Of a DNA stretch of 50,814 nucleotides, positions 1 through 50,814 are shown in pieces. The DNA comes from Coriobacteriales bacterium (GTDB taxonomy: Bacteria > Actinomycetota > Coriobacteriia > Coriobacteriales > CADBOM01), in NCBI GenBank assembly GCA_050946255.1, contig JBMNUL010000003.1:1-50814 (forward strand), written 5' to 3'. Position 1 is the stretch's first letter, and each line of letters begins with the position of its first letter. Position numbers and translations under genes: made by a program. The notes under the pieces are model-generated. The model saw only the letters and a list, made by a program, of their open reading frames with translations, was not told the DNA's origin and searched no databases.

Positions 1-119
1 GGCTTGGATACTGGCTTATATACGCCCGAACGCTAACTGGTACCGTCCTGAGTGTCCATGCGCACAAAGGATGCTGGCATGAGCGCCGACCTGACCAACC
101 GTGCATCTTCGCAAGACGA

Positions 120-3100
120 TCAGGCCAAGATCTCAGCGGGAACCTCCATGCTCTCCCTGCCGCCGGCCTCTGGGTTGCTGGCCTCTGCCTTCTCGCGCTT
201 CTCGATGTTGTTGTCGCGGTCGAAGTTGGCCTTCGCAACCGAGATCATGAGCTTGATCCTGTTCAGCTGGTTGACCTCCGAGGCGCCAGGGTCATAGTCC
301 ACGGCCACGATGTTGGCGGTGGGGTTGAGCCTGCGCAGCTCCTTGATAACTCCTTTGCCGGTAACGTGGTTGGGCAAGCAGGCGAAAGGCTGGGCGCAGA
401 TGATGTTGGGGCATCCGCTCTCGATGAGCTCGATCATCTCGCCGGTCAGGAGCCATCCCTCGCCCATCGTGTTGCAAAGCTGGAGCACGTTGTCGGCATA
501 TTCTGCGAGCTCCATTACGTTTGCCGGGACCGTGAACCTCTTGGAATTGGCAAGTGCATCCCTAAGCGGCGTGCGCGCCATGCCGATGAGCTCGAGCACT
601 ATGCGCGAGCCGATTGCGGAGAGCTTGGGCCTGCCGAGGAAGCGGTTGTACCAGATGGAATTCGAGATTCCGTAGAGGAAGAACTCCACCAAGCCGGGAA
701 CCACGGCCTCGCACCCCTCTGCCTCGATGACGTCGACCACCTGGTTGTTCGCAGTGGGATGGAACTTCACGAGAATCTCGCCCACGACTCCAACGCGGGG
801 CTTGCTGCGGTCGTTCACCAGCGGGAGGTTGTCGAAGTCCTCGACGATTGCGTGCACGTTCTTGTCGAATCCCGACGGGGTTGTGTTGTGCAGGTCGTCC
901 TTCAGATATTCCATCCACTTGCGGAAGAGCTCGTTTGCGGCACCCGGAGTGGCCTCGTAAGGACGCACGCGGTAGAGGCACTGCATCATCAGGTCGCCGT
1001 AGATCAGGGCCATGAATCCCTGGTAGAGCATTATGGGGCCGATGTGGAATCCGGGGTTGTCCTCGCCGAGCTTGTGGAACGCAAGTGAGATGACGGGGAT
1101 GTTTGGATATCCGGCCTCTTTCAGGGCCTTGCGGATCAGAGCTATGTAGTTGGTTGCTCGGCAGCCTCCACCGGTCTGGGTGATGATGACGGCCAAGTGG
1201 TCGGTGTCGTACTTGCCAGAGAGCACGGCCTCCATGATCTGGCCGGTAACGAGAATGGACGGATAGCAAACATCGTTGTTGGCATACTTCAATCCAGCCT
1301 CGACAGCACCATGGTCCACCGAGGGTAGCACCTCGAGGTTGTATCCCCAATCGCGGAACACCCGCTCGAGCAGCTCGAAGTGGATGGGGGCCATCTGCGG
1401 GGAGATGATCGTGTAGCCCTCTTTCTTCATCTGCTTCGTGTACTGGGCCTTGTGGAAAGAGGTTGGGGTGCCCTTCTGTATCGGGAGCCCTATGCTTTTC
1501 GCGAGCCTGCGGATCAAGCTGGTGTCGGCGAGGCCTTCTTCGTATTGCTTCTCGGTGCCAGTCGCCTTCTTTCTAGACTTTCCCCTGCCCTCGGGATGCC
1601 AGTTGAGCTGGAGCTTGGAGGCGGGAATCTCAGCTGCACGCTCCTTTGCGGTCTTCTGTCTGGTTGCAGGTCCACCTTCGACCGGGGCAGAAGAGGATTG
1701 CGACGTGGTGTCGGAAGAAACTGCAGATGCAACTGCAGATCCCACATTTGACGCAACATCCTTTACAGTCGCACCGGCGTCTGCAATAGCAGACCCTGCA
1801 TTGGCAACTGCATCGGCTCCTGCAGAGATTGCCCCGTCCCTGAGTTCTCCCATCGACTCAAACAAAGTCTTGCCCCTTTCGGTGAGGACCTTGTCGGTTG
1901 CAAGAGAGGCCTTTTCCGCCGGACAGGTGTCCCCAGCGGCGATCATCGCACGCGCCGCTGCCCTGCGGTCGTGAGATGCGGCAACCGAAGCCCCTTTGTT
2001 CGACTGCTTCTCATCTAGGGCGGCGATCAGGGAACGGATCCTGATCCTGGCGGCTCCCAGGTTGGAGACCTGGTCGATTTTCAGCACAGTGTAGATCTTG
2101 CCGGATGCCTCCAAGATTTCCTGGACCTGATCGGTGGTCACTGCGTCGAGCCCACAGCCGAAAGAGTTCAGCTGGATAAGGTCGAGATTCGGGAGCATCG
2201 TCACGACCTTGGCCGCCGCGTAGAGCCTGGAATGGAACATCCACTGGTCGATGACCCTGATGGGACGGTCGGGCTTGACTAGATGTGCCACGGAATCCTC
2301 GGTCAGAACGGCCAACCCGTAGCTCGCGACGAGCTCGGGAATCGCGTGGTTGATCTCGGGGTCCTGATGGTAGGGCCTTCCGGCGAGCACGATGCCATGC
2401 CTGTTGTTGTCGGCAAGCCAGCGCAGGGTCTCCTCGCCCTTCTTGTGCATGTCGTCCTTGAAATGGGCGTCCTCTGCCCATGCGGCCTCGGTGGCAGCCT
2501 CGATTTCCTCCAACGTCGGAGGGGTGCCCTTGGCCTCTGGATGCTCGGAATAATACTTGAGGGATATCTCCTCGTAGAGCCTCTGCGGAAAGAACTCCGG
2601 GTTGTCGTATGGGACGAAAGGCTTGAGGAACGGCATCTCCCCGGAATTGAGCTTGTCGATGTTGAGATGCAGCACCTCTGGGTAGCTCACGACGACCGGG
2701 CAATTGTAGTGATTCATGGCCTTTTCGTCTTCCTGCCTCTCCCAGCGGATGCATGGCATGAAGATGAAGTCGACGCCCTTGTCGATCAGGTTCATGATGT
2801 GCCCATGGCTGAGCTTGGCAGGATAGCAGGCGTTCTCGGACGGCATGGACTCGATGCCGGCCTCATATGTCTTGGCAGACGTCTTGTCGGAGAGCACGAC
2901 GCGGAACCCCAGCTTGGTGAAGAACGTGAACCAGAACGGGTAGTTCTCGTACATGTTGAGGGCACGCGGGATTCCCACGGTCGGGCGCGTTGCCTCCTCT
3001 TCCGACAACGGCTCGTAGTCGAAGAGGCGCTTGGACTTGTATTCGAACAGGTTGGGGACGTCCTTGGTTGCAGCTCCCCTGCCCGAGCCCTTCTCGCATC

Positions 3101-5108
3101 GGTTTCCGGTTATGAAGCGGCGTTTCTTGCCAGTGACCTCGTCCACACCGAAGTCGTTGATCGTGAGCAGGCAGTGGTTGGAGCAACCCTTGCAGCGCGT
3201 GGTGGTGTGCTTGACCTCGAGGGAGTCGAGCTTCTCGGGAGTCAGAAGTGTCGACCTCGGGGCGAAAGCGGCAAGATCCTCGTCATCGAGGGCCGAGAGG
3301 TCCAGGCTCTCGTCCTGCTCTGCACGGTCGCGGGCGAGGAGCGCTGCACCATAGGCGCCCATCAATCCCGCTACATCGGGTCGCACGGCCTCGCATCCGG
3401 ACAGCAGCTCGAACGAGCGCAGGATCGCGTCGTTTAGGAAAGTGCCTCCCTGCACGACCACGTGTTCGCCGATCTCGCTGGCATCGCGCAGCTTGATGAC
3501 CTTGAACAGCGCGTTCTTGATGACCGAGTAAGACAGGCCGGCGGAAATGTCGCCTACGGTGGCCCCCTCTTTCTGCGCCTGCTTGACCCTGGAGTTCATG
3601 AACACCGTGCAGCGGCTTCCGAGGTCGACCGGGTGCTCGGCGGCAATTGCCGCCTTCGCGAACGACTGCACGTCCATATTAAGTGAGTCTGCGAACGTCT
3701 CGATGAACGACCCGCAACCAGAGCTGCAGGCCTCGTTCAACATGATGTGGTCGATGACGCCGTTTCGCACCTGCATGCACTTCATGTCCTGCCCGCCGAT
3801 GTCCAAGATGAACTGGACATCTGGTTCGAGCTCGCGGGCACCGCGGAGATGCGCGACGGTCTCAACCTCGCCGGAATCGCAGCGGAGAGCTTCCAACAGG
3901 AGCCCCTCTCCGTATCCAGTTACCGTGGCATGGCCCAGCTTCACGACCGGGCGGCCCTTGGAGTCGGTGGGGAGAGACTTGTACATGTCGAGGAGGACCC
4001 TCTTGGCGGACCCGAGAACATCTCCCTTGTTGTTGCCATACCAGGACTTGAGGATCTGGCCATCTCGACCTATGAGAGCGGCCTTGAAGGTCGTGGACCC
4101 GGCGTCGATTCCCAAATAGGCCTCCCCTCGATAAGTGGAGAGATCTCCCTTGGGAACCACGTCTTTGCCATGGCGCTCCTTGAACTCCTGATAATCCTCG
4201 GGAGTGGCGAACAGCGGGTCGAGCCTTGTGATCTCATTGCCCTGGGTCTCGCCTAGGGCATGGAGGCGGTCGAGTATCTGCGAGAGCGTCAGGGTCTCGG
4301 TGCTCTCGGCTGCGATGGCAGCGCCGCACGCCACGAACAGATGGGCGTTGTCAGGCTTGATCGAGTGCTCCTCATCCAGATTGAGGGTAATCTCGAACCG
4401 CTTCTTGAGCTCGGAGAGGTACTGTAGAGGCCCGCCCAGAAATGCAACATACCCTCTGATCGGGCGCCCGCAGGCAAGACCGGAAATCGTCTGGGTTACG
4501 ACGGATTGGAAGATGGATGCCGCGATATCATGACGGTCGGCCCCCTCGTTCAGAAGCGGCTGAACATCGGATTTTGCGAACACGCCGCAGCGCGATGCGA
4601 TCGGGTAGATGATCTTGGCGTCCTTGGCAAGCTCGTTCAACCCCGGGGCATCGGTGTTGAGAAGCGATGCCATCTGGTCGATGAAGGCTCCGGTTCCTCC
4701 AGCACAGGTGCCGTTCATGCGCTGCTCTATCCCATTGTCGAAATAGATGATCTTGGCGTCCTCGCCACCAAGCTCGATCGCGACGTCCGTCTGCGGGATG
4801 AAGGTCTCGACCGCGGTCTTGGAGGCAACGACCTCCTGCACGAACTCGAGGTCGAGCCATTGGGAGAGCAGAAGTCCACCGCTGCCAGTGATGGCAGTAG
4901 TCAGGGGCACATCCTCGAACTCGGCAACCGCCTCTTCCAAAATCTGCGAGATCGTGGCGCGAATGTCGGTATGGTGACGACGGTACTTGGAGAAAAGGAT
5001 GTTGTTGTCATCATCGAGAATCGCAAGCTTCACCGTTGTGGAGCCAACGTCGATTCCAAGGTGCTTCACCGACTTGTCTCCAACGGGGGTCTTTTCAATA
5101 TCGGTCAT
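120..5108 (-). CDS. plsA: Fused PlsA/PlsR-type anaerobic plasmalogen synthase-like protein (2x BadF/BadG/BcrA/BcrD activase ATPase + DUF2229 + 2-hydroxyacyl-CoA dehydratase-like domain)
   Basis: 1662 aa. Two ASKHA activase modules ([10 protein letters not shown]...ELGGEDAK...[10 protein letters not shown]...SRCGVF; [10 protein letters not shown]...DIGGQDMK...[10 protein letters not shown]...SRCTVF), then [24 protein letters not shown] and [26 protein letters not shown]. This matches the architecture of Clostridium PlsA+PlsR and their single-gene fusions. The family is secure; the plasmalogen function is inferred. Confidence 0.8.
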
Positions 5109-5791
5109 CTCAGATCACCGTCCACCTCAATTGGATCTCCAGGGCTCAGGAACGAGAGATGCACCAGCACCCCCGCCATCTCCTCTGGGGTCTCCTTCAT
5201 TCCAGTTTCAATCCACGTGCGCACGACTCCAAGAGAGGCGTGCGAGAAATAGGCCACGTAATAGTCGACCATCTTGGTTCGGTTCTCCTTGTATTTAGGG
5301 CTGAGAACGCGGTCGACAATCGTGTTGCAAACCGTATCGAGCATCCTGCGCTCGAACCCTATGTCACCGTTCGGGCCAATCAGGGCGTTGAGCAGACCCG
5401 AGTGCTTCCCGAGGAACTCGAAGATGTCGACGAGGGGCTGAAGGGGCTTCAACCCGATGTAGGCCATTCCGAGCTCTTCGGGGGACACATCTGCCATCTC
5501 GGCCTCGATGTCGCTCAGCTCATCGAAAAACTCCACCTCGCAGAAGTGAACCAGGTCGTTCTTGTCCTTGAAGTGGCTGTAGAAAGTGCTGCGGTTGAGA
5601 TCGGCACGATCGGTTACATCGGACACGTTGAATCCATCGATGCCGCGTTCCTCTATCAGAGAGATGGCCGCATCGTGGAGCATGCGGCGCGAGCGGACAT
5701 AGCGTCTGTCGTTCTCACGTTGATGCTGCTCGGTCCCCGTTGCGTTCTCGATCTTGCCGGTCTCCTCTTTGGCAATTGAAGTCTTTGACAA
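5105..5791 (-). CDS. TetR/AcrR family transcriptional regulator
   Basis: N-terminal HTH ([45 protein letters not shown]) and a TetR C-terminus ([19 protein letters not shown]). 4-bp ATGA overlap with the downstream enzyme gene. Confidence 0.92.
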
Positions 5792-5903
5792 GAGCTATCT
5801 CCTATCTGGTCATGAGCTCCGCGATGCATGTGACCTGCCAGGAATCTGCCCCTTCGACCCATCGATTGGAGTCTATCAGCAGACCATCCTGTGCGAAGCT
5901 ATC

Positions 5904-5962
5904 CAACTCCGTGAGTTCTAAACAACTCTGTGAGTTCTAACCAACATAATGTTGTTTAGAAC
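5904..5962. promoter_or_regulatory. Probable TetR operator: 13-3-13 palindrome plus an extra half-site in 19-bp tandem repeats
   Basis: GTTCTAACCAACA-TAA-TGTTGTTTAGAAC at 5934-5962 (1 mismatch). CAACTCYGTGAGTTCTAA is repeated at 5904 and 5923. Located about 140 bp upstream of tetR. Confidence 0.65.
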
Positions 5963-6104
5963 ATTTCGTGTAGTTTTGCAAGTCAAACTTCTCACATGCT
6001 CCACGCTGAGCTAACGGCGGCGGCAAACGGGGAAAGTTGTGTTGAGGGTGTGGAGGAGCGCGGAGTGAGATTTTTTGGATATCTGGATGAACCGGCCTCA
6101 GAAA

Positions 6105-6137
6105 TGGGAAACCGGGGACGTCCCCGCTCGTCCCCGG
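6105..6137 (-). terminator. Probable intrinsic terminator of the 6256-6915 gene
   Basis: Inverted repeat CCGGGGACG (6112-6120) / CGTCCCCGG (6129-6137), followed on the minus strand by TTTCCCATTT. Confidence 0.5.
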
Positions 6138-6255
6138 CTCCCTGACTGCTATTTCACTGCAATAATGGTTGATTTGTTACGCGCTGTTTCAATTGTTGCT
6201 GTGCCGCGCCGCAAAAATCATTAACCGCGCCAGCTATTCTGATTGCCATGCCGTC

Positions 6256-6915
6256 CTACATAGACCTCCACCTGCGAACCTCTGGCGAGCAGCAGTTGGG
6301 CTGATACTGCTGATTCTCCTCATCTTCGTGATACCTGTCCCGGAGAAAGCCCATGAAAAGCGGCACCGCATATGGCACAACCTTCGAGACGTAGCCCGGT
6401 GACAGGGACTTCGGAGTTTTCGACATTGGCTCCGGTCTTTGGCTGCGTGCCCCTTCGGACTCTCCGCTATTCCCGCCTGCTGCCAGCTCCGAAATCCTGG
6501 GCATGACATTTTCCATGAGCTCCGGCATTATCTCTGGAAGCTTCTCCTCTATGCGCTCTAGTCCCGAGTCGCTCTTTGCCATCCTTCGCATTCTGGCCTT
6601 CTTGAACTTCGGCATTGACTCGAACATCTCCGGGAAAAGAGGTTTTATCGCAACTGCCAGATTCTTCGGCTCCATGAGGTGTCCGGAGGATTCCAGGTCT
6701 TGGTCAATGCCAGCTGCATCAGCCGAACCCGAGGTGGCATTGCAACCACCGGCGTTCTCCCCTGCCCGATCGGAGCCTTCTTGACGATCGTAGAATCCCC
6801 TCTTCTTGAAATAGTAGTTCGAGTAGTAGTTCGCCTGCGCCTGGCATCGAGGGCAGAACGTCATCATCTCGCTAGAGTCATCGCTTGAGCTATTGCTTTT
6901 GTTGAAAAGTCCCAT
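6256..6915 (-). CDS. Hypothetical protein (CxxC motif, Met/Pro-rich helical segment)
   Basis: 219-aa ORF with a strong SD (GAGGAGGG) upstream of the ATG. Contains FCPRCQ and PEIMPELMENVMP. Confidence 0.7.
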   Translation of the reverse strand: MGLFNKSNSSSDDSSEMMTFCPRCQAQANYYSNYYFKKRGFYDRQEGSDRAGENAGGCNATSGSADAAGIDQDLESSGHLMEPKNLAVAIKPLFPEMFESMPKFKKARMRRMAKSDSGLERIEEKLPEIMPELMENVMPRISELAAGGNSGESEGARSQRPEPMSKTPKSLSPGYVSKVVPYAVPLFMGFLRDRYHEDEENQQYQPNCCSPEVRRWRSM

Positions 6916-7005
6916 TTCTAATCCCTCCTCAATTGGCCAGGTCTAACTTCAATATCACACTTCTCGTGGTCAACTACAGAATACGTCTCAATTCCTCTGG
7001 ATTCC

Positions 7006-7018
7006 GTGACGAAGTCAC
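7006..7018. promoter_or_regulatory. Palindromic Crp/Fnr-like binding site in a divergent promoter region
   Basis: GTGAC-GAA-GTCAC (CGTGA-N5-TCACA) in the AT-rich spacer between the 6256-6915 gene and the LRR gene. Confidence 0.4.
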
Positions 7019-7198
7019 ATGAGTTCACGCCGATAATCGACACTTATGTGCTCTTTATTTTTTATTAAGAATAATAACCGCAGGGAAATCGACCCGGGTA
7101 TTACGATAGAGTCGTAAATAGGATTTCAGTTCTCGCAGACCGCCAAAAAATTTCTGCACCAGGTCCTGCGTGTCAAGAGTAATAAGAGTGACGTCAGC

Positions 7199-9022
7199 AT
7201 GAAGATCGCCCTCCACACCAACAAGTACACATCCCGAATCCGTAGACTCCGCATCTCGGAAAGCCTCAAGAGCGGGGAGTTCGAGATTGTGCTGCGCAAC
7301 GAATCTGGCAAGAGGGAACTCCACATAGGCAGGGGAATCGAGACCGTGAACATTCCCCACATCACCGATATGCTGTTCGACATCGTCACAATAGACGAGC
7401 GAAACCCGTGGTTGAGATCATTTGGCGGCTGCATCTACAGTGCCACCGGGAAAACATTGCTGCGATGCGCTGTGCGGGAGAGCCGTTGCACTGTGGCAAG
7501 TGGAACCGAGGCCATCGCCAGCGAGGCCTTCGCATACAACACGATGTTGGAGGAAATAGTTCTCCCAGAAGGTTTGGAGACGATAGAAGAGAGGGCTTTC
7601 TCCGGATCCGCGCTGAAACAGATTTCCATGCCATCCTCCTTGCGAAAGATCTGCGCGCGTGCCTTCTCCAACTGCCATTCGCTCAAGGAGGTCGAGCTCA
7701 ACGAGGGGCTCGAGCTGATAGGCGACAGCGCATTTTCCGGATGCGACCAGCTGAAGAACGTTCTGATTCCCAAAACGGTGAAGGAGATTCACGTAAGCTC
7801 GTTCACACACGCAAGAAACAACTCCGAAGGCCGCATCTCAATCGACTCTGAAAACCCATGCTTCCTCTTGGACAGGGGCGAGGTCCTCTACCGTCGTCTC
7901 GAAGACGGCCTAGAGCTCATGGGTGAAATGGGGAAAGTCTCGGGAACCTACAGGGTGGTCGCTGGGACCCGGCGTATAGAGGACGCGGCGTTCAGATTCA
8001 ACCAGACATTGCTGGAGGTCGTGCTTCCCGAAGGTCTTGAGAAAATCGGAGACTTCGCGTTCAAGGGATGCGACAACTTGCGCTGCGCGAACTTCCCGTC
8101 CACCATCAAGTCGATAGGAAATGAGGCGTTCCTCTCGACCAACCTCGAGTCCATCCACATACCCGCCAGCCTGAGCTCAATTGGCGAGCTGGCTTTCTCT
8201 TGCAGAGGCGGCGGTTGGGAAAGAAACCCATTCCCAGTCGTCATCTCTACTTTCGGACTCACGAGGACGCGGGCCAAACCCAAACCGAAGGCGAAGGAAG
8301 GCTCTTGTCTCACCACCGTAGAGGATGGAAACGAGCGTTATTGCATAGCCAACGGATTCCTCTGCGAGCGATTGGAAGATGGGACCCTTTGCGCGATAAA
8401 GTACATCGCCCACGATGAAAGCGTCTCGGTGCCGAGGCAAGTTGTGATGATAGAACGCGAGGCGCTGGTAGACGCGCGGAGCGTGAGAACTCTTCAGCTG
8501 CACGATGGAGTCAGGAAAATCCGCGACCATGGGCTCTTCATCACCCATCCCCTTCTGAAGATAATGGCGACGACGGAAACCACAGACGTAGATTTCGAGG
8601 TCTATCCGGTGCAGAGCTACTTCGGGGTCTGGGCTCAGAACCACGCTTTCATCGATGGGAAGCTCGACCTTGAGCTCCTTGCCTACGACTGCGACTACAC
8701 GCTTTATCACAGCCAGGTTGGATTCGAGCGGAGCTGGAGAATGCTCTCGAGGCTTTGCCATCCTCTGTTCCTATCCGAGGAACTGAACGAGAGGTTCAAC
8801 CAGGAGCTCCACAGTTCCCTGCTGAACTTGGTTGCTGACTTTTCCCGGAGGGATTACCTCGAGGGACTGCGGCAGCTGTTCGATGTCGGGCTGATAGACA
8901 ATTCGAATATCTACCGCTGCATAGACGCTGCCAACAGGTCCCATGGAGTCTCGGCGACGGGATTTCTCATGGAAGAGAGCCATCGACGCCTTTCAGAGCC
9001 AACCATTGACCTCTCGCTGTGA
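7199..9022 (+). CDS. BspA/TpLRR-type (LRR_5) leucine-rich repeat protein, apparently cytoplasmic
   Basis: Repeats such as LEEIVLPEGLETIEERAFSGS, LKEVELNEGLELIGDSAFSGCD, LLEVVLPEGLEKIGDFAFKGCD and LESIHIPASLSSIGELAFS. No signal peptide, TM helix or sorting motif; helical C-terminal domain. Confidence 0.88.
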   Translation: MKIALHTNKYTSRIRRLRISESLKSGEFEIVLRNESGKRELHIGRGIETVNIPHITDMLFDIVTIDERNPWLRSFGGCIYSATGKTLLRCAVRESRCTVASGTEAIASEAFAYNTMLEEIVLPEGLETIEERAFSGSALKQISMPSSLRKICARAFSNCHSLKEVELNEGLELIGDSAFSGCDQLKNVLIPKTVKEIHVSSFTHARNNSEGRISIDSENPCFLLDRGEVLYRRLEDGLELMGEMGKVSGTYRVVAGTRRIEDAAFRFNQTLLEVVLPEGLEKIGDFAFKGCDNLRCANFPSTIKSIGNEAFLSTNLESIHIPASLSSIGELAFSCRGGGWERNPFPVVISTFGLTRTRAKPKPKAKEGSCLTTVEDGNERYCIANGFLCERLEDGTLCAIKYIAHDESVSVPRQVVMIEREALVDARSVRTLQLHDGVRKIRDHGLFITHPLLKIMATTETTDVDFEVYPVQSYFGVWAQNHAFIDGKLDLELLAYDCDYTLYHSQVGFERSWRMLSRLCHPLFLSEELNERFNQELHSSLLNLVADFSRRDYLEGLRQLFDVGLIDNSNIYRCIDAANRSHGVSATGFLMEESHRRLSEPTIDLSL

Positions 9023-10905
9023 GGTGCAACCAGATCATGGCTGGGCAGACTCCCGATTACGGAACACCGGGCAAAGAGGATTTCGACCCCAGGATCGAGG
9101 ATCTTGCAAGGAGAATCATCTCCGAATGCCGTGTCAACCTCATGATGGCCTTCCGATTCCTCGATGCCGCACTTTGGAAGATGCCGCTGGTTGCACGTGA
9201 GCTGTCCAAGCCGATCTCAACCGATTGTCATGCCCTGTACTTCAACCCTCCCCTTGTGGTCGAGACGTTCCGCGAAAACCCCAATGCAATAGTTCGCACG
9301 CTCCTGCACTCGATTTTGCACTGCGTTTTCAGGCACCCCTTGGTCAGAGAGAGGTTCGAACCCGGCCTCTGGTCGCTCTCCTGCGATGTCTGCATCGAAT
9401 CGATTGCGCTCGAGATGCTATCGGAGAGATTCGCGCTGCCAGACGACGGCCCTCGGAAAAACCTTATAGATGAAGTTCAGAAGGCCCTTGGCACCACCAC
9501 CCCAATGAAGGTGTACAACTCGCTGGAGAAGATGGAGCTCGGAATCGGCTCCGTGAACAACGTGCTCATGCAGCAGCTTCTGCAGTTCTCAGAATCGTTT
9601 CGAGCCGACAGCCACGAGACCTGGCTCCTCCGCAAACGTGAAGAGGAGAGCCCCGAGGTGCCCCAAGAGGATGGGGACCAGGGCGATGGAGACGGAGACG
9701 ACGGTGCAGAAGGTTCAGGAAATTCTGCGGAGAGCGGTTCGAAACCAGACGACGAAGGCGATCAAGACTCGGGAGATGGCAACTCCAGCCAGGGCAACAC
9801 CGAGGAAGAGGCTGGAGAGAGCCCTGATGACGGCGGAGAATCGGACGAGGAAGATTCTGAATCCTCCGACGGAGGCGAAGCTCGTCAGGGTGGCGACCAG
9901 GAGGAAGAGGGCCGTTCTGGTTCATCTGAGGATGAGTACGCTGACTCAAACGATGACAGCGGCAGGGCCGGAGCCAACGGCGCCGCCTCAGAAGAAGACG
10001 ACGAAGATGGGCAGGACGGCTATTCATTCGGCAAGGGAGATTCCCGGGATGAAGATGACCTGTCTGGCATGGGTGCGGGAAATGGAACCGGCTCGGAGGG
10101 TGAGGGCAACATCCAATATGAAGAGGGAGAGCTGCGTGACCCAGTTGGCCCAGATCACGATGAAGAGGACTGGGAGCGCATCGCCCAACAGGTGCAGGTG
10201 GACCTCGAGACTCTCTCCAAGAGACGGGGCGAAGGCGCCGGAACTTTGATGGCGAATCTCGAACTTGCCAACAGGTCCACAGTAGACTACGAGGACTTCC
10301 TCAGAAGATTTGCCACGATGTCGGAGGAAATGACCCTGAACGATGAGGAGTTCGACTACATCTTCTACACCTATGGGATAAACCGATATGGCAACGTCGC
10401 CCTGATAGAGCCTCTCGAATACAAGGACACCAAGCGTGTTCGTGACTTCGTGATAGCTGTCGACACCTCGGGCTCAACTGAGGGCGAGCTCGTGCGGAGG
10501 TTCCTCACCAGCACCTACGAGATTCTCTGCGAGGCGAGCTCTTTTGGCAGCAAGGTCAACATCCACATCATCCAGTGCGATGCGGAGGTGCGCAAAGACG
10601 ACAAAATCGAGGATCTGGCGCAATTCCGGCAATTCGTGAGGAGCTTCAACGTGGCAGGTGGTGGAGGGACGGACTTCAGGCCGGTATTTGCCTACGTGAA
10701 CCAACTTGTGGAACAGGACGAGTTCGACGACCTCCAGGGTCTCATCTACTTCACCGATGGGTACGGGGTCTTCCCAGAGCGAAAACCCGACTACGAGACC
10801 GCTTTCGTCTTCGTGGAGGAAAACGGTGAGGAGCGCCGCGTGCCGCCGTGGGCGATGAAGGTCTTGATCACAGGAGAGGACATCCGGGAGATGGCGGCGA
10901 GATGA
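9019..10905 (+). CDS. DUF2201-type protein: N-terminal zincin-like domain, acidic linker, C-terminal vWA (MIDAS) domain
   Basis: LLHSILHCVFRH (HExxH-like), a D/E/G/S-rich linker, then IAVDTSGS (DxSxS), GGGGTDF and YFTDG. The start is either the GTG at 9019 overlapping the LRR stop, or the ATG at 9037 after SD GAGGTG. Confidence 0.88.
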   Translation: MRCNQIMAGQTPDYGTPGKEDFDPRIEDLARRIISECRVNLMMAFRFLDAALWKMPLVARELSKPISTDCHALYFNPPLVVETFRENPNAIVRTLLHSILHCVFRHPLVRERFEPGLWSLSCDVCIESIALEMLSERFALPDDGPRKNLIDEVQKALGTTTPMKVYNSLEKMELGIGSVNNVLMQQLLQFSESFRADSHETWLLRKREEESPEVPQEDGDQGDGDGDDGAEGSGNSAESGSKPDDEGDQDSGDGNSSQGNTEEEAGESPDDGGESDEEDSESSDGGEARQGGDQEEEGRSGSSEDEYADSNDDSGRAGANGAASEEDDEDGQDGYSFGKGDSRDEDDLSGMGAGNGTGSEGEGNIQYEEGELRDPVGPDHDEEDWERIAQQVQVDLETLSKRRGEGAGTLMANLELANRSTVDYEDFLRRFATMSEEMTLNDEEFDYIFYTYGINRYGNVALIEPLEYKDTKRVRDFVIAVDTSGSTEGELVRRFLTSTYEILCEASSFGSKVNIHIIQCDAEVRKDDKIEDLAQFRQFVRSFNVAGGGGTDFRPVFAYVNQLVEQDEFDDLQGLIYFTDGYGVFPERKPDYETAFVFVEENGEERRVPPWAMKVLITGEDIREMAAR

Positions 10906-11018
10906 TCGATGCGCAGGCCGCACCGAGAAAGCAAGAGCCGGTACTATGTAAGCAGAATCCGATACCATGTCGACGGAAACCGGCACCAGGAGCAGAAAGT
11001 TTTGCAGGAGGGATCTAG

Positions 11019-12539
11019 ATGAACATCGCAGAGGCGAAGGAGCAGGTCAAGACGACCGTCCGCGCATATCTGGAGAAAGACGAGCTCGGGTTTTTCCGAA
11101 TCCGTCCCGCCAACCAGAGACCGGTGTTCCTGATCGGCGCGCCGGGAATCGGGAAAACCGCGATCATGGAACAGATTGCCTCTGAGCTGGGAATAGGGCT
11201 CGTGAGCTATTCGATGACCCACCACACCCGTCAATCTGCTCTTGGCCTTCCGATGATCGTTCACCGCAAGCTCTCGGACGGAACGGAATTCGACATCTCC
11301 GAGTACACGATGAGCGAGATCATCGGCTCCATCTACGACTACCGAGAGGAAACGGGGCTTGAGAACGGAATTCTATTCCTGGACGAGATCAACTGCGTAT
11401 CGGAGACCCTCTACCCATCTATGCTCCAGTTCCTGCAGTTCAAGACATTTGGGAGGCACAAGGTCCCAGATGGATGGATCGTGGTCTGCGCTGGCAATCC
11501 CCCCGAGTACAACCGCTCTGTGCATGAGTTCGACATCGTGACGCTCGACCGTATGCGCAAAATCGAGGTGGAACCAGATTACGAGACATGGAAGGACTAC
11601 GCTCGCACCACCAACGTGCACCCCGCGATTCTCACATACCTAGACGTGAGACCCGAAGACTTCTATGTGGTTGAGAGCACGCCGGAGGGCAAGAGCTTCG
11701 TGAGCGCCCGAGGGTGGAGCGACCTCTCCGTTTACATAAAGCTGCTCGAGGACCTTGGGTGCCCGGTCGACAAGGACGTGGTCTCCCAGTTCCTGCAGCA
11801 TGAGGAGGTGGCCGAGAGATTCGCCGCCTACTACGACCTGTTCGACAAGTACAAGAGCGATTATCAAATCGAATCGATCTTGAACGGCACTGCGCCAGAG
11901 ACGATTGCAGAGAGGGCGAAGGCGGCCGAATTCGACGAGCGCCTTGCCCTGCTGGGTCTAATTCTCGACAGGATCTGCGGAGACATGCGAACGGTCCTCG
12001 AGCAACTGGACATGCTCACCGACGTCCGGGATGACCTGCGCGCTTCCAAAGCCGAGATACTTGATTCTGCAGATTCAGCAAGCGCAGCTTCTGCAATTGA
12101 CGAATGCATCTCCTCCCATAACGAAAGGGCGCAGAGGGCAAATCGAACCGGAGTCGGTCTGGATGCGGCACGGAAAGAGCAGCAGGCCATAAATCTTCTG
12201 AAGGAGCTAAAGGAATCGATTGGGAACAAGAAGGGCCAGGAGGCTTTCAACGCCGTCGAATCATCGTTTGAGATGAAAGGTGACGAGATGAAGGACGCGT
12301 CCGACAGCACGTCGACGATGCTGGACAATGCCTTCGAGTTCATTGAGAGGACCTTTGGAAATGAACGCGAGATGCTCGTGTTCGTAACTGAGCTCACCGC
12401 CAGATGGGAAAGCTCGCAGTTCATTGGCAGGTTCGGCTCCGATAGCTACTATGCCCACAACCAGGACCTCATGGTGGAGCGCACCCGCGACGAGCTTTTC
12501 AGGGAAATCGACGATATCGCATCTGGCAATCGCGACTGA
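11019..12539 (+). CDS. MoxR-like AAA+ ATPase with a C-terminal helical/coiled-coil extension
   Basis: Walker A GAPGIGKT, Walker B LFLDEIN, sensor-1 CAGNPPEY, LDRM arginine finger, SARGW sensor-2. SD GGAGG. Confidence 0.9.
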   Translation: MNIAEAKEQVKTTVRAYLEKDELGFFRIRPANQRPVFLIGAPGIGKTAIMEQIASELGIGLVSYSMTHHTRQSALGLPMIVHRKLSDGTEFDISEYTMSEIIGSIYDYREETGLENGILFLDEINCVSETLYPSMLQFLQFKTFGRHKVPDGWIVVCAGNPPEYNRSVHEFDIVTLDRMRKIEVEPDYETWKDYARTTNVHPAILTYLDVRPEDFYVVESTPEGKSFVSARGWSDLSVYIKLLEDLGCPVDKDVVSQFLQHEEVAERFAAYYDLFDKYKSDYQIESILNGTAPETIAERAKAAEFDERLALLGLILDRICGDMRTVLEQLDMLTDVRDDLRASKAEILDSADSASAASAIDECISSHNERAQRANRTGVGLDAARKEQQAINLLKELKESIGNKKGQEAFNAVESSFEMKGDEMKDASDSTSTMLDNAFEFIERTFGNEREMLVFVTELTARWESSQFIGRFGSDSYYAHNQDLMVERTRDELFREIDDIASGNRD

Positions 12540-12563
12540 TTGCAACAGGCAGACGCCTGAGCC

Positions 12564-13268
12564 TCATTCGGAACGTGCCAAGTCAGAAAGAGACGCGGTG
12601 TCGACCAGCTTAATCATGCCCCGCGACAGCTCGACCAGCCCTTCCTGCGAGAAATACTTCAGCATGCGGGAGACGACCTCCCGAGCACTGCCAAGCTCGG
12701 AGGCGATCTGCTCGTGGGTTCGCCTGACCACCAGAGTTCCATCAGCCTCATCCGGTTCCGCAGCTTCGAGCAGGAAGTTTGCCAGCCTCTTGTCGAAGCT
12801 CACGAACAGCACTTGGTAGAACACCCACATCACCTCGGAGAACCTCAGCGCGGTCTGCTCATAGGAATAGGCCTTGACCTGCACATTCTGCATCAGCGAT
12901 TGAAACACGTCGGAGGGGATTACGAGAAGCTCGGAATCTGCCAGGACGTCTATGCAGATATCGAAGTCGATGGAAAGCAGCGCGCATGAAGCCGAGAGAA
13001 CGCAGTTCTCGTTTGGGAAAATGTGGAAGAGGGAGATGGAGCGTCCGTTCTGCGCGGTCATCGAGGCCCTCAGCTCACCGGAGAGCAGGAAGATGACCCC
13101 CACGCAGTCGTTGCCGCCATATTGCACAACCTGCCCTGTCTCATATGAATGGAAACTGGCTGTTTGGAGGACCATCGCCTTTTCTGTAGAGGCCAGCTCA
13201 TCCCAAACTGGAAGCTGTGAGCGCATGACCCCCTCGATATCTTCTTCGCTGCGTTTGGGAATGCCCAT
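12564..13268 (-). CDS. Crp/Fnr family transcriptional regulator
   Basis: cNMP-binding-like beta-barrel (FLLSGELRAS...ENCVLSASC) and HTH THEQIASELGSAREVVSRMLKYF. Start re-called to ATG 13268 (SD AGGAG); the ORF track's 13637 start runs through intergenic repeats. Confidence 0.9.
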   Translation of the reverse strand: MGIPKRSEEDIEGVMRSQLPVWDELASTEKAMVLQTASFHSYETGQVVQYGGNDCVGVIFLLSGELRASMTAQNGRSISLFHIFPNENCVLSASCALLSIDFDICIDVLADSELLVIPSDVFQSLMQNVQVKAYSYEQTALRFSEVMWVFYQVLFVSFDKRLANFLLEAAEPDEADGTLVVRRTHEQIASELGSAREVVSRMLKYFSQEGLVELSRGMIKLVDTASLSDLARSE

Positions 13269-13399
13269 GTGAGACTCCTGCTCTTCAAATTGCTGAAACG
13301 GTACTGGAAACGGCCTTGCCGCCTTACAAGGTGAATCGCTAGCCACAGACGAATTGCCGTACCTTGATTTTACAATGAGAGCGGCCTGACTCACCGCAT

Positions 13400-13508
13400 G
13401 AGGTGCCCATGCACCGTCATGCACATCGCCGAGGTGCCCATGCACCGTCCCGCGCATCACCGTCTGGGATGCCCATGCCTGCGCATCGCCGCCTGGGATG
13501 CTCACGCC
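13400..13508. repeat. Degenerate intergenic tandem duplications (31-bp and 29-bp periods)
   Basis: GAGGTGCCCATGCACCGTC at 13400 and 13431; GCGCATCRCCGYCTGGGATGCYCAYGCC at 13452 and 13481. Confidence 0.75.
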
Positions 13509-13658
13509 CCTTCCCGCGCACCGCTCGTCTCTTGCGCGATATTCCCAATGTCCACGGGATATAATCAGTTGAAGCTCCGCCATATGGTAAAGCCGGCCGA
13601 TTCGACCCGGCTCTGCCCGGACGAGCCTGGATGGCACGCCCGACCGAAAGGAAAAACC

Positions 13659-15023
13659 TTGGAAATCACGCCTGAAGAAGTTGCCGAGACGCTATCTATG
13701 ATCACCCAGCAGAGCCTGGACATCCGCACAATCACTATGGGGATAAACACCAGGGGCTGCTCGAACTCCAACATGAAGAAGCTCTGCACCAACCTCTACG
13801 ATCATCTCACCCACACGGCCGAGAATTTGGTGGAAGTTGCTACGCAGCTGGAGCGCGAATACGGAGTTCCAATCGCCAACAAGCGCATTTCCGTAACCCC
13901 AACCGCCGAGGTTTGCGCGGCCCTAGAAGACGAGGACCTGACGCCGGTGGCAATTGCCCTCGACCGGGCGGGAAAAGAGGTCGGAGTCGACTTCGTGGGA
14001 GGCTTTTCCGCACTCGTCCAAAAGGGAATGAGCAAGGCGGATAAAAAGCTCATCCAGTCCATCCCCTCTGCGATGGATGCAACCGAGCGCGTCTGCTCGT
14101 CTGTCAACGTGGCATCGACCAGAGCTGGAATAAACATGGACGCCGTCCTGGCGATGAGCGAAACGGTGATGAAGACCGCCGAGATCACACGCGACCGCGA
14201 CTGCGTTGGATGCGCCAAGCTCGTGGTGTTCGCGAACTCTGTGGAGGACAACCCGTTCATGGCCGGCGCGATGCACGGCTCTGGCGAGGGCGACAAGGTG
14301 ATTAACGTGGGGGTTTCCGGTCCTGGAGTGGTGCGCTCCGTCCTGCATTCGATGGGACCAGATGCAGATCTCACTCAGGTTGCCGAGGCCATCAAGGCCA
14401 CCGCGTTTCGCATCACGAGGCTTGGCGAGCTGATCGCACGCGAAGCTTCCAAGAGGCTGGATGCGCAGATGGGCATCCTGGACCTCTCTCTTGCCCCAAC
14501 TCCCGCTCCAGGAGATTCGGTGGCGCAGATTCTCGAGGAGATCGGCGTTGGCCAGGCAGGAGGCCCCGGCACGACCTGCGCTCTCGCGCTGCTAAACGAT
14601 GCGGTGAAGAAGGGCGGGGTGATGGCCTCTTCGACAGTTGGAGGACTTTCGGGAGCATTCATCCCGGTGTCAGAGGACCAGGGCATGATCGATGCCGCCG
14701 AGAGCGGGGCGCTTTCGATTGAGAAGCTAGAGGCCATGACCTGCGTGTGCTCTGTTGGCCTCGACATGATCGCGGTTCGAGGAGACATTGACGTGGAGAC
14801 GATCTTCGGAATCATCGCCGACGAGATGGCAATCGGCGTGATCAACAACAAGACCACGGCCGTGAGGCTCATTCCGGCACTTGGCAAGAAGGCCGGAGAG
14901 AGACTGGAGTTCGGTGGTCTGCTCGGAAGCGCGCCGATCATGGACGTCAATCGATATGCTGGAAAGGTTCTCGCGCATCGTGGAGGCCGTTTCCCAGCGC
15001 CCATCAACAGCCTCAAGAACTAG
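13659..15023 (+). CDS. DUF711 / UPF0210 (PFL-like fold) family protein
   Basis: [55 protein letters not shown] and [11 protein letters not shown]. Start re-called to TTG 13659 after SD GAAAGGA, giving 454 aa. Confidence 0.9.
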
Positions 15024-15071
15024 GACGCTCCACGCGCTGTTTCCCAGCGCCCACCAACAGCCTCAAGAACT
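14989..15071 (+). repeat. 33-bp duplication of the DUF711 gene 3' end
   Basis: GTTTCCCAGCGCCCAYCAACAGCCTCAAGAACT at 14989-15021 and 15039-15071 (1 mismatch, 50-bp period). Confidence 0.9.
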
Positions 15072-15102
15072 TGGAAGCACCAAGCGGGGTTTCGCTTCCA
15101 AG
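15070..15102. terminator. Stem-loop between the convergent DUF711 and gtrA genes
   Basis: CTTGGAAGC (15070-15078) ... GCTTCCAAG (15094-15102). No clear U-tract. Confidence 0.4.
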
Positions 15103-15249
15103 CGCCGTCTGTCGCAAAGGCAGCGGAAAGACAATGATGCCCCTCAGGACTCTCTAGGGGCAGAAAGACTCTCCAATGCCAGCAAGGATCATCCGATGCC
15201 AGAAAAAAATCGTTCGGCACCAGAAAGGCTCATCCGGTGACAGCAAGGC

Positions 15250-15774
15250 TCATCCACGCGTTTCGGAATTGCCGGGGTTCTCGACACCGCTCTCGGTCAC
15301 GGGTAATTCGGTGCGCCTCTCCGCTGCGCCCAATTCAACAGGGACATCTTTTTCATAAGCCCTATGGAAATGGAACCTGCCCTCGAGAAACAGCTTTCTC
15401 GTGACGAAATTGAAGACCCCGACGATCGGCCCGACGATGCACTTGCTCAGCATGTAGTAGATGCCGACGATGTCTACAAAAGACCAGAGCAACAGCTGGT
15501 TGAGCCCCAAGCCGATCAAAGACATTCCGAAGTAGACGGAGAATCTGAAGGCCCCGACCTTCTTGCCCCCAGTGTCGTATACCCATCTCTCGCTGAGAAA
15601 ATAGCTGTAGACGATTGAGGTGGAGAAGGATATCGCGTTGCTCACCAGATACTGAAGCCCGCCGAATTCCGTGAGGACGAAGAGGAGACCCGCGTCGATG
15701 CAGAAAGCGGAGACCCCCACGACCGTGAACCTCAGCCCTTGATGGAGAAGCTTCACCTGCCACCGGTTTTCCAC
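15250..15774 (-). CDS. GtrA family membrane protein
   Basis: Four hydrophobic segments with GtrA motifs: RFTVVGVSAFCIDAG, YLVSNAISF...SYFLSERWVY, FNFVTRKLFL. Confidence 0.85.
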   Translation of the reverse strand: MENRWQVKLLHQGLRFTVVGVSAFCIDAGLLFVLTEFGGLQYLVSNAISFSTSIVYSYFLSERWVYDTGGKKVGAFRFSVYFGMSLIGLGLNQLLLWSFVDIVGIYYMLSKCIVGPIVGVFNFVTRKLFLEGRFHFHRAYEKDVPVELGAAERRTELPVTESGVENPGNSETRG

Positions 15775-15790
15775 GATCTGCCCCCGAAAC

Positions 15791-16396
15791 CTAATCGGAT
15801 ATCCTCACTTTGCGCCCTTCGACACGTACCTTTCCCTGTGCCAGGAGCTGAACGACCTCGGGATATAGCTGGTGCTCGGTTTCGTGGATCCTGGCTTCCA
15901 GAGTCTCCAACGTATCGTTCTCAAGAACAGGAACCGCGCGCTGTGCGATGATCGGGCCAGCATCCATATCGGCGTTGGCGAAATGCACGGTTACGCCAGT
16001 GACCTTCACGCCATGCTCGAATGCATCCGCAATTCCATGGGCACCCGGGAAGGACGGCAGGAGCGCAGGGTGCAAGTTGACGATCTTGTTGGGAAATGCC
16101 CGCAGAAGGGGGCCTCCAACCATGCGCATGTATCCGGCCATTATCACGTAGTCGGCACCTTTTGCGAGAAGCGCGTCCGCGATTTTCCTGTCCGCAGCAT
16201 CTGGGTCATCGTAGTCGGAGGGGCGGAGCGCCATGGTCTCGATTCCAGCCGCTTCCGCGCGCTGCAGCCCATAAGCGCTCTCATTCGAAGAGACCACCAG
16301 GACGATCTTCGCATCGAGCTTTCCGGCCTCGATATTGTCTATCAGCGCTTGCAGATTTGTCCCGCTGCCGGATATCAGAACTCCAATCCCAATCAC
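15791..16396 (-). CDS. purN: Phosphoribosylglycinamide formyltransferase
   Basis: GVLISGSGTNLQA, MAGYMR, NLHPALLPSFPG, GVTVHF, DAGPIIAQ. Confidence 0.97.
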   Translation of the reverse strand: MIGIGVLISGSGTNLQALIDNIEAGKLDAKIVLVVSSNESAYGLQRAEAAGIETMALRPSDYDDPDAADRKIADALLAKGADYVIMAGYMRMVGGPLLRAFPNKIVNLHPALLPSFPGAHGIADAFEHGVKVTGVTVHFANADMDAGPIIAQRAVPVLENDTLETLEARIHETEHQLYPEVVQLLAQGKVRVEGRKVRISD

Positions 16397-17520
16397 AGGG
16401 CCTCACCAGTTTCAACGTCGATATAGGTGACCTTGCCCTTCGCGTCTGGGTCGGGACCCTTGACCACGCTTCCGATCACATAGGGCTCTTCGCCCTCCAT
16501 GGCGAAGTGCTCCATAACGTCTGCCAGGGAATCCGGTGGGCAGATTATGCACATGCCGATGCCGGAGTTGAGCGTCTTGAGCTGCTCTCGGAGGCTCAGC
16601 CTGGCCGCCTTAGCAACCATGCGAACGATCCTGGGCTCTGGCCAGCTGCCAACCCTGACCTGCGCATCCAATCCCCTGGGAAGCGCACGGTCGAGATTCT
16701 CGGTGATGCCTCCCCCGGTGATGTGAGCGCAGGCATGAATCGGAACTCTGTATTTCAACGCCGACAGAATCGGCTTCACGTAAATCTTCGTGGGCTCCAG
16801 CAACGCCTCGCCTATCGATTTCCCGGCAAGGAAATCATCTGGCGCCTTGAGCTTCTCGTCGTCGATCTGGTCGAGCAGGACCTTGCGCACAAGAGAGTAG
16901 CCGTTCGAGTGAATTCCAGATGAGGCCAGCCCCACGATGGAATCTCCCTCTTGCACGAGGTCAGGGCCTATCATCTTCGGCCTGTCGACCACTCCAACGC
17001 AGAAGCCGGAGAGGTCGTAATCTCCAATCGCCATGACCCCTGGATGCTCTGCCATCTCGCCCCCGATAAGCGCGCATCCGGCTTGCCTGCATCCCTCCGC
17101 AACGCCCTCGACAATCGATCCCACGAAATCTGCCTCGAGATGCTCGATGGCGATGTAATCGAGGAAGAACAGGGGTTCCGCACCGCAGACCACGACATCG
17201 TTTGCGCACATCGCCACAAGATCGATTCCAACGGTATTGTTGATTCCCAAACGCTGGGCGAGCTTGAGCTTGGTGCCAACTCCATCGGTGCCGGAGACCA
17301 GAATCGGGTCTTCCATGTCCTTGAAGGCCGCAGCAGAGAAAAGCCCGCCGAATCCGCCCAGGCCTCCGATCACCTCGGGCCTGTTCGTAGATGCAACCGC
17401 GTCCTTGATCCTATCCACAGCACGTGCACCCTCTGCGGTGTTCACTCCCGCGTCCTCGTAGGTTATCTGCTTGCCGCCTTCGCCGTTCTCAATTTCGGCT
17501 TTGCCGTTGACATCAGGCAT
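16393..17520 (-). CDS. purM: Phosphoribosylformylglycinamidine cyclo-ligase (AIR synthetase)
   Basis: TYEDAGV, GGLGGFGG, TDGVGTK, LIGGEMAEHPG, SSGIHSNGYSL, HITGGG. Start taken as ATG 17520, overlapping the purF stop. Confidence 0.97.
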   Translation of the reverse strand: MPDVNGKAEIENGEGGKQITYEDAGVNTAEGARAVDRIKDAVASTNRPEVIGGLGGFGGLFSAAAFKDMEDPILVSGTDGVGTKLKLAQRLGINNTVGIDLVAMCANDVVVCGAEPLFFLDYIAIEHLEADFVGSIVEGVAEGCRQAGCALIGGEMAEHPGVMAIGDYDLSGFCVGVVDRPKMIGPDLVQEGDSIVGLASSGIHSNGYSLVRKVLLDQIDDEKLKAPDDFLAGKSIGEALLEPTKIYVKPILSALKYRVPIHACAHITGGGITENLDRALPRGLDAQVRVGSWPEPRIVRMVAKAARLSLREQLKTLNSGIGMCIICPPDSLADVMEHFAMEGEEPYVIGSVVKGPDPDAKGKVTYIDVETGEAL

Positions 17521-19138
17521 TCTCGCTCCATTCGTCCAGGTCCCAGAGGGTGTCACCCTCGATTCCCGCGCTCCCGGAATTCTGCCAGAATGTCGGCTCC
17601 ATACCCTCTTTGAAGCAATCCTTCATGATCTGCTTTGGCAGCCTCACGGGATACACTCCAGAGAAACAGGCCGTGCAGAAACCTGGGTTCTGCGCATATA
17701 TGCAGGATATCAGACCCTCGAGAGAAAGGTAGGCCAGCGAGTCGGCTCCAATGAATTCGCATATTTGCGGAACGTCCATGTTGGCGGCGATCAGCTGCTT
17801 CTGAACATCGGTGTCGATTCCATAGAAACATGGCCATGCCACCGGCGGAGACACGATTCTCATGTGCACTTCCTTGGCACCGGCCTCGCGAAGCATTGCA
17901 ACCAGCTGCTTGGAGGTATTGCCCCTTACAATCGAGTCATCCACTACGATGACACGTCGATTTCTGAGGGTGTACGGCAACGGATTGAGCTTGAGTCTGA
18001 TGCCGCGCTGCCGCAACTCCTGAGTCGGCTGGATGAAGGTGCGCCCGATATAGCGGTTCTTTGTCACCCCCTCGGTGTATACGATTCCGCTTTCCCTCGC
18101 GTAACCTATGGCGGCGGGAGTCCCAGAGTCGGGAACGCCCATGACGATATCGGCATCCACCGGAGCCTCGACCGACAGGCGCCTTCCCATTGCCTCGCGG
18201 GCCCTGTAGATTCCGGCGCCGTCCATTACAGAATCGGGACGGGCGAAGTAGACATATTCGAAAATGCAGGAGGCACGGCGCCCAGCGGGAAGGCCCTGTT
18301 CGCTAACAACGCCGTCCTCGTCAATCTTCACGATCTCACCCGGCTCCACATCGCGCACGTACTCTGCGCCAACGATATCAAGACCGCATGTCTCAGACGA
18401 GACGATCCAACCGCTGCCATCGGGGAACTTTCCAATGCAGAGCGGCCTGATCCCGTTCGGGTCGCGGAAGGCGTACAGCGCCTTGTCGGTGATGAGCGCG
18501 ACAGCATATGCGCCGGAAATGAGATGCATGGTCTTTCTGATCCCCTCCCTCATATGGGAGGTCTTCTGGGTGAAATAACCAATGAGCCTGGCGGCGACCT
18601 CGCTGTCCGTGTTGGATCTGAACGAGATTCCCTTGTCTATGAGGATGCTGCGGAGAACGTGGGTGTTGACGAGGGTCCCGTTGTGAGCGAGGGCGATGAC
18701 CTTGTCCCCTATAACCGAAAGGTGGGGCTGCGCGTTTTCCCAGGAAGTGTATCCACCGCTTGTGGAATAGCGGCAGTGCCCGATTGCCACGAACCCGGAG
18801 AGCGAGGAGAGCTCGGCCTCGTCAAAGACCTGGGTCACAAGACCCATGTCCTTCGTGGCCGTCACGGTATACCCGTCGCCCACGGCGATGCCAGCAGATT
18901 CCTGCCCCCTGTGCTGGAGCGCATGCAGCCCGAAGTACGTGATCCTCGCAACATCGCGGCCTGGTGCGAACACGCCGAAGACCCCGCATTCCTCATCGAG
19001 ATGGTCGTCGTCGATGCGGATGTCATCGGAATGAGTAGCATTCCCATTGTGCCCACGATTGGAGGTTTCGGGTTCACCTGCAGTTGAATCGGGAGCGCCA
19101 GAGTGGCGTCCCGAGTTGAGCTCGGGGGTATCGTTCAT
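17513..19138 (-). CDS. purF: Amidophosphoribosyltransferase
   Basis: EECGVFG, LQHRGQESAG, CIFEYVYFARPDS, VVDDSIVRGNT, PCFYGID, FCTACF. Confidence 0.97.
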   Translation of the reverse strand: MNDTPELNSGRHSGAPDSTAGEPETSNRGHNGNATHSDDIRIDDDHLDEECGVFGVFAPGRDVARITYFGLHALQHRGQESAGIAVGDGYTVTATKDMGLVTQVFDEAELSSLSGFVAIGHCRYSTSGGYTSWENAQPHLSVIGDKVIALAHNGTLVNTHVLRSILIDKGISFRSNTDSEVAARLIGYFTQKTSHMREGIRKTMHLISGAYAVALITDKALYAFRDPNGIRPLCIGKFPDGSGWIVSSETCGLDIVGAEYVRDVEPGEIVKIDEDGVVSEQGLPAGRRASCIFEYVYFARPDSVMDGAGIYRAREAMGRRLSVEAPVDADIVMGVPDSGTPAAIGYARESGIVYTEGVTKNRYIGRTFIQPTQELRQRGIRLKLNPLPYTLRNRRVIVVDDSIVRGNTSKQLVAMLREAGAKEVHMRIVSPPVAWPCFYGIDTDVQKQLIAANMDVPQICEFIGADSLAYLSLEGLISCIYAQNPGFCTACFSGVYPVRLPKQIMKDCFKEGMEPTFWQNSGSAGIEGDTLWDLDEWSENA

Positions 19139-19404
19139 CTTGAAAAGTCACGTCCTCATCGCCCGTCGAAAGCGCGGGTTGGAAATCGTCGCCAGTTCCT
19201 CATAATGAGAGGCTACCCCTGCATTGTTGCGATTTCGTTAATTGCGTCTCGGCCTGACGTGATTCAGCGAAAATTATCGGGCGGCTCCATTACGATGTGG
19301 ATGATAAAGTTGCCGACCTTCTGCATCTGGATCGTGCGGAAAGAGAGACGAAACCGATGCCTCAAACGGTCGGCATGATCCACCTGGCCGACAGCTCTGA
19401 TGAA

Positions 19405-20250
19405 CTAGCTGTTTGGGTAGGTTACGGCTTCGGTCTGCACACAGCAGAGCACGGTTCTAACGTCGTTGGCCTCATAGCTGCAGGTCACGAGTGAGAACAT
19501 CTTGTCTATCTTGGAAGTGTCCACAGTGGAATCCGTGACCGCGTTCTTCATCAACTCGGAGATGTAGGACCTGAAATCCTCATCGTCGGCAAACTCCACC
19601 TGCCTGAGCTGATCTGCGCCATCGCAAATGTAGGTGAAGGCAGGAGCCAGAACATAAGCATGCTCTGGAGTCAGGATCAGCACCTTGTATCCCTGGTTCA
19701 GGAAATCCTGGTCCTTGAATTGTAAAATCTGCGCGAACATGGAGCCGTTGAGCATGTTGTGCCCATAGATCATGTTGTGCCTGTCAGAGAAATCCGGAGA
19801 GTTCACATAGTCGAGGAATATTGCCCCAGAGTTGCTGTATGTTCCGTCATACAAATGGTGCAGGTAGTATTCGTTGTCGTCGCCTTGCACTATTGGGTAG
19901 TTGATGTCTGTCCCCTGGACATAGATCCAGCCCACGACATCTGGGTTCTGGGCCTTGAGTGAATCCCAATCCACTTGGAGGCTGAGAAGGTCGTCTTCTT
20001 CGAGGGCCTTGTCCATCTGGTCCATGGTGACACCAGCGACCTCGGAGAGGTCGATGTACTCGGAGTCGGCAGACATGTAGCTGTAGAGGATTTTCCCACC
20101 GATCCCGAGCGCAGCCACAAGGAGCACAATGCCAACGATTAAGAGAACCTTGCTCTTTCGGTCCCAAGGCTTCTTGGCTTTCTTGCGCTTCTTTTCATTG
20201 CTGACGTGCTTCGGAGCAACATTGTCGGTGTTCTCTTCGGTAGAGCTCAT
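19405..20250 (-). CDS. srtB: Class B sortase
   Basis: N-terminal TM anchor, NPDVVGWI, INYPIVQGDDNEYYL, IYGHNM and catalytic SLVTCSY...R. Start re-called to ATG 20250. Confidence 0.9.
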   Translation of the reverse strand: MSSTEENTDNVAPKHVSNEKKRKKAKKPWDRKSKVLLIVGIVLLVAALGIGGKILYSYMSADSEYIDLSEVAGVTMDQMDKALEEDDLLSLQVDWDSLKAQNPDVVGWIYVQGTDINYPIVQGDDNEYYLHHLYDGTYSNSGAIFLDYVNSPDFSDRHNMIYGHNMLNGSMFAQILQFKDQDFLNQGYKVLILTPEHAYVLAPAFTYICDGADQLRQVEFADDEDFRSYISELMKNAVTDSTVDTSKIDKMFSLVTCSYEANDVRTVLCCVQTEAVTYPNS

Positions 20251-20571
20251 TTCTTTCTCATTTCGGAGATAAATCCCTTGAGGATGAGGCCCACGACCAG
20301 AACTACGACGATGGCAATGAGAATCCACAGCACGTAACTGGGAACTTGCAGTCCGAACAGGTCTATCATCTTTCAAGCACCTCCAACGCAAAGGAGGCGC
20401 CAGAGCGCGCCCCCTCGCCATTTTCGTCATTGGCAATCAACCGTGCTCGATTGGACGTTGCCAAACAAGCCTCGGCCAGTTCTAGGATTGTACGACCCCA
20501 ACATCGAAGCGGCAACCGTTAAAGTGGCAAACTTCCGTTGCAGGTGCCGAACTGGCCAAATCAACCCAGGG

Positions 20572-21186
20572 CTATTTGGTCGACTCGTCCATAGGATAGT
20601 CGATTGGCCCGATATCGGAATCCTTCTTTTTGAAAAACGACTTCTTCCGGTTCTTCTTCGCCGCCAGGCGCTCGGCCTCGAGTCGCTCCGCTTCGATCTC
20701 GTGCTTGATCTGCTTCTTAGTCTTCTTCTCCACGGCACCGCTCTCGATGCGCCGGCGAATTTTCCAGATCTTTCCAAACTCCATCCAGAGGGCAACGCCG
20801 ACCAGGACGTATGCCAGGGTGATGGTGGTGATGAATGCGACTCCGCTAATGTCCTTTGCGAACCATGAAATCACGACGAACGCCACGCCGATTCCAATGC
20901 ACCACCACCAACGCTTGCGCCATTTCCTGATCTCGGCGTTGTTCTTCGTCTCCCTGTTGATATCGTTGCGGTCGAGAGTGCTGTACTTGGCCGCAGTGCG
21001 GTTCTTGGTCTTCTGCTCTTTGATGGCTTCCTCGTCGCGAAGCTGTTTGCGAGTCTTCTTGATATCGCCCTTTTCGTAGACCGTGGACGCAGCGGCCTTG
21101 GCAGGCTTGGCCTTCGAGGCGGACTTCTTGGTATGACCCTCGAGCTCGGTCCTGTACCTGTCGTTGTTCATGCTTCTCTGTGTCAT
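20572..21186 (-). CDS. Hypothetical Lys-rich membrane protein (2 TM helices)
   Basis: ATG 21186 with SD AAGGAG. Basic termini flank WWWCIGIGVAFVVISWF and ITTITLAYVLVGVALWMEF. Confidence 0.75.
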   Translation of the reverse strand: MTQRSMNNDRYRTELEGHTKKSASKAKPAKAAASTVYEKGDIKKTRKQLRDEEAIKEQKTKNRTAAKYSTLDRNDINRETKNNAEIRKWRKRWWWCIGIGVAFVVISWFAKDISGVAFITTITLAYVLVGVALWMEFGKIWKIRRRIESGAVEKKTKKQIKHEIEAERLEAERLAAKKNRKKSFFKKKDSDIGPIDYPMDESTK

Positions 21187-21372
21187 TGCTCTCCTTGGAG
21201 AAAAACGATAGGGCCGGCGCAGATGCCAGCGCGCCAACCGGCAACATCTCAGGTCTCAATAGGACGTTGCAACCGGTAGGCGATAGTTTTCTAGTCCCGT
21301 TCGTAACATTGTACAGTCTTAATGCGTCACAATGCGGGAATGTTCTTCAAATATCGAAGTTTTGCGGGGAGT

Positions 21373-22245
21373 TTAGACGTTGAACGGCTTCCCGCTGATG
21401 AGCTCGTATGCCTGAATGTACTTCTGCGAGGTCTTTTCGATGATGTCCTTGGGCAGCGACGGAGGTTCTCCGGTGCGGTCCCAATTTGCGTTGAGCCAAT
21501 CGCGGACGAACTGCTTGTCGAAGCTCGGCTGGCTCTTGCCCTCCTCGTACTGGTCGGCTGGCCAGAACCTCGATGAATCTGGGGTGATGACCTCGTCGGC
21601 CAATATGATCTCGCCGTCGTAGACTCCGAACTCGAGCTTGGTGTCCGCGATGATGATTCCCTTTTTGGCAGCGTGGTCGCGGGCCTTCTCATAGATCGCG
21701 ATCGACTTATCGCGGAGGAAGTTGGCGTTCTCGGCACCGATTTTTCCGACGATCACATCGAAGCTCACGTTCTCATCATGGTCGCCGATCTCCGCCTTCG
21801 TCGAGGGAGTGAAAATCGGCTCTGGGAGCTTGCTCGAGTTCACAAGGCCCTGCGGCAGCGGAATCGAGCATACAGTGGAGCTCTTCTTGTACTCTTCCAG
21901 GCCACTGCCAGCAAGATATCCTCGCACGATGCACTCGACCGGGAACATATCGGCCTTCTTGACGATCATGAACCTGCCCTTGAGGTAGTCGGAATAGGGC
22001 TTGAATTTCTCGGGGAGGTCCGCCACGTCAGCGGAAATTAGGTGGTTCCCGATCATATCGGAGAGAAGATCGAACCAGAAGAGCGAGAGCTGGGTGAGAA
22101 CCTCGCCCTTGTGCGGAATCTCATCCTTGAGGATGTAGTCGAAAGCCGAGATCCTATCGGTGGTGACCATGAGCAGCTTGTCGCCGAGGTCGTAGATGTC
22201 CCTGACCTTGCCCTGGCTATCTGGCTTAATCGGAATCTGATTCAT
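21373..22245 (-). CDS. purC: SAICAR synthetase
   Basis: GKVRDIY, DRISAFD, PVECIVRGYLAGS, IIADTKLEFG, DEVITPDSSRFW, SFDKQFVRDWL. Confidence 0.97.
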   Translation of the reverse strand: MNQIPIKPDSQGKVRDIYDLGDKLLMVTTDRISAFDYILKDEIPHKGEVLTQLSLFWFDLLSDMIGNHLISADVADLPEKFKPYSDYLKGRFMIVKKADMFPVECIVRGYLAGSGLEEYKKSSTVCSIPLPQGLVNSSKLPEPIFTPSTKAEIGDHDENVSFDVIVGKIGAENANFLRDKSIAIYEKARDHAAKKGIIIADTKLEFGVYDGEIILADEVITPDSSRFWPADQYEEGKSQPSFDKQFVRDWLNANWDRTGEPPSLPKDIIEKTSQKYIQAYELISGKPFNV

Positions 22246-23980
22246 CGCTGTTCTCCTTAGTATCTTCTTCCACGATGTACTCGACGTCGTCGGACGCCTT
22301 CTTGGAGCGGGACCTTCTCGAACTCCGACCGCGCGACTCCTTTTTTGCTCCAGAGTCCCTGCGCTGTCTCACCTGTTTGGAACCCGACCCGTTCTTGGAA
22401 CCCGATCCATTCTTGGCCCCGGAGCCACTCCCCTCTTCACCCTTGCCATCGTTGGCGGGGAAATTCATGAAGCGCTTGGGAATCCTCGTCTGCAGGCTCC
22501 CCTTGTTATCTTGCTTCTTTTTCTGCTGTTGCTTTTTGGGATCTTCCATGATGAGCGGGATGTTTATCGTGAACGTGCTGCCCTTGCCGACTTCGGAGGT
22601 CACATTGACCCAACCCTTGTGCCTGTCGACGATTTCCTTCACGATCGCAAGCCCAACTCCGAGGCCTCCCGTCTCGCGCTCTCGACCGGAATCTGCACGC
22701 CAGAAGCGGGAGAAGATGTGCTTCAGGTCTTCCTCGCTCATTCCGATTCCGGTATCGGATATTGCAATCTGGGCCATCATCCCGCTGCGCTTCACCTCTA
22801 TGGTGACCTTGCCGCCTTCCGGAGTGTATCTCACGGAGTTCGAGAGGATGTTCGCGGTGGCCTGCTTGATCAGGTCCGGGTCGGCCATGACCTTCACGCC
22901 CAGCTCGTATGTGTACTCGAAATCGAGGCCAGCGTCCTCGAGGAGCATCTGGTGGCTGAGCACGAGTTCCTCGAGCGTCTCCCCCAAATCGATTTCCTTG
23001 GCGTTCATCGGGGTGGACCTGTTCTCGAGGCGGCTCAGCTTTAGCATCGCATCCACGAGCTTGCCGAGTCGAACGACCTCGCTGTTGAGCATCGTGAGAC
23101 GCTCTTCGTCGGCCGGAAGGACACCGTCGACCATCGCCTCCATCGTTGCCTGCATTGCCATCAGAGGAGTACGCAGCTCATGGGCCACATCGTTTGTGAG
23201 CCGGTGCTCTAGCTCCCTGTCGTTTTCAATCGACTCGGCCATGTCGTCGAAAGTCATGCCGAGCTGGGAGATCTCGTCCGAACCCACCAGCTTCGTGCGG
23301 GCGCTGAGGTTACCGTCCTTGATCTCGTTGGCGGTCTTGGTAATCCGCTTGACCTGATAAAGCATCCCCCTGGCAAGCAGGTAACCGATTATGCACGCGA
23401 TTGCAACTGCCAGGACAAAGGCCACGGCCATCGCGCCGAAAGTGTTGTTCCTGAAGTTGATGTCCGCCTCAGACAACGCCGGAGACGTCCCGAAGGTCCA
23501 CACGTTCACTTTGCCGACTACCTCGCCGTCCACCACGATTGACGCAGAGGCGATGTGCCCACCTGTTGATTCGACGACGTCGTTGGCATCGGTGTATTCG
23601 GTGCTGGCCTTTTCGCCGTAGATGAGGTTCCCATCTGCATCTAGGGCCTGCACTTCCATATCGGAATTCGGGAAAACCGTGTCGGGAAGACTTTCGAGGG
23701 CGTCCGTCCAGCCGACGCCAGGCTCGTAGCAATCCTCGAGCATGTTGGCCGTGCTCTCGGCGGTGACCCTCATGTTGTCAAGTGCATAATCGGAGAAGTG
23801 GATGTCCCACATTACCACCATGACCAGCGCCGCGATCAGCGCCGTGATGGTTGCGACCAATCCGAATAGCAGCGTTATCCTGGCGGTATACGACAGGCCA
23901 TCGGACTGTTTGTGATTTGTCTCATTGTTGGTGCGGGCTATCTTTATCACCTTGTCCCGTTCGGGCCGTCGATGTGCCAC
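22226..23980 (-). CDS. Sensor histidine kinase (2 TM, HAMP, HisKA, HATPase_c) with a low-complexity C-terminal tail
   Basis: DEISQLG HAMP, DVAHELRTPL H-box, NILSNSVRYT, DTGIG, GGLGVGLAIVK. The start may be GTG 23950. Confidence 0.93.
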   Translation of the reverse strand: MAHRRPERDKVIKIARTNNETNHKQSDGLSYTARITLLFGLVATITALIAALVMVVMWDIHFSDYALDNMRVTAESTANMLEDCYEPGVGWTDALESLPDTVFPNSDMEVQALDADGNLIYGEKASTEYTDANDVVESTGGHIASASIVVDGEVVGKVNVWTFGTSPALSEADINFRNNTFGAMAVAFVLAVAIACIIGYLLARGMLYQVKRITKTANEIKDGNLSARTKLVGSDEISQLGMTFDDMAESIENDRELEHRLTNDVAHELRTPLMAMQATMEAMVDGVLPADEERLTMLNSEVVRLGKLVDAMLKLSRLENRSTPMNAKEIDLGETLEELVLSHQMLLEDAGLDFEYTYELGVKVMADPDLIKQATANILSNSVRYTPEGGKVTIEVKRSGMMAQIAISDTGIGMSEEDLKHIFSRFWRADSGRERETGGLGVGLAIVKEIVDRHKGWVNVTSEVGKGSTFTINIPLIMEDPKKQQQKKKQDNKGSLQTRIPKRFMNFPANDGKGEEGSGSGAKNGSGSKNGSGSKQVRQRRDSGAKKESRGRSSRRSRSKKASDDVEYIVEEDTKENSDESDSD

Positions 23981-24031
23981 GGCCGCAGAGAGCGGGCGAA
24001 CCCACGGATGCCATGGCTACCAAACGAGATT

Positions 24032-24739
24032 CTACTCCGTCTTGCTCGGATCCTCGAATCTATAGCCGATTCCGTGCACGGTGTAGAGCCACTTGGGATG
24101 GCGCGGATCGTCTCCGAGCTTGGCGCGGAGATTCTTGATATGGCTGTCGATTGTGCGCTCATAGCCCTCGAAGTCGTAGCCCAGGACCTTCTCCACGAGC
24201 TCCATTCGCGTATATACCCTTCCGGGATATCTGGAAAGAGTCGTGAGGAGCTTGAACTCGCTTGCGGTGAGGTCGACTTCCTTGCCGGCAACAGATACCT
24301 TGTGCCCGGAGATGTCGATGACCAAATCGCCGAAAGTCAGGATCTCCCTCTGCGGGTCGGAATCGATGTGGGCTCTACGGAGAAGCGCACGGACCCTCGC
24401 GACGAGCTCCCTGGGAGAGAACGGCTTCACCAGGTAGTCGTCGGCTCCGAGCTCGAGCCCCACGATCTTGTCCTCGACCTCGCCCTTCGCCGTGAGCATG
24501 ATTATCGGGGTGTCAGATGAATCGCGGATGATCTTGCACACGCGCTCGCCAGAGACCCTGGGCAGCATCAAATCGAGGATCACGAGATCGAAGCGCTTCT
24601 TCTCGAATTCATCCAGAGCCTCCTGACCATCTCCGACCGCAGTTACCCAATAGTTCTCCCTCTCGAGATAGGCGGCCACCGCATCGCGGATGGCCTTTTC
24701 GTCCTCCACCAGGAGAATCCTTCTCACTTCATCGCTCAT
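24032..24739 (-). CDS. OmpR/PhoB family response regulator
   Basis: ILLVEDE, LVILDLMLP, IIMLTAK, GADDYLVKPFSPREL, RTIDSHIKNLRAKL, TVHGIGYRF. ATG 24739 after SD AGGAG. Confidence 0.95.
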   Translation of the reverse strand: MSDEVRRILLVEDEKAIRDAVAAYLERENYWVTAVGDGQEALDEFEKKRFDLVILDLMLPRVSGERVCKIIRDSSDTPIIMLTAKGEVEDKIVGLELGADDYLVKPFSPRELVARVRALLRRAHIDSDPQREILTFGDLVIDISGHKVSVAGKEVDLTASEFKLLTTLSRYPGRVYTRMELVEKVLGYDFEGYERTIDSHIKNLRAKLGDDPRHPKWLYTVHGIGYRFEDPSKTE

Positions 24740-25006
24740 TTCGTTTGCTCCTTTATCTTTCGGCATGTTGCCGTTTTGGTGACCAATTGGTTTTTAAGAG
24801 TAATGGGATCCCGAACAGAGACTCCACTTGAACAGTTTAACCGAGTTTGGACCACCCTGACATTTCTACAGAAAACCTGCACTTAGATAAAGCTTTTTTA
24901 ACATTTGACAGGCAATTAGCTTCTTGAAACCTATTCAAAGAAAGCTCCACAAGACCAAGAAACAGACGGCTGCCGCCATAGCACTACCGCCATTGAGGAC
25001 ATTTGG

Positions 25007-26248
25007 CTACAGAACCGAGAACACCCTGACGTGCACGTTTCCATCGCCAGACCCATCGCCCTTGGGAACCGAGGTGTACACAACGACGTTGTCAGAGGTT
25101 CCGGTGCTGAGCAGGAAGTCCCCGTAGCTCTCGCAGCCCGAGACAGTGTCTATCGCGAAGAAGCTCTGGGACGAGAGGTCCAACCCGACCACGCTCTTCG
25201 TGCTCTTGATGAACAGGTACTTGCCGCATTTTACCGGAGTGTCCATTGGCGTCCTGTTGAAGCGCATGTAGGTGGAATCATCGATTGGCGCATATGTGCC
25301 GAAATCCGAAATCCCGCTGTCGTAGTTGTAGCTCTTCTCGATGCTGAACACGAATGAGCCATCGAGGTAGATCGCGTCGTATGCCTGCATGGAACTTGGA
25401 AGGAGCTCTGCGGCCACCACATCTCCCGTGCTCGCGTCTATTGCAGTTAGCTGATAGCGGGTGCTCTGCGTGTCGGCCCTTGGCACGATCGTCACGATTC
25501 CATCCGAGGCCTGCGGATTGGTTATCATCCTCCCGTGAGATGTGTAGACCACGCCCGCTTTGGATGATCCAGAATCTGCGTATTTGAGGTAGGAGTCGCT
25601 GTCTGAAGCTCCTCCGTCTTCGGATGGCATGTAGGTCCAGAATGCCCGGGACCCGCTAACGCACAGCATCGGCGGGTCGAAGTCCGCATCGCCTTGATCC
25701 ACCATATTGGGAGCTCCTATAGAAGATGAAGACTGGACAGGCGCCACATAGAGCCTCCAGTCGTCGGTATGCAAATTGCATTCCACCCAGACGATGACCT
25801 GGTCGTTGGCCCTGACGTCGTAGATCTGATAACCCTCGGATTTGGAAAGCGGCGTGGAGAGAACGGAGGACATCCCGCCGCTCAGAACGGGGAGAAGCCC
25901 TATTTGAACGAGCACGTCCGTTGAATCACCCGGATAGAGCATGGCGGCAAGCGAATCTCCATCCATGTGCCCGACCGTTCCTATCTGGAGGTCGTATTCA
26001 GTTGTGAGGGAGACGCATTTTGAAGCATCTAGCTCCGAGAAGTCAGAGGAATCGACGACCTGATCCGTCGACACATCGAGCTCTGTGGGCTCGACATCGC
26101 CCTGCGCGCCCGTCGATCCACCCGAAGAAGAGCAGCCGCTGAGAATCGCCGTCGAGCCTATGATTGCCAGCGTTACCCCGGCAGACCCGATGACGAACTC
26201 CCTTCTGGTCAGCTCGAAACGATCTTTTTCTTCGTTCTTCTCAACCAT
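25007..26248 (-). CDS. Tat-exported lipoprotein of unknown function
   Basis: Twin-arginine motif TRREFV, a hydrophobic stretch and lipobox LSGC; beta-rich mature region. Start approximate. Confidence 0.75.
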   Translation of the reverse strand: MVEKNEEKDRFELTRREFVIGSAGVTLAIIGSTAILSGCSSSGGSTGAQGDVEPTELDVSTDQVVDSSDFSELDASKCVSLTTEYDLQIGTVGHMDGDSLAAMLYPGDSTDVLVQIGLLPVLSGGMSSVLSTPLSKSEGYQIYDVRANDQVIVWVECNLHTDDWRLYVAPVQSSSSIGAPNMVDQGDADFDPPMLCVSGSRAFWTYMPSEDGGASDSDSYLKYADSGSSKAGVVYTSHGRMITNPQASDGIVTIVPRADTQSTRYQLTAIDASTGDVVAAELLPSSMQAYDAIYLDGSFVFSIEKSYNYDSGISDFGTYAPIDDSTYMRFNRTPMDTPVKCGKYLFIKSTKSVVGLDLSSQSFFAIDTVSGCESYGDFLLSTGTSDNVVVYTSVPKGDGSGDGNVHVRVFSVL

Positions 26249-26542
26249 CAGCACCAAACCCAATGAGAAACGTTCGACCTCGCGGCAAGGAATGGACCTT
26301 GTGCAGAATATGATACGACACCCGGAAAACCACCTCCGCGTAATCGAATTTCGCATCAGCCCAATGCGCGAAAAATGGAACGGCAAAGAATTTTAGCGGC
26401 TTTCATGTTAACGAGGATTTTATTCCGACTTTGTGGTAGCTTGATAAATATGAACCTGAAGTCTCGGAAATTCTGCTCGAAAGGCAGGACTGGGGAACTG
26501 GTACAATTACGGGAATGCTGGCTTTGAACCTAGGAGGTTGTC

Positions 26543-27145
26543 GTGGCATCGCGAATCATAACCATAAGCAGGCAGTATGGAAGCGGTGGTCGTGAAGTCG
26601 GGGAAAGACTGGCCGAGAAACTCGGCTACACCTATTACGACAAGGAAGTTATCCGCCGCGCAGTAGAGGAAAGCGATATCAGCGAGGAAATCTTCGAGAA
26701 AGGCGACGAGAGCGCTGGCAGCATGTTCTCGTATCTGCTCTCGTTTGCAAACGGCCAAGGTGGACAAGAGGAATCTCTGCCCCTGCCCGACCGCATCTTC
26801 CTGATCCAGTCAAAGGTCATCAAGAAGCTGGCCGCCGAGGGCCCGTGCGTCATCATCGGGCGTTCTGCGGACTATGTGCTGCGCGACAGCCCAGACCTGC
26901 TGAGAGTTCTAATCTATGCGGACAAAAAAGCCCGCGTCGAACGTGTCATGAAGCGCAACAACCTCACCGAGAAGGGTGCCCTGGCCCGAATCAAGAAGAT
27001 CGACAAGGGCCGCGCGCTCTACTACGAGCAATTCACCGGCAACAAATGGTGCGACGTATTCCAGCATGACGTCGCGATTTCCACGAGCAGGTTCTCCATC
27101 GAGGACACTGTCGAGATTCTTGCGAATATAGCCAAGAACAGCTAA
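26543..27145 (+). CDS. Cytidylate kinase-like family protein (Cytidylate_kin2)
   Basis: IITISRQYGSGGREVG, GPCVIIGRSADYVL, DKGRALYYEQFTG. SD GGAGG. Confidence 0.88.
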   Translation: MASRIITISRQYGSGGREVGERLAEKLGYTYYDKEVIRRAVEESDISEEIFEKGDESAGSMFSYLLSFANGQGGQEESLPLPDRIFLIQSKVIKKLAAEGPCVIIGRSADYVLRDSPDLLRVLIYADKKARVERVMKRNNLTEKGALARIKKIDKGRALYYEQFTGNKWCDVFQHDVAISTSRFSIEDTVEILANIAKNS

Positions 27146-27169
27146 ACGGCGCAACCTCATGCATTGAGT

Positions 27170-27212
27170 TCGAGCCCGGGTTCTCGTCATGAGACCCGGG
27201 TTCGATTGTTTT
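27170..27212 (+). terminator. Intrinsic terminator after the kinase-like gene (possibly bidirectional)
   Basis: TCGAGCCCGGG-TTCTC-GTCAT-GAGA-CCCGGGTTCGA followed by TTGTTTT. Confidence 0.7.
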
Positions 27213-27262
27213 CTGCTACTGCTTGAATTGCCCTGGCGAGCAAGGGAGCCTGCCGACTGCGC

Positions 27263-27358
27263 CGACGTTCGGAAATCCCGTTGAGGCCTAGCCCTCGAAA
27301 TCTCATCGGCGGTGTCGACATTCGGAAATTCCGCTGAAGCTGGGCCCTCGAAATCTCA
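27263..27358. repeat. Degenerate 53-bp-period direct repeat downstream of purB
   Basis: CGACGTTCGGAAATCCCGTTGAGGCCTAGCCCTCGAAATCTCA (27263) versus CGACATTCGGAAATTCCGCTGAAGCTGGGCCCTCGAAATCTCA (27316). Confidence 0.75.
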
Positions 27359-27430
27359 CCATGGCCGTCTTCAAAATCTTGCCGAATAGGACCGGCCAAC
27401 CGAAGCCCCATCGAGGTAATCGCCTGACGG

Positions 27431-28774
27431 CTAGAACTCCAGATTCTCCAGCCTGTCGAAGATCGTGTCGATCCTCGTGAGGAACTCCCTCGGGTCGAAG
27501 ATCTTGTCGAGCTGCTCATCGGTGAGGGTGCACTCCGGGTCTTCCTCCAGCAACTCGCGGAAGCTCTTCCCCTCGCGTGCCTCCTGGATGTCGCCCCAGA
27601 CCTTCATGGCGTTTCGCTGCACCACAACGTAGGCATCCTCGCGGGTGATGCCGGTCTGGCAAAGAGCGAGGAGGACCTTGGATGAGAAGATGAGGCCCCT
27701 CGTTCGCCAGAGGTTGTGCTCCATCTTCTCGGGATAGACGAACAGCCCGTCGAGAATCGGCTGCATCTTGGAGAACATGTAGTCGAGGGCGGTGAAGCTG
27801 TCGGCCAGCGCCACGCGCTCGGTTCCGGAATGGCTGATGTCCCTCTCGTACCAAAGGGCGACGTTGTCGAGGGCGACCTGAGCATTTGCCTTGACAACAC
27901 GCGAGAGCCCGCAGACCCTCTCCACCGTGATCGGGTTGCGCTTGTGGGGCATTGCCGACGAACCCTTCTGCCCCTTCTTGAATGGCTCCTCCGCCTCGAT
28001 GACGTCGGTCTGCTGAAGGAGCCTAATCTGCGTGGCAATAGACTCGAGCGTTGCCGCCACGGTTGCAAGAGACGTCATGACCTGTGCATGACGGTCGCGG
28101 GAGACGACCTGTGTGGAAAGTGGGTCGGGAGTCAGCCCGAGCTTGTCGCACACATAGCTCTCGACGAACGGGTCGATGTTGGAGTAGGAACCCACGGCCC
28201 CAGAAATCGCGCCGGTGGCAATGACCTTCCGGGCATCGAGCATGCGCTGCTCGCAGCGCTTCAGCTGCCATGCCCAGCTCCCGAACTTCATCCCGAACGT
28301 CATCGGCTCCGCATGTATGCCATGGGTGCGGCCAACGCAAAGGGTGTCTCGGTACTCGAAAGCCTTGGCCTTGCAAGTTGCCCCGAGCTTGCGGATGTCA
28401 TCGAGAATGATGTCGATTGCCTGGGTGATCTGATAGCAAAGAGCCGTGTCCCCGAGGTCTGAAGAGGTCATCCCATAGTGGACCCATCGGCTGGGCGGCT
28501 CCTGCCCCTCGGGCACGTCCTTGTCGATGTATTCGGCCATGTTGGTCAGGAATGCGATCACATCGTGGTTGGTGACCTTCTCGATCTCGTCGATGCGCTC
28601 CACGGTGAAGTCGGCATGCTCGCGAATCCAAGCGGCCTCTTCCTTCGTGATCCCGATCTTGCCGAGCTCTGCCTGAGCCTCGCAGGCCAAAAGCTCGATT
28701 TCCTTCCATACCTCGAACTTGTTCTGGAGTGAGAAGATGTGCCCCATCTCCGGACGCGTGTACCTATCTATCAA
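27431..28774 (-). CDS. purB: Adenylosuccinate lyase
   Basis: MIDRYTRPEM, HYGMTSSD, GRTHGIHAEP, GSSAMPHKRNP, ERDISHS. Confidence 0.97.
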   Translation of the reverse strand: MIDRYTRPEMGHIFSLQNKFEVWKEIELLACEAQAELGKIGITKEEAAWIREHADFTVERIDEIEKVTNHDVIAFLTNMAEYIDKDVPEGQEPPSRWVHYGMTSSDLGDTALCYQITQAIDIILDDIRKLGATCKAKAFEYRDTLCVGRTHGIHAEPMTFGMKFGSWAWQLKRCEQRMLDARKVIATGAISGAVGSYSNIDPFVESYVCDKLGLTPDPLSTQVVSRDRHAQVMTSLATVAATLESIATQIRLLQQTDVIEAEEPFKKGQKGSSAMPHKRNPITVERVCGLSRVVKANAQVALDNVALWYERDISHSGTERVALADSFTALDYMFSKMQPILDGLFVYPEKMEHNLWRTRGLIFSSKVLLALCQTGITREDAYVVVQRNAMKVWGDIQEAREGKSFRELLEEDPECTLTDEQLDKIFDPREFLTRIDTIFDRLENLEF

Positions 28775-28816
28775 TGTTGCCTCCCTGTTGCTCTGGGTTC
28801 CTCGAAAACCACGCCA

Positions 28817-29743
28817 TCAGTCGAACAGCGGCGTGCTGAAATACCTCTCGCCCGTGTCGGGCAATATCGTCACCACGGTCTTGCCGGGCCCGAGTTCGTG
28901 TGCCAGCTCGAGCGCACACACCACGTTGCTCCCACTGGATATCCCGCAGAGAAGACCCTCTTCGCGAGCCAGCCTCCTCGACATCTCGATGGCCTGCTCG
29001 TCGGAGACCTTCACTATCCTATCGTAGATGCTGCGGTCCAAGATCTTGGGGATGATGCCATCGCCGATTCCCATCTGCATATGGGTGCCGACCTTTCCTC
29101 CGGAGAGGATCGCGGCGTTCTCGGGCTCGGCAACCCAAATCTTTATGTCTGGGTTTGCCTGCTTGAACACCTTCCCGCAACCGGTCAGGGTTCCGCCGGT
29201 TCCAACTCCGCTGCAGAACCCGTCTATTGGGCCATCCATCTGTTTCAGGATTTCAGCAGCAGTTCCATCCACCTGCGCAGAAACGTTGTCGGGATTTTCG
29301 AACTGCTGGGGAATGAACACGCGGGGGTCGTTGGCTGCCATCTGGCTGGCTATAGAGATGCACTTCGAGATGCACTCCCCGATGTTCCCGGCATCGTGAA
29401 CGAGCACCAGCTCGGAACCGTAGATCGAGACTATCTTGCGACGTTCCTCGCTGACGGAATCGGGCATGATTATCCTCGACTTGAGCCCCATAGCTGCGCA
29501 CACCAGCGCGAGGCCGATGCCCTGGTTTCCGCTGGTGGGCTCCACGATGATCGAGTTCTCGTCGATATCTCCCCTTGCCATGGCCTGCTTGATCATGTTG
29601 TAGGCAGTGCGGGTCTTTATCGACCCACCGACGTTCACGGCCTCGAACTTGACCACCACTCTGGCATCTCCGGGCCTCACGACCCTGTTGAGCTTTATCA
29701 GCGGCGTGGAGCCAATGGCTTCCATCACGTTATCGCAGATCAA
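28817..29743 (-). CDS. cysK: PLP-dependent cysteine synthase family protein
   Basis: IGSTPLIKL, GGSIKTR (PLP Lys), EPTSGNQGIG, QQFENPDN, GVGTGGT, QMGIG, GISSG, PDTGERYFST. Confidence 0.85.
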   Translation of the reverse strand: MICDNVMEAIGSTPLIKLNRVVRPGDARVVVKFEAVNVGGSIKTRTAYNMIKQAMARGDIDENSIIVEPTSGNQGIGLALVCAAMGLKSRIIMPDSVSEERRKIVSIYGSELVLVHDAGNIGECISKCISIASQMAANDPRVFIPQQFENPDNVSAQVDGTAAEILKQMDGPIDGFCSGVGTGGTLTGCGKVFKQANPDIKIWVAEPENAAILSGGKVGTHMQMGIGDGIIPKILDRSIYDRIVKVSDEQAIEMSRRLAREEGLLCGISSGSNVVCALELAHELGPGKTVVTILPDTGERYFSTPLFD

Positions 29744-29830
29744 TCCACAACCCCCATCTGAAACTATCTTTCGATGTACATTGTGACATTTTCTTCAGCT
29801 GAACCACGACGATTAGGGGAAACGGGCAAG

Positions 29831-30835
29831 CTATTCTCCTGTCGCCCATTTCCCAGTGCACACTCCGAGAATCCACATTTCGAGGCTCAGCTTCGGATCT
29901 GCCCCCCTCTTGATCTCCATCTCGCATTGAGCCGCGCGGTCGAGAGCCTCTTCGAGCTCATCTTGCTTGAACCTCGCAGCATACCTGTAGTGGTTTCTGT
30001 ACATGAAGCTAGACCCCCCGAGGACCTCTTCCAGAGGTGCCCTCACGGGACGCGAGTCCATCGCCTTCGTGACTATGAGCTCCCTTATCCTCTTCTCGCA
30101 CATCGTCAGAAGCCCGAGCTCAGCCTGATCGCCCATTATCTCGAGCAGCTTCATGCACTTGCCGGCATCTCGCTCCCCCAGTGCCGCAGTGAGGTCCCAG
30201 GGTTTTGGCGAGCTGATTCGCGTGACCATGGACTCTACGTCTTCGAGCGTGATGGTGTCTCGTCCTTGCGCTGCCAGGTAATCGCAAAGTTTCTTGACCT
30301 CGCTGTTGAGGGCAACGGTGGAGTTTCCCACCATATCTACCATTGCATCCACTGCGTCTGGCTCGATCTCGGCGTTGGCAGACTTGACGAGCCTTCGCAC
30401 GAAGTCTGCTATATCCGACCGGCGCTTCTTGAGGTCGCAGGAGATGTAGGCCTTTGGATAGAGCTTGTGCACCTTCTTGTAGAGCTTCGTGTTCTTTGCG
30501 AGGCTGTTGCCGGTCATCACTAGAACCGTGGAGTCGGTAGGAGCATCGAGGTAATCGCATATTGAATCGAGGAGGTCTTTCTTGGCATGCCCTATGTTGT
30601 CGACGACGACAAGCCTCATATCGGAGAGGAACGGCACGGTGTTGCACGCTGCCACAACCTCGCCGGGAGGATCTACTTCCTGAGCATCGAAATTGGTCTG
30701 GTTCAGGGCGAGGTCGCCCTTCTCGGCGACGCGCTCCTGCATCCTCTTGAGCAGGGCCTTTCGCTTGAGGCTGTCTTCACCTATGAACAGATATACCGGC
30801 AGAAGGGCTTTGGACTTTGCCAACTGCATCTCCAT
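29831..30835 (-). CDS. holA: DNA polymerase III delta subunit
   Basis: PVYLFIGED, CNTVPFLSDMRLVVV, LNSEVKKL, EIKRG. Conserved comEA-comEC-holA order. Confidence 0.9.
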   Translation of the reverse strand: MEMQLAKSKALLPVYLFIGEDSLKRKALLKRMQERVAEKGDLALNQTNFDAQEVDPPGEVVAACNTVPFLSDMRLVVVDNIGHAKKDLLDSICDYLDAPTDSTVLVMTGNSLAKNTKLYKKVHKLYPKAYISCDLKKRRSDIADFVRRLVKSANAEIEPDAVDAMVDMVGNSTVALNSEVKKLCDYLAAQGRDTITLEDVESMVTRISSPKPWDLTAALGERDAGKCMKLLEIMGDQAELGLLTMCEKRIRELIVTKAMDSRPVRAPLEEVLGGSSFMYRNHYRYAARFKQDELEEALDRAAQCEMEIKRGADPKLSLEMWILGVCTGKWATGE

Positions 30836-30859
30836 CGATTTATTGCTTGGTCTCAGAAA

Positions 30860-33325
30860 TCAAATGTTAGCACACGTGACAATCGCCGAACCCCCATCAA
30901 GAGTCAATGTGATATCACCGTCGAGGTCCGTGCGGTACACCTCCGCCCCTCCTCTCTCGAGAACATCTAAAGTGTTTTCATCTGGGTGCCCATACCTGTT
31001 GTTCTCCCCGACGCTGATCAAGGCGATCTTTGGCCTCAACTCTTCCATCAGCTCATCGTTGACAGACTCGGCACTACCATGGTGCCCGACCTTTATCGCA
31101 TCGACCTCCCCCACCAAGCCGTCGTCGATCATCTGCTGCAAGGGCTCGCTCTCCGCGTCTCCTGTTAGAAGCATCTCGAACTCGGAATCACCATCCAAAT
31201 CCGAGTCGTACACCAGGAGAAGCACCAGCGAGTCCTCGTTCTCCGACTCCTCAATCGTCCCTTCTGGCCACACCACGTCCAAGCTCACATGCTCCGAGAG
31301 CCTTATCTTGTCTCCAGCCGACACCTCAACGATTCCCTCATCCCCAGAGAGGTCCCGTGCCTCCTCGAGCACCTCCTCTGCAGATTCGTCCTTTTCACCA
31401 AACGCGACCGACCCCCGGGTGAACACGACGCGGTCGACGAGGACCATGGAGTCCATCGCGTCCAATGCACCGCAGTGGTCTGCGTCGAAATGAGTTATCG
31501 CCACCGCATCTAAGTGGTATACCTGGTTCCTCCCGAGAGCTGACCGGAGAACGGTATCGTATTTCCCGGTATCGACCATGACCTGCCTGAACCCATCTCT
31601 CACGAGTATCGAATCTCCCTGGCCTACGTCCATTGCCACCACCTGCACTGGCTTGTATGCGAGCACGACCATGGCCAGGGCGAACACGGCCACAGGAAAC
31701 GCTGCCTTGGACGCCTGCCTCCAAGGGTGCTCACCTGGCAATGGCCAAAATATCCAGAGAAGGGTGATCGAGACCAGGAAGATCGTCCAGGCCACAGCGG
31801 GAGTGGCATATGCCGGTACCGCCATGAACGCCAGAGACGCCATGGCCACCACAAGCCGCGACATCGCCTCGGCAATATGGCACAGCAACCAGAGAATCGC
31901 CATCCCAAGAGGAGGAAACACCGCGCATGCGACCATCGCGATGATTCCTCCCATCAGAAGAACCGTGATAATCGGAGCCACGACCAGATTCGAGAGCGGT
32001 CCTCCTATCGAAAGCATCGAGAACATGGGTACCGAAACCGGGAGCGTCGCAAGTTGAGCCACGATCGTCATCGCCATTGGCTGCGATATCGCCTCCAGCC
32101 GCTTGGGCAACAAGCTAGAAATCCACCTGGATGCGAGCGGGAGGAAAAGACATATTCCGGCCACGCCGAGCACAGATAGCGAAAACCCCACCGAGAACGC
32201 ATCGGATGGGTCGACCGCGAGCATCACCAGCACTGCCAGCGCAAGAGCCGATGGGGAATGGGCCCTCCTTCCGGCAACGTAGGAAATGCTTCCCACCGAA
32301 GCCATCACGCAAGATCTGAACGCAGATGCCTGAGTCCCGGTGAGCACGAGGTAGGAAACCATCACCGCACAGAGAACGGCGATGCTCCATTTCTTGGGAA
32401 GCCCGGCCCTGAGCAAAGCCCAGGAAACCAGCATTGCCACCACTGTGAGATGCGACCCCGATACCGCCAATAGATGCGTGAGACCGGTCACCTTGAACGA
32501 GTTGTCCAGGTCTGTTCCGGAAATCTGGGACCTGTCCCCGAGGACTATTCCCTTCATCAAGGCAGCCCCAGTTCCAGGGTTTGAGTCGATGTAGACCGAA
32601 TACCTGTGCCTGATGCTCCCAAACAACCCGCCCAAGGATTCTGCCCATCTTGCATCTTCGATTGAATATGGTTTGTAACTCCCGGCCACAAGAGACTGAT
32701 GAAGGCTCCTCGACCAGTCGTCATCCTCAATTCTGGAGAACCTTCCGCTTGCCACGAACGACATCCCCAGCGGGAGAATCTCTTCTTCGGAGCTCCAAGT
32801 CACCCGGACCTTCACCCAGTTCCCTCCGCCAAGACATGCTCGGCAGGTCGAGTACCAGCCTCTGGAACCCTGGGAGCCGTCGGAAACCACCTCCATTCTC
32901 AATCCGTCATCAGATGCCTCAAGGGCATCTACCTGAGCAGAAAATCCCTGCCAGCAAAGAAAGCCGACGACAAGTCCTGCGAACGCAGATGCAAACACCA
33001 TGCCGACGCGCATCGGTTGGAGAACACGCTGTGGTCCTCGCTCCGCCTCCCTGCGTCTTGCCCACCGCGCGATCACATAATCCAGGGCAAGCAGAAAAAC
33101 CAGAGAGATCAGCCCGAACATCCCCGCGATTGCAATCATGAGGAGCAGGGAGTTCGCCCAAATGGGAAAGGGAAGGAAGTCGACGGCCTGCCAGAGCAAG
33201 CCATTCCCAATATCGATTTCCCATGAGAGCTCTTCTGCAACCCGAATCGAAATCCAGAAGCAAAGAGCTGGCACCAGCAAGAACGGAAGCGAAGGCCTTG
33301 GAACATCCCTCTCGTCTACACGCAT
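30860..33325 (-). CDS. comEC: DNA internalization competence protein ComEC/Rec2
   Basis: GLTHLLAVSGSH, SAFRS, DVGQGDS, THFDADH, LLTGDAE, KVGHHGS, ISVGENNRYGHP, RTDLDG. Confidence 0.95.
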   Translation of the reverse strand: MRVDERDVPRPSLPFLLVPALCFWISIRVAEELSWEIDIGNGLLWQAVDFLPFPIWANSLLLMIAIAGMFGLISLVFLLALDYVIARWARRREAERGPQRVLQPMRVGMVFASAFAGLVVGFLCWQGFSAQVDALEASDDGLRMEVVSDGSQGSRGWYSTCRACLGGGNWVKVRVTWSSEEEILPLGMSFVASGRFSRIEDDDWSRSLHQSLVAGSYKPYSIEDARWAESLGGLFGSIRHRYSVYIDSNPGTGAALMKGIVLGDRSQISGTDLDNSFKVTGLTHLLAVSGSHLTVVAMLVSWALLRAGLPKKWSIAVLCAVMVSYLVLTGTQASAFRSCVMASVGSISYVAGRRAHSPSALALAVLVMLAVDPSDAFSVGFSLSVLGVAGICLFLPLASRWISSLLPKRLEAISQPMAMTIVAQLATLPVSVPMFSMLSIGGPLSNLVVAPIITVLLMGGIIAMVACAVFPPLGMAILWLLCHIAEAMSRLVVAMASLAFMAVPAYATPAVAWTIFLVSITLLWIFWPLPGEHPWRQASKAAFPVAVFALAMVVLAYKPVQVVAMDVGQGDSILVRDGFRQVMVDTGKYDTVLRSALGRNQVYHLDAVAITHFDADHCGALDAMDSMVLVDRVVFTRGSVAFGEKDESAEEVLEEARDLSGDEGIVEVSAGDKIRLSEHVSLDVVWPEGTIEESENEDSLVLLLVYDSDLDGDSEFEMLLTGDAESEPLQQMIDDGLVGEVDAIKVGHHGSAESVNDELMEELRPKIALISVGENNRYGHPDENTLDVLERGGAEVYRTDLDGDITLTLDGGSAIVTCANI

Positions 33326-34026
33326 ATGAGCTCGCAGATCTTTGAGTACTTGCCTTCTCCGATGCCAGACACCTCCTGTATCTCCTCTATGCTCGTAAAT
33401 CCGCCAGATTGTTCCCTGTACTCGATTATTGCCTGAGCTGTGGCGGGACCGATTCCAGGAAGCTCCTCTAGCTGTTCGGCTGTGGCCGTGTTGATGTTCA
33501 CGAGAGATTGTGCTTGAGATGACGACCCCTGAGCTGCGTCCCCCGTGCTTCCGGAAGCCGTTGCTCCTGCAACAGATCCAGACTCGACCTCTTCTTTCGT
33601 GGGAACATATATCTGCTCTCCGTCTACCAGGACCCTAGCCAAGTTGATGGACGACGAGCTGGCATCGTCCGATAGACCCCCGGCAAGCTCTACCGCATCG
33701 TTGACCCTGCTCCCCTCTTCGAGCTCATAGACCCCGGGCTTGCCAACTGCCCCGGCCACATGCACCATGACCGTGGTTTGCTCGCTCGCGACGGCGTCAG
33801 TTGCGCTTTCACCAGCATTGTCTTCTGCATCTGAAGTTGAGACTGCATCAGATTGAGCTTGTTCGATTTGAAACTCCTGGCCCGAAGCTATCGGAACCCA
33901 CCTGAACAGGGCAACGGTGATGACAACTAGCGCGACCACAGCGATTGCCTTCAAGACATTTGGGGGAATTTTCCCAAGCTGAGCCTTCTGCAGAAGCTCA
34001 TCTATATTTCTGCCAGTCCCGCTCAT
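33316..34026 (-). CDS. comEA: ComEA family DNA-binding protein (TM, SLBB, HhH)
   Basis: VHVAGAVGKPGVY, INLARVLVDGEQIYVP, VNINTATAEQLEELPGIGPATAQAII. Confidence 0.95.
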   Translation of the reverse strand: MSGTGRNIDELLQKAQLGKIPPNVLKAIAVVALVVITVALFRWVPIASGQEFQIEQAQSDAVSTSDAEDNAGESATDAVASEQTTVMVHVAGAVGKPGVYELEEGSRVNDAVELAGGLSDDASSSSINLARVLVDGEQIYVPTKEEVESGSVAGATASGSTGDAAQGSSSQAQSLVNINTATAEQLEELPGIGPATAQAIIEYREQSGGFTSIEEIQEVSGIGEGKYSKICELICV

Positions 34027-34141
34027 CTGTCCTCGCCTCCAAGTTCATCTCTACAGAGAAGATGCTAGGGCACGGGCATTAACAGACAACTTGGGATTTC
34101 CAAACCACAGCGGAAGCAAAGCATAACCAGAGCTGCACGAA

Positions 34142-34460
34142 ATCGGAATGGAATCCAACTGGAAAGAGGGAAAGACCGTAAAGGGGTCCAACTGGGATGA
34201 AAGAAAAATCGGAAAGGAATCTAACCGTCAAAGAAACCAAATCAGAACAGGACCCAGCTGGGAACGAACCGAATTCAGGACAAAATCCACCTGGGAACCA
34301 ACCGAAATCAGAATAGGGCCCGACCGGGGACGAACCGAAACCATAACAGAATCAGGACAAGCCCTACCGGGGGCGCAAACCCTGCTGGGGGTGGGACGAA
34401 CCGAGAACCAACTGAAACCAGAATAGAATCCAACCGGGAACCAACCAAAATCAAAACAAC
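34142..34460 (+). repeat. Degenerate 33-bp tandem array between thiI and comEA
   Basis: Units start at 34142, 34175, 34208, 34241, 34274 and 34307 (exact 33-bp spacing), with partial or displaced copies at 34340, 34350 and 34417. Approximate consensus ATCAGAAYAGRATCCAACYGGGAACVAACCGAA. Confidence 0.85.
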
Positions 34461-34514
34461 CGCCAAAGAAAAGGTAAGCATGGACCCCCAGGACCATGCA
34501 GGCAGTCTCGGCAA

Positions 34515-35747
34515 CTACTTCCAGTTGCAGTGACCTTCCTCAACCTGCATGTTGTCGCAGATCTCGACTGCCCACGACGAGAAGTCCATCTGACCAGCAA
34601 GCTCCTCGACCTCGCTGAGGTTGGCATGGGTCTCGGGGTTTCTCGGCAGGAAAAGCGTGCAGCAATCGGAGCAGGCCTGCGTGGACAGGTCGAAAGTCCC
34701 AAGCTTCTTGGCCATCGCGATTATCTCCTGCTTGTCGGTTCCGATGAGCGGCCTGAAAACGGGAAACTCGGACACCACATCCACGGCGCGGATGTTGTCC
34801 ATCGTCTGCGATGCAACCTGGCCGAGCGACTCCCCGGTTACGATCGCCTTTGCATGTTCGCGCTTAGCCAGCTCGTTCGCAACCGTGAACATCAGCCTGC
34901 GGAAGAAGACCACCCTGAGCCTTGGGGGAACAATGTCGGCTATCCTCTTCTGGTAGTCTCCGATTCTGGCGATGTAAAGCCTCAGCACCCCACCGCAATT
35001 TGAAAGGGCGTCGCAGATGTCCCTCACGAGGTACTCTGATGAATCGTCGGTCTGGGGAGCTGCCGAGAAATGAAGCGCTATCGCCACTCCGCCACGATTG
35101 ACGATCCTCCACATGGCCACGGGCGAATCGATTCCCGTGGAGAGCAGGGATATGAATTTGCCGGCGCTTCCCACCGGCAACCCCCCGCAACCAGGCTCTG
35201 TTCGGGCGTAGATGTAGGTGCTCCCCTGGATCACCTCGACGTGAACGGTCGCGTCTGGCTCCTCCATCTTGACCTTCGCATCCGGGAACTTCTCACAGAG
35301 ATAGGAGCCAATGCGCTTGTTCATCTCGATGGAATGGATTTGGAAATCCGTGTTGGAACGGCGGGACTCCACCTTGAAGGTCCGAAACGGCGCAACGTCG
35401 CCCAGAACCTCACCAGAGAGCCTCAACATATCGTCGAAATCCCTCGTGGTGCGCCATCCGAGAGAAACCCTCGCCACACCCGGCACACCGCGCAGAATTT
35501 GGAACATCTTCTTTATCTTGGGGTTGTCGAGCCCATCTTCGATGAATCCGTCTTCGTCCTCCGTCCCGGATAACGCAGATTTGTCGACAGATACAAGAAT
35601 CCTCCCCGAAATCTTGGAGACTTTCTCCACGGGGAGGCCCTTGCACAAGAACTCTATGTTCTTCATGAGCTGGTGCTCGAAAGTAGAGCGATTGTGGCCC
35701 TTGAGGCCTATTTCATGATAGTGGATGAGAAAAACCGGGCTTGCCAC
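34515..35747 (-). CDS. thiI: tRNA 4-thiouridine synthase ThiI (short form, no rhodanese domain)
   Basis: HYHEIGLKGHNR, THUMP domain, GGLPVGS, PP-loop LLSTGIDSPVA, TGESLGQVASQT, RPLIGTDKQEI, DCC. Confidence 0.95.
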   Translation of the reverse strand: MASPVFLIHYHEIGLKGHNRSTFEHQLMKNIEFLCKGLPVEKVSKISGRILVSVDKSALSGTEDEDGFIEDGLDNPKIKKMFQILRGVPGVARVSLGWRTTRDFDDMLRLSGEVLGDVAPFRTFKVESRRSNTDFQIHSIEMNKRIGSYLCEKFPDAKVKMEEPDATVHVEVIQGSTYIYARTEPGCGGLPVGSAGKFISLLSTGIDSPVAMWRIVNRGGVAIALHFSAAPQTDDSSEYLVRDICDALSNCGGVLRLYIARIGDYQKRIADIVPPRLRVVFFRRLMFTVANELAKREHAKAIVTGESLGQVASQTMDNIRAVDVVSEFPVFRPLIGTDKQEIIAMAKKLGTFDLSTQACSDCCTLFLPRNPETHANLSEVEELAGQMDFSSWAVEICDNMQVEEGHCNWK

Positions 35748-35763
35748 TGCGAAATGCCTGGTC

Positions 35764-36027
35764 TTACTTGATCTTGTCGTTGGACAGGCTCTCTGGTACG
35801 TAGCTGAGGTCGCCGTTCTCGATCTCGGCCATGGCGAGCGAAAGCGGCTTTTCCTGAGAATACTGGGACAGCTCCTCCACAGACTGCAGCTTCATCGCAC
35901 GCTCTTTCTGGCCGCGCATCATATCGTTGATGTCCTTGGCTCTCTTGGCTGCAATCGTGCAGAGCAGGAACTTATCGTTGTCCGTGCGCTCAAGAAGATT
36001 GTCAATATGCTGATCGATGATAGACAT
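35764..36027 (-). CDS. rpoZ: RNA polymerase omega subunit
   Basis: IDNLLE...KFLLCTIAAKRAKDI...KPLSLAMAEI; downstream of gmk. Confidence 0.9.
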   Translation of the reverse strand: MSIIDQHIDNLLERTDNDKFLLCTIAAKRAKDINDMMRGQKERAMKLQSVEELSQYSQEKPLSLAMAEIENGDLSYVPESLSNDKIK

Positions 36028-36062
36028 GATTACCTTGCTTTCGTGAAACCCGGTACCTGGCT

Positions 36063-36620
36063 TTAACTCGAATGAGAATCGATTATCTCGAGGAGCTCTT
36101 GCGTTGCCCTCTCGAGGTCATCGTTAACGAGCGATACATTGTAACACTTTTCCTTCTGCATCTCCACTTTTGCGGTCTGCAGTCGGCGCTCTATCTGCTC
36201 CTCTGTCTCCGTGCCCCTGGCCTCGAGCCTCTTTCGAAGGTCTTCGAACTTCGGGGGCTTAACGAAGATGAGGAAAGCGCTGGGATAGTTCTCCTTGACC
36301 TTGAAGGCTCCCTGTGGGTCAATCTCGAGGATGACGTTTCTCCCCTCGGCGATCTTCTGCTCCACTACCGACCTCAATGTGCCGTAGCGCTTCCCATGGA
36401 CCTCTGCCCACTCCAGAAAATCGTTCTGGGCTATCTTCTCGTCGAACTCCTCATCGGTGAGGAAGAAATAGGATTTGCCCTCCACCTCGCCTTTTCTGGG
36501 AGCACGAGTAGTCGCCGAGACGGAAAGCCATAATCCATCCCGGCGACTCATGATATTTCCCACGAGGGTTCCTTTGCCGGCTCCGGATGGACCGGAAATG
36601 ACAAAGAGTTGCCCGCTCAT
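36063..36620 (-). CDS. gmk: Guanylate kinase
   Basis: ISGPSGAGKGT, SATTRAPRKGE, FLEWAEVHG..YGT, LEIDPQGA. Confidence 0.97.
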   Translation of the reverse strand: MSGQLFVISGPSGAGKGTLVGNIMSRRDGLWLSVSATTRAPRKGEVEGKSYFFLTDEEFDEKIAQNDFLEWAEVHGKRYGTLRSVVEQKIAEGRNVILEIDPQGAFKVKENYPSAFLIFVKPPKFEDLRKRLEARGTETEEQIERRLQTAKVEMQKEKCYNVSLVNDDLERATQELLEIIDSHSS

Positions 36621-36934
36621 TATTTGGACGAGAGCCTCTCGATGAGCTCTGCGCGCTGACGGGAGCCAAGCCCCTTGATTCTGCGGGTCTCGGAGATGTT
36701 GAGCTCCTCCATGACCTTTGCGACCTTAGCCTTGCCATAGCCAGGCAAGGAGGAGATCATGTCCTTGACCTTGAGCTTATCGATGACAGGATTGCCTTCG
36801 GTGGTAAGGACCTCCTTCACAGAGATCTTGCCCTCCTTAATCTGGGACCTCAGCTCAGCACGGGCATGACGTGCCTCAGCGGCCTTCTCTAGTGCTGCGC
36901 GCCTCTCTTCATCGGTCTGATTTGGCAGTGCCAT
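36620..36934 (-). CDS. mihF: Actinobacterial integration host factor (mIHF)
   Basis: MALP..T.EERRAALEKAAEARHARAELR, LPGYGKAK, ISETRRIKGLGSRQR. Confidence 0.93.
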   Translation of the reverse strand: MALPNQTDEERRAALEKAAEARHARAELRSQIKEGKISVKEVLTTEGNPVIDKLKVKDMISSLPGYGKAKVAKVMEELNISETRRIKGLGSRQRAELIERLSSK

Positions 36935-37128
36935 TTTCTACCTTACCTCTCTTGGTTAACTTACTATCGTTTTCCTACAGATATCACTCCCACGGGATTT
37001 CACCCCGAGGATCAGCTAAGCAGAACAACGCTTACTATAATCTTTGGCAACGCTTTTTCCGCGTTTATTCGGCAGGTTACACAATTGCGAGCTCAAAAGA
37101 AACAACATTCATTGTTTACTCGCGTCAA

Positions 37129-37854
37129 TTAGCCTAATTCTTCGATTTCCGCCGCTATAGAGTCAAATGCTGAAAGCGGATCTCTGGCTTGTGTGATCGG
37201 ACGCCCGATGACAACATGCGTCGATCCGTTCTCGAATGCCTGAGACGGAGTGGTGACCCTGGCCTGGTCTCCAGAAGCAGACCCGGCTGGTCGAACTCCT
37301 GGAGTCACTATAAGCATCTCCGGCCCCAGGACATCGCGGAGCATCTTTGCCTCTAGCGGAGATGCGACGACCCCAGATGCACCAGCTCTCCTCGCGAGGA
37401 GGGCCAGCCTCTCCACCTGCTCTGCCGCCGAATGGTCCACCCCGATAGAGGCCAGGGCAGCATCGTCCATGCTGGTGAGAACAGTTACCGCAAGTATTGC
37501 GGGGAGCTGGGCCCCATCTGGCATCTCTGAAACGGCTTCGCGGGCCCCCTCAACTGCCTCCGAAATCATCTTCGCCCCTCCAGAGGCGTGCACGGTTATC
37601 ATGTCCGCACCGGTCAGGACAGCCGCTTTCGCAGCACCATGGACCTGATGCGGGATATCGTGGAGCTTCAAGTCGAGGAACACCTTGAACCCGCAGTCCT
37701 TCAACTCGCGAACCGCGCGAGGTCCCTCGGAATAGTAGAGAGTCATTCCAACCTTCATCCAAGTGGCATGACCGCGCAGCAACTCGGCAAGTTCGATCGC
37801 CCGCTCCATATCGCAATCGAGCGCGACGATGATCTTCTCGGCAGGGTCTTGCAT
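37129..37854 (-). CDS. pyrF: Orotidine-5'-phosphate decarboxylase
   Basis: IIVALD, FLDLKLHDIP, AVTVLTS, VTPGVRP, VIGRPIT. Confidence 0.97.
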   Translation of the reverse strand: MQDPAEKIIVALDCDMERAIELAELLRGHATWMKVGMTLYYSEGPRAVRELKDCGFKVFLDLKLHDIPHQVHGAAKAAVLTGADMITVHASGGAKMISEAVEGAREAVSEMPDGAQLPAILAVTVLTSMDDAALASIGVDHSAAEQVERLALLARRAGASGVVASPLEAKMLRDVLGPEMLIVTPGVRPAGSASGDQARVTTPSQAFENGSTHVVIGRPITQARDPLSAFDSIAAEIEELG

Positions 37855-37866
37855 ATGCCCGTCCTC

Positions 37867-38778
37867 CTACTCGAGAGCTCCCACCAAATCGGAGACCTTC
37901 TCGAATTCGTTTTCCTCGCAATACCTCTCAATGCCCTCGACCACCTCAAGGGAAGCGCGGGGGTTCATGAAGCTTGCTGTCCCGACTGCCACGGCCGTGG
38001 CACCGGCGAGCATGAACTCGACGGCATCTGTCCCGCAGGTTATCCCGCCCATTCCAACGATTGGGATCTGGACGGCCTGGTGCACCTCGTAGACCATCCT
38101 GAGCGCGATAGGTTTCACGGCAGGGCCGGAGAGACCCCCGACCTTCCGGGCGAGAACCGGCTTGCGCTTCTTGGCATCGATTGCCATTCCCAGAACAGTG
38201 TTAATGAGAGAGACGGCATCGGCTCCCTCATCTTGAACCACCTTTGCGATCTTGGTGATGTCGGTGACGTTGGGAGTCAACTTTGCAATCAACGGGCGCT
38301 TGGTCGCGGCCCTGCACGATGCGATCACCTTCGCCGAAGCCGCCGGGTCGATTCCAAACGTCATCCCACCCTCGCTGACGTTAGGGCACGATATGTTTAT
38401 CTCGTAGGCGCTGACCGCCGGCTCTTCCTCAAGGCGCTCAATTACTGCGGCATATTCCCCAAAGCTGTGACCGGAGACGTTGACGATGATCGGCACGCCC
38501 CTGGTCGAGAGCCAGGCCAGGTCGCCCTCGCAGAAAGCCTCGACACCCGGGTTCTGAAGGCCAATCGAGTTGAGCATCCCACTGGGAGTCTCGGCGATTC
38601 GCGGCGAATCGTTTCCATCCCAAGGGCCTAGCGAGACGCCCTTGGTCGTGACAGCCCCAAGCTTGGAAATGTCGAAGAAGTCGTTGTACTGACGCCCTGC
38701 GGCGAAAGTTCCGGAGGCGGTAGTGACCGGGTTCTTCATCACGAGTGACCCTATGCGGGTCGTGAGGTCCACGCTCAT
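37867..38778 (-). CDS. pyrD: Dihydroorotate dehydrogenase 1B catalytic subunit
   Basis: KNPVTTASGT, NSIGLQNPG, EINISCPNV, KLTPNVTDI, GGLSGPAVKP. Confidence 0.96.
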   Translation of the reverse strand: MSVDLTTRIGSLVMKNPVTTASGTFAAGRQYNDFFDISKLGAVTTKGVSLGPWDGNDSPRIAETPSGMLNSIGLQNPGVEAFCEGDLAWLSTRGVPIIVNVSGHSFGEYAAVIERLEEEPAVSAYEINISCPNVSEGGMTFGIDPAASAKVIASCRAATKRPLIAKLTPNVTDITKIAKVVQDEGADAVSLINTVLGMAIDAKKRKPVLARKVGGLSGPAVKPIALRMVYEVHQAVQIPIVGMGGITCGTDAVEFMLAGATAVAVGTASFMNPRASLEVVEGIERYCEENEFEKVSDLVGALE

Positions 38779-39674
38779 CGCCACACCACCTTCCTCGCAT
38801 CGAAGACAGGCCCATCAATGCAGGCCCGCTTCTTTCCATCCACGGTGTCCACGACACAGGAGAGACATGCCCCGATACCGCAGGCCATTCTCCTCTCGAG
38901 CGAGACCTCGCAACGACAGTTCTCAGATTCGAGGGCCTTTCCAACTGCGATTCTCTCCATCGGGGCAGGCCCGCAGATGGCCACGTAATCGGCGCAGGCA
39001 GTGTAATCGTCCATGAGGTCGGTGCAGAAGCCATGGTAACCGGCAGAGCCATCATCGGTGCAGGTGTGCACCTCGGCACCAACACTGGTCAGGGCCTCCT
39101 CGCCAAGCAGCCTGTCGGCTGTCGTGGCGCCGAGGAGGACATCGACGGCGATTCCTTCCGCGCACATCTCGCTCGCGAGCATCATGAGCGGGGCAACTCC
39201 GATTCCGCCGCACACGAGCAGCGCGCGCCCCGTGCCATCCGGGACTTCCCAACCTCGGCCTACCGGGCCTATCGCACGGGTGGGAGTCCCGGGCTTGACG
39301 GTGGAAAGCGCCTCCGTTCCAGATCCCACGACCTGGTACATTATCTGGATCTCTCCGGTGCCAGTATTCCAGGAGCAGACCGAGAACGGCCTTCGCAGCA
39401 CATGGCCACAGAAATCCGGAACCCTAAGATGCACGAACTGTCCCGGCAAGAGGCCTGCCGCGATCTGCGGGGCCTCCAGCACCATGAGGTATATTGAAGG
39501 GGCGATCTTGTCGTTGGAGACGATGGTCACCTCTTCATCGACCAGTGGAACACGGGAGCCGTCTCCACCGGTTCCGGCATTCTCGCCTGCGCAAGTGTTC
39601 CCGGAACCTTCTGCGCCGGCACCGGTCAGAGCGCCTTCGGATGCCTTGCCCATTGCGCCTTCCCCCTCGCTCAT
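38775..39674 (-). CDS. pyrK: Dihydroorotate dehydrogenase electron transfer subunit
   Basis: PGQFV, LRRPFS, GGIGVAP, TDDGS, ICGP, and the [2Fe-2S] motif SLERRMACGIGACLSC...CIDGPVF. Start re-called near 39674. Confidence 0.94.
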   Translation of the reverse strand: MSEGEGAMGKASEGALTGAGAEGSGNTCAGENAGTGGDGSRVPLVDEEVTIVSNDKIAPSIYLMVLEAPQIAAGLLPGQFVHLRVPDFCGHVLRRPFSVCSWNTGTGEIQIMYQVVGSGTEALSTVKPGTPTRAIGPVGRGWEVPDGTGRALLVCGGIGVAPLMMLASEMCAEGIAVDVLLGATTADRLLGEEALTSVGAEVHTCTDDGSAGYHGFCTDLMDDYTACADYVAICGPAPMERIAVGKALESENCRCEVSLERRMACGIGACLSCVVDTVDGKKRACIDGPVFDARKVVWR

Positions 39675-39684
39675 ATCTCCCAGC

Positions 39685-42600
39685 CTATTCGCGCGCATCG
39701 TCCTGTGCTTCGCCTGCAGCCTCGGCCTCGTCCACAATCGGCTGGTACTGCTCGAGGTCCTGCAGCGCTATCGGGGCCATCCTGCCCGAGGTGAGCCCGT
39801 TCTCCTGAACAGCCTCGATGGCGTTCACCAAGGCGTTGGCAGCCTCCATCGTGGTTACGTAGCAGATGCTGTAGCGCACCGCATCGGCACGCAGGAGGTA
39901 TCCGTCGGAACGGGTGCGCTGACCGAACGGGGTGTTTATGATCAGGTTGATCTTGCCGTTCGCTATCTCGTCTCCGATGTTGGGCCTGGCCTCGTGGTAC
40001 TTGTGGACCTCCGTGACCGGAAGTCCGCTTGCCTCCAGGGCCTTTGCGGTGCCAGAGGTGCTCACGATCTCGAATCCGAGCTTGTAGAGGTCATGCGCAA
40101 CGTTGACAATGTTTCGCTTGTCGCGGTCGCAAACCGAGATGAACACCCTGCCGGAAGTCGGCAGCGAGTAGTCGATTGCAAGGGCGGTCTTCGCATAAGC
40201 CGCCGGGAAATCGTGGGCAACGCCCATGACCTCGCCGGTGGATTTCATCTCCGGCCCGAGCACGAAGTCGGCGCCGGGGAAGCGCCCGAACGGGAGCACT
40301 GCCTCCTTCACGGAGTAGTGGTCGAGCTCCCGGTCGTCCGGCGGGAGACCAAGGCTCTCGATGCTGCGCCCGGCCATAATCATCGCCGCGCATTTCGCCA
40401 GCGGCACTCCGGTTGCCTTCGAGACGAACGGCACGGTGCGGCTCGCGCGGGGATTGACCTCGATCACGTAGATCGTGGAGTCCTTGACCGCGAACTGGAT
40501 GTTCACGAGCCCCCGCACGCCCACGGCCAAAGCGAGCCTACGGGTGTAGTCCCGCAGTCCCTCGCGCAGCGATTCGTAGATCGAGAACGGAGGGGTGCAG
40601 CATGCGGAGTCGCCGGAGTGGATTCCGGCCTCCTCGATGTGCTCGAGGATTCCGCCAACATAGACATCCTTGCCATCGCAGAGGGCGTCGACGTCGAGCT
40701 CGACTGCAGACTCTAGGAACTTGTCGAGGTAGATCGGGTGATCTGGGGAGACCCTCGCGGCCTCTGCCATGTATTTCTTGAGCGAATCGGCATCGTATGC
40801 GATGACCATTCCGCGGCCGCCGAGCACGTAGCTCGGGCGCACGAGCAACGGGAACCCGATGCGGTGCGCAACCTCCACCGCTTCCTCGAAGGAGCTGGCA
40901 ACGCCTGCCGGAGGATACGCGATCCCGAGGTTGTCGAGCAGCTCGGAGAACCTCTCCCTGTCCTCGGCAAGGTCGATGGCATCAGGCTTGGTGCCTAGAA
41001 TCTCCACGCCCTCGCGCTCGAGGGCGGATGCCAACTTCAACGGCGTCTGACCGCCGAGAGTCACAACGACAGCCTCTGGTTTCTCCGCGTCGACGATGTC
41101 CATGACATCCTCGAAGGTCAGGGGCTCGAAATAGAGCCTGTCGGAGGTGTCGTAGTCGGTGGAGACCGTCTCGGGATTGGAGTTCACCATGATAGTCTCG
41201 AATCCCATCTCGGCAAGTGCGTAGCTGGCGTGCACGCAGCAGTAATCGAACTCGATGCCCTGTCCGATCCTGTTCGGGCCAGCTCCCAAGATCATGATCT
41301 TGCGCTTGTCGCACGGTCTGGTCTCGCTCTCCTCCTCATAGGTCTTGTAATAGTAGTTGGTGCGCGACTCGAACTCTGCACCGCAGGTGTCCACGGTCTT
41401 GAACGTTGGGAGAACTCCCAGCTCCTTGCGCTTCGCCCTCACGCGGTGCTCTGCCGCCTCCACGTCCGCGGAATCTAGGTGGTCATCGTCGTATTCTCCG
41501 GTTAGGTAGGCAATCTGCCTATCCGAGAGGCCTGTCTGCTTCGCAAGGCGCATCTGGTCGAAGGTCATCTCGTCAAGCTTGCATCCCTTCACCATGTTCT
41601 CGACCGACACGATATGGGCGAGGCGGTTGATGAACCATGGGTCGATGTTCGTGAGGCTCGCGACCTCCTCGACATCCATGCCGCGGCGCAGGCCCTCGAT
41701 CATGTAGTTGATGCGGTGCTCGGTAGGTGTGGAGAGCATCGTGAGGAAGTTCTCCTCGTCGAAAACGTCGTGCCCGTCGCAGCCCAGCCCATCTCGGCCG
41801 TTCTCCAGAGAGCGCATAGCCTTCTCGAGCGCCTCGTCGAAGGTGCGCCCGATTGCCATTGCCTCGCCGACAGCCTTCATGCGGGTGGTGAGGGTCTCGT
41901 CGGTTCCCTTGAACTTCTCGAATGCGAAGCGGGGAACCTTCACGACCACGTAGTCGATTGTGGGCTCGAAGCATGCAGGCGTGGCCTTAGTGATGTCGTT
42001 TGTGATCTCGTCGAGCGTATATCCAACCGCGAGCTTTGCCGCAGCCTTGGCGATTGGGAAGCCAGTGGCCTTTGATGCCAGCGCGGAGGAACGGGAGACC
42101 CTTGGGTTCATCTCAACGACGATCATTCGCCCGTCCTTGGGGTTGATCGCGAACTGCACGTTGGACCCTCCGGTCTCCACTCCGATCTTCTCGAGAATCG
42201 CGAGGGAGGCGACGCGCATGCGCTGGTACTCGATGTCGGTCATCGTCTGAGAAGGCGCAACCGTGATCGAATCTCCGGTGTGCACGCCCATCGCGTCGAA
42301 GTTCTCGATGGAGCAGACGATGATGGCGTTGCCGGCGCGGTCGCGCATGACCTCCATCTCGTATTCCTTCCATCCGATGATCGACTCCTCGACGAGAACC
42401 TCGCCTGCCGGGGAAAGGTCGAGCCCCTGGCGCACGATTTCCATCAGCTCTTGCTTGTTGTATGCGATGCCGCCGCCTGCACCGCCAAGGGTGTAGGACG
42501 GGCGGAGAACCAGCGGGAAGCCGAGCTCATCGGAGAGCTTGACCGCGTCCTCGACAGAGTATGCATACCCGCTTCGGGCGCACTCGAGGCCGATCTCCTT

Positions 42601-43008
42601 CATGCACTTGGCGAATTCCCTGCGGTCCTCGCCCCTGTTGATCGCTTCCAGGTCGCATCCGATCATCTCGACATCGTACTTGTCGAGAACCCCCGCCTTC
42701 GCCAGCGCAACGGCGCAGTTGAGTCCGGTCTGTCCACCCAGCGTTGGAAGCAGCGCGTCGGGTCTCTCGATCTCGATGATCTTCTCAACGGCCTCCGGGG
42801 TGATGGGCTCGATGTACGTGCGCGTGGCCATCTTGGGGTCTGTCATGATCGTGGCCGGGTTGGAGTTGACGAGAACGACCTCGAACCCGTCCTCCATGAG
42901 CACCTTGCAGGCCTGGGTTCCCGAGTAGTCGAACTCGCAAGCCTGGCCGATGGTGATTGGTCCCGAGCCTATGACCAAAATCCTTTTTATGTCGTTTCTG
43001 CGAGGCAA
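39685..43008 (-). CDS. carB: Carbamoyl-phosphate synthase large subunit
   Basis: [17 protein letters not shown], two ATP-grasp halves ([10 protein letters not shown]; EVNPRASRT) and an MGS domain. Confidence 0.98.
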
Positions 43009-43121
43009 CTTGTGCTCCTCCTATTCCGCTCGCCCGCGCAACGGCGGGCAATCCGGTTGATGTTTCCTGGCGGCCTTTCCAAACGTGCTTCGTGCGCGCT
43101 TTCGATCCGCCTCCGCATTCT

Positions 43122-44417
43122 CTATGAGTGCCATCCCTTCAGCCTGTTCTTGGCGATGTCGATGTCGAGGTAGTCCTCTCGCCCATCCATCAGCCTCGTG
43201 AACCCGCTGAACAGGTACGCGGAATCGGTTGGCCCGGGACTTGCCTCGGGGTGGTACTGCACCGAGAACGCCGGGATGTCCAAGAAGGCTATGCCCTCGG
43301 AAGTGCCATCGTTGAGGTTGACATGCGTGAGCTGGATGCGGCCGTATCGCTCGTTCTGCACGACCGGGGCAATCCTGCGCTCGGACCAGAACCTGAGGTC
43401 GTCCACGTGTTCCGTCACGCCTCCGGAAAGCTCTGGAATCAGATTTCCCAAAGACGGGAACACGGCTGCGAACCCATGGTTTTGCGAGGTGATCTCGACC
43501 CTCCCGGTCCGCAGGTTCATGACCGGCTGGTTGCCTCCATGATGCCCGAATTTGAGCTTCTCGATCTGAGCGCCGGCGGCAATCGACATCATCTGGTTGC
43601 CCAGGCAGATGCCGAACACCGGAATCTTCCCCAACACTCCTTCGGCACAGGCAATCGTCTTGTCAACGGGCTCTGGGTCCCCAGGTCCATTGGAGAAGAA
43701 CACCCCGTCATAATCTCCATTGAGCAGGGTCTCCGCCGGAGTGTCCCACGGGAGCACCGTCACGGAGCAGCCCGCTTGGGAGAGCCCGCGGAGAATACCG
43801 CGCTTGATCCCGCAGTCTATTGCGGCAACCTTGTACTTCGGCTTGGGGCTCGCGTCCTTTGCGAAGCTGAACTCCTCCATATCGTCCTTGAAGTCATAGG
43901 GCTTCAAGGTGCTCACGGTGGAGGCCATGTTGACTCCCACGATCGAGTCGGACTTCCTCACCTTTTCCAGAAGGGAGTCCACGTCGAGGTCGGTGGTGGA
44001 GATGATGCCCCGCATCGCGCCGTTGTCGCGGATATGGCGGGTGAGCTTCCTGGTGTCCACGCCGTCGATTGCCACGATGCCGTTCTTCGTCAGAAGGTCC
44101 GGGAGGTTGCTCTCGCTCCTGAAGTTGGATGGCTCGTAGCACATCGACTTCACGACAAGTCCGCGAAGCGCCATCCCATCCGACTGCATATCGGCCATGT
44201 TGGTGCCGTAGTTCCCAATATGCGGATACGTCATCGTGACTATCTGTCCAGCGTAGGAGGGGTCGGAGATGACCTCCTGATATCCCACCATCGAGGTGTT
44301 GAAGCAAACCTCGCCCGTGGTCTCCCCTATTGCGCCGCATGCCCTGCCGCGAAACACCGTGCCGTCCTCCAGGACGAGGACAGCCGGTTTGGTGCTCGCC
44401 TTGATCTGAGCTGCCAC
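43122..44417 (-). CDS. carA: Carbamoyl-phosphate synthase small subunit
   Basis: GEVCFNTSMVGYQE, DPSYAGQI, SNGPGDP, FGICLGNQ, SQNHGFA, SVQYHPEASPGP. Confidence 0.97.
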   Translation of the reverse strand: MAAQIKASTKPAVLVLEDGTVFRGRACGAIGETTGEVCFNTSMVGYQEVISDPSYAGQIVTMTYPHIGNYGTNMADMQSDGMALRGLVVKSMCYEPSNFRSESNLPDLLTKNGIVAIDGVDTRKLTRHIRDNGAMRGIISTTDLDVDSLLEKVRKSDSIVGVNMASTVSTLKPYDFKDDMEEFSFAKDASPKPKYKVAAIDCGIKRGILRGLSQAGCSVTVLPWDTPAETLLNGDYDGVFFSNGPGDPEPVDKTIACAEGVLGKIPVFGICLGNQMMSIAAGAQIEKLKFGHHGGNQPVMNLRTGRVEITSQNHGFAAVFPSLGNLIPELSGGVTEHVDDLRFWSERRIAPVVQNERYGRIQLTHVNLNDGTSEGIAFLDIPAFSVQYHPEASPGPTDSAYLFSGFTRLMDGREDYLDIDIAKNRLKGWHS

Positions 44418-44420
44418 TGG

Positions 44421-45713
44421 CTAAACCACCTTTCCATCTTCCATGGTCGCTTGTCCACCGACGTATGTATCGGTTGCACGGCCCTTCAATTCAGTGCCGA
44501 TGAACCCGGAGTTCACGGCCTTTGATTCAAAATCCGACTTCTCGACCTTCCACTCTAGGCCGGGGTCTATCACGGTGAGGTCGGCAGTGCACCCCGGCTC
44601 AAGTGCCACCCGCTCTGCTCGGATTATCTGCCTGGGCACTATGGCCATGAGCTCGACCATCCTCTGCCAGCTGATGATCCCTGGGTTCACGAGGTTGGAA
44701 ACCACGAGCCCCACCGAGGTCTCGATTCCTGTCATGCCAAATGGGGCGGCCTCGAACTCCACATCCTTCTCGAAGTCGGCGTGCGGGGCATGGTCGGTGA
44801 CTATCGCATCGACTGTTCCATCGCAAACTCCATCGATCAGGGCCTTGCAGTCTTCCCTTGTCCTGAGCGGTGGGTTGACCTTGAACGCCGTGTTGTAGTC
44901 GTCTGTGATGTCATCCTCGCTGAGGAACATGTGGTGTGGGGTCACCTCACAGGTCACGGGCAGCCCCTCGGCCTTGGCATCGCGGACCATCTGGAGTCCG
45001 CGCGCGGTTGTGATGTGCTGTATGTGGAGCGGGCATCCGGTGAGCCTGCAAAGCGAGATGTCGCGCTCTATCTCGACTTCCTCGCCCTCGGCCGGCCACC
45101 CGGCGAGGCCGAGCCTCGTGGACACAACTCCCTCGTTGACCTGGCCTTCCCCCACCAGTCCGTCGTCCTGGCAGTGCTCCATTATCACGCGGTCGAACTG
45201 CACGGCGTAGTCCATTACCCTCCGCATGGCCCCTGTATCCTGAATTCCGGAGCCATCGTCGGAGAACGCCACGGCTCCACTTGCCACCATGTCCCCCATC
45301 TCGGACAGGATCTGGCCCTTGCGCCCCTGCGTGCAGGCGCCGCAAACGTGCACGCGCGCCTTCCCATATTGCCTGGCACGTTTCTTCACGTATTCGACGG
45401 CGACGGCATTGTCTATCGTGGGATTGGTGTTGGGCATGCAGCAGACGGCGGTTATCCCGCCATGGGCAGCAGCACGTGTTCCGCTCTCGATGTCCTCCTT
45501 GTACTCGAACCCGGGGTCGCGCAGGTGAACATGGATGTCCACGAGACCGGGCAGCAGCACCTTCCCAGAAAGGTCGCGCTCGCCGGCACCGTCCGCATCT
45601 AGGCTATGGCCAACTGCTTCGATCTTGCCATCGTCGCCTATGAGCACGTCTGCCACACCGTCGAGGTCGACCTGAGGGTCGACGAGGTGGGCGTTCCTAA
45701 GAACTAAGGCCAT
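44421..45713 (-). CDS. pyrC: Dihydroorotase
   Basis: PGLVDIHVHLRDPG, MPNTNP, CEVTPHH, KVNPPLR, TDHAPH. Confidence 0.97.
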   Translation of the reverse strand: MALVLRNAHLVDPQVDLDGVADVLIGDDGKIEAVGHSLDADGAGERDLSGKVLLPGLVDIHVHLRDPGFEYKEDIESGTRAAAHGGITAVCCMPNTNPTIDNAVAVEYVKKRARQYGKARVHVCGACTQGRKGQILSEMGDMVASGAVAFSDDGSGIQDTGAMRRVMDYAVQFDRVIMEHCQDDGLVGEGQVNEGVVSTRLGLAGWPAEGEEVEIERDISLCRLTGCPLHIQHITTARGLQMVRDAKAEGLPVTCEVTPHHMFLSEDDITDDYNTAFKVNPPLRTREDCKALIDGVCDGTVDAIVTDHAPHADFEKDVEFEAAPFGMTGIETSVGLVVSNLVNPGIISWQRMVELMAIVPRQIIRAERVALEPGCTADLTVIDPGLEWKVEKSDFESKAVNSGFIGTELKGRATDTYVGGQATMEDGKVV

Positions 45714-46644
45714 CTTCGGCACCTCCCAGCAGCAGGTAGAGGGCTGCCATTCTAACGAGCACCCCGGAGTAGACCTGGTCGAGGATCACTGACCTCTCGG
45801 GATTGTCGGCCATGTAGCTGTCGAGCTCGACACCCCTGTTGATCGGACCCGGATGGCAGATTATCGCATCGGGCTTCATGAGCTTCTCGCGGTCTCGGGT
45901 GAGCCCGTAGAGCATATTGTATTCGCGAAGGCTCGGGAACGGTGCGTCCTCCAGCCTCTCGCGTTGAATTCGGAGCATGTAGACCACATCGAGCTCGGGC
46001 AGTACCTCATCGATCTTGCAACTCACATGGTCCACCCCGAGCACGTCCGGACGGGCGGGAAGCAGCGTGGCAGGTGCCACAACGGTGACCTCGGCGCCCA
46101 TGGTCTTGAGAGCTGGAATCAGAGAGCCGCACACCCTGGAATGCCTGATATCGCCGATGATGCCGACCTTGAGGCCATCGAAGCCACCTTTGCGCTCCCA
46201 TATCGTGAACAGATCGAGCAGCGCCTGGGTGGGATGCTGGTGCTTTCCATCCCCGGCATCTATGACGCTCACACCCGAGCATTGCGCGATCTTTCGCGGA
46301 ACTCCGGCGTTCCTGTCGCGCACGACGATCATGTCGATCTTGTAGGAGCACAGGGTGTGCACGGTGTCCACCAGGCTCTCGCCCTTCACCGTCGAGGTGC
46401 TTGACCCGCCGAAGTTCAACGTGTCGCAGGAGAGCCTCTTCTCGGCGATCTCGAAAGAAGAGCGCGTGCGCGTGGACGGCTCGTTGAACATGTTCACGAC
46501 CGTGAATCCACGCAGCGTCGGAATCTTCTTGATCTTGCGTTCGTTGACCGCCTTGAACTTCTCGGCGGTGTTGAAAATCGTGTAGATATCGTCGGCAGAG
46601 TACTCGGTGATGTCGATGAGGTCTTTGTGATTGAAGGCCATCAC
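45697..46644 (-). CDS. pyrB: Aspartate carbamoyltransferase catalytic subunit
   Basis: [54 protein letters not shown]. Confidence 0.97.
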
Positions 46645-47231
46645 ATACCACCTCCCAGCGGGGCAGACCCGATCCTGCCTCCGTCGGCGACCTCGAGAAT
46701 CTCGACCTCGGACTTCCCGTCCACTTCTTCCAGGAAAAGACGCACGTTCTCATCCGATGAACTCGGGACGTTCTTGCCGACATAATCGGCTCGGATCGGC
46801 AACTCGCGATGTCCTCTGTCGACCAGAACCGCAAGCTGGACCTTCCCAGGTCTCCCGATATCCATCAGCGCATCGAGAGCCGCTCGTATCGTGCGCCCGG
46901 TATAGAGAACGTCGTCCACCAGGACTATCGTCATGCCGTCGATGTTGAACTTGATGTCGGTCGACAGCACTTCTGGTGAAAGATGGAGTACGTAATCATC
47001 GCGGTAGAAACTGATGTCGAGCCTTCCAAATGGGACATCCACGCCCTCGATCTCGTCGATCTTCCCTACAAGGCGCTTTGCAAGGAGGTCTCCCCTGGTC
47101 ACGATTCCCACCAGCGCCAGGTTCTCGGCGCCATGGTTCCTCTCGAGAATCTCATGGGCAATTCTCGTGAGAGATCGCTCTATCTCGTCCGCGTCCATGC
47201 AGACGGACTTTACCTTGCCTTTGGCGTTCAT
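46641..47231 (-). CDS. pyrR: Bifunctional pyr operon regulator / uracil phosphoribosyltransferase
   Basis: [50 protein letters not shown]. Confidence 0.97.
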
Positions 47232-47289
47232 GCACACTCCTTCCCTGCCGAGCGTGTGCGGACAGACCGCCCAAGAGCCTCCCGTTTCC

Positions 47290-47383
47290 CCAGCCCCAGC
47301 ATCGGCTCGTCCCAGCTTTCAGGCTTCCGCGCCTGACGGGTACCGCCCGATGCAGCAGAAGCGTCCAGCCCCAGCATCGGCTC
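47290..47383. repeat. Exact 19-bp direct repeat in the pyrR leader
   Basis: CCAGCCCCAGCATCGGCTC at 47290-47308 and 47365-47383. Confidence 0.85.
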
Positions 47384-47484
47384 ACCTTGCAACCTCGCCT
47401 TTGGCCGGAACGCCACCGCAAGCTGCCAGCTCCCGCCGTGGCCGCAGGCCCCGCCATGTTCTTGCCCATCTCCCACAGGGCATG

Positions 47485-47587
47485 AAAAAAGCCCTGTCAA
47501 AAGACAAGGCTTCTGCTCGTGACCATGATTGGATGCTGCGTTTCGGGTTTGCCTTGTCGGTCTCTCTGTACCGCTCTTAAAGGTCTT
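47485..47587 (-). ncRNA. PyrR-binding attenuator (anti-antiterminator loop plus terminator)
   Basis: Minus strand: ACCUUUAA-GAG-CGGUACAGAGAGACCG-ACAAGG forms the binding loop (47551-47584). Terminator AAGCCUUGUC-UUUU-GACAGGGCUU-UUUU at 47485-47512. GACAAGGC of the loop can pair with GCCUUGUC of the terminator, giving the antiterminator. Candidate -10 TATACT at 47598-47603. Confidence 0.88.
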
Positions 47588-47705
47588 GGCTTCCAATAGT
47601 ATAAAGCCACCTCCGACCGTGCGTAACCCCCTTACGGCGAATTGCGAGATGACGATGGGGCCGAGCACGCTCGATTGCGTCTTCGATCAAGGCATGAAGA
47701 ACATT

Positions 47706-47757
47706 CAAAAGCGGGAAAGGACCGCATCCCCAACTCAGGTGGGGAAACGGCCCTTTC
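47706..47757 (-). terminator. Probable terminator after the CWB2 protein gene
   Basis: Imperfect inverted repeat GAAAGGACCGCATCCCCA / TGGGGAAACGGCCCTTTC (47715-47757), followed on the minus strand by CCGCTTTTG. Confidence 0.5.
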
Positions 47758-47823
47758 AAACTGAAAAAGTCAGGATTCATGTTTCAGCGGGTCTATTAAA
47801 GGGAGATGGCCCGCTGGCAATTA

Positions 47824-49485
47824 CTACCACTCCCTCTCCATATGCAACCATGCGTTAACGCACTTGGAGGCAGTCTCAGCGTTAACCACGTTTTGCCCTC
47901 CAATAGCCAATAAATTATGACCATAATTACAACTAGGTCTTCTTTCTATTTGCGAACTGAAAAACCCTACTGCTTCCGCAGTCCCATGCCTGTTTGACAC
48001 GAACAGAACGGGGGCACCGAGCATGGATGCGGAGGCGGCATCCGCGAAACTCTCTCCTGCTGCGATGACGTATGTCTCTTCATGATCAGCCTCCACATCA
48101 TTCAGGCCTTCGTTCAAGCCGGCCCGTGCAATAAGAACGGCAGTCTCGTAGCGGTCCTTGCCGGCAGTTTCCCAGCACCAGTCCCCGTCCGAGCCATCTA
48201 GGCTCTGGGGATCGACCAGCGCCGAAACCTCGCCCCGAACGTCATCGGATACCGCAGCGGTCCCTCCGGCGACGAGCACCTCGTCGAAGCCACCGGATTC
48301 TAGAGTCGCGGCCAGCTCGCCGGTGATCGACTCGCCGTCGGTCAGCAGGATCGGGTAGTGGCAGTAGTACGAAATGCTGGACAGCGCGAGCGCGTCGGGG
48401 AAATCCTCACCCGTTGCGAGAAGCGCCATCTTCTTGCCCGCAGAGCTCTTCCAGCCGGCGAAGCCTGACGGATACTCGGGTCTCTGGTACCCGTTGGGAT
48501 TCGCCCACCCAGTGGAGGAATTGTCGTGCTCGACGTAGTTGTAAATCGACACCGCCGTGGCATACCTGTCGACGCCGCCAACCCTCTCCACTCTGCAGGA
48601 TTTGCCAGCAGCATTCCTGACCTCGGCGATCACTTCGTTGCTGACAGCAGACTCGCCGCCTACTACCAGCACCCTCGTGAAGGTGTGGGACTTGATATAG
48701 GCCGAGGTATCAGCTGGGAGAGAATCGGGCCTGGTTAGGAGGAGTGGAGCATGAAAGGCGCCAGCGAGCCCGGAGGCGCTCAGGGCATCCGGGAAGTTCT
48801 CGTCCGCGCCGGAGACCACAACGGCCACGGTGGAGGAGTCCGGGTTGCCGAACCCAGAGATAATATTGGCGACAGCAATGTTCGTCTTATACCTGTCGCT
48901 ACCGCTCCTTCGATAGAAACCACCGTCCATTATAGAAGCGGAGAAGTACTCTCTGGTGCTGACAAACTCGACCTCCGAATTTCCCCAAAGCCTCGCGGAA
49001 ACTTCTGACTCGCTGATAGACTCCGGGTACCAAAGTGTTATACACACCCCGTCGGACGTGCCGCCGGTTATTGACGCCAGCTTCCCGCCAATCTGCGACT
49101 CAAGCTTCAGGCAGAAGGTGTCCGGAATCCCCGGCTTTACCTTAACGGTAGCGAATTGGCTGGAGTATAATTTATCGTTCTCATCTACAGCGTAGTATGT
49201 TCTCGATGCTACCTCTTCGTCGTACCCAGGGTCTATGAACCTGTAGTAGTCAGAGGTTCTCTCGTAGTCATGTGGGACGTTCGCGGGGTCAGTCCCGTCT
49301 GAGTACGGGGGCAGGGCCGAAGCGCCCGCGGGGGCGAGGAGCAAGATGACGATTGCGAGCATCGCAAGAAAGGCTGCCAGGACGGGTGTGTGGACACCGG
49401 CCACCGCAGACACCCTGCAATCTTCATGGGGAGATTCAAACTCCCCTTCATGCAGGCGGTAATGTGAAGCATTAATTGTGTTCAT
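47824..49485 (-). CDS. Secreted protein with three cell wall binding repeat 2 (CWB2) domains
   Basis: Signal-like LAAFLAMLAIVILLLAPAGASA. CWB2 motifs GSDRYKTN..FPDALSAS..PLLLT, GVDRYATA..FPDALALS..PILLT and GKDRYETA..FADAASAS. Start uncertain. Confidence 0.85.
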   Translation of the reverse strand: MNTINASHYRLHEGEFESPHEDCRVSAVAGVHTPVLAAFLAMLAIVILLLAPAGASALPPYSDGTDPANVPHDYERTSDYYRFIDPGYDEEVASRTYYAVDENDKLYSSQFATVKVKPGIPDTFCLKLESQIGGKLASITGGTSDGVCITLWYPESISESEVSARLWGNSEVEFVSTREYFSASIMDGGFYRRSGSDRYKTNIAVANIISGFGNPDSSTVAVVVSGADENFPDALSASGLAGAFHAPLLLTRPDSLPADTSAYIKSHTFTRVLVVGGESAVSNEVIAEVRNAAGKSCRVERVGGVDRYATAVSIYNYVEHDNSSTGWANPNGYQRPEYPSGFAGWKSSAGKKMALLATGEDFPDALALSSISYYCHYPILLTDGESITGELAATLESGGFDEVLVAGGTAAVSDDVRGEVSALVDPQSLDGSDGDWCWETAGKDRYETAVLIARAGLNEGLNDVEADHEETYVIAAGESFADAASASMLGAPVLFVSNRHGTAEAVGFFSSQIERRPSCNYGHNLLAIGGQNVVNAETASKCVNAWLHMEREW

Positions 49486-49564
49486 TCTAACACCTCTCAG
49501 GTTTACGGCCGAGATGGCAGCTTGTGCCGCATCGGCCAAGAAACACCACGTTGGGCTGAATCTT

Positions 49565-50814
49565 TTACTTTACAGGCAGTTCCTGCGTCGACGCGACCGG
49601 CACGGTGACTACGCCGCTTTGTTGGCGGTCTCCCCATGCCCCCAGGATTTTTTCGACCGAGCTCGTCGATATGGCTGAGGTCCCACCCAAAACGTCGAAC
49701 TCTCTAATCACCCCTGCGTAGTCGCCGACGAAGTCATAGGCTGGTCCATCGGTCTGGTCATTCCCTGAAATCAGCACTATCGGATTCCTCATCGCAGAGG
49801 CCGAAGCAGCGTCGGCATACCCCGTCCCGACGGTGAACGATACGGCTTCTGGAGACATCCCTTCCAGAATGTCGAATCTAGACACCAAAACCGAGGTCTC
49901 GTACCTGGTAGCACCAGCAGCCTGCCAGCACCAGTCGACACCGGAATCCCGCGAGGAGATGTCGGCGGGGTCGACATACTCAGCAGCCACCGTGCGAACC
50001 GAGGGGGCTACGGCAGCGTCGCCGCCGACCACCAGCACCTCATCAAAGTTCCCATTGGCAAGCGCCACCAAAACGCTGTCGGACAAGGAAGTTCCATCGG
50101 TCAGGAAAACGGGGCAGTGGCCGAACGAAGACAGGCTCGAGACGGAGAGGGCGTCCGGGAAGTTGACTCCAGAAACGATTATCGCCATCTTCTTGCCCTC
50201 GGAGCTCTTCCATCCGGAGAAGTCGGAAGTGTAAAGCGAGGTCCTGTAACCGTCGGGATTGTACCACCCGGAGCTGGAGGAATCGTTGTTAACATAGTTG
50301 TAAACGGCGACCGCAGTGTCGTATCTAGTGCTTCCGGATATCCTCGTCACCCTTGATTTCCCACCGACCAAACTAGCTATCTGACTCGACGTTTTCGCGC
50401 TAACGGCACCCGTGCCGCCAACAATCAACACCCTCTTTACACCAAGCTCAGTCAGCAAGTCAGACGCAGTCGTAGAAAGGGATGACGGCGAAGTGAGGAT
50501 GACAGGTGCATCGTATGCTCCCGCGAGTCCAGCGGCGCAAATTGCGTCTGAAAAATTCTTGTCGTCCCCGGATATCACAACGGCAACGTCCGAAGAGGTG
50601 AACGAGTGGCTCACCACGGCCTTATTAGTATCATAGCGGGTCGATCCAGCGAGCCGGTGATAGTCAATTGTGACAGCTAGCCCGGCGTTCAGCAGACCGT
50701 CGCCAAATTGCGGATCGTGGCCACTGGCACCAAGGTCCTTTGCTGACGACCTAAGGATGGCCTCCACCTCCGCAGGGGTTATGCTCCCATATTTTTCATA
50801 CAAGAGGGCCGCAG
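49565..50814 (-). CDS. Partial (5'-truncated by the window edge) probable S8 subtilisin-like protease with three CWB2 domains
   Basis: TPAEVEAILRSSAKDLGASGHDPQFGDGLLNA resembles the C-terminus of a subtilase. It is followed by GSTRYDTN..FSDA, GSTRYDTA..FPDAL and GATRYETS..YADA. The frame stays open to the window end. Confidence 0.75.
   Translation of the reverse strand, partial: AALLYEKYGSITPAEVEAILRSSAKDLGASGHDPQFGDGLLNAGLAVTIDYHRLAGSTRYDTNKAVVSHSFTSSDVAVVISGDDKNFSDAICAAGLAGAYDAPVILTSPSSLSTTASDLLTELGVKRVLIVGGTGAVSAKTSSQIASLVGGKSRVTRISGSTRYDTAVAVYNYVNNDSSSSGWYNPDGYRTSLYTSDFSGWKSSEGKKMAIIVSGVNFPDALSVSSLSSFGHCPVFLTDGTSLSDSVLVALANGNFDEVLVVGGDAAVAPSVRTVAAEYVDPADISSRDSGVDWCWQAAGATRYETSVLVSRFDILEGMSPEAVSFTVGTGYADAASASAMRNPIVLISGNDQTDGPAYDFVGDYAGVIREFDVLGGTSAISTSSVEKILGAWGDRQQSGVVTVPVASTQELPVK

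What the first reader, a model, noticed from the sequence alone, without database searches (positions are those of the whole stretch)
7199..12539. Candidate undescribed ternary system: cytoplasmic LRR + zincin/vWA + MoxR AAA+ ATPase
Seen: three co-oriented genes on the plus strand, with the LRR stop overlapping the next start (GTGA at 9019-9022), flanked by minus-strand genes and preceded by an AT-rich promoter region. Established: MoxR ATPases work with vWA partners (RavA-ViaA, NorQ-NorD, CbbQ-CbbO, CoxD-CoxE) to remodel a client. MoxR-vWA plus a third variable component has been proposed as a class of 'ternary' conflict systems (Kaur et al. 2020 eLife). Here no enzyme client (reductase, Rubisco, CODH) is adjacent, and the third gene is an LRR ligand-binding solenoid with no export signal. 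Inference: the LRR is the sensor or client-recognition subunit, the vWA the adaptor and MoxR the remodeller, possibly an innate-immunity-like anti-phage or protein quality-control module. I know of no experimental characterisation of this triad.
Basis: partly seen in the sequence, partly recalled or inferred. Interest (0 to 1): 0.85.

Follow-up and report, generated by a model that had tools for sequence, protein, structure and literature searches.

The report
Conserved LRR, vWA and AAA+ gene trio
Three neighbouring genes for a cytoplasmic leucine-rich-repeat protein, a metal-binding vWA protein and an AAA+ ATPase form a widespread, unstudied module in anaerobic bacteria, in which the repeat protein carries its own conserved tail and probably docks onto the ATPase machine.

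Summary
Window 7199-12539 encodes, on the plus strand, an LRR_5 protein, a DUF2201_N/DUF2201 (zincin-like plus vWA) protein and an AAA_5 ATPase. They sit between minus-strand genes.

The link between the three genes is not chance. An LRR_5 gene lies beside the vWA-AAA pair in 63 of 80 loci from Coriobacteriia and Clostridia, and in 14 of 20 loci from relatives in the same order. Its position varies: upstream, between the two genes, downstream or divergent.

- The partner LRR proteins share a C-terminal helical module and a hydrophobic-x-Leu-COOH tail, and they lack export signals.
- The zincin motif is HxxxH, with Glu in 0 of 65 sequences. The MIDAS site is intact.
- Most Coriobacteriia relatives fuse a SAM methyltransferase to the ATPase; the window copy does not.
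- The window's genome holds three vWA-AAA pairs.

Flanking genes are housekeeping and differ between loci. PADLOC finds no defence system.

Best reading: the LRR protein is a dedicated docking subunit (adaptor or sensor) of a MoxR-like/vWA remodeller. It could instead be the client. A defence role is unsupported but not excluded. I rate it a new variant of the MoxR-vWA ternary theme, with no description found in the papers searched.

The parts
6916..7198 (.). Intergenic region upstream of the LRR gene, divergent from the minus-strand gene 6256-6915. It holds an AT-rich stretch at about 7045-7080 and is the presumed promoter region.
   Evidence: Sequence read. No consensus sigma-70-like site was found here, so a promoter is inferred, not shown.
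7199..9022 (+). Partner protein, 607 aa: a BspA-type LRR_5 solenoid plus a C-terminal helical module and tail. No export signal.
   Evidence: Pfam LRR_5 7e-49. PDB sequence hits to BspA-type LRR proteins such as 4fs7 and 4gt6. Foldseek top hits are 4cp6, 4gt6 and 4fs7. Model mean pLDDT 82.2. Hydropathy scan.
7376..8608 (+). LRR/beta-solenoid region (about aa 60-470), interrupted by a low-confidence loop at aa 338-367.
   Evidence: Secondary structure and pLDDT of the model; LRR_5 matches.
8618..8992 (+). C-terminal helical module (aa 474-598, eight helices). It is shared by the partner proteins of this system and matches no Pfam family.
   Evidence: Model. Alignments A3 and A5. In the Atlas, the nearest clusters are LRR_5 or hypothetical proteins with no named family for this part. 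An HMM of the module finds it at the C-terminus of a neighbouring ORF in 56 of 80 loci; this count is circular because the HMM was built from those sequences.
8993..9019 (+). C-terminal tail, ending ...IDLSL-COOH. Family pattern: [D/E/G]-[F/L/Y]-[E/D/S]-L-COOH.
   Evidence: Of 77 partner proteins, 51 end in Leu and 48 match hydrophobic-x-L at the end. Among other genes of the same loci the figures are 53 of 492 and 20 of 492.
9019..10905 (+). vWA component, 628 aa (alternative start ATG at 9037): zincin-like N-domain, acidic disordered linker, vWA domain.
   Evidence: Pfam DUF2201_N and DUF2201. Model: N-domain and vWA at high pLDDT, aa 228-374 below 50. Foldseek hits to vWA/integrin I domains.
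9307..9321 (+). Degenerate zincin motif H97-S-I-L-H101 (HxxxH; the Glu of HExxH is missing). Conserved H106, D123 and E127 follow.
   Evidence: Across the 65 sequences: H97 65 of 65, H101 65 of 65, position 98 Glu 0 of 65, H106 64 of 65, D123 65 of 65, E127 64 of 65. Of 5 other actinobacterial DUF2201_N proteins, 3 have HExxH and 2 have HHVGH.
9649..10149 (+). Acidic low-complexity linker (about aa 211-377, rich in D, E, G and S).
   Evidence: Translation; pLDDT below 50 over aa 228-374.
10462..10476 (+). MIDAS motif D482-T-S-G-S486. Further MIDAS residues are T551 and D580.
   Evidence: Alignments: D482, D552, T579 and D580 are invariant; T483, S484, S486 and T551 are nearly invariant.
11019..12539 (+). 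AAA+ ATPase, 506 aa, AAA_5 type (MoxR-like in the broad sense), with a conserved C-terminal helical half. This copy has no methyltransferase domain.
   Evidence: Pfam; alignment A1; at least 8000 90%-identity clusters of homologues, carrying only generic names.
11136..11159 (+). Walker A motif GAPGIGKT (aa 40-47).
   Evidence: Translation; G40, P42, G43, G45, K46 and T47 are invariant in A1.
11373..11387 (+). Walker B motif LFLDE (aa 119-123).
   Evidence: L119 to E123 are invariant in A1.

Best explanation
The three genes encode one cytoplasmic machine.

- The motor is an AAA_5-type (MoxR-like) ATPase.
- Its co-factor is a vWA protein with an intact MIDAS site, an acidic flexible linker and an N-terminal zincin-like domain. 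That domain keeps its metal-ligand residues but has lost the catalytic Glu, so it probably binds rather than cleaves.
- The third subunit is the LRR_5 protein. It belongs to a distinct family of export-signal-free LRR proteins defined by a C-terminal helical module and a hydrophobic-x-Leu-COOH tail.

I infer that this module and tail dock the LRR protein onto the vWA/AAA pair. The variable LRR solenoid would then select a protein ligand that the ATPase remodels or releases. In that reading the LRR protein acts as an exchangeable adaptor or sensor.

Shown: domain content, motif states, conserved linkage, the shared C-terminal module and tail, and the absence of export signals.

Inferred: physical docking, the role of the tail, the direction of action (adaptor rather than client), and the biological role.
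For: Domains and motifs.

Linkage:
- The largest neighbour cluster around 80 vWA-AAA loci has 82 proteins in 63 of 80 loci, and 77 of 82 match LRR_5.
- In relatives from the same order, an LRR_5 partner gene lies beside the vWA gene in 14 of 20 loci; 13 have it on the same strand as the pair and 1 has the AAA gene inverted. Another 2 loci have a divergently transcribed partner with the same tail.
- The window's genome has LRR hits on only 4 of 248 contigs, so chance adjacency would be about 1-2% by my own estimate.
- The partner's position differs between lineages: upstream, between, downstream or divergent, in 1 to 4 tandem copies. Linkage has therefore survived rearrangements.
- No other gene family is conserved in the flanks: the commonest family occurs in 4 of 147 flanking proteins.

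Partner family:
- The C-terminal helical module aligns across Coriobacteriia and Clostridia.
- Leu is the last residue in 51 of 77 partners, against 53 of 492 for other genes.
- None of 65 tail-bearing partners has a signal-like or transmembrane segment.
- The third paralogous system in the same genome (contig C204) has, after its vWA gene, a non-LRR helical protein (weak Ank_2 hit, E 0.0093) that also ends ...LDLTL.

The LRR protein is the most divergent component.
Against: - No binding, expression or phenotype data exist for any member.
- 17 of 80 loci have no LRR-cluster neighbour, and 24 of 80 have none by the stricter C-module test. Some of these loci are contig-truncated, and some have divergent partners that the tests missed.
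- One vWA-AAA pair of the same genome (C36) has no adjacent partner, and one partner gene (C59) stands alone. The link is therefore not obligatory in cis.
- The C-module count uses an HMM built from the same proteins, so it is circular.
- Related genomes are not independent samples.
- A conserved C-terminal hydrophobic tail fits a substrate tag engaged by an AAA+ pore as well as it fits a docking peptide, so the data do not separate adaptor from client.
- The MoxR assignment is weak: AAA_5 scores 35 bits, bpMoxR 27.1 against a cut-off of 27, and profile hits to solved structures cover only the P-loop region.
Confidence: 0.45

Rival explanations
1. The LRR proteins are the clients. The AAA ring engages their C-terminal hydrophobic-x-Leu tail, as ClpX engages the ssrA tag or CbbX the RbcL tail (both recalled from the literature). 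It then unfolds, matures or assembles the LRR proteins, with the vWA MIDAS holding them.
For: - The conserved extreme C-terminal tail and Leu-COOH.
- 1 to 4 LRR genes per vWA-AAA pair.
- No other conserved linked gene that could be a client.
- In known MoxR-vWA pairs the linked gene is usually the client (established knowledge: CbbQO-Rubisco, NorQD-NorB).
Against: - LRR solenoids have no cofactor or active site that needs maturation.
- Repeat number varies greatly (partners of 275 to 1812 aa) while the docking module stays constant. That pattern is more typical of specificity subunits.
- MoxR-class ATPases are not known to thread substrates (recalled).
Confidence: 0.27
2. The triad is an anti-phage or conflict system of the MoxR-vWA ternary type, with the LRR protein as the invader sensor.
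For: - Three-part architecture with a fast-diverging repeat component.
- Several paralogous systems per genome: 3 vWA-AAA pairs in the window's genome.
- Patchy distribution: the AAA is found in 22 of 61 genomes of the order.
- No shared flanking genes between loci.
- The ATPase's only curated MoxR-family hit is bpMoxR, the ATPase of the beta-propeller ternary systems. According to Kaur et al. 2020 (passages read), those systems also lack conventional effectors.
Against: - PADLOC finds nothing for the LRR and vWA proteins and only a weak P-loop hit for the AAA.
- No effector domain is present, and the zincin lacks its catalytic Glu.
- The flanks are housekeeping genes. No PADLOC model occurs in more than 3 of 147 flanking proteins, and Cas1 models matched single members only.
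- Close homologues filed as 'Bacteriophage sp.' are unannotated faecal-virome scaffolds. The one I examined is a bacterial chromosomal fragment.
Confidence: 0.15
3. The vWA-AAA pair is a metal-cofactor insertion chaperone for an enzyme encoded elsewhere. The LRR gene is a passenger or has an unrelated role.
For: - Known MoxR-vWA pairs insert or repair metal centres (established knowledge).
- The zincin-like domain has conserved His, Asp and Glu ligands, and the MIDAS site is intact.
- Some pairs lack an adjacent LRR gene.
Against: - LRR linkage is found in 63 of 80 loci, in several gene orders.
- The partner has its own conserved module and tail.
- No enzyme gene recurs in the flanks.
Confidence: 0.08

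Closest known systems
Beta-propeller-containing MoxR-vWA ternary systems (Kaur, Burroughs, Iyer, Aravind 2020, eLife; PMC7159879; passages read)
   Same: A MoxR-like ATPase plus a vWA protein plus a third, variable repeat protein, with no conventional effector. The window ATPase's only curated MoxR-family hit is bpMoxR (27.1 bits against a cut-off of 27), and many homologues carry PF20030.
   Different: - Here the vWA protein has no C-terminal beta-propeller. Instead it has a DUF2201_N zincin-like N-domain.
- The third protein is LRR_5 with its own helical module and tail, not TPR/beta-propeller with a membrane segment.
- The hosts are Coriobacteriia and Clostridia, not the phyla named in that paper.
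- Gene order is not fixed.
VMAP ternary systems (same paper)
   Same: Three co-encoded core proteins, several paralogous systems per genome, and a third component that evolves faster.
   Different: - VMAP systems keep a strict order of VMAP, MoxR, vWA and carry effector domains. Here the order varies and there is no effector.
- 'LRR' occurs once in that paper's text, in the reference list, and 'BspA' does not occur. The supplements could not be seen.
Client-specific MoxR-vWA pairs: CbbQ-CbbO, NorQ-NorD, RavA-ViaA, BchI-BchD (recalled from the literature)
   Same: An AAA_5/MoxR-class ATPase paired with a MIDAS-bearing vWA protein. An acidic linker before the vWA domain, as in BchD (recalled).
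   Different: No enzyme client is linked; the conserved third gene is an LRR protein. No sequence match to any solved member was found: profile searches of the PDB gave no hit for the vWA protein and only P-loop-region hits for the AAA.
Tail-docking AAA+ adaptors and modular specificity subunits: SspB-ClpX, F-box/LRR proteins (analogy only, recalled)
   Same: A constant docking element (here the C-terminal module and tail) joined to a variable binding scaffold (here the LRR).
   Different: No homology is claimed, and docking has not been shown here.
BspA-type LRR_5 surface proteins (for example PcpA 4cp6 and Bacteroides/Faecalibacterium LRR structures)
   Same: The same repeat type and fold.
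   Different: The partners here lack signal peptides (0 of 65). They also carry a C-terminal helical module and tail that generic LRR_5 proteins do not have. LRR_5 neighbours without the tail instead end in a '...YA..xxIxF' type cap.

Membership tests
MoxR-class AAA+ ATPase (broad sense) | AAA+ core with Walker A and Walker B motifs | tested here: met
   GAPGIGKT (aa 40-47) and LFLDE (aa 119-123) are invariant in 17 sequences.
MoxR-class AAA+ ATPase (broad sense) | Match to curated MoxR-type models (AAA_3, AAA_5, bpMoxR) | tested here: inconclusive
   AAA_5 scores 35.3 bits (cut-off 22) and bpMoxR 27.1 bits (cut-off 27). AAA_3 is not among the 9 Pfam families listed at E up to 0.01. The best profile hit among solved structures is Midasin, 7.9e-8, over the P-loop region only.
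MoxR-class AAA+ ATPase (broad sense) | Helix-2 insert and pre-sensor-1 hairpin (clade-defining, per Kaur 2020) | not tested
The Atlas structural neighbours are only unnamed AAA/AAA_5 clusters.
MoxR-class AAA+ ATPase (broad sense) | Encoded next to a vWA protein | tested here: met
   By tblastn, a vWA domain lies adjacent to the AAA in 78 of 80 loci; L064 and L084, both short contigs, show none.
vWA domain with MIDAS | DxSxS ... T ... D metal site and the vWA fold | tested here: met
   D482, S484, S486, T551 and D580 are conserved. Foldseek hits to VWF A2 and integrin I domains, E about 1e-5.
Zincin metallopeptidase (DUF2201_N) | Pfam family match | tested here: met
   PF13203 scores 55.6 bits against a cut-off of 23.2.
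Zincin metallopeptidase (DUF2201_N) | HExxH with the catalytic Glu | tested here: not met
   The motif is HxxxH. At position 98, Glu occurs in 0 of 65 sequences (L, M, T, I, V or S instead). Of 5 other actinobacterial members, 3 have HExxH.
Beta-propeller MoxR-vWA ternary system (Kaur 2020) | vWA protein with a C-terminal beta-propeller; third protein with TPR plus beta-propeller | tested here: not met
   The vWA protein ends right after the vWA domain. The third protein is LRR_5.
VMAP ternary system (Kaur 2020) | Strict gene order VMAP-MoxR-vWA, with a VMAP-C domain and effector domains | tested here: not met
   The order here is LRR-vWA-AAA and varies elsewhere. No VMAP or effector Pfam hit was found.
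Known anti-phage defence systems (PADLOC-DB 2.0) | Proteins match the models of a described system | tested here: not met
   0 families for the LRR and vWA proteins. The AAA gives only weak IetA hits over aa 6-62 (22 bits).
BspA-type LRR_5 protein | LRR_5 repeats and fold | tested here: met
   Pfam 7e-49. PDB sequence hits 4fs7 and 4gt6. Foldseek top hits 4cp6, 4gt6 and 4fs7.
BspA-type LRR_5 protein | Secreted or surface location (signal peptide) | tested here: not met
   No hydrophobic N-terminal or transmembrane segment in the window protein or in 65 tail-bearing partners. This was a crude Kyte-Doolittle scan, not SignalP.

The most novel reading that the evidence does not exclude
This is a fifth class of MoxR-vWA ternary system, abundant in unicellular gut and digester anaerobes. 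Exchangeable cytoplasmic LRR receptors plug into a vWA/AAA+ remodeller through a dedicated helical module and a Leu-COOH tail. That would be a bacterial LRR-based intracellular sensing or quality-control device. In Coriobacteriia, the SAM methyltransferase fused to the ATPase might modify the tail or the bound ligand as a switch (speculative).
Probability: 0.2. Interest if true: 0.85.

Novelty: new variant of a known kind. Interest (0 to 1): 0.62.

Why it matters
It occurs in Eggerthellaceae, Lachnospiraceae, Oscillospiraceae and related groups, yet none of the three components has a known function.

Showing that an LRR protein is a built-in subunit of a MoxR-like/vWA machine would do three things:
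- It would give the first cytoplasmic role for the abundant BspA-type LRR proteins.
- It would add a new third component to the MoxR-vWA ternary theme.
- It would provide a defined docking tail that can be mutated to test the model.

Cultivable hosts exist by record title, including Paraeggerthella hongkongensis DSM 16106, Butyrivibrio proteoclasticus P18 and Slackia sp..

Tried and rejected
- Complex prediction. I ran the vWA protein (alignment A4) with Mg and Zn against the partner's C-terminal 160 aa (alignment A5). The verdict was 'no answer' (scores 0.00 and 0.00, mark 0.32) and the controls were not run. This is no evidence either way.
- Expression. No RNA holder was listed for window 7100-12600. 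One bioreactor-metagenome DNA run holds 0.93 of the sampled words and may be the source sample.
- Word-indexed search with LRR residues 340-607. It found only the query itself, so no close orthologues were available and dN/dS was not attempted.
- Exhaustive profile search with A5 (collected). The profile's N-terminal columns contained LRR repeats, so the top hits were giant LRR_5 proteins. Only rows whose match spans profile positions 3-166 at the protein's C-terminus look like true partners (for example P0052, P0063 and P0072, 719-768 aa). I draw no count from this search.
- DUF4132 as the identity of the C-terminal module. I rejected this. In the one large partner examined (L096), DUF4132 lies at aa 1517-1656, mostly upstream of the module, which maps to about the last 170 aa.
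- Remnant of a longer N-terminus upstream of 7199. None was found.
- Partner upstream of the C36 vWA-AAA pair. None was found.
- Synteny of the window's flanks with about 100 other loci. There was none, apart from one PurN hit in L092.
- Phage origin. The 5 records covering at least 80% of the AAA are unannotated 'Bacteriophage sp.' faecal-virome scaffolds. The one I examined (MT835935.1, marked UNVERIFIED) carries housekeeping genes plus an LRR-vWA-AAA trio. Named phages (Salmonella phage vB_SalP_TR2, Pantoea phage G19, Thermus phage phiFa, and PA5oct-like phages with records of about 285 kb) hold only distant ATPase relatives, 21-28% identical.
- Zincin fold check by Foldseek. The vWA hits dominated the list, so the N-domain fold was not tested independently.
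- Promoter and terminator scans gave nothing beyond chance.
Supplements of Kaur et al. 2020 could not be seen and may list further architectures.

Full report
**Observation**

The window holds three plus-strand ORFs at 7199-9022 (607 aa), 9019-10905 (628 aa) and 11019-12539 (506 aa).

Pfam assigns them as follows:
- LRR_5 (BspA type), 7e-49.
- DUF2201_N, 8.2e-15, plus DUF2201, 8.1e-12.
- AAA_5, 1.3e-8; AAA, 3.8e-7; and bpMoxR at its cut-off (27.1 against 27 bits).

GTGA sits at 9019-9022 as reported. An ATG at 9037 with GAGG upstream is an equally plausible start. The ATPase gene has a strong GGAGGG ribosome-binding site. No plus-strand terminator-like site lies in the 113-nt gap before it.

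The unit is bounded by minus-strand genes: a 219-aa protein with no family match, and a Crp-type regulator. Further out lie a TetR regulator, a 1662-aa CoA-enzyme activase, DUF711, GtrA and purN/purM/purF.

**Is the LRR gene really linked?**

In 61 genomes of the same order (the window's included), the ATPase is found in 22 and LRR homologues in 24.

I fetched 20 loci around the ATPase hits (with for G001):
- In 14, an LRR_5 partner gene lies directly beside the vWA gene. Of these, 13 have it on the same strand as the pair, one of them with two LRR genes. In G001 the ATPase gene is inverted.
- Two further loci (G041, G033) have a divergently transcribed protein of about 730 aa ending ...DRYAL. 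The G041 protein gives a weaker LRR_5 hit, and the same type in L055 ends ...DRFAL.
- Four showed none or could not be read.

A scan of one genome per species with an ATPase alignment returned 80 loci. By record title they come from Coriobacteriia and from Clostridia (Lachnospiraceae, Oscillospiraceae and others).

I clustered all genes within three positions of the vWA-AAA pair. The largest cluster had 82 proteins in 63 of 80 loci; the next largest had 7. Of the 82, 77 match LRR_5.

Their positions relative to the pair were:
- Upstream: 25.
- Between the vWA and AAA genes: 17.
- Downstream: 40, one of them on the opposite strand.

By record title, Coriobacteriia mostly show LRR-vWA-AAA, many Oscillospiraceae show vWA-LRR-AAA with up to four tandem LRR genes, and many Lachnospiraceae show vWA-AAA followed by an LRR gene of about 300 aa.

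The window's own genome has LRR hits on only 4 of 248 contigs, so adjacency by chance would be rare (my estimate is 1-2%). Related genomes are not independent. However, linkage retained through several different gene orders argues for function.

**The partner is a distinct LRR family**

Full-length relatives align over the whole protein at 25-31% identity.

The model (mean pLDDT 82.2) shows:
- a beta-solenoid to about residue 470;
- eight helices at residues 474-598, with pLDDT about 85-93;
- a free tail.

The helical part aligns across the Coriobacteriia, Oscillospiraceae and Lachnospiraceae partners. It has no Pfam match and no named family in the Atlas.

The proteins end in a recurring tail, for example ...DFDL, ...DFSL, ...EYDL, ...KFEL, ...GLEL and ...RYAL. 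The window protein ends ...IDLSL.
- 51 of 77 partners end in Leu, and 48 of 77 match hydrophobic-x-L at the end.
- Among other genes of the same loci the figures are 53 of 492 and 20 of 492.

None of 65 tail-bearing partners has a signal-like or transmembrane segment by a crude scan. An HMM of the module finds it at the C-terminus of an ORF within 3 kb of the pair in 56 of 80 loci. That count is circular, because the HMM came from these proteins.

**The vWA protein**

In 65 aligned sequences the zincin motif is HxxxH.
- H97, H101 and D123 are invariant.
- H106 and E127 are each present in 64 of 65.
- The residue that is Glu in HExxH is never Glu.

Other actinobacterial DUF2201_N proteins have HExxH (3 of 5) or HHVGH (2 of 5). 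A metal site is therefore probably retained while peptidase chemistry is probably lost. This is inference.

The MIDAS residues are conserved, and the C-terminal domain matches vWA/integrin I domains by Foldseek. The linker at about residues 211-377 is acidic and is modelled as disordered. No solved structure matches by sequence or by profile.

**The ATPase**

The Walker A and B motifs and a long stretch including SYSMTHHTRQSALGLP are invariant in 17 sequences. The only names given are 'ATP-binding protein', 'AAA family ATPase', 'hypothetical protein' or methyltransferase labels.

Many relatives, mostly from Coriobacteriia, are 740-870 aa long with a C-terminal class-I SAM methyltransferase. 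The window copy lacks it.

Assignment to MoxR is loose. There is no close solved relative, and profile hits to Midasin, p97 and RuvB cover only the P-loop region.

**The same genome has three systems**

Besides the window, contig C36 carries a vWA gene and an AAA-methyltransferase fusion with no adjacent partner. Contig C204 carries AAA, then vWA, then a 440-aa helical protein with a weak ankyrin hit that ends ...LDLTL. A second LRR partner with the module and a ...DFDL tail stands alone on C59.

**Context**

No flanking gene of the window recurs beside any of about 100 other loci, apart from one PurN hit in L092.

Among 147 flanking proteins from 46 loci, the commonest Pfam family occurs 4 times. 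The list is housekeeping: radical SAM, MatE, metallo-beta-lactamase, flavodoxin, GDSL lipase, FKBP/trigger factor, xanthine dehydrogenase and RelA/SpoT. PADLOC models hit at most 3 of the 147, and most of those models are generic ATPase or methylase models. The Cas1 models each matched a single flanking protein.

PADLOC finds nothing for the LRR and vWA proteins. 'Phage' records with close homologues are unannotated faecal-virome scaffolds. The one I examined carries bacterial housekeeping genes and again an LRR-vWA-AAA trio.

**Mechanism**

What is known of MoxR-vWA pairs (literature, and passages of Kaur et al. 2020 read) is that the vWA MIDAS holds a protein and the ATPase remodels or releases it.

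In this system the only conserved third gene is the LRR protein, and it has a constant C-terminal module and tail with a highly variable solenoid. I therefore favour a docking subunit that selects the target, that is, an adaptor or sensor. The tail could bind the MIDAS site through an acidic residue or the terminal carboxylate. It could bind the Glu-less zincin-like pocket, or it could bind the ATPase.

The same tail could equally be a pore-engaged tag, which would make the LRR protein the client. My odds are:
- adaptor or sensor: 0.45;
- client: 0.27;
- a defence role (which overlaps with 'sensor'): 0.15;
- an unrelated metal chaperone: 0.08.

One complex prediction gave no answer, and no RNA run was available.

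**Comparison and novelty**

Kaur et al. 2020 define four MoxR-vWA ternary classes: VMAP, iSTAND, FtsH and beta-propeller. None has an LRR_5 third component. In that paper's text, 'LRR' occurs only in the reference list and 'BspA' does not occur.

My other literature searches found nothing on this triad:
- DUF2201: 4 unrelated papers.
- BspA plus leucine-rich repeat plus MoxR: 0 papers.
- LRR plus vWA plus MoxR: 3 papers. In the two I checked by term search no LRR mention concerns this triad; the third I saw only in the listing.
- PF13203, PF09967 or 'VWA-like domain': 21 papers, none relevant judging from the 15 listed titles and abstracts.

Supplements and subscription journals were not searchable.

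The closest class is the beta-propeller one, through the borderline bpMoxR hit and the absence of an effector. Its defining propeller features are not met here. I rate this a new variant of a known kind.

Noticed in passing
L006 (G000:C36) 2485-4809; many relatives, e.g. L010 3758-6061, L013 8433-10787: In most Coriobacteriia relatives the ATPase is fused to a C-terminal class-I SAM methyltransferase (Methyltransf_31/25/11, UbiE/ArsM-like). One locus (L017 10631-11422) also has a separate methyltransferase gene upstream of the LRR gene. Together with the invariant C-terminal Leu of the partners, this suggests a possible methylation switch. This is speculation.
   Followed up: partly
L119 = MT835935.1 (collection 'phages'), whole record: A record filed as 'UNVERIFIED: Bacteriophage sp.' from a faecal virome carries an ABC exporter, radical SAM, M18 aminopeptidase, DegV, Mur-ligase-like and aminotransferase genes plus the LRR-vWA-AAA trio. 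It looks like a bacterial chromosomal fragment, not a phage.
   Followed up: yes
window 120-5108 (-) and 5105-5791 (-): A 1662-aa CoA-enzyme activase (two BcrAD_BadFG ATPase regions plus DUF2229) whose start overlaps the stop of a TetR regulator gene. It is unrelated to the finding.
   Followed up: no
G000:C36 1-552: The region upstream of the C36 vWA gene, translated in three frames, shows repeated peptide-like stretches (for example ...PEPLEFATRPS.NPRNLP.VPARTPGICHTSQPE...). This suggests tandem DNA repeats in an intergenic region.
   Followed up: no
phage records H8-H25: Named phages (Salmonella phage vB_SalP_TR2, Pantoea phage G19, Thermus phage phiFa, and Pseudomonas phage PA5oct and relatives with records of about 285 kb) encode distant relatives, 21-28% identical, of the ATPase N-terminal half. 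A DUF2201 protein is mentioned in a Delftia phage genome paper (PMC5735904, seen in search listings only). vWA-AAA pairs of this broad type may also exist in phages.
   Followed up: no
L096 1048-6486; L031 1992-6023: Some partners are very large. One of 1812 aa combines LRR_5, DUF4132 and the C-terminal module. One 1343-aa ORF joins an FAD-dependent oxidoreductase region to the LRR partner; this may be a real fusion or an artefact of my simple ORF calling.
   Followed up: partly
window 6256-6915 (-): The divergently transcribed 219-aa protein has no Pfam match and no homologue beside any other locus examined.
   Followed up: partly
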